Notes under the pieces: model-generated
Databases searched by the model: none
The model's input: the letters and a program-made list of their open reading frames with translations, nothing else
Told to the model about the DNA's origin: nothing
Shown: piece after piece, positions 1 through 55,105 of the stretch
Numbering within the stretch: position 1 is the first letter of the stretch
Layout: the number at the start of each line of letters is the position of its first letter
Made by a program: the position numbers and the translations under genes
From: a virus
Lineage: Duplodnaviria > Caudoviricetes
Length of the DNA: 55,105 nt
Virus record (IMG/VR): IMGVR_UViG_3300036770_004953
Location: 1 to 55,105 of that record
Direction: 5' to 3' (one strand)

Positions 1-10
1 CCCCCCCCCC

Positions 11-39
11 TTGACAAAATAAAAGACCTGTGCTATAAT
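11..39 (+). promoter_or_regulatory. sigma70-type promoter with extended -10
   Basis: TTGACA (11-16), 17-nt spacer, TG-C-TATAAT (-10 at 34-39). Confidence 0.85.
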
Positions 40-96
40 GTCCGTGATGCCCTAAATACGGGGCCTCACGGGCAACTTTTTATTTTGAAGTAAATT

Positions 97-393
97 ATGT
101 CACAACACAATCATTGGAGATTCAACGAGGATAAGATCCTCAAAGAATTTGAAGAATACCTCATTACGACGTATGGACAACATTATGTCGATGATGAAAA
201 CGAGGGTCTGCAGACCATCGAGCGTATTTTGCATAGTAGACGAGAAGGATTCCTTGCTGGTAACATAACCAAATACGTTGATCGTTACGATGCAAAAGGA
301 ACCCCCAAACGGGATCTGTTCAAGATTCTGCATTATACGATTCTTCTTATCAACCACCTTGAACTTTGTAATACCACTAATGAAACTAACTAA
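97..393 (+). CDS. conserved phage protein, DUF3310-like
   Basis: YGQHY...LQTIE...GF..GNITKY..RY..K pattern; position upstream of the sliding clamp as in T4-like cyanophages. Confidence 0.6.
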   Translation: MSQHNHWRFNEDKILKEFEEYLITTYGQHYVDDENEGLQTIERILHSRREGFLAGNITKYVDRYDAKGTPKRDLFKILHYTILLINHLELCNTTNETN

Positions 394-1066
394 AGAAACA
401 CTGGAGATTCTTAGTAGCTTCAAGGACATTAACCAATCTATCGTCGTCTATCCGGGTCAGATGATCAGGACCAGAAGCGAAGATAATAGGATTGTCGCTG
501 AGGCTATTGTAGAAGAGACGTTTGAACGAGAATTTGCCTTTTATTCCATCAAAGGTTTTCTGGATGCTCATAACATTATTGGTTCTCCTGATCTTGTATT
601 TTCTGAAGAAGATTATGTTCTCCTAAAAGATGGTCGCAGTGAAATCAGGTACTATTATGCCAACCCTGATCTTATCACTGCCCCAGAGCAGAGCAAAGTT
701 TATAAGATCAAGTCTACTGCCATCTCGTTTGAGTTGAGCCAAATTCAACTGAATAAGATGATGAGAATGACTACTTTCGATAGTGATCGTACTCATTGGC
801 TTGTTAACTTTGTTGGTGATGGCTCGGAGATTCATCTTGTTATTCAACACAAGGATGATCCAACAATGCCGTCTTACAACACTGTAGTTGGCGAAACTCC
901 TCATACCTTTTGCATTAAGACCCTACTCGATTGCTTCTCATTTATTAATGGGAGTTATGAGATCCACATTTCTGTCGATAAGGGATTTGCACTTGAGGCA
1001 AAGAACACAGCTCGAAATCTACGTTATCTGATGGCCCTATCGCCTGATTCCACTTTTGAAACTTAA
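380..1066 (+). CDS. gp45: DNA polymerase sliding clamp (T4 gp45-like)
   Basis: MKLTKETLEILSSFKDINQSI N-terminus and YLMALSPDSTF C-terminus typical of gp45; start moved from 278 to ATG 380; precedes clamp loader. Confidence 0.9.
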   Translation: MKLTKETLEILSSFKDINQSIVVYPGQMIRTRSEDNRIVAEAIVEETFEREFAFYSIKGFLDAHNIIGSPDLVFSEEDYVLLKDGRSEIRYYYANPDLITAPEQSKVYKIKSTAISFELSQIQLNKMMRMTTFDSDRTHWLVNFVGDGSEIHLVIQHKDDPTMPSYNTVVGETPHTFCIKTLLDCFSFINGSYEIHISVDKGFALEAKNTARNLRYLMALSPDSTFET

Positions 1067-1068
1067 TT

Positions 1069-2001
1069 ATGGCCTATGAATACCTTTGGGTAGAAAAGTA
1101 TTCACCCAAGACTATTGACGATTGTATTTTACCTGCTTCAATTAAGAAGCAGTTTGTTGACATTCGGGATTCTGAAAAGATCCCAAATATGATTCTTGCA
1201 GGACCCAAAGGAATTGGCAAAACCTCTTGTCTACAAGCTCTTTCTAAAGAGTTAGAACGTGATATGATGATTATCAATGGTTCAGACGAGAGGACAATTG
1301 ATGTGATTCGTAACAAGGTTAAGAATTATGCCTCAACTGTGTCACTAAATCCGGGGAAGAAGATTCTCCTTATTGATGAGGGCGATAATCTAACCCACGA
1401 TGCACAACTTGCCTTAAGAGGATGTATCGAGGAATTCCAAAAAAATTGCACGTTTATCTTTACCTGCAATAATCTCAATGGAATCCACGAGGCAATTCAG
1501 TCTCGCTGTCCTCCAGTAATCTTTAAGATCCCCTCTGCTGAAAAGTCCACTCTTATGGCAGAGTTTTATCAGAGGATCTTAGGTATTCTAGAGACAGAAA
1601 ATGTAACTTGTGAGGATAATCGAATCCTTATCAAGTTCGTTGCAAAGCACTTCCCAGATTTCAGACGATCAATCCATCTCCTAGAAACCCATTCTAGAAG
1701 TGGGACTATTGGTACTAACCTATTGGCACAATCGTCTGACATTAATGTCTCGGCATTATTCAAGTGTCTCAAAGAAAAACGTTTTAATGATGTGAGAAAA
1801 TGGGTTGTTGAAAACCTTGACAATGATCCAATCTCGATCTTAAGACGTGTTTATGATGGGCTGGACAATGTTATGGACAAACCATCTATCCCAGCCGCTA
1901 TCTTGATTATCCACGAACATATGAATTCATCGGTCGCGGATAATGAGATCAATCTGGTTGCTTGTTTCACTAAGTTAATGGTGGATTGCGAATGGCTCTA
2001 G
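1069..2001 (+). CDS. gp44: clamp loader large subunit (T4 gp44, RFC-like AAA+)
   Basis: LWVEKYSP box, Walker A GPKGIGKT, Walker B LIDEGD, SRC motif, FPDFRR. Confidence 0.95.
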   Translation: MAYEYLWVEKYSPKTIDDCILPASIKKQFVDIRDSEKIPNMILAGPKGIGKTSCLQALSKELERDMMIINGSDERTIDVIRNKVKNYASTVSLNPGKKILLIDEGDNLTHDAQLALRGCIEEFQKNCTFIFTCNNLNGIHEAIQSRCPPVIFKIPSAEKSTLMAEFYQRILGILETENVTCEDNRILIKFVAKHFPDFRRSIHLLETHSRSGTIGTNLLAQSSDINVSALFKCLKEKRFNDVRKWVVENLDNDPISILRRVYDGLDNVMDKPSIPAAILIIHEHMNSSVADNEINLVACFTKLMVDCEWL

Positions 2002-2369
2002 AACTTAAGGATTGGTTGAATTCTATCAACTTTACCAAAGAGGATCTGTCGGAACACATCAAAAGTTATCCATCTTTTGTTATCAATAAGATTCTCGCAG
2101 GGGACATTGGATGTGTTATGCTTGTCAATGAACTGAACAAGCGATACACGATGTCTCCTGAAATGCAGTATAAGTTCTTATTGTATTCTGTTCCTAAGAA
2201 AAAGCGTTATAATCCTTATCATAAAAAGACTAAGGATGAAACCCTTGACCTAGTAAAGGAATACTTTAAGGTCAGCACAGAAAAGGCGAGGGAGTATCTT
2301 GATGCCTTGACTGCAGAACAACTGCAGAACATTAAACGCGACCTGTTCAAAGGTGGCGTTTCTAAATAA
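1992..2369 (+). CDS. gp62: clamp loader small subunit (T4 gp62)
   Basis: LKDWLNSIN, YPSFVINK, QYKFLL, VKEYF...KAREYL, ends KGG; follows gp44. Confidence 0.9.
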   Translation: MALELKDWLNSINFTKEDLSEHIKSYPSFVINKILAGDIGCVMLVNELNKRYTMSPEMQYKFLLYSVPKKKRYNPYHKKTKDETLDLVKEYFKVSTEKAREYLDALTAEQLQNIKRDLFKGGVSK

Positions 2370-2403
2370 ATTATGTTTGTATCATTTTTAGGATTATCAA
2401 ATT

Positions 2404-2874
2404 ATGACAAGCCTTGATCGAAACTACATCCCATTCGAAGATGTAGAACCAATTTATGTTGAATTGAAAGAACCCGACGATTTTCTAAAGATTAGGGAAA
2501 CGATCTCACGAATTGGCCTTTTGTCCCGTCATTCTAACGTTCTTTATCAATCCTGCCACATCCTCCACTCACGTCGAGGAACACTGTCGCCTTATCGCAT
2601 CTGCCATTTCAAAGAACTGTTTGGACTTGATGGTAAACAAACCACTATCACCTTAGACGATCTTGCCCGTAGATCAACTACCGCAAGACTATTAGAGCAA
2701 TGGGGTCTGTTGACTATTCTCAATCCTGAGGTTCTCGATAAGTATGGTTATTGCCCTTTGAATAAAATCAAGGTGGTTAGCTATAAAGAAAAGGTCGAAG
2801 GTGTTTATAAGCTAGAGCCGAAGTACACCATCGGCAACAAAGGACCAAGAAAGCAAGAAGAACCGGGCGGTTAA
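2404..2874 (+). CDS. regA: translational repressor RegA
   Basis: PDDFLKIRETISRIG, LYQSCHILH, HFKELFGLDGK, LLEQWGL, KYTIG. Confidence 0.93.
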   Translation: MTSLDRNYIPFEDVEPIYVELKEPDDFLKIRETISRIGLLSRHSNVLYQSCHILHSRRGTLSPYRICHFKELFGLDGKQTTITLDDLARRSTTARLLEQWGLLTILNPEVLDKYGYCPLNKIKVVSYKEKVEGVYKLEPKYTIGNKGPRKQEEPGG

Positions 2875-2879
2875 GCGTA

Positions 2880-3080
2880 ATGTTCAACAACGTACCAACA
2901 GATATAGAGAACTTACAGTTGCTGAGGTCCGAAGCATCTCAGCTGAGATCCGAAGCATCTCAGCTGGAGTCCGCAGCATCTCAGCTGGAGTTAGCAGGTA
3001 GGAAGACCGACTTAGCATTATCGCGGATGCAATCGCGTCTCAACAACAAGAAGAACAGGTCGGTTAGCCCTACTTGCTAA
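2880..3080 (+). CDS. small hypothetical protein with heptad repeats
   Basis: ATG ORF filling the regA-hsp20 gap; LRSEASQ/LRSEASQ/LESAASQ repeats. Confidence 0.45.
   Translation: MFNNVPTDIENLQLLRSEASQLRSEASQLESAASQLELAGRKTDLALSRMQSRLNNKKNRSVSPTC
2921..2997 (+). repeat. 21-bp tandem repeat, about 3.5 copies
   Basis: gctgaggtccgaagcatctca / gctgagatccgaagcatctca / gctggagtccgcagcatctca / gctggagttagcag. Confidence 0.9.
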
Positions 3081-3164
3081 TTTCTCGGATCCGTGCTAAA
3101 TATTTGCCAGGGATGCTCAATTGAGGTCTCTGGCACTTTCACTCGCTTTTATAGGAGTTCGATT

Positions 3165-3575
3165 ATGTTCACTACTTACACCAGTCAAATTCTTAGCAAT
3201 CTTGCTAAACAAAGCATTGGTTATGATTATGTTGTAGAAAAAATCTACAATGATGCAACTTTTACGTCTTTTCCCCCTTTTAACTCTTACACTAAAGACA
3301 ATTTCTATTTTATTGAATTTGCCTTATCTGGCTATTCTAGAGATTGTCTGAAAGTCTACACCTCTGACGGTAACCTTGTGGTGGAAGCATCTAAACCTGA
3401 TGCGGAAAAGGACATTGCTTATGTCCATAATGGGATCGCCCGTAGAGCCTTTAAATGGGTTCGAGCCCTTGCTGACAACGTTAACGTGAAATCGGTTAAC
3501 TTTAACGATGGCCTTCTTAAGATCGAATTGGAGCGCATCGAACCAGAGTCACACCGCCGCCGTGATTATCTCTAA
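3165..3575 (+). CDS. hsp20: small heat-shock protein (Hsp20)
   Basis: FPPFN, IEFALSG, YVHNGIARRAF, FNDGLLKIEL; AGGAG RBS before ATG 3165. Confidence 0.9.
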   Translation: MFTTYTSQILSNLAKQSIGYDYVVEKIYNDATFTSFPPFNSYTKDNFYFIEFALSGYSRDCLKVYTSDGNLVVEASKPDAEKDIAYVHNGIARRAFKWVRALADNVNVKSVNFNDGLLKIELERIEPESHRRRDYL

Positions 3576-3641
3576 ATAATCACAGGCTACCCCCTTTCTA
3601 TCGTTGTCGCAACAGGGGGCCTGGCAAAATCCAGGACCCCC

Positions 3642-3670
3642 TTGACAAAATCAAAAACCTGTGCTATGAT
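3642..3670 (+). promoter_or_regulatory. sigma70-type promoter with extended -10
   Basis: TTGACA-17 nt-TATGAT with TG extension; near-copy of promoter at 11-39; preceded by GC-rich hairpin about 3615-3641. Confidence 0.8.
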
Positions 3671-3700
3671 AGGACGAGTTCCACAACCCGTCCTATTTTT

Positions 3701-3997
3701 ATGTTACTGACTAAACTTTTTATCCTCAAAACCGGGGAGTATGTTATTGCTCAAATCAATGACGAAAGCCTGATTGAACTTTATGGTCCATACAAACTGC
3801 ATCATCCAAAAGTTGTCATTGCAACAAACACGCAACAAAATTCAGACGATCAAAACAAGCTTCAGACCAGTGTAGTCTTATTGACCTGGCCCCAGTTTAC
3901 ATTAGATACAGAAGTTGAAATCAATTTTTCGGCCATAACCAGTATTGTCAATCCAATCAAAGAACTCTGTGAACTTTATGAGAATAGTTTAAAATGA
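3701..3997 (+). CDS. hypothetical protein (T4-like cyanophage, upstream of gp43)
   Basis: ORF with LKTGEYVIA N-terminus; ATGA overlap with next gene. Confidence 0.7.
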   Translation: MLLTKLFILKTGEYVIAQINDESLIELYGPYKLHHPKVVIATNTQQNSDDQNKLQTSVVLLTWPQFTLDTEVEINFSAITSIVNPIKELCELYENSLK

Positions 3998-4257
3998 AAG
4001 ACGCAAAACTTTTAATTCTCCCAACTGAGAAAATCATTGCAACAATTAAGGCGCTCGCACCAATGGAAATCGGTGGTGCTGACATTGCATTGTACGATCC
4101 TTTTGTTGTCACGGAAACCGATGGTGAATTTTACTTATCACCTTGGCTAATTGCCTTTACGTCCCAAAATAGGTTCGAAATGCATAGTGATAAATTTCTG
4201 ACAACAGTTGAACCAAACTTCAAGCTACTTGCAAAATACGAAGAACAGTTTCAATGA
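3994..4257 (+). CDS. hypothetical protein, possibly paralogous to upstream gene
   Basis: ATGA overlaps on both sides; LSPWL motif. Confidence 0.7.
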   Translation: MKDAKLLILPTEKIIATIKALAPMEIGGADIALYDPFVVTETDGEFYLSPWLIAFTSQNRFEMHSDKFLTTVEPNFKLLAKYEEQFQ

Positions 4258-6755
4258 ATAAATGGCATACAAGTGTAAAATGCGTAGGAGATAAGATTCT
4301 AGTAAGAGGTTATTATGATGGTCTGCCTTATCAAGATGTTGTTGAATACCAACCAACTCTTTATCTTAAGTCAAAAGAACCGACTGATTATAAGAGCCTT
4401 GAGGATGAGTTTCTAAAGCCAATTAAGCCCGGTACGATCAGAGACACCAGAAAGTTTCTTGAGAAGTACAAAGAGGTTGATGGATTTAAAATCTATGGAA
4501 ACGAGAGTCCGGTTTATCAGTTCATTGCTGATGAATTCCCCGAACGCATAGAATTCCAGATGGATAAGCATAAGATTTATTATCTGGACATTGAGACCAC
4601 ATCAGAACACGGTGGGGTTGATGTTGAGGCAGCAAGAGAGCAGATTCTTCTTGTGACGGTTATGGATTATACTTCCAAAAAATCCATAACCTTTGGTTCT
4701 CGCCCTTATTCAAAGATTATTGAGAATAATACTTACATTGAATGTAAGAATGAGACAGAATTGCTTGAGCGATTCTTAAAGTTCTGGGAAAAAGCCTATC
4801 CTGATGCTGTTTCTGGTTGGAACATCGAAACCTTCGACATTCCTTATCTTGTTAAAAGGATTGAAAAGACCCTTGGTAATAATCAATCTAAAAGACTTTC
4901 ACCTTGGAAAATCGTAAGGCTCAAGAATGTTATGGATCGTAGAACCGAAAAGACCTACGAAACCTTTGAAATTTATGGAGTCAATGTTCTCGACTATCTG
5001 CCTTATTTCAAAAAGTATGCAGGTATTGGTGTTGAGAACAATAAACTTGATACCGTGGCACAAGAGGTTCTTAAAGAAACCAAGTTAGATCACACAGAAT
5101 ACGAAACCTTTGCCGAGTTTTATACCAAGGATTGGGATCTGTTTGTCGAGTATAACATTGTTGACACTCAGCTTATTGATAAACTGGAGAAAAAACTTAG
5201 ACTTCTACAGCTAGCCTTTACTCTTGCGATGGATTCAAAGGTTAATCCTGAGGATACTCTTTCTCAAGGTAGAATGTGGGATGCGATCATTTATAACCAT
5301 CTCCTGGCAAAAAATGTTATCATCCCCACAAAATCTCCATCAGAGGAAAAAACCGAAAAGTACAAAGGGGCCTTCGTAAAACCACCCCAGATCGGCAAAT
5401 TTAAATGGGTTAGCTCATTCGACGTTTCCTCACTGTATCCATCTCTTATCAGAACATTTAACATCAGTCCAGAAACCTTGGTTCAAGAAAGGAATGATAC
5501 AGTAACAATTGATGCTATTGTCGATAATACCTTTACTCCAAAGCCAGACCATTCTGATTATTGCATTTGTGCCAATGGTTCGATGTATAGGAAGGAGTCT
5601 CAAGGGTTTCTTGCTAGGATTATGGAAGAAATGTTTGAAGAGCGTAAAGGTTATAAAAAGAAGATGCTCGATTATCAAAAGGAATACGAGCTTAATCCTA
5701 CAAACGAATTAGAAGAGTTGGTGGCAACTTATCGGATCTTACAAGAATCCAAAAAGCAATGTCTCAACTCGGCTTATGGAAGTTTGGGTTCGTCTTACTT
5801 TAGGTTTTATGACATTCGCAATGCTGAGGCCATCACTTATATGGGCCAGGCTGTTATCAAGACAGTTGAAAAACATCTAAACTCTTATCTGCAAAAGGTC
5901 ACGGGTGAAAAAATTGACTTCATTCTAGCAGAGGACACCGACTCTTGTTTTTTGAATTTGGAACCAGTCGTAGACAAGGTTTTCAAGGACAATCTTCCCT
6001 CAGAGCAGGAAATTATCGACTTCCTCTGTTCCATCTGTGATAATCAGATCCAAAAGGTTATTGATCGAATTTTCGAACAGTTTTCTAAAACTACCAATGC
6101 CTTCCAAAACTGTCTTCATATGAAACGAGAGAAGATTTGTTCTTCTGCCTTATGGAAAGCCAAAAAGAATTACATCCTTTACGTCTGGGATAATGAGGGT
6201 GTTCGCTACTCTGAACCAAAGATTAAAGTCAGTGGAATCGAAGCGGTTAAAACCTCAACACCCGCTGTCTGTAGAGGAAAGATTAAAAAGGCCATTGAAT
6301 ACATTATGAGTTCAACGGAAGATGAGCTTATTGATTTTATTCAAGAGTTCAAAGCCGAGTTTTTTGCCCTTCCACCTGAGGATGTATCATTCCCAAGAAA
6401 GGTTTCTGACATTGATAAATGGTTCAGTAAGTCAACTACATACATCAAGGGAACACCTATTCAAGCAAGAGCAGCAATCCTTTACAATAAGTACATAAAC
6501 GAAAAGAATCTTGTCAATAAGTACCCCTTGATCAAGAATGGCGAAAATCTTAAGTTTTGTTATCTAAGAATCCCCAATCCAATCAAAGAAGATGTTATTG
6601 GATACGTCCAAAGATTCCCGAAAGAACTTAACCTTGAAAGCTACGTTGATTATCAGAAACAGTTTGAATTAACATTTCTTCAACCATTAACCAAAATTCT
6701 TGATGTTATTGGCTGGAGAACAGAAAAACACGCAACATTAGACGATTTATTCTAA
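4254..6755 (+). CDS. gp43: family B DNA polymerase (T4 gp43)
   Basis: ExoI LDIET, ExoII GWNIETFDIPY, ExoIII YNIVD, pol SFDVSSLYPS, K..LNSAYG, DTDS, KKNY. Confidence 0.97.
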   Translation: MNKWHTSVKCVGDKILVRGYYDGLPYQDVVEYQPTLYLKSKEPTDYKSLEDEFLKPIKPGTIRDTRKFLEKYKEVDGFKIYGNESPVYQFIADEFPERIEFQMDKHKIYYLDIETTSEHGGVDVEAAREQILLVTVMDYTSKKSITFGSRPYSKIIENNTYIECKNETELLERFLKFWEKAYPDAVSGWNIETFDIPYLVKRIEKTLGNNQSKRLSPWKIVRLKNVMDRRTEKTYETFEIYGVNVLDYLPYFKKYAGIGVENNKLDTVAQEVLKETKLDHTEYETFAEFYTKDWDLFVEYNIVDTQLIDKLEKKLRLLQLAFTLAMDSKVNPEDTLSQGRMWDAIIYNHLLAKNVIIPTKSPSEEKTEKYKGAFVKPPQIGKFKWVSSFDVSSLYPSLIRTFNISPETLVQERNDTVTIDAIVDNTFTPKPDHSDYCICANGSMYRKESQGFLARIMEEMFEERKGYKKKMLDYQKEYELNPTNELEELVATYRILQESKKQCLNSAYGSLGSSYFRFYDIRNAEAITYMGQAVIKTVEKHLNSYLQKVTGEKIDFILAEDTDSCFLNLEPVVDKVFKDNLPSEQEIIDFLCSICDNQIQKVIDRIFEQFSKTTNAFQNCLHMKREKICSSALWKAKKNYILYVWDNEGVRYSEPKIKVSGIEAVKTSTPAVCRGKIKKAIEYIMSSTEDELIDFIQEFKAEFFALPPEDVSFPRKVSDIDKWFSKSTTYIKGTPIQARAAILYNKYINEKNLVNKYPLIKNGENLKFCYLRIPNPIKEDVIGYVQRFPKELNLESYVDYQKQFELTFLQPLTKILDVIGWRTEKHATLDDLF

Positions 6756-6756
6756 A

Positions 6757-7818
6757 ATGGATTTTTTAAAAAGTATTGTTAAAGAGATCGGCAAAGAATA
6801 CGCTGCCGTTGCCTCGGACATTGTTGAGAATCAGACCTTTGTTGATACAGGCTCATACATCCTTAATGCCTTGGTATCTGGAAGTATCTTTGGTGGTATC
6901 TCTCAAAATAAGATCACTGCTCTTGCTGCACCAGAAGCCTGTGGTAAAACCTTTATTGCCCTTTCTGTAGTCAGAAACTTTCTACAGCAAAACCCTGAGG
7001 CATTTTGCCTTTATTTTGATACAGAGTCTGCTATTACCAAAAAGCTACTAGAGGATAAAGGGATCGACATTAATCGAGTTGTTGTCATTAATGTGGTCAC
7101 TGTCGAAGAGTTTCGCCGCAAGGCGCTTAAGGCGGTGGATATGTATTTAAATACACCGAAAAAAGAGCGAAAGCCTTGTATGTTTGTTTTAGACTCTTTG
7201 GGTATGTTATCAACCAATAAAGAGATTGGTGATACCCTAGCAGAAAAAGACACAAGGGATATGACAAAGGCTGCCCTACTCAAAGGTGCGTTCCGTATGC
7301 TAACCTTAAAACTGGGCCAGGCTGACATCCCAATGATCGTAAATAACCACCTTTATGATACAATGGAAGCCTATGCAACTAAGAAAATGAGCGGAGGTTC
7401 TTCGATCGCTTATTCAGCATCATCTATCCTTTACATCTCCAAGACTAAAGAAAAAGAAGGAACCGAAATTGCAGGAGTTATTCTCAGATTCAAAACGATC
7501 AAGTCTCGATTAAGTAAAGAAAACCAAGATGTAGAGGTTCGACTATTTTATGATGAACGAGGATTAGATCGCTACTACGGTCTTATTGAACTGGGAGAGG
7601 AAGCGGGTATTATCCCTAGGGTTGGTGCTCGTTATGAGATTGATGGTAAAAAACTAGGAAGAAAAACAATCCTAGAGGATCCAGAGAAGTATTTCACTCC
7701 AGAATTACTTGAGCGTCTGGATGCTTATGCAAAAACAAAATTTATGTATGGTCAATCAACCAAAGGTGAAGAACACGATGACAATGACGACGACGAAGAC
7801 GACGATCCAGCTGAATGA
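6757..7818 (+). CDS. uvsX: RecA-like recombinase UvsX
   Basis: DTGSYILNALVSG, Walker A-like APEACGKT, YFDTE, VLDSLGML, MSGGS; acidic tail. Confidence 0.93.
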   Translation: MDFLKSIVKEIGKEYAAVASDIVENQTFVDTGSYILNALVSGSIFGGISQNKITALAAPEACGKTFIALSVVRNFLQQNPEAFCLYFDTESAITKKLLEDKGIDINRVVVINVVTVEEFRRKALKAVDMYLNTPKKERKPCMFVLDSLGMLSTNKEIGDTLAEKDTRDMTKAALLKGAFRMLTLKLGQADIPMIVNNHLYDTMEAYATKKMSGGSSIAYSASSILYISKTKEKEGTEIAGVILRFKTIKSRLSKENQDVEVRLFYDERGLDRYYGLIELGEEAGIIPRVGARYEIDGKKLGRKTILEDPEKYFTPELLERLDAYAKTKFMYGQSTKGEEHDDNDDDEDDDPAE

Positions 7819-8359
7819 TCTTATTCAGATTTATGATGATGCACTTGAGCCTGAATTATGTCAATTATTGATTCAGGCCTTTAATGATAATCCCAATAGC
7901 CAAGAGGTTATTGATAACGATAAAAAACCATCGTTTACACAACTGAATCTAACGGAGTTAACCAACTCAAATGAACGTCTGAAGCTCATTCAAAATCTGG
8001 TCTTAAAGAAGCTCTTTGATTATAAAAAAGAGTATTATGAGTTTGTATCAGACAGAGTATTTCCCCAAGAGAATAGTTTCGAATACTTCAGGATCAAGAA
8101 GTACAATAATGACGGGAATGACTTGTTTGATACTCACGTTGATGTTATGGATGCTGGATCAGCCAAAAGGTTCCTATCTTTCTTGTTTTACCTGAACGAT
8201 GTTGAGCAAGGTGGGGAGACGGTTTTCGAGGGCTTGACAATTCAGCCAAAGTGTGGTAGACTGATTGTGTTCCCGCCGCTATGGATGTTCCCCCACAAGG
8301 GCTGCATCCCGGTCAGTAACGAAAAGTATATTTTGACAACCTATTTGCATTATAAGTGA
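7778..8359 (+). CDS. 2OG-Fe(II) oxygenase (prolyl-hydroxylase-like)
   Basis: HVD, FYLNDVEQGGET, FPP.W.FPH.G, KY; start uncertain (7778 or 7784). Confidence 0.88.
   Translation: MTMTTTKTTIQLNDLIQIYDDALEPELCQLLIQAFNDNPNSQEVIDNDKKPSFTQLNLTELTNSNERLKLIQNLVLKKLFDYKKEYYEFVSDRVFPQENSFEYFRIKKYNNDGNDLFDTHVDVMDAGSAKRFLSFLFYLNDVEQGGETVFEGLTIQPKCGRLIVFPPLWMFPHKGCIPVSNEKYILTTYLHYK
8234..8262 (+). promoter_or_regulatory. internal sigma70-type promoter upstream of helicase
   Basis: TTGACA-17 nt-TAGACT with TG extension, inside oxygenase gene. Confidence 0.6.
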
Positions 8360-9726
8360 ATGTGGATAAAACTGAAATTTTAATTCTGAAGAACCTGATT
8401 TACAATGATGAATACACAAGGAAAGTATTACCGTTCTTAAGGCTTGATTATTTTCAAGACTATTCCCAAAGAGTCTTATTTGAAGAAATTGGTGAATTTA
8501 TCAATGACTACAATAAGCTACCAACCAAGGATGCTCTTGAAATTGAACTAGAGAGAAGAACAGACCTAAATGAGCAAACCTTTGCAGAAATCAACACCAT
8601 ACTGGCATCACTTGATCCAGAACAAGTCTCGCAGGATTGGCTTATTGATACAACAGAACGATGGTGTAAGGATAGAGCAATTTATCTGGCTCTTATGGAG
8701 TCATTGCAAATTGCCAATGGTAGCAATGAACAGAAAGGACGGGATGCTATTCCATCTATTCTACAGGATGCTCTTGCTGTTTCTTTTGATAACCACATCG
8801 GCCACGATTATTTCGAAAACAGTGATGAACGATTTGAGTATTATCACGATGTAGAAAACAAGATTCCGTTTGACATTGAAAGACTTAATACGATCACAAA
8901 AGGAGGAATTAAGAAAAAGACCCTTAACATTATTATGGGTACGACCAATGCTGGTAAGTCAATTTGTCTTTGCTCTTTCGCTTCTGGATACCTTAAACAA
9001 GGAAAAAATGTTCTCTACATAACACTTGAAATGTCCGAGGAAGAGATCGCAAAACGTATTGATGCTAATGTTCTTGATCTCAACATTGATACCATAGCAA
9101 CTGTTCAAAAGAAAGTGTTTGATGATAAGATTCAACTATTAAGGAACAGAACCAATGGACAATTAATTATTAAGGAGTACCCAACAGGCGGTGCATCAGT
9201 TAATAATTTCAGGGCCTTATTAAATGAACTTGAATTAAAGAAAAAGTTTGTTCCTGACATTATTATGGTTGATTATCTTTCAATCTGCGCCTCATCTAGA
9301 TTCAAAAAAGGATTTTCTAATTCTTATGAATACGTTGGTTCTGTTGCAGAAGAACTGAGAGGTCTTGCCAAGGAGTTTGATGTTCCCTTATGGTCTGCAA
9401 TTCAATCCAACAGGGACCAACAAGCCAACACTGATCCAACATTAGCTGGTATCAGTGAATCTGCTAAAATCGGCCACGTTTCTGATTTCTTATGTGCGAT
9501 TATCTCAAACGAGGAATTGGAGCAACTTGGCCAGTATATGTTCAAGCAAATCAAAAATAGATACAATCAAAAGAGTAAGCTCACCCGGTTTGTGGTTGGT
9601 ATTGATTATACCAAAATGAGACTCTACGATGTTGAAAATGATGATTCGCAACTACAGGAGTATTCGGAAGAAGAAACTGAAATGCCTGATCTAAAGGCGA
9701 AATTCAAAACTTTTAATTTTAATTGA
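8356..9726 (+). CDS. gp41: replicative DnaB-like helicase (T4 gp41)
   Basis: Walker A GTTNAGKS, YITLEMSEE, IIKEYPTG, VDYL, AEELRGLA, KNRY; GTG start. Confidence 0.95.
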   Translation: MNVDKTEILILKNLIYNDEYTRKVLPFLRLDYFQDYSQRVLFEEIGEFINDYNKLPTKDALEIELERRTDLNEQTFAEINTILASLDPEQVSQDWLIDTTERWCKDRAIYLALMESLQIANGSNEQKGRDAIPSILQDALAVSFDNHIGHDYFENSDERFEYYHDVENKIPFDIERLNTITKGGIKKKTLNIIMGTTNAGKSICLCSFASGYLKQGKNVLYITLEMSEEEIAKRIDANVLDLNIDTIATVQKKVFDDKIQLLRNRTNGQLIIKEYPTGGASVNNFRALLNELELKKKFVPDIIMVDYLSICASSRFKKGFSNSYEYVGSVAEELRGLAKEFDVPLWSAIQSNRDQQANTDPTLAGISESAKIGHVSDFLCAIISNEELEQLGQYMFKQIKNRYNQKSKLTRFVVGIDYTKMRLYDVENDDSQLQEYSEEETEMPDLKAKFKTFNFN

Positions 9727-9730
9727 TTTT

Positions 9731-10036
9731 ATGACTAACCCACAATTTGACAACATCCGTGAATGGGCAGAAGCCCGCAATCTTATTGAAGGTAGCAGGC
9801 CAGTTAATCAAGTTTCTAAGCTAGTTGAAGAACTAGGTGAACTTGCAACTGGAGTAAATAAGGGTAAGAATGATCTTATTGCCGATGGTATTGGCGATTC
9901 TGTTGTTGTTCTTACTATCCTAGCAAAGCAATGCGGTCTGAACATCGAAGATTGTATTGATCTAGCCTGGAATGAAATCAAAGACCGCAAAGGTCGTATG
10001 GTTGATGGTATCTTTATTAAGGAGCAGGACTTATGA
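9731..10036 (+). CDS. mazG: MazG-like NTP pyrophosphohydrolase
   Basis: KLVEELGEL, DGIGD, AWNEIKDRKG. Confidence 0.85.
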   Translation: MTNPQFDNIREWAEARNLIEGSRPVNQVSKLVEELGELATGVNKGKNDLIADGIGDSVVVLTILAKQCGLNIEDCIDLAWNEIKDRKGRMVDGIFIKEQDL

Positions 10037-10203
10037 GTAAAAAATCAAAATGCGTGTGTAATCCAGAAAAGGATCAGATGATTCAAGATGTGATCGAAGT
10101 TCTAGAGCGAGAAGTCTCGAATTATTCTTCTGAATTCGTCCCAGAAAGAATCACAAGAATCCGGGCCTACATCGAAAAACTTAATAATTCCTCTTGCCCG
10201 TAA
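10033..10203 (+). CDS. small hypothetical protein (56 aa)
   Basis: ATGA overlap with MazG gene, GGAG upstream, open to TAA 10201-10203; not in supplied ORF track. Confidence 0.55.
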   Translation: MSKKSKCVCNPEKDQMIQDVIEVLEREVSNYSSEFVPERITRIRAYIEKLNNSSCP

Positions 10204-10214
10204 TGGGCTTTTTT
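10196..10214 (+). terminator. probable intrinsic terminator
   Basis: gccc-gtaat-gggc followed by T run. Confidence 0.55.
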
Positions 10215-10252
10215 AATGCTCTAAATAATTAGAGTATTCGTTTTTACGATAA

Positions 10253-11236
10253 ATGCACGACGATAGAATTTATCAGGATCTTGTCAATAGCTATTATAAT
10301 CTTTACACCTTAAATGAGGATGTGGATCCTATTGAGGAAGCAAAAGAAGATGAAGGTCTAACCCCAGGTCAAAAACAAACTGCTCGTCAAAAAAGACAAG
10401 GCGCTGGTGAACTCGAACGTCAATCCAAACATCTTTTTGGTCGCTACCAAAAACAGAAGCCCGTTAAAGAGGAAACTGTAATTGAGTATCTTCTAGATGA
10501 AGGAATTGCTACTACTGTAGATGGTGCAATCGCCATTTATGAACGTATGAGCGATGAGTGGTATGCTGTTATTATGGAAGCCTTGAAAAAAACTGATACG
10601 ATGAATAAATCTGAAATGGCGGATCAGGTATCAACCCTGAGAAAGAAGATGGCGGATCTAACGAAACAACTTGATCCTAAAAATCCAAACCCCAAAATTG
10701 TAGAACAGATTAAAAGTACAAGAGAACAAATCGCTAAGTTTACACAAGGTCTAAGTTCATTAAGAGATGTTTCAGGACCATCTCAACCAAAAAGAATTGC
10801 GGATAAGAAAAAAGAAGAAGATGAAATGACACCAGAGGAGCGCAAGGAATTTAGACAGGAAATGGCAAAAACTCGTACAGAAAGATCAAAAGAAAAAACG
10901 CCAGAGGAAAGAGCAAAAACTAGAGAAAACATTGCAAAGCGTAAGCCTTCAACGGCAGGCAGAACTCCTCAAAGTACGGGTATGAATCTACCTGATCCAT
11001 CTGGGCGTAAAACTGCAAGACAACAAGGTCTCGAAAGACTTGCGAATGCCCCAACCCGCGATACTCCCAGTTACTATACCCCTAGTGGTGAAAGGAGATC
11101 CTTAAATGTTGTAGGAGATACCGAACAAATTCGAACCGATGCTACTCGCAGCGAACGGCGTTCTGGGGCTTCTCAGTCAATCAGTCGCCCAAATACAAGG
11201 GGTGCAGCTGTTCGTGGTTCAACTAGAAACAGATAA
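10253..11236 (+). CDS. hypothetical protein, putative head/internal protein
   Basis: CTAAATA late-type promoter at 10221-10227; acidic N-terminal domain then K/R-rich tail. Confidence 0.7.
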   Translation: MHDDRIYQDLVNSYYNLYTLNEDVDPIEEAKEDEGLTPGQKQTARQKRQGAGELERQSKHLFGRYQKQKPVKEETVIEYLLDEGIATTVDGAIAIYERMSDEWYAVIMEALKKTDTMNKSEMADQVSTLRKKMADLTKQLDPKNPNPKIVEQIKSTREQIAKFTQGLSSLRDVSGPSQPKRIADKKKEEDEMTPEERKEFRQEMAKTRTERSKEKTPEERAKTRENIAKRKPSTAGRTPQSTGMNLPDPSGRKTARQQGLERLANAPTRDTPSYYTPSGERRSLNVVGDTEQIRTDATRSERRSGASQSISRPNTRGAAVRGSTRNR

Positions 11237-11261
11237 ATAACCCCAATAAAGTAGTCAAAGA

Positions 11262-12470
11262 ATGAAGTCTTTTAGAGAATTTATAACCGAGGCCAGAGGT
11301 GGTAAGGCAGCAGAACAAGCCCAAAGAAGCGGTCTTGTATCCGATGGTCACGGTGGTTGGTTAAATCGTCAAGGATTACTTGTTGCCCAGACACAAAAAG
11401 ATAGACTGGTATTCATTAAGCCGGAAACACCAGATAAAACACCACCAGAAGCCGGTGTAGCACCAGCAAGAAGGGATCAACAAACAGTAGCAGTAAAACC
11501 ACCAAAGGCCCAACCAACACCTAAACCGAAGAAACAAAAAGAAGAAGAACCCGTACCTGAGATTGAAAAATCAAAAGGAATTACAGTCGTCTTTGGTAAG
11601 TTTAATCCTCCTACCGCTGGTCACTTAAAACTCCTTAAGAAAGCCAGACAGGTATCAGGTGATACAGAATTAAGAATCTATCCATCAAGAACTCAAAACG
11701 ATCAGAATCCATTAGAACCAAAGAATAAGATTCGTTATATGCGAATTGCATTTCCAGAGTTTGCTGATGAGATTATGAATGATCAGTCAATGACAACCAT
11801 TTTTGATGTACTCCAGCTACTTAATCAAGAGGGTTATAGGAGTGTTAAAATTGTTGTTGGGGCTCAAAGGGAATCTGAGTTTGATAGACTCTCTAATCAA
11901 TACAATGGTGAGCTTTATGAGTATGATGAAATCGAAATCGTCCCTGCAGCCATTAAGGATCCTGATAGTGATGCCTCTGATGCACAATCATCTGGTGCCT
12001 TAAGAAAAGCAGCAGCCGCTAACGATTATTTCAAGTTTAAATCTGGCCTTCCACCTAAAATGCCAGAGAAAGAAAAGCGTAATTTATTCAATGCTGTCCA
12101 AAATTATTATAACAAAGGTTCTGTTCAAGAAACCTGGAAACTGGCACCTGAACTGGATTATAAAAATCTTAGAGAGTCTTATTACAAAGGCGAAATCTTT
12201 AATGTTGGTGACTTAGTTGAAAGTCAAACTACTGGGGTTGTTGGAGTTATTAAACGCCGTGGACCTAATTATGTGATTTGTGTAAATGAAGAACTCAATT
12301 TTATGTTTAAGCCTTGGATTCAAGACATTACAGAATGGACTGATGATTGCGGAACGACTGAAAAGGAAAAAGAAGTAGGTCGTCCAGAACGAGTGAAATA
12401 TTTAATGCGTCTTATGGGTCTTAAAAAGATCGACAATTATCCTGTAAACCTATCTAAAAAATCTAAATAA
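11262..12470 (+). CDS. cytidylyltransferase-like (HIGH-superfamily) protein
   Basis: VFGKFNPPTAGH motif, IVVG..R..EF, SSGALRKAA; MKSFREFITEA leader. Confidence 0.8.
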   Translation: MKSFREFITEARGGKAAEQAQRSGLVSDGHGGWLNRQGLLVAQTQKDRLVFIKPETPDKTPPEAGVAPARRDQQTVAVKPPKAQPTPKPKKQKEEEPVPEIEKSKGITVVFGKFNPPTAGHLKLLKKARQVSGDTELRIYPSRTQNDQNPLEPKNKIRYMRIAFPEFADEIMNDQSMTTIFDVLQLLNQEGYRSVKIVVGAQRESEFDRLSNQYNGELYEYDEIEIVPAAIKDPDSDASDAQSSGALRKAAAANDYFKFKSGLPPKMPEKEKRNLFNAVQNYYNKGSVQETWKLAPELDYKNLRESYYKGEIFNVGDLVESQTTGVVGVIKRRGPNYVICVNEELNFMFKPWIQDITEWTDDCGTTEKEKEVGRPERVKYLMRLMGLKKIDNYPVNLSKKSK

Positions 12471-12494
12471 TCAAATAAAGAACGTCTATCTATT

Positions 12495-13940
12495 ATGAGC
12501 ACTGAATACACGGTCGGTTTTCAACAAATGCGAGAGATTTATGTTGAGTCTATCGCACCTCAGAATTTGTTAGAGAAAAAGAAGGACAAAGAAGAAACTA
12601 AGAAAACTACTACAGATGATGAAAATGAATTAGATCCTGTCGGACAGGAAGACGAAGACATTAATAATAATGGTAAGAAAAATGATAAAAATGATAAATA
12701 TCTTTTAAATCGTAGACGTGTTCGCTCTAGAATTATCAATTCTGAAAAGAAAATCGACGAAGACACAGACTTCGCCCCAGAACGTCTAGAGTATTATGAT
12801 TGGCGTTCAACTATTTCTGAGGACATTCAGGCTGCAATTGATGAGCTAGACGGTGACCAAATCCAAGAAAAACCAGTCAATAATTATGCAAAAGGTAAAA
12901 ATGGAAAATCAGTTGTAACGATCAATCCTACGATTAACATTGGTGAGGCTGCTGCATCCCTTGGAGGTGAGCTACTAATGGAAAGTGAGCTTGAGATTGA
13001 TGATGTTATTGAAATCGCTGCTGGTTATTTTTATGATCAAGGCCTAACTCCTGAGGGTGTTGAAATTGTTATTGAAGAACTGGGTGAAGAGGCTTTTTAT
13101 CAATTTGCCATTGAACTTACTGAAAATTACATTCTCACAGAGGCCCGCCGCAGTGGTCGTATTGAGCCTGTTACTAAAACGGGTAAATCGGTCGCTGAAC
13201 TTAAAGGTGGTGCAAAGACATCCGCTATTAATCGTCTAAGAAAAGAGAAGCAATCACGTAGAGAAGCAGAATCACAGGCAGCTCAAAAACCTTCTGGTAT
13301 GACTGGTGCTTTAAGAGCCCAATCAGAACTCGCAAGAAAGAGTGCTATTAAAACCGCCAGACAACAGCAACCGCAAACTAATGCTTCTCCAACTAGAAAG
13401 AAGAGAGGTATTCTTGATGTTGTTGCCGCTGAGATTCTTAAAGGTATGGAGAGAGATAAGGCAGCCCGCGAAAAGTTTGCTCAATCCAAAACAGGTCAGG
13501 CACTAAGAACTGCTGGTGGTATCGTATCTGGTGCAGCTGGAGCAGCATCCCGTGCTATGGAATCTCCTATCGTTCAAAAGGCAGAGCGTAACGTCACTGC
13601 AGCAGCACTAAAAGGCACTCGTAAAGTTGCTAGAGGCGCCCGTGATCTTGCTGCCAAAGAGGTAGGCCGCCGCAGGGCCTATGCCGAAGAAGTGGAACAA
13701 CTAGATGAAAAATCTGTTTCTACTCAACAACAAAAACTGTTTGGTTCTGCCTTATCTGTTAAGAGAGGTGAAACCCCAAGAAGTGAAGTAAGTAAGGATG
13801 TTCTAGAAATTGTTGATTCAATGTCTGAAACTGAAATTCGCAAGTTTGCAAAGACTAAGCACAAAGGTCTGCCTAAAGTTAAAGAGCCAATGAATGAAAG
13901 TTTATCTTATGAAGACATTCTTCGCTTTATGAAGAAGTGA
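12495..13940 (+). CDS. hypothetical protein, putative head/internal protein
   Basis: long ORF; alternating acidic and basic segments; C-terminal KSVSTQQQKLFG...FAKTKHKGLP module. Confidence 0.75.
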   Translation: MSTEYTVGFQQMREIYVESIAPQNLLEKKKDKEETKKTTTDDENELDPVGQEDEDINNNGKKNDKNDKYLLNRRRVRSRIINSEKKIDEDTDFAPERLEYYDWRSTISEDIQAAIDELDGDQIQEKPVNNYAKGKNGKSVVTINPTINIGEAAASLGGELLMESELEIDDVIEIAAGYFYDQGLTPEGVEIVIEELGEEAFYQFAIELTENYILTEARRSGRIEPVTKTGKSVAELKGGAKTSAINRLRKEKQSRREAESQAAQKPSGMTGALRAQSELARKSAIKTARQQQPQTNASPTRKKRGILDVVAAEILKGMERDKAAREKFAQSKTGQALRTAGGIVSGAAGAASRAMESPIVQKAERNVTAAALKGTRKVARGARDLAAKEVGRRRAYAEEVEQLDEKSVSTQQQKLFGSALSVKRGETPRSEVSKDVLEIVDSMSETEIRKFAKTKHKGLPKVKEPMNESLSYEDILRFMKK

Positions 13941-13984
13941 ACAAATAATTGACTAAATAATTATACCCAATCTGGAGTAAACCA

Positions 13985-14155
13985 ATGAACTTTAATCTAG
14001 TTCTACCCCTAGCAGAGAAGGTCGTACAGTATTTTTGGAACACCCCTGAAGTGAAAGAGTTTGTGGTAACTCTACTCGAACGTTATTCAAAGAGCACCGA
14101 TAATGATGTTGACGACCTACTCGTTAATCTAGTTCGCAGCAAACTACTCGGCTGA
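13985..14155 (+). CDS. small hypothetical protein (56 aa)
   Basis: GGAG RBS, late motif CTAAATA upstream, ORF MNFNLVLPLAEK...STDNDVDD..; not in supplied track. Confidence 0.7.
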   Translation: MNFNLVLPLAEKVVQYFWNTPEVKEFVVTLLERYSKSTDNDVDDLLVNLVRSKLLG

Positions 14156-14174
14156 GAGTAGTTTAACATAAATT

Positions 14175-14203
14175 AAAAGAGGGAGCCTTCTCCCTCTTTT
14201 TTT
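14175..14203 (+). terminator. intrinsic terminator
   Basis: aaaagagggag-cctt-ctccctctttt followed by further T's. Confidence 0.8.
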
Positions 14204-14254
14204 GTAATCCGGTTCTTCATAAATAACTAATAGCAAAATCTTAAAGAGAATAAA

Positions 14255-15025
14255 ATGGCACTTTGGGGTATCTCAACAACTACTGAAACCGCTGCTAATA
14301 ATTATAATGTACCCAAGTTTCTAAAAGAAACTGATCGGGTGCATAGTCCTCACGATGCCTTTGCAGATGAGCGCGGCTGGATTTTCCGTAATTACAAATC
14401 AGTCGAGCGTTCTGGACTTTCAACCTCTTTCTATGATGAGGTTCTAGTTCCTGTTGCTGGACTCAATACTATTGGTATTTCTTCTAACAGCACGGGCCTA
14501 GGTAATGCTACCCCTGTTGCTCTTTTCTTTGAAGATCCTAACCAGGCCAATCCAATCTCAATCGGTGCCGGCGGCACTACTGGTATTGGTACTGGCCGAA
14601 CTGGTTATGTCCATCTTGTCTTCAATGAAAATGTTTATGTGTCTGCTGGTGCAACAATCCTGATCAGTCAGGCTAATACTTCCGGTACGACTGTTACTAC
14701 CATTGTGGCAACCGCTACCTCAATTACACCTAATGCCCCGGTGTATAACTATGTCAACGGTACTGGTTTTGTAACCTTCCAGAATTATAACGGTCAGATT
14801 ACTAACCGTGTTGCCTTTGCCTTTACTGCCCCAACTGCCTTAAGCGGAATCGGTAGTGTTCTTCGCATTGATACCAGCAAGGCCTTTACAGGGATTATTA
14901 CCGATTTCTATAATGGTGTCGGTGTAACCAGTACCTTCACTGAGGGTCTAATCCGCAATGTGGGCGGCGCCGGAACTACTGCTGGCGTGGGTCTAGGTAC
15001 TACTACTCTTACTGTCGTTGCCTGA
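14255..15025 (+). CDS. putative virion structural protein
   Basis: MALWG start, T/G/S-rich beta-type composition, ATAAATA upstream. Confidence 0.7.
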   Translation: MALWGISTTTETAANNYNVPKFLKETDRVHSPHDAFADERGWIFRNYKSVERSGLSTSFYDEVLVPVAGLNTIGISSNSTGLGNATPVALFFEDPNQANPISIGAGGTTGIGTGRTGYVHLVFNENVYVSAGATILISQANTSGTTVTTIVATATSITPNAPVYNYVNGTGFVTFQNYNGQITNRVAFAFTAPTALSGIGSVLRIDTSKAFTGIITDFYNGVGVTSTFTEGLIRNVGGAGTTAGVGLGTTTLTVVA

Positions 15026-15031
15026 TAATTA

Positions 15032-15418
15032 ATGATTTTTAATGAACTAACAGAAGATAATTTTCTTCTCTTTGCAATAAAAAATTATCAAAATCCTCAG
15101 GGTGTAACCAGAGACGACTTTGAAAGGGACCTAAACCATTTCAAATACGTCAAAAGACTCCTAAAAAAATACGATAAATCGGGTGTTTTAAGGTTACCCC
15201 TGATTATTAATCATCTTATCATCCTTTATAATGTATTCGGTGAGGCCACCACACCTATGTTATTTTTTAAGGTAGATTCTGAACTGTGGCCCGTTTTGAA
15301 AACTATTGTTGTTTTCTTAAACAAACTACCTGATTATCCTCGTGGTCACGTTCACGAAATTAAGTCTGACGAGTATTGTTTAAAAGAGTTGGAAAAGTTA
15401 ACCAATGCAAAAGATTGA
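15032..15418 (+). CDS. conserved T4-like phage hypothetical protein
   Basis: NFLLFAIKNYQNPQ...FKYVKRLL...IINHLIILYNVFG pattern. Confidence 0.75.
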   Translation: MIFNELTEDNFLLFAIKNYQNPQGVTRDDFERDLNHFKYVKRLLKKYDKSGVLRLPLIINHLIILYNVFGEATTPMLFFKVDSELWPVLKTIVVFLNKLPDYPRGHVHEIKSDEYCLKELEKLTNAKD

Positions 15419-15626
15419 TCGAATTGTTAATAATCTTAAAGAAATGATGGTTGCTAATCAACCCGGTGAAAGTGGTGGGTTTACATCAAGTTCAAACTCA
15501 TCTGGTCCTACTGCTGGGTTTGATCAAGTATTATCCAGTTTTCGCCGCCGCAGGAATGATCTTATTGATTATAGGTCAGTAAAGAAAGATCATAAGCGAT
15601 GGTTAAAGAGCATCGAAAACCTCTAA
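15405..15626 (+). CDS. hypothetical protein
   Basis: overlapping ORF; ANQPGESGGF...GPTAGFD. Confidence 0.65.
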   Translation: MQKIDRIVNNLKEMMVANQPGESGGFTSSSNSSGPTAGFDQVLSSFRRRRNDLIDYRSVKKDHKRWLKSIENL

Positions 15627-15691
15627 ATAATTCCGTAACGAATTGATGCAGAAGTGAGGTTTTTTAAAAATTAAACTTTGCTTCGAGGAAA

Positions 15692-16117
15692 ATGTCCGAA
15701 GATTCCACCGTAAAGGTTGCTGTTTTAGAGCAAAAGGTCATTGACCTAAAAGAGATCGTTCTTAAATTAGAAGAGGCGATCGAACGTATTAATGACGTAA
15801 ACTCCAACATCACCAAGATGCTAGCAGTTCACGAACAAAGAATCAATACGAACGAAGAAAACAGTCATAATATTTACCAAAAGGTCTGGGAAATTTCAGA
15901 AAAGCAAGACACAGATAAAATTGAGCTACTGACTAAGATCAATACACTCGATTCTCAAATTAAAGGTACAAGAAATAAATTCCTGATCGCATCCGCCTTT
16001 GTCCTGTTCCTGGGCTTCGTGATCCAGAACGCCGCCTTCTTCGAGAAAGTGTTGGAACTCGGACAAACCAAGAAGACCCTCTTGACAAATCCGGCAGAGT
16101 ATGGTAGACTGTTATGA
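15692..16117 (+). CDS. coiled-coil protein with one C-terminal hydrophobic segment
   Basis: VAVLEQK...KMLAVHEQRI heptads; FLIASAFVLFLGFVI TM-like. Confidence 0.7.
   Translation: MSEDSTVKVAVLEQKVIDLKEIVLKLEEAIERINDVNSNITKMLAVHEQRINTNEENSHNIYQKVWEISEKQDTDKIELLTKINTLDSQIKGTRNKFLIASAFVLFLGFVIQNAAFFEKVLELGQTKKTLLTNPAEYGRLL
16082..16110 (+). promoter_or_regulatory. sigma70-type promoter for primase/RNR
   Basis: TTGACA-17 nt-TAGACT with TG extension. Confidence 0.7.
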
Positions 16118-16132
16118 CCTTGACACGACGGG

Positions 16133-17113
16133 ATGGATCACATTGATGAAAAGTACATAACTCTCTTATCTGGACGGCTAAATAAACTCAAGAAAGTTAA
16201 AAACGGGCTTTATAATTGCAGATGCCCCCTTTGCGGGGATTCTCAAAGAAATAAATCAAAGGCACGGGGATACTTTTATCAGGTAAACAACAATACGAAT
16301 TATAAATGCCATAACTGCGGCGCCAGTATGTCATTTAATAATTTCCTAAAGATTACCGATTCAGTTTTACACGCGCAGTTTTGTCTCGATAAATACACCG
16401 CAGGATTCACGGGTAAGAATTTTCCAGCAGAAGAACCAGAATTCTATACCAGTCAACCAGTATTTAAAGAAAAGCTTGATTTACCTAGGGCATCTGAAAA
16501 CCCAAACGTAAAAAGTTATCTTGAGTCAAGAAAGCTAGATCCAGATAAGTTTTATTATGCAAAAGAGTTTAAGAAATGGGTAAATTCTTTTAAACCCACG
16601 TTTAATGAAAAGGCGCTTTATTATGAGGAGGAACGAATTGTTATACCACTCCATTTAAACAAAAAAATTATTGGGATCCAAGGAAGAGCAATCGGCCCAT
16701 CTGATGTAAAGTATCTCACCATAATGCTTGATGAATCAACACCTAAAGTTTATGGTTATGATCGAGTAGATTTATCTAAATTTGTTTATGTTTTAGAAGG
16801 TCCATTTGACTCTGAATTTGTTGATAATTCTATCGCAATGTGTGGGGCGGATGTTAACATCTCGGATCTAAATATCTCTTACCCGGTCTATGTTTATGAC
16901 AATGAACCACGAAACATCGACATTCTTAAAAGGATGTTAAAGGTTATAGAACGTGGAGATTCAATTGTCATCTGGCCCGAAGCGAATCATTTAAAAGACA
17001 TCAATGAGATGGTTATCTCAGACATTGATGTTATGAGTCTTATTGAAAAAAATACATTCAATGGACTAGAAGCAAGTTTAAAGTTTAATTTTTGGAAAAA
17101 ACGAGACCTATGA
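16133..17113 (+). CDS. gp61: DNA primase (T4 gp61)
   Basis: Zn finger CRCPLCGDS...CHNCG, TOPRIM VLEGPFDS, YDNEPRN, KDINEM. Confidence 0.95.
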   Translation: MDHIDEKYITLLSGRLNKLKKVKNGLYNCRCPLCGDSQRNKSKARGYFYQVNNNTNYKCHNCGASMSFNNFLKITDSVLHAQFCLDKYTAGFTGKNFPAEEPEFYTSQPVFKEKLDLPRASENPNVKSYLESRKLDPDKFYYAKEFKKWVNSFKPTFNEKALYYEEERIVIPLHLNKKIIGIQGRAIGPSDVKYLTIMLDESTPKVYGYDRVDLSKFVYVLEGPFDSEFVDNSIAMCGADVNISDLNISYPVYVYDNEPRNIDILKRMLKVIERGDSIVIWPEANHLKDINEMVISDIDVMSLIEKNTFNGLEASLKFNFWKKRDL

Positions 17114-19842
17114 TTTCACAAGATATTAAAGTACAAAAGCGTAATGGCGCAATTGAACCCCTGATGCTGGATAAGCTGCATCTGATGGTTGAAGAGGCTT
17201 GCAAGGGTCTCTCAGGGGTCTCTGCATCGCAAGTAGAGATGAGTTCGGGCATCCAGTTTTATGACGGGATTTCCACCGAAGACATTCAAAAGGTTCTGAT
17301 CAAATCTGCATCGGATCTTATTAGTCTGGAAAGTCCTAACTATCAATTCGTTGCTGCTCGCCTTTTGCTTTTCTCTATCCGTAAGCAGATTTATGGTGGC
17401 CGAATTGATTTACCCCATCTATCGGAACACATCCGCCGTTGTGTGGATGTAGGTGTTTATGATGATCAAGTTTATAGTAATTACACCGAGGAAGAGATTG
17501 ATCGAATCAATTCTTTCATTGATCACGATCGAGATTTTATCTTTACCTTTGCAGGATTATCTCAGGTTGTTGATAAGTATCTTGTTCAAGATAGGTCCAC
17601 AGGACAGCTTTTTGAGACACCACAATTTATGTACGTGATGATCTCTTTGACTCTTTTTGCCAATTATCCCAAAGAGACAAGGCTGAATTATGTCAAGCGT
17701 TATTACGATGCTATCAGCAAGCACAAGATCAACATCCCAACACCTATTATGGCGGGGGTTAGAACCAAACTGAAGCAGTTTGCATCTTGTTGCCTTATTG
17801 ATGTGGATGATAGCCTTAAGAGCATCTATTCATCTGATAGTGCAATGATGGAGTACGTTTCTGGTCGGGCGGGTATTGGCCTGAACCTAGGTAGAATTCG
17901 GGGTATTGGTTCCAAAATCCGCAACGGTGAGGTTATTTCAACGGGTGTTATTCCCTTTGTTAAAAAGTTTGAGTCATCCCTTAACTCTTGTCACCAGGGA
18001 GGTGTAAGAAAGGGTAGTATGACCATTTACTTCCCAATCTGGCACCAAGAAATTGAGGACATTATCGTACTCAAGAATAATAAAGGAACAGAAGAAAACC
18101 GTGCTCGTAAGGTTGATTATGGTATTCAGCTATCCAAGATTTTTTATGAGAGGTTTATCAATAATCAAGAGATCACTCTATTCTCACCTCATAATGTTCC
18201 AGGACTTTATGAATCCTTTGGTATGCCAGGGTTTGATGAACTATACGTCAAGTATGAGAACGATCCATCTATTCCAAAGAAAAAAATCAGTGCCCAGACA
18301 CTTATTTTAGACTTGCTTAAAGAACGGGCAGAAACGGGTCGAATTTATCTGATGAACATCGACCACGCTAATTCTCATAGCCCATTCAAAGAACAGATTA
18401 CAATGAGTAATCTTTGTGTAGCAGGGGATACCAAAATTATTATTACTTATCCTGAACCAAAATACAATGATGTTGGTGAGATTTTTGATTGGGATGAAAC
18501 GATCGCCCAGATTGAAATTAGAGATTTAGAAAGTTACTTGGATGACCGAGAGAACTACGTTAGGTCTTCTGATTTAGACTCATCTAAGTTTCCTTTTGTA
18601 GAAGTCTTATGTTATAATTTTGATGAGGAATTTCGTGTATTTTCGGAAGTTACCAACTTTGCCCAGACTTCAGAGAAGGCCAAGGTTATAAAGATTACCG
18701 ACACCACTAGAGGAAACACCCTTACGGTAACCCCTGATCACGAGATTTATACTACCAATCGAGGTTATGTCAAGGCCGGTGAACTGGAGCCAACGGATAA
18801 ACTATTTTATGCAACAAGTCACATTAAGTATGAGTATGAGTGTTTTGAGTTAGACATTCAACATCTAGAGGAAGAGATTCCTGTTTATGACATTACAGTA
18901 AAGGATAGGCATAACTTCTTTGCCAATGACATTCTCGTTCATAACTGCACAGAGATTCTTATTCCTACTGATCCTATTCAAAAGCTAGAGGGTGAAGGAC
19001 AAATTGCTCTTTGTATCCTTTCTGCAATGAATGTTGGTAAAATCAAGTCTGATGAAGAACTTGAGGAAATGTGTGATCTGTCTGTAAGAGCCCTTGATGA
19101 GTTGATTGATTATCAGGATTATCCTGTTAATGCTGCAGAGTATTCAGCAAAGGCCAGAAGAACCTTAGGTGTTGGTATTATTGGACTTGCTCATTATTTC
19201 GCAAAACTTGGATTTAAGTATGAGGATCAAGCCGCAACTGATGCAGCCCACGGATTAGCCGAGAGTATTCAGTATTATCTTCTTAAGGCATCTAACCAGT
19301 TAGCCAAAGAAAAAGGTGTTTGTGAGTTTTATGATAAGACAACTTATTCTGAGGGTATCCTTCCGATTGATACTTATAAGAAAGAAGTTGATGAAATCTG
19401 TTCACAACCTCTTCAGCACGATTGGGAAGAGTTACGCCAAAGCATTCTTACTTATGGTCTGAGACACTCAACCCTCTCCTGCGCAATGCCAAGTGAAAGT
19501 TGCCTTTTCTGGGAACACAAAATCAAAACAACCGCTGGCTTTATGGATTTCCATCAAATTGCTGAGCACGGTGGTTTAGATTGGAGAGAGATTGAGATGA
19601 ATGATCAGATTGGATGGTATGATTTGAATACCCCAATTGAAGTGGAAACTCAAGACGGCAATAAAACCGTTGACAAGCTCTATTTCAATGGTCATAAGGA
19701 GGTTGCAACCATCACCTTTGAGGATGGCAGGGTTATCAATTGCACCCCAAATCACAAGTTTCTTGTCAAACTGGAGGATGGTTCAACAATCTGGAAACGG
19801 GTTTATGAACTGAACGAGAATGATGACGTAGTTGAATTTTAA
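17110..19842 (+). CDS. nrdA: class Ia ribonucleotide reductase alpha subunit, N-terminal part (cis intein plus N-half of split intein)
   Basis: ATP cone VQKRNG, PTPIMAG, QFASCCLID, QGGVRKG, SNL|intein|CTEI, ends MPSES|CLFWEH...DDVVEF stop. Confidence 0.95.
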   Translation: MISQDIKVQKRNGAIEPLMLDKLHLMVEEACKGLSGVSASQVEMSSGIQFYDGISTEDIQKVLIKSASDLISLESPNYQFVAARLLLFSIRKQIYGGRIDLPHLSEHIRRCVDVGVYDDQVYSNYTEEEIDRINSFIDHDRDFIFTFAGLSQVVDKYLVQDRSTGQLFETPQFMYVMISLTLFANYPKETRLNYVKRYYDAISKHKINIPTPIMAGVRTKLKQFASCCLIDVDDSLKSIYSSDSAMMEYVSGRAGIGLNLGRIRGIGSKIRNGEVISTGVIPFVKKFESSLNSCHQGGVRKGSMTIYFPIWHQEIEDIIVLKNNKGTEENRARKVDYGIQLSKIFYERFINNQEITLFSPHNVPGLYESFGMPGFDELYVKYENDPSIPKKKISAQTLILDLLKERAETGRIYLMNIDHANSHSPFKEQITMSNLCVAGDTKIIITYPEPKYNDVGEIFDWDETIAQIEIRDLESYLDDRENYVRSSDLDSSKFPFVEVLCYNFDEEFRVFSEVTNFAQTSEKAKVIKITDTTRGNTLTVTPDHEIYTTNRGYVKAGELEPTDKLFYATSHIKYEYECFELDIQHLEEEIPVYDITVKDRHNFFANDILVHNCTEILIPTDPIQKLEGEGQIALCILSAMNVGKIKSDEELEEMCDLSVRALDELIDYQDYPVNAAEYSAKARRTLGVGIIGLAHYFAKLGFKYEDQAATDAAHGLAESIQYYLLKASNQLAKEKGVCEFYDKTTYSEGILPIDTYKKEVDEICSQPLQHDWEELRQSILTYGLRHSTLSCAMPSESCLFWEHKIKTTAGFMDFHQIAEHGGLDWREIEMNDQIGWYDLNTPIEVETQDGNKTVDKLYFNGHKEVATITFEDGRVINCTPNHKFLVKLEDGSTIWKRVYELNENDDVVEF
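18415..18945 (+). mobile_element. cis mini-intein (177 aa) in NrdA
   Basis: starts CVAGDT, block B VTPDH, block F VYDITV, ends ILVHN, C+1 = Cys; removal restores SNLCTEI. Confidence 0.93.
19501..19839 (+). mobile_element. split intein, N-half (113 aa)
   Basis: starts CLFWEHKI after MPSES; block B CTPNHKF; ends at stop with ELNENDDVVEF. Confidence 0.9.
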
Positions 19843-19875
19843 TTAACAATCCTTAACCATAACCTAAAGAGAAAA

Positions 19876-19980
19876 ATGAAAGTAAAATCAATCCAGTTTA
19901 ACGGCGACATTCTCCCCACCTATGACATTGAGGTACCAGAGGTCCATCATTACAATTGTGAGGGATTAGTTTCCCACAAT
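19876..19980 (+). mobile_element. split intein, C-half (35 aa)
   Basis: block F TYDIEV, block G SHN, C+1 = Ser. Confidence 0.9.
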
Positions 19981-20418
19981 AGTTCAGTTTGCTCTAACAG
20001 CACCAACGGAATCGAACCTCCTAGAGGATTCTTATCAATCAAAAAGTCTAAGAAAGGTCCCATCAAGCAGATCGTTCCTCAGTATTCAACACTCAAGAAT
20101 AATTACACCCTGCTATGGGATATGAAGAGCAATGAGGGTTACTTCAACATTGTTGCAGTATTCCAAAAGTTCTTTGATCAAACAATCAGTGCTAACTGGA
20201 ATTATAATCCAGAGATGTATCCTAATAATGAAGTGCCAATGAGTGTTATTGTAAGAGACTTCCTTTCTCATTACAAGAAAGGCCATAAAACGGCTTATTA
20301 TCATAACACTTATGATGGAAAATCTGACGAACCCAAGGAAGATTCGACAGAATTAAATAATCTTGTAGAAGAGTTATTACAAGCCGATGACGAAGTATGT
20401 GACAGTTGCGCAATTTGA
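19876..20418 (+). CDS. nrdA: ribonucleotide reductase alpha subunit, C-terminal part with C-half of split intein
   Basis: MKVKSI...TYDIEV..HHY....VSHN then SSVCSNSTNGIEPPRG, QKFFDQTISAN, KTAYY, C-terminal CDSCAI. Confidence 0.93.
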   Translation: MKVKSIQFNGDILPTYDIEVPEVHHYNCEGLVSHNSSVCSNSTNGIEPPRGFLSIKKSKKGPIKQIVPQYSTLKNNYTLLWDMKSNEGYFNIVAVFQKFFDQTISANWNYNPEMYPNNEVPMSVIVRDFLSHYKKGHKTAYYHNTYDGKSDEPKEDSTELNNLVEELLQADDEVCDSCAI

Positions 20419-20429
20419 GGAGATTAAAA

Positions 20430-22544
20430 ATGATTAAGGGAATGACCGTTTTCAATACTGATGATGTTAATACAACAAGATCCCCAATGTTCTTCGGACC
20501 TCCTCTGGGGGTCCAAAGATACGATGTTTATAAGTACCCTGAGTTTGATAAGCTAACCCAACAACAGCTAAGTTTTTTTTGGAGACCTGAAGAAGTATCC
20601 CTTCAGAAGGATCGCTCTGATTATCTGACTCTAAGACCAGAGCAAAAGCACATCTTTACCTCTAATTTAAAGTACCAGATTCTTCTTGATAGTGTTCAAG
20701 GCAGAGGCCCTGGAATGGCCTTTATTCCTTATTGCTCGCTACCTGAACTGGAGTCTTGTATGACAGTGTGGGAATTTATGGAGATGATTCATTCCCGCTC
20801 TTATACCCACATTATTAAGAATGTTTATGCAAATCCATCAGAAGTATTCGATACGATTATCAATGATGAGATGATTCTAGAAAGAGCATCATCTGTCACT
20901 GAATCTTATGATGATTTTATTAATTCTGCCCAGCAGTATGGTAGCACTGAATTATGGAAATTTGCTAATGAAGGGGTCGATCTGGGCAAAGACGAACGCC
21001 ACGAACTCAAGAGAAAACTCTATCGGGCTGTTATGAATGTTAACATCCTAGAGGGTATTCGTTTCTATGTAAGTTTCGCTTGCTCATTTGCCTTTGGTGA
21101 GCTAAAACTTATGGAAGGATCTGCAAAGATTATTTCCTTGATTTCAAGAGACGAGTCTTGTTTTGTTAAAGGGACCGAGATCCTAACCACAACTGGTTGG
21201 AAAAAGTTCGAAGACCTTAATAAGACAGAACTTGTGGCCCAGTATAAGGCTGATGGCAGTATTGAGTTCGTAAGACCATCTCATTACACCAGAAAGCATC
21301 ATAAGGGTCTGATCTACCAATTTTCAGATAAAAACCATCAATTTAATCAGGCAGTAACCCCTGACCATAGAATCATCTGGAGAGATGCAGTCTCTGGTGA
21401 AATTATGGAAAATACTGCAGAGAAGTATAAACCTACTTCGCTAAAAGAGTTTATTTCAACTGGATTTAAGAATGAAGGTAGAGATTCACTAACTTATGAT
21501 GAAAGACTGAAGATCGCAATTCAGGCCGTGGGTCGTCATAACATTTATGATGATGCCATTAGACTTAACTCTTTAGATCATGAACAAATTGATAGATTGG
21601 AGCACATTTTAATTAGTCTTGATTATGATTATGTTATTGAAGGATCGCAGAGTGATAGTGATCAAGAAATTGATTTTTCATTAGGAAATAGGTTTGATTG
21701 TAGCATAGAAACTGTTGTTGATACTAATGGTCTAGAAGATTTTTCTTGGGTTGATCTTAATAGTGTAAGCGGTCATTGGTGCCGCGAGTTTATTGAGGAA
21801 GTTTCCAAGTGGGATCGAAATCACGTTATGAAAATGGATTATGGCATCAATTTTCATTTAACAGTTAAAGGGACACAAGCTGCAGATACTCTACAAGCTG
21901 CAGATACTCTACAAGCTATTGCATCACTATCCGGTTGGACGTGTTATAGAGATAATCCATTTGATGATTGTTATTATTTCAGCATTAGAACTCAAAAAGA
22001 AACTTATAGTTCTGAAACATCTGATAATGTTGTTAAAACTTATGATTATGATGATGAGGTATTCTGTGTTACCGTTCCTAGCGGAATGATTGTTGTTCGT
22101 TATGATGATAAGGTTGTTGTCTCTGGTAACTGTCATCTTAACATCACTCAAAAAATTCTTAATAAGTGGAGTAAGGGTGATGATCCTGAAATGATTCAGA
22201 TTATCAAGGAAGAAGAGCCTCGTGTTTATAAGATGTTTGAGACCGCCGTTAATGAAGAAAAGCGGTGGGCGACTTATCTCTTTAAGGGTGGTTCTATGAT
22301 CGGTCTAAATGATAAATTACTCTGTAATTATGTTGAATGGATTGCTAATCGTAGAATGAAGGCAATCGGCCTAAGACCTGTTTATGAAATTCCCGCCAAG
22401 AATAACCCACTTCCTTGGACTGAACACTGGCTCAATAGCCGAAATGTTCAAGAAGCCCCAATGGAAACGGAAAAAGAAAGTTATCTTGTTGGTGCCATTA
22501 AACAGGACATTGAGGTTAATGCATTTGCGGACTTTAAGCTCTAA
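20430..22544 (+). CDS. nrdB: class Ia ribonucleotide reductase beta subunit with intein
   Basis: FFWRPEEV, QILLDSVQGR, EMIHSRSY, LEGIRFYVSF, RDES|intein|CH, VQEAPMETE; GAGGAG RBS. Confidence 0.95.
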   Translation: MIKGMTVFNTDDVNTTRSPMFFGPPLGVQRYDVYKYPEFDKLTQQQLSFFWRPEEVSLQKDRSDYLTLRPEQKHIFTSNLKYQILLDSVQGRGPGMAFIPYCSLPELESCMTVWEFMEMIHSRSYTHIIKNVYANPSEVFDTIINDEMILERASSVTESYDDFINSAQQYGSTELWKFANEGVDLGKDERHELKRKLYRAVMNVNILEGIRFYVSFACSFAFGELKLMEGSAKIISLISRDESCFVKGTEILTTTGWKKFEDLNKTELVAQYKADGSIEFVRPSHYTRKHHKGLIYQFSDKNHQFNQAVTPDHRIIWRDAVSGEIMENTAEKYKPTSLKEFISTGFKNEGRDSLTYDERLKIAIQAVGRHNIYDDAIRLNSLDHEQIDRLEHILISLDYDYVIEGSQSDSDQEIDFSLGNRFDCSIETVVDTNGLEDFSWVDLNSVSGHWCREFIEEVSKWDRNHVMKMDYGINFHLTVKGTQAADTLQAADTLQAIASLSGWTCYRDNPFDDCYYFSIRTQKETYSSETSDNVVKTYDYDDEVFCVTVPSGMIVVRYDDKVVVSGNCHLNITQKILNKWSKGDDPEMIQIIKEEEPRVYKMFETAVNEEKRWATYLFKGGSMIGLNDKLLCNYVEWIANRRMKAIGLRPVYEIPAKNNPLPWTEHWLNSRNVQEAPMETEKESYLVGAIKQDIEVNAFADFKL
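21159..22130 (+). mobile_element. intein (324 aa) in NrdB with probably degenerate endonuclease region
   Basis: starts CFVKGTEILT, block B VTPDHR, block F VFCVTVPSG, ends VSGN, C+1 = Cys. Confidence 0.9.
21875..21917 (+). repeat. 18-bp tandem duplication inside the NrdB intein
   Basis: acaagctgcagatactct x2 plus acaagct (QAADTL QAADTL QA). Confidence 0.9.
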
Positions 22545-22593
22545 TAAGACTCTCTTTTTCTAAATAATACAGACGATAGAAAGCCTTATTACA

Positions 22594-23853
22594 ATGTCTT
22601 ATTACCTTTCAGAAGCCTACGAAAACCTCTATAATCCTAGGATAGATTCGGTTGTTGATGATAATCTTCAGTTCATTGATTTTATGAGCGATGAGGACAT
22701 TCAAGAAGTTGTTGAATCTGTATTCTGGGAACTCCGTGATTATGGTAATACTTTAGAGGAATCTCTTGATACTCTTTCCCTTATCACTACGGATGAGGTT
22801 ATTACAGAGGCTTATGATGACATTCTTCTTGAGTTTAAAATGAGTGAGGCGGAACGCACCAAATTAGCCGGAAAAGTTGCTAGAGGTAGAGGACTTAAAT
22901 ACGCGCAGAAACTTGCTGATAAGGGTCGCCGCGAACAACGCACTGCCCGAATTCAAGGAGCGGTGAGTTCAGTCCGTAAGCGTGTTGATGGCCCTATTTC
23001 AAGAGCCAAGGCAGCTTTTAAAGGTGCTCAGGGTGGTCTAGGTAAAGCAGCTCAAGAGGGTAAGGCTAAACTAGGTAAACTACTTCGCCGGGGTATTAAG
23101 GCTGTTGCAGGTGAGGTGAGGGCAACTGGTAGGGGCATTGGTCGTGTTGGTAAATCTATCGAAAAGCGTGGTGCCACAGCCTCTCAGGCCGGCCTAAAAT
23201 CACGCCAGGCTGGTAGAGTGGGTTCAGGTGGTCAAATGCAGTTAGTGTTTGAGCCAACTGCCCAAGAAAAAACTGGTGGAACTGTATCAAAAGTCGGAAG
23301 AGCTATTCGTAAGGTTGGGGCTGCAATCGCACGCACACCATCTAAAGTAAAATCCGAGTTATCCGGCGGCAAGAATAAGGCTAAACTTGCTCAAATGCGT
23401 GCAGCAAGAGCATCTAGAGCCTCTGCAACTCCTGATACATCTGCCTTTGAGCGCAAGGGATTTGATGTAACTAAAAAGAGTAGCACCGCAGTTCGCCCCA
23501 AAGGTAAGCAAACTACTGCAAAAGGAGTTCCTTATTCTAGCTTATCCCCTCAGAAAGCGAAAGAATCTGGTAGAATGCAATCTGTTTCTCGTCAACGTAG
23601 AGAAGCTGGCCCTTCAAGTGCTAGAGTTGCACCTGGAACCACGGGTGAAAGAAGTAAAAAGAAAGAAAAAGGTGGCGCAACTTATGATGAAAGAGGCCGT
23701 CGTCTAAGAGAAGATTATGATCTTATTCTTGATAAGATTCTTAGTGATCTAATCAGCGAAGGTTATGCTGAAAACGAGGAATCAGCACTAAACATTCTTA
23801 ATAATCTCAATGAAGAGACTATTAATGAGCTGGTTCAAGAATATCTCGACTGA
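22594..23853 (+). CDS. hypothetical protein, putative internal head protein
   Basis: CTAAATA at 22560; acidic N- and C-termini flanking a very K/R/A/G-rich core. Confidence 0.75.
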   Translation: MSYYLSEAYENLYNPRIDSVVDDNLQFIDFMSDEDIQEVVESVFWELRDYGNTLEESLDTLSLITTDEVITEAYDDILLEFKMSEAERTKLAGKVARGRGLKYAQKLADKGRREQRTARIQGAVSSVRKRVDGPISRAKAAFKGAQGGLGKAAQEGKAKLGKLLRRGIKAVAGEVRATGRGIGRVGKSIEKRGATASQAGLKSRQAGRVGSGGQMQLVFEPTAQEKTGGTVSKVGRAIRKVGAAIARTPSKVKSELSGGKNKAKLAQMRAARASRASATPDTSAFERKGFDVTKKSSTAVRPKGKQTTAKGVPYSSLSPQKAKESGRMQSVSRQRREAGPSSARVAPGTTGERSKKKEKGGATYDERGRRLREDYDLILDKILSDLISEGYAENEESALNILNNLNEETINELVQEYLD

Positions 23854-23877
23854 TAACCGCCACAAAACCTAATAAAT

Positions 23878-23904
23878 AAAAGAGCCAACCACAGGCTCTT
23901 TTTT
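23878..23904 (+). terminator. intrinsic terminator
   Basis: aaaagagcc-aaccaca-ggctctttt plus further T's. Confidence 0.7.
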
Positions 23905-23910
23905 AATGCT

Positions 23911-24063
23911 ATGATTCATCCCACTGATGTTTACACCTTAAAGGCAAAGGTCCATAAGTTGAAACATAAACTTTATGCCGAGCCATCAAACATTCACGAA
24001 AAGCAGCTAGCAGAGCGTTATCTTAACGAAGTCTTGTTTCTTCTAGAAGAACTGAGGCCCTAA
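23911..24063 (+). CDS. small hypothetical protein (50 aa)
   Basis: ORF MIHPTDVYTLKAKVHKLKHKLY...LAERYLNEVLFLLEELRP; not in supplied track. Confidence 0.55.
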   Translation: MIHPTDVYTLKAKVHKLKHKLYAEPSNIHEKQLAERYLNEVLFLLEELRP

Positions 24064-24463
24064 CCAGACCATAAATGTTGGTCTTTTCGCTGCTAAAAAA
24101 TTTACCCTCTACGTTGGTATTATAATAATCCTCACGCATTATAACATCCCTTTTAAATTGTTCTAGGGTCTCAAAGTAACTCATACTTTTCTTATGAGGA
24201 CAAAGATAAAGTATTTCTCTCTTAAATCTAACCTCACCTAATACCTCTACATCAGAGATTAATTCATCACAAGAACCGTAATAATCTTTCCAGTTACTCT
24301 CTTTTTTCTTTCGTCTACCAGTCTTTCGATCTTTTCGTCTTTCCCAAAAGGTCTTTTTACCAACGTATTTTTTACCATTGATCGTATTTTCGATTAAATA
24401 AACAAACCCTTCCATTTCAGGAATAACCTCTGTGAATTCTTTCCCTTCGAAAGTCCAAGCCAC
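24023..24463 (-). CDS. GIY-YIG family nuclease
   Basis: GFVYLIEN..NGKKYVGKK, YYGS, FKREIL, YYN; ATAAATA late motif on minus strand at 24494-24500. Confidence 0.8.
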   Translation of the reverse strand: MAWTFEGKEFTEVIPEMEGFVYLIENTINGKKYVGKKTFWERRKDRKTGRRKKKESNWKDYYGSCDELISDVEVLGEVRFKREILYLCPHKKSMSYFETLEQFKRDVIMREDYYNTNVEGKFFSSEKTNIYGLVRASVLLEETRLR

Positions 24464-24479
24464 TTTTAAAACCGTCCTA

Positions 24480-24508
24480 TTGACAATTAAACGTATTTAT
24501 GCTAAACT
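24480..24508 (+). promoter_or_regulatory. sigma70-type promoter overlapping a divergent late promoter
   Basis: TTGACA-17 nt-TAAACT with TG extension. Confidence 0.6.
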
Positions 24509-24530
24509 GTGTCAGAGTTTAAATTTCAAA

Positions 24531-24710
24531 ATGAAAAACCATTATGAGACTATTCAACCAATTGTTAATTGATGTCTTGATCAATCCGAAAAACTTAATG
24601 AAGAGGATTCTCTTGCCTTGCTAAGAGAATTCGATGAATGGGTCCAATTTGAGGCCGAGGAAATTGATAATTTAGAAGTTTTTACTGTTGATAACAACCA
24701 GCCTAAATAA
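24531..24710 (+). pseudogene. 59-codon ORF interrupted by one in-frame TGA
   Basis: [58 protein letters not shown]; TGA at 24570-24572. Confidence 0.4.
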
Positions 24711-24733
24711 TTCCACGAGTAGTGGAATTAGAG

Positions 24734-26005
24734 ATGTTAATTGACCTACATAATTTTTTTAAATTTTATGATGAGAAAAACCCTAAGCACGTTAATGCTG
24801 TAGAGGAACTAGAAAAGCGTCTAACTGAAAAGGCCCCAGAGGAATTGACTGATGAGGCCAACTGGGTTAGAATTTTTAGAACACCATTAGAAAAGCCTTC
24901 TGTAAAAAGAGAGGTTCCTTGGTATCCACAAACAGATAATTTCACCCAACCAGACCGCACTTGTAATTCATCTTCTTGTGCGATGTGTCTAGAGTATTAT
25001 CTGATTGGTTCATTACCTAAGGGCGTTAAGGGTGATGATTCTTATCTAAAGAAAGTATTATCCTTAGGAGATAGCACCAATCACAATGTCCAGACTCAGG
25101 CTCTTAAATCTTATGGTTTAGATTCTGCCTGGATGACGACCCTAAACTTTAGTCTTTTAGATGAACATCTGGCTAAGGTTGGACCTATTGTTGCTGGTAT
25201 TTTACATCGAGGTCCCCATAGCAATCCCACTAGAAACAGTGGACATATGATTGTGATTCACACCAAATTGACCAATGGTAATTATGTGTGCCACGATCCT
25301 TATGGTGATCTTTATGACGGTTATACTGGTTCGGTTCAAAAGGGTAAGAATGTTATCTACGAACGCAAAGTATTAGAAAAGCGTTGGACTGCTGATGGTC
25401 CTAATACGGGTTGGGGTAGAGTTTTTTTTCCTAAAGAGAAAGAACCTGAAAAAATGCAACTAGCACCAGCGGCTAAGGTGTATGTCACAAAGGAACAACT
25501 GGCTCTTATCTGGAAATGCCACGTCTCTCTGATTAAAGATACAGAAATTGCAGAGCTTAATCAATGCCTGAGACAGTTTGAGATTACAACTCCTAGCAGA
25601 ATTCGTCATTTTCTTTCCCAGATTTCTCACGAGTCTGGTGGTGGCAGGTATCTTAAGGAAATTGCCTCAGGTGATGCTTATGAGGGACGTAAAGACCTAG
25701 GAAATACTCAGCCAGGTGATGGTAGAAGGTTTAAGGGTGCTGGTTATCTTCAGATGACTGGCAGAGCCAATTATCAGGCCTTTGCTAATTTTATTGGTGA
25801 TCCAAAGGTTATGGAAGGTGTTGATTATGTTGCAGAGAAGTATCCATTTACTTGCTCTGGGTTCTGGTGGATGAACAATAAGATGAACATCCTTTGTGAT
25901 CGTAATGCATCTGTTGAGGAAATTACTAGAAAGGTCAATGGGGGTCTTAATGGTATTTCTGATCGTAAAATGTATTATGCCCGCACTTTAGAAGTTATCA
26001 AATGA
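24734..26005 (+). CDS. putative endolysin: C39-like cysteine peptidase domain plus GH19 (chitinase/lysozyme-like) domain
   Basis: [16 protein letters not shown]...GHMIVI...HDPYG; [47 protein letters not shown]. Confidence 0.85.
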
Positions 26006-26565
26006 GCGTCGTATTAGAAGTCAATCATCTAACCATCTACAAAGGCGCGGACTTTGAACAGGATTTTCAGCTGACTGATGAGAATAGTCAGCTGATTGAT
26101 CTAACAGGGTGTCAGGTTATTGCAAAGATTAAAAAGTATCCGGGTTCTAAAACCTTTAATACTTTTGATGTTGCGGTTCTTAATGCTGCGACAGGTTCAA
26201 TTAGGCTTTTGATGAGCAATACGACCACGATCTTTCTTACTGATGGTCGTAACTACTTTGATGTTTTTGTAATCTATCCTAATAACAAAATCAAACCTGT
26301 TATGAGAGGAACAATCCTCGTAGAACCAACAGCAACATCTCTAACTGTTCCTGGCCAAAGAATTGGTGATCTTGGAACAGTTGATACAGAAAACATCAGT
26401 GACGGGGAGGTTCTAATGTATAACCAAGAAGAACAATCCCTTGAGTTTGTTAATCCTGATAAGGTTCTTGAAAAAGCATCTGAAGATGGCTTGCCCGATG
26501 AGTTCTTAGATAATGTTTCAGATGCTGTTGATGATCGTATTGACATTGACTTTGGAGAGTATTGA
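26002..26565 (+). CDS. putative virion/baseplate-associated protein
   Basis: [11 protein letters not shown]...IDLTG...GRNYFDV pattern of phage structural domains; ends IDFGEY. Confidence 0.7.
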
Positions 26566-26858
26566 TGAGACTTTTTAAAGTAAGAACGATTGGTAATAAT
26601 AGTAAAAAAGTAAAATCAGAAATTCCTTCTGATTCTCCAACAACTGTTGGACTTTCTTCTGAGAGGTTTATTGATTATACGAATTTTCAAGAGGGGTTTA
26701 TTATGGCTTATGATGAGGAAAGAAATCGTTATCATTTTGTAGCACCAGATACTGTTATTGAGGATACATTTAAACAAGAAGAAAAGCCTGAACCATTCAC
26801 TACAATTGTTACAGATAAGGTAGAAGAAACACTTAACATTGACTTTGGTGAATACTAA
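26565..26858 (+). CDS. hypothetical protein
   Basis: ORF overlapping previous stop; ends IDFGEY. Confidence 0.65.
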   Translation: MRLFKVRTIGNNSKKVKSEIPSDSPTTVGLSSERFIDYTNFQEGFIMAYDEERNRYHFVAPDTVIEDTFKQEEKPEPFTTIVTDKVEETLNIDFGEY

Positions 26859-26909
26859 ATAATAATAGCCAATACATATTGGTGATTATTCACGGTACAT
26901 ACCACCTAG

Positions 26910-29900
26910 ATGAATACTCTCCCCTCAATTGCCTATTTACGGTCAGCTGTTCCTGGAAAAGTACCTTCCATTGATAAGCTTCCCTTTGGGCAATTTGCAA
27001 TTAACACCTTTGACGGGGATGTATTCGTTAAGCGTTTTAGAACTGGAATCGGCACTGATGTAGTAAGAGTAGGTGCCGGCGCCACTACAACAAACCTTAT
27101 CTGGGTAACAAAGGATGGTAAGGATACCAACTCAGGTAAAAAGCAAGGTGATGCAAAGGCAACCATTAAGGCGGCTGTTGCTGATTCAAAAGAAGGGACT
27201 GTTATTCGTGTAACAGCAGGTATTTACGAAGAAGATAATCCGATTAAAGTACCACCTCAAGTAAGTATTGTTGGTGATAGTCTTAGGGAAGTTGATGTAA
27301 TTCCTAAGAATGATGCCGACTTATTCTATGTGGGTCGTGGTAACTACATTACTGGTATGTCCTTTAGGAAAGAGGGCAATACCTATCCTCTTGCTATTGC
27401 AGCATTTGATCCAGACGATAAGCAATACATTAACCAGTCAACTTACGTTCAGAACTGCACTAACTTTATTCCAAATAGCATTGGTCTAAAGATTGATGGC
27501 AATAATGCCTTAGGACCATTGAAGTCAATGGTTCTTGATAGCTTTACCCAATACAATGCAAACGGAATTGGTATTTCGATTACCAATGAAGGTTATGCTC
27601 AGTTGGTGTCACTGTTCACAATTTGCTCTGATACCTCAGTTTATTGTGGCACTGGTGGGGCCTGTGACCTTACCAACTCCAACTCATCTTTTGGCAATAA
27701 GGCTCTTGTTGCTAATGGTGTTGGTCCTTTAAAGTACACTGGAATCCTAACAACTGCAATCCAACCAAGTGACTTTATTATTGAGGTTGATGTTTCCACT
27801 CCAACTTTCAATGTAACAGACGCTGATTATAATAACGAAACGGGTGTAGTCCAGATTTATACTGATGCGCCTCACCTATTCCAAAAAGGAATGAGCATCA
27901 ACATTACAGGTCTTGCTTTTACCTGTAATTCATCTCAACCTTTCCCCAATTCTGGGCGTTATCAAGATGCCTCTAATCTAATTATTGCCAACAAACAAGA
28001 GATTGTTGATAAGTCCCTTGCATCTATTGCCTTAGATTATCCTGATTTCTACTTCCCTGGTGATGCTCAAACCACAATCTATTCTCGCTATAAAGATTCT
28101 TATCGACTCATTCAAAAGAATCGTAGTGAGATTACCGAAAAGGCTCTTGCATCCATTGCGATTGGATTCCCTGACTTTTATTTCCCTGGAGATAGTCAAA
28201 CCAATACCCGTTCACAATTCTTTGATTCTTATCGCCTTATCCAACAAAATAAAGATGAAATCGTAGGACTAGCCTGGACTGCTATTATTAATCAGTATCC
28301 TGCTCTTTCTGCAACTGAATCAAAATGCAGAAGAGACCTTGGTTATTTTGTTGATGCTATTTCAACCGACATCTTTACTGGTGGTAATAGGTATTCAAGA
28401 GATTATACAAAATTCTACTTTAATCCTGATGGAACCCCAATCAGCAATGGGATTAATGATGTAGAAGAAATCAATGGTGCATTGGTTGGCTTTACTTCAG
28501 CCAGAGAGCTGATGAAGTCTGCTATTACGAACCAACTGACGATTAAGGATTTAACCATCACCCCTGATCCGAATCCATTAAACGGCCCTGTTTCTAATAC
28601 AAACCCAACAGCCTGTGATGGGGTTCAGCATCAGATCAATACTCTTGTTGGTATTGTTACGACTGTTATTGGAACATCTAACATTGGTTTCCTGACAACT
28701 TTTAGCGAGAATACCGGGACCTTTACTCCTGGTTCATCCAAGTGTTTAAGAGACCTTGGTTATTTTGTTGATGCTGTTTCAACTGACATTTTCCTAGGTG
28801 GTAATAAGTATTCAAGAGATTTCACAAAACAATACTTCAATAATGCTGGCATCGCAATCACCAATGGTCTAGTTGGCGAAGAATCACAATCTGTTTATGC
28901 CTTTAATTCAGCCAAAGATTTAATGAAGGCTGCAATTACAAACCAGCTGAATTTCCAAGACCGCACAATCACTGCTGATCCTTCGCCTTCATCAGGTATT
29001 GTAACCAACACCAATCCTAATTCTTGTGCAAACGTACAATCAACTCTTGATACTCTTGTTGGTATTGTAACCACGGTTATTGGAACCAACAACATCGGAT
29101 TTTTAACGACTTTCAGTGAAAATTCCGGCACGTTTATCCCTGCTGGTGAAAACAAGTGCCGTAGAGACATTGGTTACATCGTTGATGCCTTAGCAGTCGA
29201 TCTTAAGTTTAGTTCCAATGCTAACATTATCAATGCTGCTAATTCTTATTTTGATGCCAATGGCAATCCTATTTCCAATGGTCTTGTTGGTGAAGAAGCT
29301 GAATCCGTAAGAGCTTTTATCGGAGTCAGAGAATACTCAAAATTAGCAATCAATAATCAACTCAATGTTAAGGACTTTACCCTGATTGCCGATCCTGTTA
29401 CGGGTTCTAATAACAGCGAAGATTCCTGCTCAAACGTTAAAACAACGATTGATAATCTTATTGGCATCCTTACAACTTCTGTTGGTCTAGGTTCCACACC
29501 ATCATCTTCTATTTTCCTACCTCCAAGTGTTCTTTTCTATCCAAGTGGTCAAAAAGGATACATTTTTGAGGTTATTGATACTGCTCCTGGTCGTTATCTA
29601 GATGCTGCGGATCTCATCAATGCAAACAGAAAAGAAATCCTTGATAAGTCTCTTGTTGGCATTGCTTTATCCTATTCTGATTTTGTTTATCCTAATGACC
29701 CAGCGGATGATTTAAGCTATCGCTTCAAAGATGCCACAAGATTGATCCTTAAGAACAAATCTGAAATCGTGGGTATTGCCTGGACGAATACTTACAATAA
29801 TTATCCTTGTAACCTTCAGACTATTCCTAATGTAGAATCAAAATGTAAGCGAGACCTTGGTTACTTTGTTGATGCAGTAACAACTGATCTTTATACTGGT

Positions 29901-31394
29901 GGTAATTATTATAGCATCGAGTTTGTTAAGCAATACTTTGAGGGTTCAACCCCTATTTCTAATGGTCTTGTTGGTGAGGAAGTGGAATCCATTTATGCTT
30001 TCCATCAGGCAAGAGACTTGATGAAGCAGGCCTTGACTAATCAACTAACTTATCAAGAACTAGGCATCAGCAGCGGCCCCTCTGTTTATAATGGTGTCGG
30101 CGGAAATGTTGGTGTAACAAGCTCTCTTGCTTGCACCGATGTTCAAAATGCTGTTGATACCCTTGTCGGAATTATCACAACTGTTATTGGAGCAGGAAGC
30201 ACAAGCACTCTCAATAACATCACCGTCAATCCTGGTATTTTCCTGACTGGTGAAAATGTTTGCCGTAGAGACCTAGGTTATGTCTTAGATGCTATTATTA
30301 GTGATCTACGGTCTTATACAAATGAAAAAACCCTAGAGGCAAGAGATGCATACTTCGATCAAAGCGGTATCGTTGGTATTGCCTCAGAAAGAGTTCAATC
30401 TATTGTTGGATTTACTTCTTTAAGAGAGTATGCAAAACTAGCAATCAATAATCAACTCAATGTTAAGGACTTTACCCTGATTGCTGACCCTCTAACCAAT
30501 TCAAACAATGATCCTGCATCTTGTGCGAATGTTAAGACCTTTATTGATAACCTAGTTTCTTATCTGATTACGGATTTAACCAATCAAACCAAGGGTAATT
30601 ATCCAACCACCTATCCCAGCCAATCATTCACTGTTAATGTGGGTGTTTCAACGATTCAACATTATTATGCCTTTGGTGGTAAGGTTACAAACTACATCAG
30701 CAGACCTTATGATGGCCAGGCCTTATACTTTGGTGAACTGTATTCTGATGTTGCTAGTGTACGGGTTATTGATGGTGGATCTGGTTATCAAGAATCACCC
30801 GAATTCTTCTTCTCCGAACCATCAACTGAATGGGGTATTCCTGCTCAGGCCGTTGCAACAATCCGCAATGGTTCTATTACTGAGGTCAACCTAGTTTCCA
30901 GTGGCCGGGGTTATCTGACACCACCAACAGTAACCTTAAGTACACCTAATGCCGGAATTACGACTGCGGTTCTTGAGATTGAAATGAAGCCCACCTACTT
31001 CACTGTAGCAAGCTCAACTCCAATCAGTGCATCTGGTATTACGACAATCACTCTAAACGAAAACATTCCTTATGCTATTGGTGTCGGGACGATCTTAAAA
31101 TTCTATAAGCAAAGTCGAATCCTTGCATCCAGCCATTGTATGGAATACATCGGAACTGGTGTAGACATTGAAAAGGCTATTCCCGTTCTTGGCGGTGTTC
31201 CGATTCAAGAAAATGAGACGATCTCATCAAATGGTGGTCTGGTTGTTTATACGACAACCGATCAGGCAGGTAACTTTAGAATTGGTGATGGTGTTGTTAT
31301 TAATCAGAATACTGGTAGAATCGGTGGAACTGATTATACAAAGAGTCTTTTTGCGACAATGACTCCATTCATTCTATCCCTAGGAGGAGACTAA
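26910..31394 (+). CDS. large virion structural protein with internal repeats
   Basis: 1494 aa; G.D.NSG...ATIKAA...G.YEE..P beta-helix-like N-terminus; repeated C.RD[LI]GY..DA motifs; DGGSGY..P repeats. Confidence 0.8.
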   Translation: MNTLPSIAYLRSAVPGKVPSIDKLPFGQFAINTFDGDVFVKRFRTGIGTDVVRVGAGATTTNLIWVTKDGKDTNSGKKQGDAKATIKAAVADSKEGTVIRVTAGIYEEDNPIKVPPQVSIVGDSLREVDVIPKNDADLFYVGRGNYITGMSFRKEGNTYPLAIAAFDPDDKQYINQSTYVQNCTNFIPNSIGLKIDGNNALGPLKSMVLDSFTQYNANGIGISITNEGYAQLVSLFTICSDTSVYCGTGGACDLTNSNSSFGNKALVANGVGPLKYTGILTTAIQPSDFIIEVDVSTPTFNVTDADYNNETGVVQIYTDAPHLFQKGMSINITGLAFTCNSSQPFPNSGRYQDASNLIIANKQEIVDKSLASIALDYPDFYFPGDAQTTIYSRYKDSYRLIQKNRSEITEKALASIAIGFPDFYFPGDSQTNTRSQFFDSYRLIQQNKDEIVGLAWTAIINQYPALSATESKCRRDLGYFVDAISTDIFTGGNRYSRDYTKFYFNPDGTPISNGINDVEEINGALVGFTSARELMKSAITNQLTIKDLTITPDPNPLNGPVSNTNPTACDGVQHQINTLVGIVTTVIGTSNIGFLTTFSENTGTFTPGSSKCLRDLGYFVDAVSTDIFLGGNKYSRDFTKQYFNNAGIAITNGLVGEESQSVYAFNSAKDLMKAAITNQLNFQDRTITADPSPSSGIVTNTNPNSCANVQSTLDTLVGIVTTVIGTNNIGFLTTFSENSGTFIPAGENKCRRDIGYIVDALAVDLKFSSNANIINAANSYFDANGNPISNGLVGEEAESVRAFIGVREYSKLAINNQLNVKDFTLIADPVTGSNNSEDSCSNVKTTIDNLIGILTTSVGLGSTPSSSIFLPPSVLFYPSGQKGYIFEVIDTAPGRYLDAADLINANRKEILDKSLVGIALSYSDFVYPNDPADDLSYRFKDATRLILKNKSEIVGIAWTNTYNNYPCNLQTIPNVESKCKRDLGYFVDAVTTDLYTGGNYYSIEFVKQYFEGSTPISNGLVGEEVESIYAFHQARDLMKQALTNQLTYQELGISSGPSVYNGVGGNVGVTSSLACTDVQNAVDTLVGIITTVIGAGSTSTLNNITVNPGIFLTGENVCRRDLGYVLDAIISDLRSYTNEKTLEARDAYFDQSGIVGIASERVQSIVGFTSLREYAKLAINNQLNVKDFTLIADPLTNSNNDPASCANVKTFIDNLVSYLITDLTNQTKGNYPTTYPSQSFTVNVGVSTIQHYYAFGGKVTNYISRPYDGQALYFGELYSDVASVRVIDGGSGYQESPEFFFSEPSTEWGIPAQAVATIRNGSITEVNLVSSGRGYLTPPTVTLSTPNAGITTAVLEIEMKPTYFTVASSTPISASGITTITLNENIPYAIGVGTILKFYKQSRILASSHCMEYIGTGVDIEKAIPVLGGVPIQENETISSNGGLVVYTTTDQAGNFRIGDGVVINQNTGRIGGTDYTKSLFATMTPFILSLGGD

Positions 31395-31397
31395 TCA

Positions 31398-31751
31398 ATG
31401 GCACTAGCCCTTAACATTTACAAAACCAAAGTAGGTATTGCAAGCACAGAGATAAAAGAACTTTATAAGGCCCCTGTGGGTTATACTGGTGTAGTCTTAT
31501 GTGCAAACATTACTAACATTGCCGATACAACTCGTACTGTAACTCTTACCCATAATAGGGCAATAAATAATGCAGGAACTATAAGTACAACTGTTACTGA
31601 ATTCTTTGAAGATTTTCCGCTTGAGCCTAATGATTCAATTGATGCGATTAAAGGCAAGTTATTCCTAGAACCAGGGGATAATCTAAAGATTTATGCTAAC
31701 AGTAATAATGAAGTTAAGTATATCTTTAGTATTCTAGAAACCCTAAACTAA
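31398..31751 (+). CDS. hypothetical virion-associated protein
   Basis: GGAG RBS; LYKAP.G...KLFLEPGD.L...SILET pattern. Confidence 0.7.
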   Translation: MALALNIYKTKVGIASTEIKELYKAPVGYTGVVLCANITNIADTTRTVTLTHNRAINNAGTISTTVTEFFEDFPLEPNDSIDAIKGKLFLEPGDNLKIYANSNNEVKYIFSILETLN

Positions 31752-31760
31752 TAACTAAAA

Positions 31761-34700
31761 ATGCCAGAGTATCTTAGCGGTAAAAAAAGAAAACAAAGTT
31801 TAGGGGTTAGCAGTTATTCCGAGAACAAGGATACCGCTAGTATTATTGGTAATGTCTTAGTATCCTCTGGCAAAATTGGTGTTGGTACCACCTTACCAAC
31901 TCAAGATGTTGACGTACAAACAATTCGAATCAGGGACACTGTTTATGATTATACCAATTCGGGTGGTGTCTTTGGTTATTATCTAGTAAAAGATACAGAT
32001 GGTATTAAGTGGGTTGCAGTCCCGCCGATTGATTCTAATGCTATCTTTGTCGCAGAGAACAATAACATCCTTGGTGTAAGCTCTTTCACGGGTCTTAACA
32101 TCATTTCTGATGATTACATTGGGGTCTCTACGAACCCTGTTAATACTAATTTTGCTGACATTCGATACATCCCTTCTTGGGTTAAAAACGGTGAACTTGG
32201 CATTTACACCTCAAAGAATGTTGGTATTGGTACATCTATTCCGACTGCCGATTTTCAAGTTGGTGTAGGAACTACTGGTGTAACGATTGATGGTGCCGCT
32301 GGTGTCGTTAGTGCCTTAGCCTATTATGGTGATGATGCCTTTATTAAGAGACTTATTGCGGGTGTAACCACTGTTAGCGATGAGTTTACTGTTGTTGGCC
32401 TTGGTACGACTCTTGTTGCTGTTAATTTAGCATCAGCTGGAGGTATTACGACAACTGGTGGGGATCTCTACATCGGAGGATCTTTATTTGCAGAAACGAT
32501 AAACATTATTGATTTAGAAGTTGTTAACATCAATTCAACTGGTGTCTCAACATTTAATCAATCATTCACTAATGTTGGTGTTGCAACTACTTTTATTGTT
32601 ACTGGAATCGCATCAATCAATGATCTTCTTGTAACGGGCGTCACAACTGTCCAGGACCTATTCGCGCAGAACATTGATGTTGTTGGTGTTACCACAACCA
32701 ACACAATTAATGCAACAACTGGTATTATTACCAACTTAACAACTGAGGTTGGTTTTATCACCAATCTGGTTTCTGTTGCTGCTACGATTACTAATTTAAC
32801 AGCAGAAATTATTACGGGTATTGGTAGTGCTTATCTACCTGTAGCATCTATTGATAGCCTTGTAGGTCTTGCTGCAACGTTCAGTAATCTTGATAGCGAT
32901 AATGCTACAATTGATTATCAAGTCGGCATCGGGGCTACATTTACTGATGTTAATGTTACATCTGGTATTGTATCTAATCTTATTAGTGCTGCATCAACTA
33001 TTTCTACGCTTGATGTTGATAATGCCACTATTGATTATCAGACTGGAATCGGTGCTACCTTTACTAATCTTAATGCAACAACTGGTATTGTCACTAATTT
33101 CACCTCTGTCAATGCTACCAGCAATAATCTTGTTGTTACAGGAATTACAACTTTAGGTAATTCATCCAGCGGTATTGTTACTGTTATTGGCGATCTTTAT
33201 GTTGGCGATAAGTTATACACCACGGGCCTACAGCAGTTCGATTCTCTTCAATCTGGTGATCTTAATGTAACAGGTATTGCAACAATTAATGATGCATTTT
33301 TAACTGATCTGGTTGCGGATACGGCTACCTTTACAACTCTAACCTCAACAAATAATGATTTAGCCAACATCATAGGTGTTGCAGCAACTATCACTAGAAT
33401 CGAGACTGATCTTATTGATGCAGAAGATGCTGTATTAGAAAATCTGTTTGTTTCTGGCATCTCCACGTTTAACTCTATTACTGTAGTTAATGAAGTTACA
33501 ACTGGTATTCTAACTGTTTCCCAGCTGGACGTACAAGATGAATTTGATGTTTATGCTAATACTTCTGTATTCCATAATAATCTGATTATTCAAGGTAATC
33601 TTACGGTCAATGGTACCGAAACGATTATCAACACCGAAGAAAAGTACATTAAGGATAAACAGATTGTTCTTGGTTATTCGACAACAAACGGAACCAATGA
33701 AATAACAGCAAATGGTGGTGGTATTGCGATTGCATCTACCATCGGAACTCCGCTTGTTTCACTTTATGTAATTGGTGTTAATACCCTACCCGATACTTAT
33801 AAGCAATTCCTTTGGACCAAGGCCGGCACTTATGGTGTTGGTACTACGGATGCTTTCCTATCCAATTATGCAATCGGTATCGGCTCAACATTAGTACCTA
33901 CTGGGGTAAGACTTGCTGTTGGCGGAATTCAGCTAACGGATAATGGGATTGCTGTTCCTAACATTGTATCAACTGGTATTGCAACCTTTAACCTTGTAAA
34001 CTTAAATTCTGTTGAATTTATTAATCTAATCGGTGCGGCAATTTCTGCTAATAGTCTTAAAGTATCTGGTATAACAACCCTAGGTGCTCCTGGTCCATCG
34101 GGCTTCACCACAACTTTAGGCGACCTTTATGTTGGCGGTGATCTTTATACCAAAGGTATCCAGTTCTTCGATAACATTGGGGCCACTCTTCTTAATGTAA
34201 CTGGTGTTGGTACGATTAATACTATTGATGTTAATAATGGTACTTTTGATTATCTTGTTGGCATCGCTGCAACAATTCCAACTCTTAATTCAACGAACAT
34301 TGTTTCTACTGCTGCATCTTTTATTAACCTAAGAGTTGCCGGTCTTTCTACATTTACGGATGGTCCTGTTTTAGTAGGTTCTGGCACTTCAACTGGAACC
34401 CTAAATCAACGATTGCAAGTTACTGGTGGTTTTTATGCCTCCGGTAATGCTGGTATTGGTACTACTAATCCAACATCCAAACTTGATGTTATTGGTGATG
34501 GTCGATTCAGTGGAGTTGTTACTGCTGCTACATTTATTGGATCATTTTCAGGAAATGCTACAACTGCTGATTATGCAGACTATGCGGACTTTGCTGGTGT
34601 TTCAACAAGTGTTATTGGTGGTATTGGGTCCTTAACAAGATTAAGTGTCAGTGGTATTTCTACATTTACCTCTGGTCCTGTTCTTATTGGTTCTGGAACT

Positions 34701-35444
34701 TCTACTGGAACTGCTAACCAACTTTTACAAGTTACTGGTGGGGCTTATTATTCAGGAAATGTTGGTATTGGATCCACTTTACCAACCAGAAATCTTGACA
34801 TCAATGGCTCGTTTAGATTAACAGGACAATTTTTTGATCGTTTCGGCCAACCCGGCACTCAAGGTCAAATTATTGCAGCGGATCCTATTAATGGCAGTTG
34901 GTACTGGGCTCCGGCTCCTTTGACTAACCTGGGTATTATTACAACCAATGATGATGTTACTTATTATCCCACTTTAAGAACAACTGGTATTGTTGGTGAT
35001 ACTAACGGTATTGGTTCTGCATCTTATCTGCAGATTGATAATAGTGCTGGTTTATCTTATAAGATCAATCCCCCTAGAATTGGTATTGGTACTACCAACC
35101 CAACGACAAGGGTGCAACTTAGTAATACATTTGGTCTAGAAATAGCAACAACTACGGTTGCAACAACCTCTGCAACCTCAATTGATTCTTTATCCGCGAC
35201 TACTTATAGATCAGCAAGGTTCCAGGTCCAGATTACACAAGGATCATCTTATCAAGTATCAGATGTTCTTGTGATTCATAATGGAACAACCGCAAGTCTT
35301 GTTGAGTATGCATCTATTGCAACTGGTGATTATCTTGGTGAATTTAGTGCCATTGTTTCTGGAGGCTCATTGATTCTTAGAGTATCAATGTTTAGTGCAT
35401 CATCTGCTACTGTTAAGGTAGTTCGTTATGGTATTACAGTCTAA
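31761..35444 (+). CDS. tail fibre-like protein
   Basis: 1227 aa, G/T/V/I-rich with repeated V.G..T and GNVGIGT.P motifs. Confidence 0.8.
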   Translation: MPEYLSGKKRKQSLGVSSYSENKDTASIIGNVLVSSGKIGVGTTLPTQDVDVQTIRIRDTVYDYTNSGGVFGYYLVKDTDGIKWVAVPPIDSNAIFVAENNNILGVSSFTGLNIISDDYIGVSTNPVNTNFADIRYIPSWVKNGELGIYTSKNVGIGTSIPTADFQVGVGTTGVTIDGAAGVVSALAYYGDDAFIKRLIAGVTTVSDEFTVVGLGTTLVAVNLASAGGITTTGGDLYIGGSLFAETINIIDLEVVNINSTGVSTFNQSFTNVGVATTFIVTGIASINDLLVTGVTTVQDLFAQNIDVVGVTTTNTINATTGIITNLTTEVGFITNLVSVAATITNLTAEIITGIGSAYLPVASIDSLVGLAATFSNLDSDNATIDYQVGIGATFTDVNVTSGIVSNLISAASTISTLDVDNATIDYQTGIGATFTNLNATTGIVTNFTSVNATSNNLVVTGITTLGNSSSGIVTVIGDLYVGDKLYTTGLQQFDSLQSGDLNVTGIATINDAFLTDLVADTATFTTLTSTNNDLANIIGVAATITRIETDLIDAEDAVLENLFVSGISTFNSITVVNEVTTGILTVSQLDVQDEFDVYANTSVFHNNLIIQGNLTVNGTETIINTEEKYIKDKQIVLGYSTTNGTNEITANGGGIAIASTIGTPLVSLYVIGVNTLPDTYKQFLWTKAGTYGVGTTDAFLSNYAIGIGSTLVPTGVRLAVGGIQLTDNGIAVPNIVSTGIATFNLVNLNSVEFINLIGAAISANSLKVSGITTLGAPGPSGFTTTLGDLYVGGDLYTKGIQFFDNIGATLLNVTGVGTINTIDVNNGTFDYLVGIAATIPTLNSTNIVSTAASFINLRVAGLSTFTDGPVLVGSGTSTGTLNQRLQVTGGFYASGNAGIGTTNPTSKLDVIGDGRFSGVVTAATFIGSFSGNATTADYADYADFAGVSTSVIGGIGSLTRLSVSGISTFTSGPVLIGSGTSTGTANQLLQVTGGAYYSGNVGIGSTLPTRNLDINGSFRLTGQFFDRFGQPGTQGQIIAADPINGSWYWAPAPLTNLGIITTNDDVTYYPTLRTTGIVGDTNGIGSASYLQIDNSAGLSYKINPPRIGIGTTNPTTRVQLSNTFGLEIATTTVATTSATSIDSLSATTYRSARFQVQITQGSSYQVSDVLVIHNGTTASLVEYASIATGDYLGEFSAIVSGGSLILRVSMFSASSATVKVVRYGITV

Positions 35445-35447
35445 ATA
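35441..35447 (+). promoter_or_regulatory. T4-type late promoter motif (C/A)TAAATA, representative copy
   Basis: same motif just before many genes, e.g. 2362, 10221, 22560, 24703, 26855, 38049, 38550, 39479, 49426 (+) and 24494, 42021 (-); variant of T4 TATAAATA. Confidence 0.75.
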
Positions 35448-35469
35448 ATCCTATAGTAAATTCAGAGAA

Positions 35470-35979
35470 ATGACAGTTTACGTTGGTCCTACAAACTGGT
35501 GGTGGGTAGCAAGCCCAAATGCGCCTATTTCTTGTAAAGTTAAGGCAGTTGTTAGAACTTGTCCTAATTCTTGTCTAGGGGTGACATTAACCGATGGGTC
35601 TAGGATCATTTGTGTCGGGGATAGTAGTGCTCTTATTGTTGCACCTTGTTGCACTCAAGTTGGATCTGCCTGGGCTGGCGGTCAATACAATGCTACTGTA
35701 GTCGGTGATAAATGTTGTGTATCCGAGTGGCCAGGCTTACAAAGTCAATTAACGAGTTGCGGATTTACCCCATCAGATTGGTGTGTGCCGTCTCAGAGCG
35801 ACTTATTTCTTAGTTACAATTGTAGGTCTTATTGGGATTATACGTCCTGGGTTTACTGGTCTTCTACGGAGAGTAGTTTTAGTTTTGCGTGTCGCGCTAA
35901 TTTATCTGATGGTAGCCAGGGCGGCGGTAGTAAGTCGAATGTGTGCTGTGTCCGGGCTTTCAGACGTGTAACATATTAA
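35470..35979 (+). CDS. Cys-rich CLec/DUF1566-like protein, putative DGR target 1
   Basis: DWCVPS..L, C-terminal YWSSTE...G.Q....K....CVRAFR; paralog of 38076 and 39508. Confidence 0.8.
   Translation: MTVYVGPTNWWWVASPNAPISCKVKAVVRTCPNSCLGVTLTDGSRIICVGDSSALIVAPCCTQVGSAWAGGQYNATVVGDKCCVSEWPGLQSQLTSCGFTPSDWCVPSQSDLFLSYNCRSYWDYTSWVYWSSTESSFSFACRANLSDGSQGGGSKSNVCCVRAFRRVTY
35854..35979 (+). repeat. variable-repeat-like segment VR1
   Basis: 126-nt gap-free alignment with 38421-38546 and 39868-39993. Confidence 0.75.
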
Positions 35980-36018
35980 AAATCCAACTAAAAAATTAAA
36001 CCCGCAGCAATAATACCA

Positions 36019-38052
36019 ATGTCAAAAAATAGGATTAATTTTACCGATGATTTTGTTCTCAGGGACGGTAAGATTGGCATTGGTACGACTAATCCAACAA
36101 CAAAGCTCCAGGTAACAGGAGATTTAAAGGTAACTTCTGTTGGAGCAACAACTGGGGAAGAAATAACCCTTAAGCATTATAGGGCTAATGGTGGCTCACT
36201 CGCATTTGAATCCGGCGAAAATCATCTTTTTAGTGTAACGAATCAAGTAGGCGATTTAATTTACTCTATTGGTGATGCTAATGGAAATCCATCTTTTAGA
36301 GTCTTTAATAGTGGTATCACAAGTATTACGAATGGATTTATTGGTGTATTAACCGTAGGCACATCTATTTCCGCCGGCACCCTAGTCCAAACCCCAATCG
36401 TAGACTTCCTCTCCCCAGGAGCAGGAACCTCAACCAAAATAACAGCAAAACATTATACAACCAATAACGGCTCTCTTGCTTTTGAATCCGGTGAAAATCA
36501 TCTTTTCTCCATCACAAACGCAGCAGATGGATTGCTTTATAACATCACCGATGAAAATGCAGATAGTGTTGTTGCAATCTCAACCACAGGAATCGTATCA
36601 TTCACCAATAAGTTAATCCTAGGCTCAAGAGTCAATGCCTTCAGCACCGAAAGAATGGAGCTGCAGACTTATGGAATCCGTGATGGTGCCTTATCTATCA
36701 ATAATTCTGGTGGAAACCAACTCTTCAATGTTTCCAACATCCCAGATGCTGATTCTGAATTTAAGATTAATCAATACAATTCTAGTGGTATTGTCTCACA
36801 AAACACGGCAACAAGAAGTGTCTTCTCTGTTAGTGTTGGCGGGACAGTTTCTTCTTTTTATCCAATCAACATTGGTACTGGCCTAACCAATAACTTCCCA
36901 TCAAACCTTACGAGCCGTATTGTCGGTCCTTTGTCTCTTGTTGCACCCCATTCAACGGCAACACAAGTTGTTAAGATGGTGCCAAAGTATTCGGACCTTG
37001 GTGCCATAAGCTTCGAGGCCTCAGTTGGTACTGCCCAGACTGATCGTGGCACCCAAATCTTTAGTATTTCCAATAATCTATCATCAACCATCTTTAGGGT
37101 TAATGATGTTAATAGAAATACAATCCTAGAAGCAACTGCAAGTGGTAATGTTGGTATTGGTACGACCTTACCTCAAACAAAGTTCCAGGTAACAGGCACC
37201 ACAAGAATTACATCTGTTGGCTCAACACCATCCGAGCAGATTGACATTAGGCATTATCGAGACATTTCACCACAACAAGTTGTTGGTCTTAATACCAATA
37301 ATCGAGGTGCTATTAGTTTTGATTCTCCTGCTGGTATTTCTAATGATGGCGTTACCTTTTTCCCTGCCTCATTGTTTGCTATTACGAATGATCCGACTGG
37401 TAACATTTTTAGTGTTGGGGGTTATCGGTATTTTTCAGGTAGTCCTTATCCTGCAATTGATGTAACTCAAAGTGGAAGGGTTGGTATTGGAACAACTGCG
37501 CCTCAGGTTGATTTTCAAATTAACAGTTTTACTTATCTAACCAATGAGTTCCTTGCCCAATCGCCAATTTCTTTTGCCTCTAGCCTAAGTACAACATCTG
37601 CGAATAAGATTTATACGAGAACCGTAGATCCTGGGTTTTATACAACAGCTCCAGCCAGAAGAGCGATGTATTTTGAGGGTGATTATCAAACTAATGAAAG
37701 TGGCGGACAATTATTGACGATCACGAATGATAATAGTTCTTTATTTGCTGTTAATAGATTTGTTGGACTATCATCTGCAAGACTAGCCCCCGCCGGCCAA
37801 AGGAACATTGATGCGGCCTTACAAGTTAACCTAAATGGTAATGTTGGTATTAATACGAATAATCCGACTACCTTATTGGATGTAAGGGGTAATGCATCTA
37901 TTACAGGGATTACAACACTCGGTATTGGATCAACCTCATCACCATCATCTAATTCCAGCTTTAGTTTTGAACTAACCAACAACACAACCCTTACTGTTAG
38001 AGTTCGTGGTACTGATGGTGTTGTAAGAACTGGCATTATCACACTTGCATAA
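36019..38052 (+). CDS. tail fibre-like protein with internal repeats
   Basis: repeated G.[VI]GIGTT.P and KHY...GSLAFESGENHLFS modules. Confidence 0.75.
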   Translation: MSKNRINFTDDFVLRDGKIGIGTTNPTTKLQVTGDLKVTSVGATTGEEITLKHYRANGGSLAFESGENHLFSVTNQVGDLIYSIGDANGNPSFRVFNSGITSITNGFIGVLTVGTSISAGTLVQTPIVDFLSPGAGTSTKITAKHYTTNNGSLAFESGENHLFSITNAADGLLYNITDENADSVVAISTTGIVSFTNKLILGSRVNAFSTERMELQTYGIRDGALSINNSGGNQLFNVSNIPDADSEFKINQYNSSGIVSQNTATRSVFSVSVGGTVSSFYPINIGTGLTNNFPSNLTSRIVGPLSLVAPHSTATQVVKMVPKYSDLGAISFEASVGTAQTDRGTQIFSISNNLSSTIFRVNDVNRNTILEATASGNVGIGTTLPQTKFQVTGTTRITSVGSTPSEQIDIRHYRDISPQQVVGLNTNNRGAISFDSPAGISNDGVTFFPASLFAITNDPTGNIFSVGGYRYFSGSPYPAIDVTQSGRVGIGTTAPQVDFQINSFTYLTNEFLAQSPISFASSLSTTSANKIYTRTVDPGFYTTAPARRAMYFEGDYQTNESGGQLLTITNDNSSLFAVNRFVGLSSARLAPAGQRNIDAALQVNLNGNVGINTNNPTTLLDVRGNASITGITTLGIGSTSSPSSNSSFSFELTNNTTLTVRVRGTDGVVRTGIITLA

Positions 38053-38075
38053 ATAGTAAAAACTTTAGAGAAATT

Positions 38076-38546
38076 ATGGGACTTATTATCGGACCTACTC
38101 CTTGGTGGCAGGCTAATCTTGTTGCTGCTTGTCCTGAAGGAACCACTCTGCCTGATGGTAGTAGAATTATTTCAAAGGCAGGCGGAACTGCCTACATTGT
38201 TGCCCCATCTTGCACTCAAGTTGGGTCTCAATGGGCCGGCGGACAATACAATAGCACTGCTGTTGGAGATAAATGTTGCATTTGCGAATGGCCAGGATTA
38301 AACACATTGCTTATTCAGTGTGGCTTCAATCCCTGTGATTGGTGCGTACCATCTCAGAGCGATCTTTTCACTTTTGGCTATGCCTGCAGAACAAATTGGG
38401 ATACTTTTTCATCCACGAATTACTGGTCTTCTACTGAGGCTAGCTCTACTAATGCGTGCGGCGTGTATTTTCTTAATGGTATCCAGACCACCTCTAGTAA
38501 GACGGGTACGCTTTGTGTCCGGGCCTTCAGATCGGTAACCTACTAA
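38076..38546 (+). CDS. Cys-rich CLec/DUF1566-like protein, putative DGR target 2
   Basis: C-terminal YWSSTEASSTNACGVYFLNGIQTTSSKTGTLCVRAFR. Confidence 0.8.
   Translation: MGLIIGPTPWWQANLVAACPEGTTLPDGSRIISKAGGTAYIVAPSCTQVGSQWAGGQYNSTAVGDKCCICEWPGLNTLLIQCGFNPCDWCVPSQSDLFTFGYACRTNWDTFSSTNYWSSTEASSTNACGVYFLNGIQTTSSKTGTLCVRAFRSVTY
38421..38546 (+). repeat. variable-repeat-like segment VR2
   Basis: aligns to VR1 and VR3; mismatches concentrated at codon positions 1-2. Confidence 0.8.
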
Positions 38547-38579
38547 CACCTAAATAAACCAAATTCAACTTTCTAATTT

Positions 38580-39482
38580 ATGAAATCCATCATCACAATA
38601 GACGGCGGAATCGGCCGTGCTATTACTGCCTTGCCTGCCTTGATTTATTATGCCCAACATAATAAAGATTTCAACGTAATGATTCACGGTTGGGATTTTG
38701 TAACCTGGGGTATTCCAGAATTACAATCAAGAACCTTTAATCCAGAAACAAAAGGAATATTTCAAAACTACTTCTGGCAAGCCGATAAGATCATCGCACC
38801 TGAGCCTTATCGTCTACCTCAATACTACCGTAATGAAATCTCTCTAATCCAGGCATTTCATCAAGAGATCAATAATTCAACCGATTATGAGAATCTCCCA
38901 ACTGAATATTTTAGGTTATCAAAGTTCGAAGAACTCAAAGGACAAGAGATCATTCATTATGCAAGGGATACCCATAAGAAGCAAAAAACGATTGTAATCC
39001 AGCCTTATGGTAGCACTGCCAATAAGTGTCCTTTAGGTGTGTTTGATGAGTCTTATCGTTCTATCCCTGAAAACGTCTACATCAGACTTGTTCAGAGGTT
39101 ATCAACCCAGTATAACATTATTTATATGGGTGCTATTGAATTCCAAGATTACTTGTCCTATAAGCCACAACCAGACCCCAATCTTAGGGAATGGGCAGCA
39201 ATTATTAAGGCAGCTGATTACTTTATTGGTTGTGATTCTTGCGGACAACACATGGCGAAGGCTGTAGGTCAAAGAGCATCTGTATTCCTTGGTGGTACGC
39301 ATAAAATCAATGTATCTTATGATGAGTTTCATACCATCGAAAGAGATGTTCCTTATTATCCTTCACCAATGCGTATTTGCTCTTATGATAGTATGCTAGC
39401 AACCAGATTAAACGAAGAAAGAATGAATTATACGGATGAAGAGATTGAAGAGGTTATTGATTCTATTATTGAAAGAATCTAA
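38580..39482 (+). CDS. glycosyltransferase, GT9 (heptosyltransferase)-like
   Basis: GGIG N-terminal motif, IVIQPYGS, AAIIKAADYFIGCDSCGQHMAKAVG. Confidence 0.75.
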   Translation: MKSIITIDGGIGRAITALPALIYYAQHNKDFNVMIHGWDFVTWGIPELQSRTFNPETKGIFQNYFWQADKIIAPEPYRLPQYYRNEISLIQAFHQEINNSTDYENLPTEYFRLSKFEELKGQEIIHYARDTHKKQKTIVIQPYGSTANKCPLGVFDESYRSIPENVYIRLVQRLSTQYNIIYMGAIEFQDYLSYKPQPDPNLREWAAIIKAADYFIGCDSCGQHMAKAVGQRASVFLGGTHKINVSYDEFHTIERDVPYYPSPMRICSYDSMLATRLNEERMNYTDEEIEEVIDSIIERI

Positions 39483-39507
39483 ATAGTATGAGAGTTATTA
39501 GAGTATT

Positions 39508-48076: not shown

Positions 48077-49423
48077 ATGCTTCAAATCTCTGAAAAGGCC
48101 AATGTCAACTACTTGGCAAAAGTCGTAAAACTTGCCAATCTCCGTAAGCACACCAATGCCGATCGGTTGCAAGTCGCTACTATTGATGGTAATAATGTTA
48201 TTACCAGTCTTGATGCTCAAGAGGGTATGCTTTATGTGTACTTCCCTCTTGAGTCTGCTATCAATAAGGAATACTTGTCTTATAGCAATGCCTTCGCTTC
48301 GAAAGAGCTGAACTCTAATCCTGAGGTAAAGGGTTATTTCCCCAATACCGGACGTGTGCGAGCAGCTCGCCTTCGGGGAGAACGATCTGAAGGATACATT
48401 GTTCCTGTCACCGACATTAGCCGTTGGCTGAAGGATGCTTATGGTAAAGAAATGACCTTTACCGAAGAACACGCCAATACCGAGTTTGATCTGGTCTGTG
48501 ACATTAAACTGTGTGAAAAGTACGTTAACCGTGAGCAGCTAATTCGTGAACGTAAGGAAAACAAAAACACCAAGAAGAAGGCCAAAGTATCTCGACTTGT
48601 GGATGATCAATTCCATTTCCACATTGATACACCTCAACTCAAGAAGTTTATTCACGAGGTTAATCCCGATGATTACATCCACATCAGCCGTAAATTGCAC
48701 GGCACTTCTGCAATCATCAGCCGGGTTCTTTGTGTCAAACCTTTGACTTGGTATGAGAAGCTTCTTAAGCGCCTCAAACTTAACATTGTTGATACTCATT
48801 ATGATCTGGTCTACAGCAGCCGTAAGGTTGTTAAGAACGGTTACCTTAATGAGGAAGAAGCTAACCACAACCATTACTACAGCAGCGATGTTTGGGGTGA
48901 TTGTGCCAAGAAGTATGAGCACTGCCTAAAAGATGGTATTTCCCTTTATGGTGAAATTGTAGGCTTTACCACTGATGGTTCTGCCATCCAAAAAGGATAC
49001 GATTATGGTTGTGCTCCTAATACGTTTGACTTCTATGTCTACCGAGTAACTTATACCTCTCCTTCCGGGGATGTTTATGAGTTCACCCCACGGCAGATGG
49101 AGGCTTATTGTGCCAAGTATGGTATTAAGACCGTTCCTCTAATCTATTATGGTAAGGCCCGCGATTTTTATGACATTTCTGTTAATGATCATTGGCACGA
49201 GACTTTCCTTCAAAAACTTTGCGATGATTATCTAGAATTAGACTGCACTCTTTGCTCTAATTCTGTTCCAGATGAAGGTATCTGCCTGAGGGTAGATAAG
49301 CCTCTCGACATTCAAGTCTACAAACTCAAGAGCTTCCGATTCTTTGAGCGAGAGACTAAACTTCTAGATGAAGGAGTTGTTGACTTGGAAACTTTTGAGG
49401 CAGAGTCCCAAGAAGATTCTTAA
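48077..49423 (+). CDS. ATP-dependent RNA ligase (Rnl2/DRB0094-like) with N-terminal OB-like domain
   Basis: H.NADRL N-terminal motif; motif I KLHGTS, III GEIVG, IIIa FYVY, IV DEGICLR, V KLKS. Confidence 0.85.
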   Translation: MLQISEKANVNYLAKVVKLANLRKHTNADRLQVATIDGNNVITSLDAQEGMLYVYFPLESAINKEYLSYSNAFASKELNSNPEVKGYFPNTGRVRAARLRGERSEGYIVPVTDISRWLKDAYGKEMTFTEEHANTEFDLVCDIKLCEKYVNREQLIRERKENKNTKKKAKVSRLVDDQFHFHIDTPQLKKFIHEVNPDDYIHISRKLHGTSAIISRVLCVKPLTWYEKLLKRLKLNIVDTHYDLVYSSRKVVKNGYLNEEEANHNHYYSSDVWGDCAKKYEHCLKDGISLYGEIVGFTTDGSAIQKGYDYGCAPNTFDFYVYRVTYTSPSGDVYEFTPRQMEAYCAKYGIKTVPLIYYGKARDFYDISVNDHWHETFLQKLCDDYLELDCTLCSNSVPDEGICLRVDKPLDIQVYKLKSFRFFERETKLLDEGVVDLETFEAESQEDS

Positions 49424-49436
49424 GTCTAAATAAACC

Positions 49437-49488
49437 AGAGTCGATAGACGACTCTAAACCAAATTAAATTCTAATGGAGATTTAGAAT
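49437..49488 (+). promoter_or_regulatory. two-hairpin leader motif, copy 1
   Basis: agagtcg-ATAGA-cgactct, then attctaa-tGGAGat-ttagaat covering SD and start codon. Confidence 0.6.
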
Positions 49489-50500
49489 GACCAAACAATT
49501 CGATGCGATGGTTTTTATTGGACGTTTCCAGCCATTGCATAATGCCCACGTCTTTACAATCAATCGAGCCCTAGAGCTAGCCGAAAAAGTTATCGTTGTT
49601 ATCGGCTCTTGCGATAGGCCAAGAAATCTTAAAAATCCTTTCACAAAAGAAGAAAGGACGTATTTTATTAAGTCTCTCTTTCCTGACGATAATGTTATCG
49701 TTGATGGGACTTATGACTCAATGTATAACAATGATGCCTGGGCACTGAGGGTCCAGAATGTTGTTCATCAATACACATCCCCGACCGATAAGATTGGTAT
49801 TATTGGTCATAAGAAGGATGCCACGACTGAGGACTATCTAAAAATGTTCCCGCAATGGGGTGATCCTATTGAGGTCCCATTTAACCAGGACATTTCTGCG
49901 ACTCAAATCAGGGATCTTTATTTCAATGGTGCGGATCTACATTTTTTTGAAGGTGTTATGCACCCACAAATCATTCGGTTTCTATCCGCATTTCGAGAAG
50001 AAAATGTGGGTTATGGATACCTGATCCAGGAAAAAGAGTTCATTGAGAAGTATAAGAGACAGTTTTCTGGTTATCCTTATTTGCCTTATTTTATCACTAC
50101 GGATGTGGTCTGCACTCAATCAGCCCACGTCCTTATGGTAGAACGGGGGGCAATGCCAGGAAAAGGTCAACTTGCCTTGCCAGGAGGATTTCTTGGACAA
50201 CAAGAATTTCTTATTGATAGTGCTCTTAGGGAATTGAAAGAGGAAACAAAAATTGATGTTCCTTTAAAGGTCCTTAGGGGCAGTATTCAAGGATCACACG
50301 TCTTTGATCATCCCAATCGCTCATTCAGGGGCCGTACTGTTACCCATACCTTTGCAATCAACCTACCCCCAGGTCCATTACCCTCAGTAAAAGGTGGGGA
50401 TGATGCCCGATCTGCTCAATGGATTCCCTACTCTGAACTAGATCCAACGATGATTTATGAGGATCACTGGGAGCAGATTATGTTTATGCGTTCACTTTAA
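49487..50500 (+). CDS. nadM: bifunctional NMN adenylyltransferase / Nudix hydrolase (NadM-Nudix, NatV-like)
   Basis: GRFQPLHNAH, KNPFT..ER, ISATQIR; Nudix box PGGF...E....SALRELKEET; GDDA. Confidence 0.92.
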   Translation: MTKQFDAMVFIGRFQPLHNAHVFTINRALELAEKVIVVIGSCDRPRNLKNPFTKEERTYFIKSLFPDDNVIVDGTYDSMYNNDAWALRVQNVVHQYTSPTDKIGIIGHKKDATTEDYLKMFPQWGDPIEVPFNQDISATQIRDLYFNGADLHFFEGVMHPQIIRFLSAFREENVGYGYLIQEKEFIEKYKRQFSGYPYLPYFITTDVVCTQSAHVLMVERGAMPGKGQLALPGGFLGQQEFLIDSALRELKEETKIDVPLKVLRGSIQGSHVFDHPNRSFRGRTVTHTFAINLPPGPLPSVKGGDDARSAQWIPYSELDPTMIYEDHWEQIMFMRSL

Positions 50501-50502
50501 AT

Positions 50503-50548
50503 TTGTTGGATAGACCAACAACACTACTATTCTAAAGGAGCTTTAGAA
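50503..50548 (+). promoter_or_regulatory. two-hairpin leader motif, copy 2
   Basis: ttgttgg-ATAGA-ccaacaa, then ttctaaag-GAG-ctttagaa covering the SD. Confidence 0.6.
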
Positions 50549-50550
50549 CA

Positions 50551-51969
50551 ATGAATCACACTAGCTTTACCGAAAACGAATTCGAAATTCTCGAAAAGTC
50601 CATCCTTATTGATACGGATGGTTATAAGTTTTCCCATCTATTTATGTTGATCCCTGGCACCACTAATGAAAGTGCCTACATCGCACCAAGAGGTGGCGAT
50701 TGGGAACAAATTGTCCACTTTGGCCCGCAGATGTTCTTTAAGAAGTATCTGTCTAGGCCCATCACAAAAGAAGAAGTTGAAGTGGCAACTAAGTTTGCCT
50801 TAATGCAAGGAACCAGCTTTAATAGTGAGGGTTATCAATACATTGTTGATAAACATCAAGGAAAGCTGCCAATCAGGATTAAGTCTCTTCCTGAAGGGAC
50901 GGTTGTTAATCCTAAGACAATTGTTGGTACCATTGAGGTAACGGATCCCACCTGTTCTTGGCTTGTAAGTCCACTTGAATCTCCTTTGCTTAGGGCTTTC
51001 TGGTATCCATCGACCGTGGCAACCAGGGCCTTTAATGCAAAAAGGATTATTAAAAATTACTTGAACAAAACTGGAACCCCTGAAATATTGGATTATAAGG
51101 TTGCTGACTTTGGCCTGAGAGGTGTAAGCAGTAAAGAATCTGCTGGAATCGGTGGGGCTGCTCACTTGACATCCTTCAAAATCAGTGATAATAACACAGG
51201 TGCTCTTTGGGCAATGCGTTATTACAATGAAGATGTAACACAAACTACAATTGATGCAACTCAGCACTCGATTTCTTGCCAATGGAAGCAAGATGATGAA
51301 GAGGATTATGTTCGTCACATCTTACGAGTTTGCGGTAAAAAGGGTGCATTATTCGCCATTGTTGCCGACACTTATGATGTTTACGAGTTCTGCCATAAGG
51401 TAGGTTCGCTGCGAGAAGAAATCGAGGCAACAGAATCCACCTTGATTCTAAGACCGGATAGTGGCTTTCCGCCTGAAGTTGCACTGGGTTGTATTACAAT
51501 CCTTGATAGTTATTTTGGAACAACTATCAATGAGAAGGGCTATCACGTCTTGAATACCGTTCGATTAATTTATGGTGATAGTATTGATTGTTCGATGATT
51601 GATCGGGTGCTTTATAAGCTCTCTGTCAACGGCTATTCTGCCGATAACATCACCTTTGGTTGGGGCCATAAGCTCCTTCAAGAAGCCGCCAGAGACGACC
51701 ACCAGTACGCCCAGAAGACTTCTGCAATGGAGCGAAACGGGCAATGGATCGGTCAACGTAAAAAGCCCGCCACAGCAGCCGGCAAAAGCTCTTTAGAGGG
51801 CCGTTATTCGGTCGTACAGAAAGAGGATGGTCGGTTCCTTAATGTCCGTAATGATAACGATGAATATCTACCAAATGACATTCTGCTTCCTCATTTTGAG
51901 AATGGAGAACTTTTGATTGATTATAATCTGTCGGAAATTCGTGAAACGATTAATTCTTATCTGAATTAA
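50551..51969 (+). CDS. nadV: nicotinamide phosphoribosyltransferase (NadV/Nampt)
   Basis: DTDGYKFSH, WYPSTVAT, DFGLRG, GGAAHL, HS, DTYD, RPDSG, K.S..GR. Confidence 0.9.
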   Translation: MNHTSFTENEFEILEKSILIDTDGYKFSHLFMLIPGTTNESAYIAPRGGDWEQIVHFGPQMFFKKYLSRPITKEEVEVATKFALMQGTSFNSEGYQYIVDKHQGKLPIRIKSLPEGTVVNPKTIVGTIEVTDPTCSWLVSPLESPLLRAFWYPSTVATRAFNAKRIIKNYLNKTGTPEILDYKVADFGLRGVSSKESAGIGGAAHLTSFKISDNNTGALWAMRYYNEDVTQTTIDATQHSISCQWKQDDEEDYVRHILRVCGKKGALFAIVADTYDVYEFCHKVGSLREEIEATESTLILRPDSGFPPEVALGCITILDSYFGTTINEKGYHVLNTVRLIYGDSIDCSMIDRVLYKLSVNGYSADNITFGWGHKLLQEAARDDHQYAQKTSAMERNGQWIGQRKKPATAAGKSSLEGRYSVVQKEDGRFLNVRNDNDEYLPNDILLPHFENGELLIDYNLSEIRETINSYLN

Positions 51970-51980
51970 TCGCCCGCACC

Positions 51981-52040
51981 TTGGGCCAGAACTCAAACTG
52001 TCACACCAAGATCGAGTTCTGGCCCAATCTGTGTTATTCT
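51981..52040 (+). promoter_or_regulatory. palindrome plus extended -10 promoter, copy D, overlapped by perfect 14-bp inverted repeat
   Basis: ttgggccagaactc (51981-94) / gagttctggcccaa (52014-27); aactgtcac; TGTGT-TATTCT at 31-nt offset. Confidence 0.65.
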
Positions 52041-52062
52041 TATCTCAGTTACAAAACATTTT

Positions 52063-52296
52063 ATGTACGACACTAAGTTTTGCATTGATTGTAAATTTTA
52101 TAGGGAGCAAATTTATAGGTCTGTTTGCATTCATAATAATTCTTTACCGGAAACCGATTATGTTACTGGGAGGACTCATTATGTGGGGGCTACTTATTCT
52201 CGACTTACTTCCTCTTTGTGTGGTCCTGATGCAAAATGGTTTGAGCCAAGACCAACTTTTTGGCAATGGTTAAAATCTCTCTTTACAAGCAATTAA
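52063..52296 (+). CDS. hypothetical protein with Cys motif
   Basis: FCIDCKFY...C...D.VTG...R.....CGP.AKWFE. Confidence 0.7.
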   Translation: MYDTKFCIDCKFYREQIYRSVCIHNNSLPETDYVTGRTHYVGATYSRLTSSLCGPDAKWFEPRPTFWQWLKSLFTSN

Positions 52297-52310
52297 ATTT
52301 TTTTCTAATT

Positions 52311-52739
52311 ATGATCAACACCTTTACCACAGCCCAAGAAGTTATTGCCGTTTACGGTGAGCCAAGAATTGCACAACGACATACAACTGTCGGCATTCGT
52401 CAACCAAATGGCACCGAAACGTTTAAGCATAAGAATGGGGAACTTACAGCTGTTCCTGAAATTGATTATGTTGTAGTTCCAACAGACGGCTCGTTGGAGT
52501 ACCCCTGCAAAATTGACTTATTCCATAAGGCCTGGGTTGAAACAGAGCCCGGTTCAGGTGTTTATCAACGCAAGCCATCACGAGTAATCCAAGTTCCTGA
52601 GGGCGACCTGGCGATCATTAATTCACGAGAGGGTGAATCACGGGTTGCGTATCCCGATTTCATTGCCCTTGGACTTGATGATGAGGTTTATTGTCATTCC
52701 AAAGAATGGGTTGATAAGAATTTGAACTTTGTCAACTGA
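52311..52739 (+). CDS. hypothetical protein, PGDYG-like
   Basis: G.L.A..E.DYVV....G..YPCK..LF and S.EG......DFIA.G...E.Y duplicated pattern. Confidence 0.55.
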   Translation: MINTFTTAQEVIAVYGEPRIAQRHTTVGIRQPNGTETFKHKNGELTAVPEIDYVVVPTDGSLEYPCKIDLFHKAWVETEPGSGVYQRKPSRVIQVPEGDLAIINSREGESRVAYPDFIALGLDDEVYCHSKEWVDKNLNFVN

Positions 52740-52742
52740 ACA

Positions 52743-52798
52743 ACCAGTTCTTGAACCGGCACACAGAACCACCCAAAGCCCCCAATCTGTGTTATTAT
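52743..52798 (+). promoter_or_regulatory. palindrome plus extended -10 promoter, copy E
   Basis: accagtt-cttg-aaccggcac ... TGTGT-TATTAT at 31-nt offset; predicted start about 52805. Confidence 0.7.
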
Positions 52799-52807
52799 GG
52801 TTCCATA

Positions 52808-52867
52808 AAGATGAGACAGCAACCCCCTCTGCCTTACACGATTAATGTAACCCGCAAAACTCATCTT
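52808..52867 (+). ncRNA. WAG-N6-CHGCAA hairpin element 1
   Basis: aagatgag / ctcatctt stem; CAGCAA at 52817; inner ttaca-cgattaa-tgtaa stem-loop. Confidence 0.7.
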
Positions 52868-52874
52868 GTCAATT

Positions 52875-52909
52875 AAGTTGACACCGCAAACCCTATTTCT
52901 ACTCAACTT
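52875..52909 (+). ncRNA. WAG-N6-CHGCAA hairpin element 2 (abuts start codon)
   Basis: aagttga / tcaactt stem; CCGCAA at 52884. Confidence 0.6.
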
Positions 52910-52917
52910 GTAAAATT

Positions 52918-54387
52918 ATGACTTTCCTAACCGCTCTTGAATCTGAACTAAACGTAACGACGACTGCCAATGGTGCCAAGGCCTATTCATCTACACTAAA
53001 TTGTTGCCTTGATCTTTTCGGCACAATTGCTGCCTCCCGTGATAACATTGATAATGTCCGTAGAATCTTTGCCAGGGCTTATCAAACAAATCCTGAGGTT
53101 GCCCTATTGATTCTTTTCTGGGCCAGGGACATTCGTGGCGGTCAAGGTGAGCGAAAAGTTTTTCGTGAGCTATTTAAATATCTCGCCACCCAAGACGAAG
53201 CTGCTGTAAGGAAAGTTATTAATCTTGTGCCTTATTATGGTCGTTGGGATGATCTTCTTGTTCTAGAAGAAACCAATCTTTGGCCTGAAGTGCTTAAAAT
53301 GATTGAAAAGCAATTGTTTTTCGATCTTAATTCACAAGATGACCACGATTCTGTTTCCCTTCTTGCGAAGTGGCTACCTTCGATTAATGCCTCTAGCCAA
53401 AATAGCAAGCGTCTTGGTCGCAAGATTGCTGCCCATCTTGGCTGGTCAGAGCGCATTTATCGGAAAAAGCTGCAGTTTCTGCGCACTAAAATTCGCATTG
53501 TTGAGCAGAAAATGTGCGCAAAACAGTGGTCTGAAATTGAGTATTCACATTTGCCTTCTCGTGCTGCCTTTATGTATCGAAAGGCCTTCAATAAGCGCGA
53601 TGAAATGCGCTACAAACAGTACCTTGAGTCTGTAGAAAAGGGCGAGGCAAAGATCAATGCTGGAACTCTATACCCTTATGACATTGTAGATCAGTATCTT
53701 AACAAGGGTGCTCGTGATGATAAAACTATTGATCTGCAATGGGAGGCTCTTCCTAACTTTATGGAAGGTAATGAGTTCAATGGTCTTGTTGTTGCTGATG
53801 TTTCCGGTTCGATGAGTGGATTGCCTATGGCGGTTTCTATTTCTCTTGCCATGTACATTTCCGAGCGCAACTCTTCTCCTGTTTGGAAGAATAAGTTTAT
53901 TACCTTTAGTATGAAACCGAGCATTCAGTCTGTTGTTGGAAAAACTATTGGTGATAAAATCAATAACTTGCGCCGCGCAGAATGGGGGTATAACACTAAT
54001 CTTGTTGCAGTCTTCAATACGATTCTTTCCGCTGCGAAAGAGCATAAAGTTGCCCCAAGTGAAATGCCCCAGAAATTGATTATTGTTTCTGACATGCAAT
54101 TTGATGAGGCCTGTGCATCGAATAGTAAGACTAATTTTGAGCACATCACCTCTCTTTATCGAGATGCAGGTTATGAACTTCCTCAACTTATTTTCTGGAA
54201 TGTCCGTGGTAATTCCAATGTTCCAATTAAGGCTGATGACACTGGAACTGCTCTTGTTTCTGGTTGTAGTCCTTCTATCCTTAAGACAATTCTGTCTGGG
54301 AATCAGGTTACTCCCGTTGACACAATGATGGAAACGCTTTATGTAGAGCGTTATCAACCCATCGTTGATGCTCTTAAATCTAATTGA
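52918..54387 (+). CDS. DUF2828-like protein with C-terminal vWA domain (possibly TROVE/Ro60-like)
   Basis: T.NGA.AY.ST...CLDLF, ARDIRGGQGER, YGRWDDL, AKWLPS, L.PY, vWA MIDAS DVSGSM, W..NTN...VF..IL, SDMQFD, FWN, VSG.SP. Confidence 0.85.
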   Translation: MTFLTALESELNVTTTANGAKAYSSTLNCCLDLFGTIAASRDNIDNVRRIFARAYQTNPEVALLILFWARDIRGGQGERKVFRELFKYLATQDEAAVRKVINLVPYYGRWDDLLVLEETNLWPEVLKMIEKQLFFDLNSQDDHDSVSLLAKWLPSINASSQNSKRLGRKIAAHLGWSERIYRKKLQFLRTKIRIVEQKMCAKQWSEIEYSHLPSRAAFMYRKAFNKRDEMRYKQYLESVEKGEAKINAGTLYPYDIVDQYLNKGARDDKTIDLQWEALPNFMEGNEFNGLVVADVSGSMSGLPMAVSISLAMYISERNSSPVWKNKFITFSMKPSIQSVVGKTIGDKINNLRRAEWGYNTNLVAVFNTILSAAKEHKVAPSEMPQKLIIVSDMQFDEACASNSKTNFEHITSLYRDAGYELPQLIFWNVRGNSNVPIKADDTGTALVSGCSPSILKTILSGNQVTPVDTMMETLYVERYQPIVDALKSN

Positions 54388-54397
54388 ATAATTTCTT

Positions 54398-54445
54398 TAG
54401 GTGTTTCTGCAATTCTACCCTCGCTTATGGAAAAAAAGACACCTA
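54398..54445 (+). ncRNA. WAG-N6-CHGCAA hairpin element 3
   Basis: taggtgt(tt) / (ag)acaccta stem; CTGCAA at 54407. Confidence 0.7.
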
Positions 54446-54450
54446 GTTAT

Positions 54451-54502
54451 AAGATGAGTCTGCAATTTTTAAACTACATTTAAGAGTTAAAAAACTCATC
54501 TT
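54451..54502 (+). ncRNA. WAG-N6-CHGCAA hairpin element 4
   Basis: aagatgagt / actcatctt stem; CTGCAA at 54460; inner aact/agtt stem. Confidence 0.7.
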
Positions 54503-54508
54503 GAAAAT

Positions 54509-54620
54509 GGAGATGTAGCTCAGCTGGTAGAGCAACGTAATGTAAATCTTGTCAAAGATTTCTCTGCAATCCTAATGCATGTCAAGCCGTTGGTCCTAGG
54601 TTCAAGTCCTAGCATCTCCG
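54509..54620 (+). tRNA. tRNA-Asp(GUC)-like gene with 39-nt insertion in anticodon stem
   Basis: acceptor GGAGATG/CATCTCC + G73; D arm GCTC-AGCTGGTA-GAGC; T arm CTAGG-TTCAAGT-CCTAG; removing 54538-54576 gives ACGGC-ATGTCAA-GCCGT and a 73-nt cloverleaf; no encoded CCA. Confidence 0.8.
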
Positions 54621-54621
54621 T

Positions 54622-54671
54622 TAGATGGTTCAGCAATTCTCACGTTTTTTGGGAAAACACAAGACCATCTA
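54622..54671 (+). ncRNA. WAG-N6-CHGCAA hairpin element 5
   Basis: tagatggt / accatcta stem; CAGCAA at 54631; inner gttt-TTTGGGA-aaac. Confidence 0.7.
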
Positions 54672-54707
54672 GCCTCATAAATAATCCAACCCAATTTGGA
54701 TTATTTT

Positions 54708-54953
54708 ATGGAAACAATTAGAATCCTTTGTAAGTGTTGCAATCGTGAAGTTGTGAAATCTGGTTCTTGTGGTTGCCCTAACCTGGCAACAATTCGGGAC
54801 GATAAGATTTCTGCAGTTGATATGAGCCAGGTAGTTCTACTTTCCGCTCAACAACAAAGGTCTTATAACAGCTTCTTTACCCCATCAGAACTTGCAGATC
54901 AAGAGGCAAGACGTAAAAGAGGGGTTCGCAAACTTGAGTTTGAAGTGCGCTAA
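54708..54953 (+). CDS. hypothetical protein with Zn-ribbon-like Cys motif
   Basis: CKCC...SCGCPN...SAVD.S.V...RKRGVRKLEFEVR; ATAAATA upstream. Confidence 0.7.
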   Translation: METIRILCKCCNREVVKSGSCGCPNLATIRDDKISAVDMSQVVLLSAQQQRSYNSFFTPSELADQEARRKRGVRKLEFEVR

Positions 54954-54971
54954 ATAGTTCTTTTCTAAAGA

Positions 54972-55105: not shown

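Follow-up and report, generated by a model that had tools for sequence, protein, structure and literature searches.

The 55,105-nt phage DNA analysed here (the window) encodes, downstream of a gene for a DUF2828/DUF7788 protein, a 112-nt RNA with the shape of a tRNA, whose anticodon stem is interrupted by a 39-nt insert containing a hairpin, the handle. The same layout is found in Synechococcus phages B3 and B23, in Aeromonas phage Ahp1 and in dozens of IMG/VR contigs. With a probability of about 0.6, this RNA is an unspliced molecule of the Y-RNA class, in which the handle would bind a Ro-like protein and a whole tRNA would be displayed; that the insert is a protein-binding module of the local Y-like RNAs, rather than an intron, is part of the same joint figure. 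The hairpin module in the anticodon stem is most likely a docking site for the Ro60-like protein encoded next to it.

Architecture of the handle-tRNA

All the elements of the original prediction, namely canonical arms and a 39-nt insert between tRNA positions 29 and 30, are present in the sequence with the predicted coordinates and strings (Table 1). The insert reads UAAUGU-AAAUCUU-GUCA-AAGAUUU-CU-CUGCAA-UCCUAAU, that is, an A-rich strand, the hairpin, a CU dinucleotide, the CUGCAA motif and a final UCCUAAU. It splits the anticodon stem into 3 + 2 base pairs, leaving no contiguous 5-bp stem. The anticodon loop, AUGUCAA, has seven nucleotides with A32, U33, the purine A37 and A38. The Rfam tRNA model RF00005, in whose alignment both the D and T arms are canonical, matches the stretch end to end (model positions 1-71) with 50.7 bits against a gathering score of 29, and places 50 nt where the model has 11. 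Our own covariance model, R1, gives 106.2 bits for the same coordinates; its only weak match elsewhere that needed attention (33945-34082; 9.6 bits, E = 1.6) was regarded as chance. Default ARAGORN reports 0 tRNA genes in the whole window and, as had been foreseen, a 73-nt tRNA-Asp(gtc) once 54538-54576 is removed. Only 4 of 53 family members are called by this program in their unedited form.

All four helices, acceptor, D, T and handle, are present in the minimum free energy (MFE) fold of the RNA (z = -2.8), and neither this nor the centroid fold contains a bulge-helix-bulge, the hairpin emerging instead from a junction. The MFE folds of the window, B3 and Ahp1 RNAs also contain a possible pairing between GUA (54537-54539) and the UGC of CUGCAA; it is impossible in CAGCAA variants and involves invariant bases. 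A gene for an RNA ligase lies 5 kb upstream of the handle-tRNA and is given as context only.

Table 1. Features of the handle-tRNA and its surroundings in the window
Feature	Position	Strand	Remarks
RNA ligase	48077..49423	+	Pfam RNA_ligase 49 bits + PHA02142 OB domain; PHROG 968
Open hairpin RNA 1	52808..52872	+	AAGAUGAG-A-CAGCAA ... CUCAUCUU-GUCAA
DUF2828 + DUF7788 protein, 489 aa	52918..54387	+	PHROG 850 'RNA-binding protein'; proposed handle partner
Open hairpin RNA 2	54398..54446	+	UAGGUGU-UU-CUGCAA ... ACACCUA-G
Open hairpin RNA 3	54451..54503	+	AAGAUGAG-U-CUGCAA ... CUCAUCUU-G; end 5 nt ahead of tRNA 5' end
tRNA-shaped RNA with embedded handle	54509..54620	+	112 nt, position 1 to discriminator G73, no encoded CCA
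Acceptor stem	54509-54515 / 54613-54619	+	G73 = 54620
D arm	54518-54533	+	read from sequence
Anticodon stem, upper part ACG	54535-54537	+	read from sequence
Insert (handle module), between tRNA positions 29/30	54538..54576	+	39 nt
Handle hairpin AAAUCUU / GUCA / AAGAUUU	54544..54561	+	7 bp, tetraloop
CUGCAA, conserved C-N-GCAA motif	54564..54569	+	3' of handle hairpin
Lower anticodon stem and 7-nt loop, GC-AUGUCAA-GC then CGU	54577..54590	+	CGU pairs with ACG 54535-54537
Anticodon GUC	54581-54583	+
T arm	54596-54612	+	read from sequence
Open hairpin RNA 4	54622..54672	+	UAGAUGGU-U-CAGCAA ... ACCAUCUA-G; start 2 nt past discriminator

Conservation, permutation and gene linkage

The family, gathered by an exact-pattern scan and with model R1, comprises 72 distinct sequences of at least 95 nt, and 18 homologues were aligned for the analysis of conservation and covariation. 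All seven pairs of the handle hairpin change on both sides, with 96% of the cells paired, and the acceptor and T stems covary at 7/7 and 4/5 pairs, respectively; the covariation score of the whole structure was reached by 0 of 500 shuffles. Within the C-N-GCAA motif, the G and C are invariant and the next A reaches a conservation of at least 90%. In one locus, L099, two changes together preserve the elbow pair (from G19-C56 to A19-U56). Pairing of positions 27-29 with 41-43, the tRNA positions being defined by anchors, is present in 45 of the 72 distinct members against 1-4 of 72 in slid controls. The insert boundaries show no conservation other than that accounted for by the handle. Three studies (runs X3, X4 and X10) yielded contigs that span the stretch and show 0-9 differences from it, and in none of these runs is there a joint bypassing the insert. 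Two outcomes named in advance as fatal to the original prediction are therefore contradicted: a random one-off with no conserved motif, by the recurrence of the layout and the covarying handle, and an assembly artefact, by the contigs of the three studies.

A recently mobile insert was considered and rejected. In related loci totalling 1.66 Mb, no insert-less, nearly identical orthologue was found (none of 36 queries had >89% identity across the junction), and the four of the 36 insert-deleted queries that match ordinary tRNAs do so at just 84-89% over 36-62 nt. The TAAUG repeat at the ends of the window insert is not conserved in relatives, which also counts against a mobile element.

Four open hairpins around the DUF2828 gene share their stem end and the C-W-GCAA motif with the handle, in a different order. 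In the open hairpins the 5' strand (AAGAUGAG) is followed by one base, CWGCAA, a loop, the 3' strand (CUCAUCUU) and G(UCAA); in the insert the same parts appear as AAAUCUU-GUCA-AAGAUUU-CU-CUGCAA, the permuted order that had been claimed. The underlying motif, WAG-N6-CWGCMA, has 13 copies in the window against 3.6 +/- 1.9 in shuffled sequences, a count reached in 0 of 100 shuffles, and five of the copies cluster around the DUF2828 gene, within 52808-54636. The matches inside a 1227-aa open reading frame, at 32863 and 33373, were regarded as chance. A related arrangement is found in mycobacteriophage JoeDirt, in which the gene annotated 'RNA-binding protein' is homologous to DUF2828 (38.6% identity, covering 99% of the query); sister mycobacteriophages carry homologues annotated as 'Ro-like RNA binding protein'. 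On the 3' side of the JoeDirt gene there are a small hairpin, a YrlA-type RNA composed of a T arm, a closed acceptor hairpin and a D arm, and a second small hairpin, each of the three with CAGCAA after its 5' strand. Judged from these sequences, the insert is a circular permutation both of the open hairpins flanking the DUF2828/DUF7788 gene and of the JoeDirt YrlA-type RNA. A strict home-made detector of open YrlA-type RNAs, which finds the JoeDirt RNA and is too crude for other loci, gave a hit in one of the 64 distant DUF2828 loci and in two of the 16 close ones.

The 489-aa protein matches Pfam DUF2828 with 134 bits, DUF7788 with 179 bits and its PHROG with 485 bits, and the DUF2828 family is present in at least 710 sequenced phages. 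Its C-terminal DUF7788 part aligns with the vWA domain of Ro60, including the DVSGSM motif (hhalign probability 84.6%, E = 6.8e-6). The likeness detected by hhalign is confined to the vWA part: Ro60 was not among the results of PDB sequence and profile searches, a protein-atlas search returned DUF2828 clusters only, and, as a point against a Ro-type partner, Pfam finds no TROVE domain in the N-terminal DUF2828 part even at E <= 10. Regarding gene linkage, all 16 DUF2828 loci with at least 61% identity have 1-4 handle RNAs downstream on the same strand, and 19 of the 24 searched records that were found by the RNA pattern alone have a DUF2828 gene; against the proposed partnership, at E <= 1e-5 handle RNAs are seen in only 3 of 64 more distant DUF2828 loci. 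In the single complete record that lacks DUF2828 (L060), two tRNAs are followed, about 570 nt downstream, by a canonical TROVE + vWA_Ro60 gene. The 29/30 site of the first of these tRNAs is again occupied, but by another kind of insert, which has no hairpin-CNGCA module. The type of insert thus appears to follow the type of the neighbouring protein.

A putative docking module and the alternatives

The proposed module would consist of a short helix with a conserved end, WAGAU/AUCUW, flanked by an A-rich strand and, opposite this, by C-N-GCAA; in the window RNA it has a tetraloop as its cap and interrupts the 5' strand of the anticodon stem. One transcript would carry the DUF2828/vWA gene, the handle-tRNA and the small hairpin RNAs on either side, and trimming of the tRNA ends by RNase P and RNase Z would also free the adjacent hairpins. 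The handle-tRNA would remain unspliced, at about 112 nt, and be bound through the handle by the Ro60-like DUF2828 protein, so that an L-shaped tRNA body, with an anticodon loop of tRNA grammar and a free acceptor end, would be shown to factors that recognise tRNAs. Its most likely purpose would be phage RNA repair or counter-defence, where it might act, for instance, as a decoy for anticodon-loop enzymes or as an adaptor for them. Binding, retention of the insert and this downstream role are what we infer from the observed structure, conservation, handle homology and gene linkage.

The anticodon loops count against such a docking scaffold. U33 is present in 29 of 36 family loops and a purine at position 37 in 34 of 36, and G37 is found in 11/11 loops with G36 against 1/25 without it (Fisher p = 2e-8, for rows that are not phylogenetically independent). 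Between the orthologues of L005 and L023, the switch of the anticodon from UGG to UGU is accompanied by a change from G to A at position 37. The loops are thus nearer to a decoding-type grammar than a scaffold alone would require, although the rules are relaxed, in favour of a non-decoding role, in the 7 of 36 loops that lack U33 and the 2 of 36 that lack purine-37. The Asp identity originally assigned to the RNA agrees with the ARAGORN call on the deletion form of the window RNA, tRNA-Asp(GUC), but is not a constant of the family: the same ACGGC/GCCGU stem bears many anticodons across relatives, and other isotypes with the same insert near DUF2828 genes, which the original prediction suggested looking for, do exist. 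The idea of a hypervariable anticodon was dropped, as 3 of 60 mismatches fall in the anticodon, about 1.5 being expected, among seven independent close pairs (binomial p = 0.20).

Splicing is retained as an alternative because the anticodon loops obey tRNA rules. According to this explanation, which we consider unlikely, the RNA is a true pre-tRNA whose handle is a protein-recognised intron, cut out at 29/30 by a phage or host endonuclease. An RNA ligase, for example that encoded in the window, would join the halves into a decoding tRNA-Asp(GUC), and the Ro-like protein would hold or mark the precursor. Exact deletion yields a canonical 73-nt tRNA, and all 33 parsable insert-deleted relatives are likewise accepted by ARAGORN, which speaks for splicing and against the docking reading, as do the G36-G37 and U33 rules and the RNA ligase gene; the coupled change in L005 and L023 also speaks for splicing. 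Some anticodons have no ordinary-tRNA duplicate in the examined locus (B3 UCG, L017 CCU, L065 GAG), and there is a class-II, tRNA-Tyr-like member with a long variable arm (L059:2291-2416). However, other anticodons are redundant with ordinary tRNAs of the same locus (L005, Cys GCA and Pro UGG; L034, Ile GAU; L050, Tyr GUA), and the bodies that bear the Ser anticodons GCU and UGA are of class I, their variable loops having 5 nt. SerRS needs a long variable arm. Moreover, in some members of the same arrays the handle fully replaces the anticodon loop (e.g., L019:11026-11137, L074:7371-7488 and L023:982-1096), and splicing of these siblings could therefore not give a tRNA. The redundancy, the Ser mismatch and the siblings count equally in favour of the docking reading. 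All the conserved features of the insert are those of a Y-like binding module, and the lack of insert-less orthologues described above is a further argument against an intron. We know of no bacterial or phage machinery that removes a 39-nt insert from an anticodon stem. The folds of the window, B3 and Ahp1 RNAs are without a bulge-helix-bulge, and an Rfam search of the window returned no intron family, the group I core included, even at E <= 10, in agreement with the earlier statement that the insert is too short for a group I or II intron. The original prediction had left the choice between a tRNA mimic with a permuted handle and a precursor processed by cleavage and ligation; positive evidence for the latter was not found, and the former is favoured because of the handle homology, the linkage to DUF2828 in 16/16 close loci and the change of insert beside a canonical Ro60. 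Were splicing true, it would represent a new RNA-processing pathway.

A variant of this idea, decidedly unlikely in our view, is that handle-tRNAs are conditional tRNAs, the Y-like module being an RNP-dependent intron or removable lock that is recognised by the Ro-like DUF2828 protein and removed by cleavage and ligation with a phage RNA ligase. The phage would then own decoding tRNAs of its own, in which a single scaffold bears many anticodons and which stay inert or nuclease-proof before processing. Protein-dependent tRNA splicing would thereby be described for the first time among bacteria and phages.

It is very unlikely that the tRNA shape is mainly a processing signal, with RNase P and RNase Z cutting free the flanking hairpins and the handle turning the spacer into another protein ligand. 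The spacing of open hairpins 3 and 4, 5 nt before position 1 and 2 nt after G73, fits such punctuation, as does the alternation of handle-tRNAs with open hairpins in the arrays of relatives. There is no terminator-like site between 54388 and 54700, and promoter-like sites are few (3 in the region against 4.7 expected from shuffles), the only one near the cluster, at 54365-54392 (9 of 12), overlapping the gene end. Punctuation would need neither an anticodon arm with conserved loop grammar nor an embedded handle with 7/7 covarying pairs, and it is compatible with a docking handle rather than an alternative to it. Finally, a dead tRNA-Asp gene hit by the chance insertion of a repeated intergenic hairpin, as the tRNAscan-based 'tRNA-Pseudo' annotation of the B3 and Ahp1 homologues and the failure of ARAGORN might suggest, is barely credible given the compensatory changes that keep the insert in cyanophage-like, Aeromonas-phage and many other contigs, the handle RNAs in every close locus, the covarying acceptor and T stems, the double change at the L099 elbow and the presence of the insert in independent metagenomes.

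To our knowledge, Y RNAs are partners of Ro60 and their tRNA-like half has no agreed function. In the docking interpretation the Y RNA design is inverted: a complete tRNA, with a free acceptor end and a rule-obeying anticodon loop, has the putative protein-binding module as an internal graft. The handle-tRNA is most likely a rearranged form of the tRNA-mimicking Y RNAs, new if docking to the Ro60-like protein holds. Among the papers covered on YrlA, Y RNA/Ro60 and phage tRNA introns, none reports a Y-RNA module embedded in a tRNA, although the supplementary phage YrlA lists of Chen et al. 2014 may bear on this; literature searches for DUF2828 returned unrelated works only. Open hairpins, YrlA and handle-tRNAs without and with an anticodon form a natural series beside one protein family, with which the purpose of the tRNA part of a Y RNA can be studied. 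The finding ties DUF2828 to Ro60 biology and, for annotation, marks 'tRNA-Pseudo' calls beside DUF2828 or Ro-like genes as probable functional RNAs.

Comparison with known systems

Archaeal tRNA introns occur at non-canonical positions, with a bulge-helix-bulge. The window RNA resembles them in having a short insert in the region of the anticodon stem whose exact removal restores a canonical tRNA. It differs in that no bulge-helix-bulge is predicted, the carrier is a phage of bacteria and the conserved structure of the insert is a putative protein-binding module shared with hairpins that are not tRNAs.

A close counterpart is YrlA (Rfam RF02553), presented by Chen et al. (2014, PMC4201824) as a tRNA-like Y RNA encoded beside bacterial and phage Ro60. 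As far as that description goes, both RNAs contain a tRNA D arm, T arm and acceptor stem, both lie beside a Ro-type gene (helical domain plus vWA, the Ro likeness in the window being detected in the vWA part only) with smaller Y-like hairpins, and in both the binding stem, putative in the window RNA, leaves the tRNA-like body at the position of the anticodon stem. A D-arm / 'GCAACGUAA' segment is also common to the window RNA and the open YrlA-type RNAs adjoining DUF2828 genes. YrlA, as described there, ends in the protein-binding stem and has a loop-closed acceptor stem, whereas the window RNA ends in a 7-bp acceptor stem and its homologous binding stem is a closed internal hairpin; the window RNA is therefore a circular permutation of YrlA. 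It further differs from the YrlA described in that its anticodon arm is complete, with seven nucleotides in the loop, and that its acceptor end is free and could in principle receive CCA. Its partner protein matches DUF2828/DUF7788 and not Pfam TROVE, none of 17 related loci has a YrlA match at the gathering score of RF02553, and this model gives the window RNA 15 bits against the required 69, which counts against its assignment to the Y RNAs.

The Y RNA Yrn1 of Deinococcus radiodurans can be drawn with an 'anticodon arm', with an order of T and D arms unlike that of YrlA (PMC4201824), and Y RNAs therefore occur in more than one tRNA-like topology. The passage concerned states the difference in arm order only; the protein-binding stem of Yrn1 is apparently at the acceptor position, its loop has 6 nt and, on that account, it is not a complete tRNA scored by a tRNA model, unlike the window RNA. 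Thermus phage phiLo is reported (PMC12135203) to encode a Ro60 with adjoining Y-like hairpin RNAs, Yrl1 and Yrl2, whose binding was shown in vitro. The window shares with it a phage gene for a Ro-like protein with small Y-like hairpin RNAs alongside; Yrl1 and Yrl2 differ, as far as described, in that they are open hairpins of the stem-bulge-stem type, contain a CGAA motif and lack a tRNA body, and their protein is a canonical Ro60.

Phage Bas63 offers a further parallel. According to the PhageMaP preprint (PMC11482910), its gp130 has a Ro60-like fold, is encoded upstream of a phage tRNA array and counters the ppl defence, and the authors suggest that some tRNA genes of the array may be Y RNAs. 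The related Felixounavirus nataliec has a DUF2828 gene in the position of the gp130 gene, and this synteny, in that phage alone, suggests that gp130 is a DUF2828 homologue; model R1 finds no handle-bearing tRNA in the F. nataliec array. As in Bas63, so far as its description extends, the gene for the Ro60-like phage protein of the window lies just upstream of a tRNA-shaped gene, and the finding fits the reported countering of a defence system by such a protein encoded ahead of a tRNA array (PMC11482910).

Structure of the tRNA-shaped RNA and its insert

The sole Rfam match in the 55-kb window is a full-length tRNA match (50.7 bits; gathering score 29) that contains 50 nt where the Rfam tRNA model has 11. 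The bases bear out all the tRNA elements listed in the original prediction: an acceptor stem of 7 bp with discriminator G73, a canonical D arm (GCUC/GAGC) and a canonical T arm (CUAGG/CCUAG, loop UUCAAGU). Positions 27–29 are ACG, and downstream of the 39-nt insert, a proposed protein-binding handle, the sequence resumes as GC-AUGUCAA-GC-CGU. ARAGORN at default settings finds no tRNA in the whole window, whereas in-silico removal of the insert yields the expected 73-nt tRNA-Asp(gtc). In its minimum-free-energy structure, the unedited 112-nt RNA forms the acceptor stem, the D and T hairpins and the insert hairpin, at an energy (−31.6 kcal/mol, z = −2.8) equalled by none of 200 shuffles. An assembly artefact, which had been considered, is ruled out because contigs of three separate studies that cover the stretch keep the insert, with none skipping it.

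Copies of the motif WAG-N6-CWGCMA are more numerous in the window than expected (13 against 3.6), and five of them cluster at 52808–54636. Four of the five are open hairpins, small Y-like RNAs on both sides of the gene for a 489-aa DUF2828 + DUF7788 protein, and are built in the order 5′ strand, 1–2 bases, CWGCAA, variable loop with an A-rich end, 3′ strand, G. The insert has the same parts in permuted order, as had been proposed: an A-rich stretch, the 3′-type strand AAAUCUU, GUCA, the 5′-type strand AAGAUUU, CU and CUGCAA. The insert and two of the open hairpins have an identical helix end, AAGAU/AUCUU.

In a related locus, L013, a 5′ tRNA half with the end ...GUGAUCCUGUC is followed after about 100 nt, behind a TTGACA-type promoter-like stretch, by GGAUCA-GUU-CAGCAA, a T arm and an acceptor 3′ strand; these are either tandem open YrlA-type genes or a tRNA-shaped RNA whose insert hairpin has an opened loop.

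Coordinates of features in the window and in related IMG/VR loci
Feature	Record	Position	Basis
tRNA-shaped RNA	window	54509-54620 (+)	
Insert	window	54538-54576	
Open hairpin	window	52808-52872	motif scan and reading of bases
Open hairpin	window	54398-54446	motif scan and reading of bases
Open hairpin	window	54451-54503	motif scan and reading of bases
Open hairpin	window	54622-54672	motif scan and reading of bases
DUF2828 + DUF7788 gene	window	52918-54387	
NAD salvage genes	window	49487-51969	
Handle-tRNA, other scaffold	L005	10101-10218	
tmRNA	L005	7950-8243	
137-nt tRNA-like gene	L009	1724-1860	
Region with 5′ tRNA half	L013	2424-2642	
Odd-loop tRNA	L015	2403-2476	ARAGORN
Odd-loop tRNA	L015	2634-2705	ARAGORN
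ROOL RNA	L037	6462-7036	Rfam, 290 bits
129-nt handle-type tRNA	L037	7156-7284	
GOLLD RNA	L040	12861-13328	199 bits
DUF2828 homologue	L104	6001-7482	

Family members and covariation

Distant BLAST against sequenced phages matched 110- and 114-nt features annotated ‘tRNA-Pseudo’ in Synechococcus phages B3/B23 and Aeromonas phage Ahp1. These share the layout of the window RNA, and their hairpins differ from its own by compensatory changes (window, AAAUCUU/AAGAUUU; B3, AUAUCUA/UAGAUAU; Ahp1, CAUCCU/AGGAUG). Exact matching to 15 bases taken from the D-arm/anticodon-stem junction retrieved 96 IMG/VR stretches, many with the architecture of a handle-tRNA, that is, a tRNA-shaped RNA with such an insert between tRNA positions 29 and 30. 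This recurrence with compensatory changes contradicts the idea of a random one-off.

In an 18-sequence alignment of handle-tRNAs, both sides change in 7/7 pairs of the insert hairpin, 7/7 of the acceptor and 4/5 of the T stem; 97.6% of cells are paired overall, the covariation score is reached by 0 of 500 shuffles, and the insert borders show no extra conservation. The covariance model R1, built from this alignment, scores the window RNA at 106 bits and, with later searches, gave 72 distinct handle-tRNA sequences of at least 95 nt. With positions set by anchors and not by pairing, 27–29 pairs with 41–43 across the insert in 45 of the 72 (1–4 in slid controls). One member (L099) keeps this stem as CCG/CGG through double changes, and also the D-loop/T-loop elbow pair (G19-C56 to A19-U56).

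Three closely related contigs (L005, L053, L023) share an orthologous handle-tRNA on another scaffold, with D arm GUGU/GCAU and a complete anticodon arm, CUUUUU-CUNNNAA-AAAAAG, the anticodon being GCA, GUA or CCA (Cys, Tyr, Trp). The 137-nt tRNA-like gene of L009, identical in L066 and L087, combines the D arm and GCAACGUAA junction of the window with another type of long insert; the CUA triplet in its downstream arm, GGGGU-CUCUAAA-ACCUC, would read amber.

Linkage to a gene for a putative Ro-like protein

The DUF2828 protein is filed under PHROG 850, ‘RNA-binding protein’. By tblastn, 710 sequenced phages have a homologue; they include Felixounaviruses and phages of Listeria, Staphylococcus, Campylobacter, Vibrio and Aeromonas, as well as mycobacteriophages, in which several homologues are annotated ‘Ro-like RNA binding protein’. 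In hhalign, residues 288–459 align to the Ro60 vWA domain at 84.6% probability (E = 6.8e-6), and the aligned part takes in the DVSGSM motif; the N-terminal part gave no Ro60 signal in sequence and profile searches, and the direct evidence for a Ro60-like protein is partial. A preprint (PMC11482910) describes Bas63 gp130 as a protein of Ro60-like fold that acts against the ppl defence and is encoded directly upstream of the phage tRNA array; the authors conjecture that this array includes Y RNAs. gp130 is presumably a DUF2828 homologue, because Felixounavirus nataliec, related to Bas63, has a DUF2828 gene at the matching position. The DUF2828 homologue in L104, a 911-kb IMG/VR contig, contains six in-frame stop codons under table 11 and is either recoded or broken.

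Handle-tRNAs accompany DUF2828 genes in close relatives. Loci fetched through the protein alone, which give an unbiased view of the linkage, carry 1–4 long R1 matches downstream on the same strand in 16/16 cases at protein identities of at least 61%, and a long downstream match (E ≤ 1e-5) in 3/64 at 40–46%. Starting from the RNA pattern, a DUF2828 gene is present in 19 of 24 searched records: 15 have it inside the fetched flank and 4 at another place in the record. Four of the other five are fragments or 43–70% complete. The fifth, L060, is complete; two of its tRNAs are followed, ~570 nt downstream, by a canonical Ro60 gene with TROVE and vWA_Ro60 domains (Pfam 135 and 229 bits), and the first of the two tRNAs has a different insert at the 29/30 site, one that lacks the hairpin-CNGCA module. 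The type of insert thus appears to change with the type of Ro protein, as would be predicted for a binding handle.

Other genes were observed in the window and in the related loci. The ROOL RNA of L037 lies within a phage tRNA array, ~120 nt upstream of a handle-type tRNA, in a record with only a weak TROVE-like gene; in the L040 phage contig, a GOLLD RNA occurs together with a large array of tRNAs and a half-pattern resembling open YrlA. Phage tmRNA genes lie a few kb or less from the DUF2828 cluster in L005, L044, L090 and L017, and the permuted tmRNA model matches some of them. In the window, an NMN adenylyltransferase-like/Nudix fusion gene and a gene for NAMPT (NAD salvage) separate an RNA ligase gene from the DUF2828 cluster.

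Handle or intron, and relation to Y RNAs

The window RNA would probably act unspliced, as a Y-type RNA bearing a handle (probability about 0.6). All conserved features of the insert are found in open Y-like RNAs; the fold contains no bulge-helix-bulge, and no Rfam intron family matches. In sibling genes of the same arrays the module replaces the anticodon loop, and these can therefore never become tRNAs. Handle-tRNA anticodons repeat those of ordinary tRNAs of their own locus (L005, L034, L050), the conserved stem ACGGC/GCCGU bears many anticodons, including Ser anticodons on class-I bodies, and U33 is missing from 7/36 loops. These points make it unlikely that the insert is spliced out to leave a real tRNA, even though ARAGORN accepts 33/33 parsed insert-deleted members, G37 occurs in 11/11 loops with G36 and 1/25 without (p = 2e-8, over related rows), orthologues switching from UGG to UGU switch position 37 too, and the RNA ligase gene lies 5 kb upstream. 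Such tRNA grammar is not decisive in a mimic, because YrlA, a tRNA-like Y RNA, is reportedly modified by tRNA enzymes (PMC4201824). That the tRNA shape serves mainly as punctuation is more doubtful still, and a pseudogene is barely credible. In L015, two tRNAs with ‘anticodons’ of two and four bases adjoin a DUF2828 gene and three handle-tRNAs.

For the tRNA displayed by an unspliced Y-type RNA, we infer a possible role in the repair of RNA, or in counter-defence, with tRNA anticodon loops as the focus, from the reported tie of Ro and Y RNA to tRNA damage responses (Salmonella rsr-yrlBA-rtcBA; PMC7790460), the window RNA ligase and the anti-defence phenotype of Bas63 gp130. The anticodon was not a substitution hot spot (3/60 mismatches, p = 0.2), so diversifying selection is not claimed.

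Rfam 15 has no family for the window RNA apart from the generic tRNA match, its annotated homologues bear pseudo-tRNA labels, and full-text literature searches, the supplements of Chen et al. 2014 apart, yielded no account of a Y-RNA module embedded in a tRNA. In mycobacteriophage JoeDirt, the DUF2828 homologue is followed by three RNAs with CAGCAA behind each 5′ strand: a small open hairpin, an RNA in YrlA order (5′ strand, CAGCAA, T arm, closed acceptor hairpin, D arm, 3′ strand) and a second small hairpin. The window is arranged alike, but its middle slot holds a tRNA-ended molecule. Because of this match, the insert is predicted to be a loop-closed form of the binding-stem module found in YrlA-type Y RNAs, with the RNA ends relocated to the acceptor stem. 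We rate the window RNA as a putative YrlA-type Y RNA that is circularly permuted and bears an anticodon, and its predicted partner belongs to the DUF2828 branch of Ro-like proteins.
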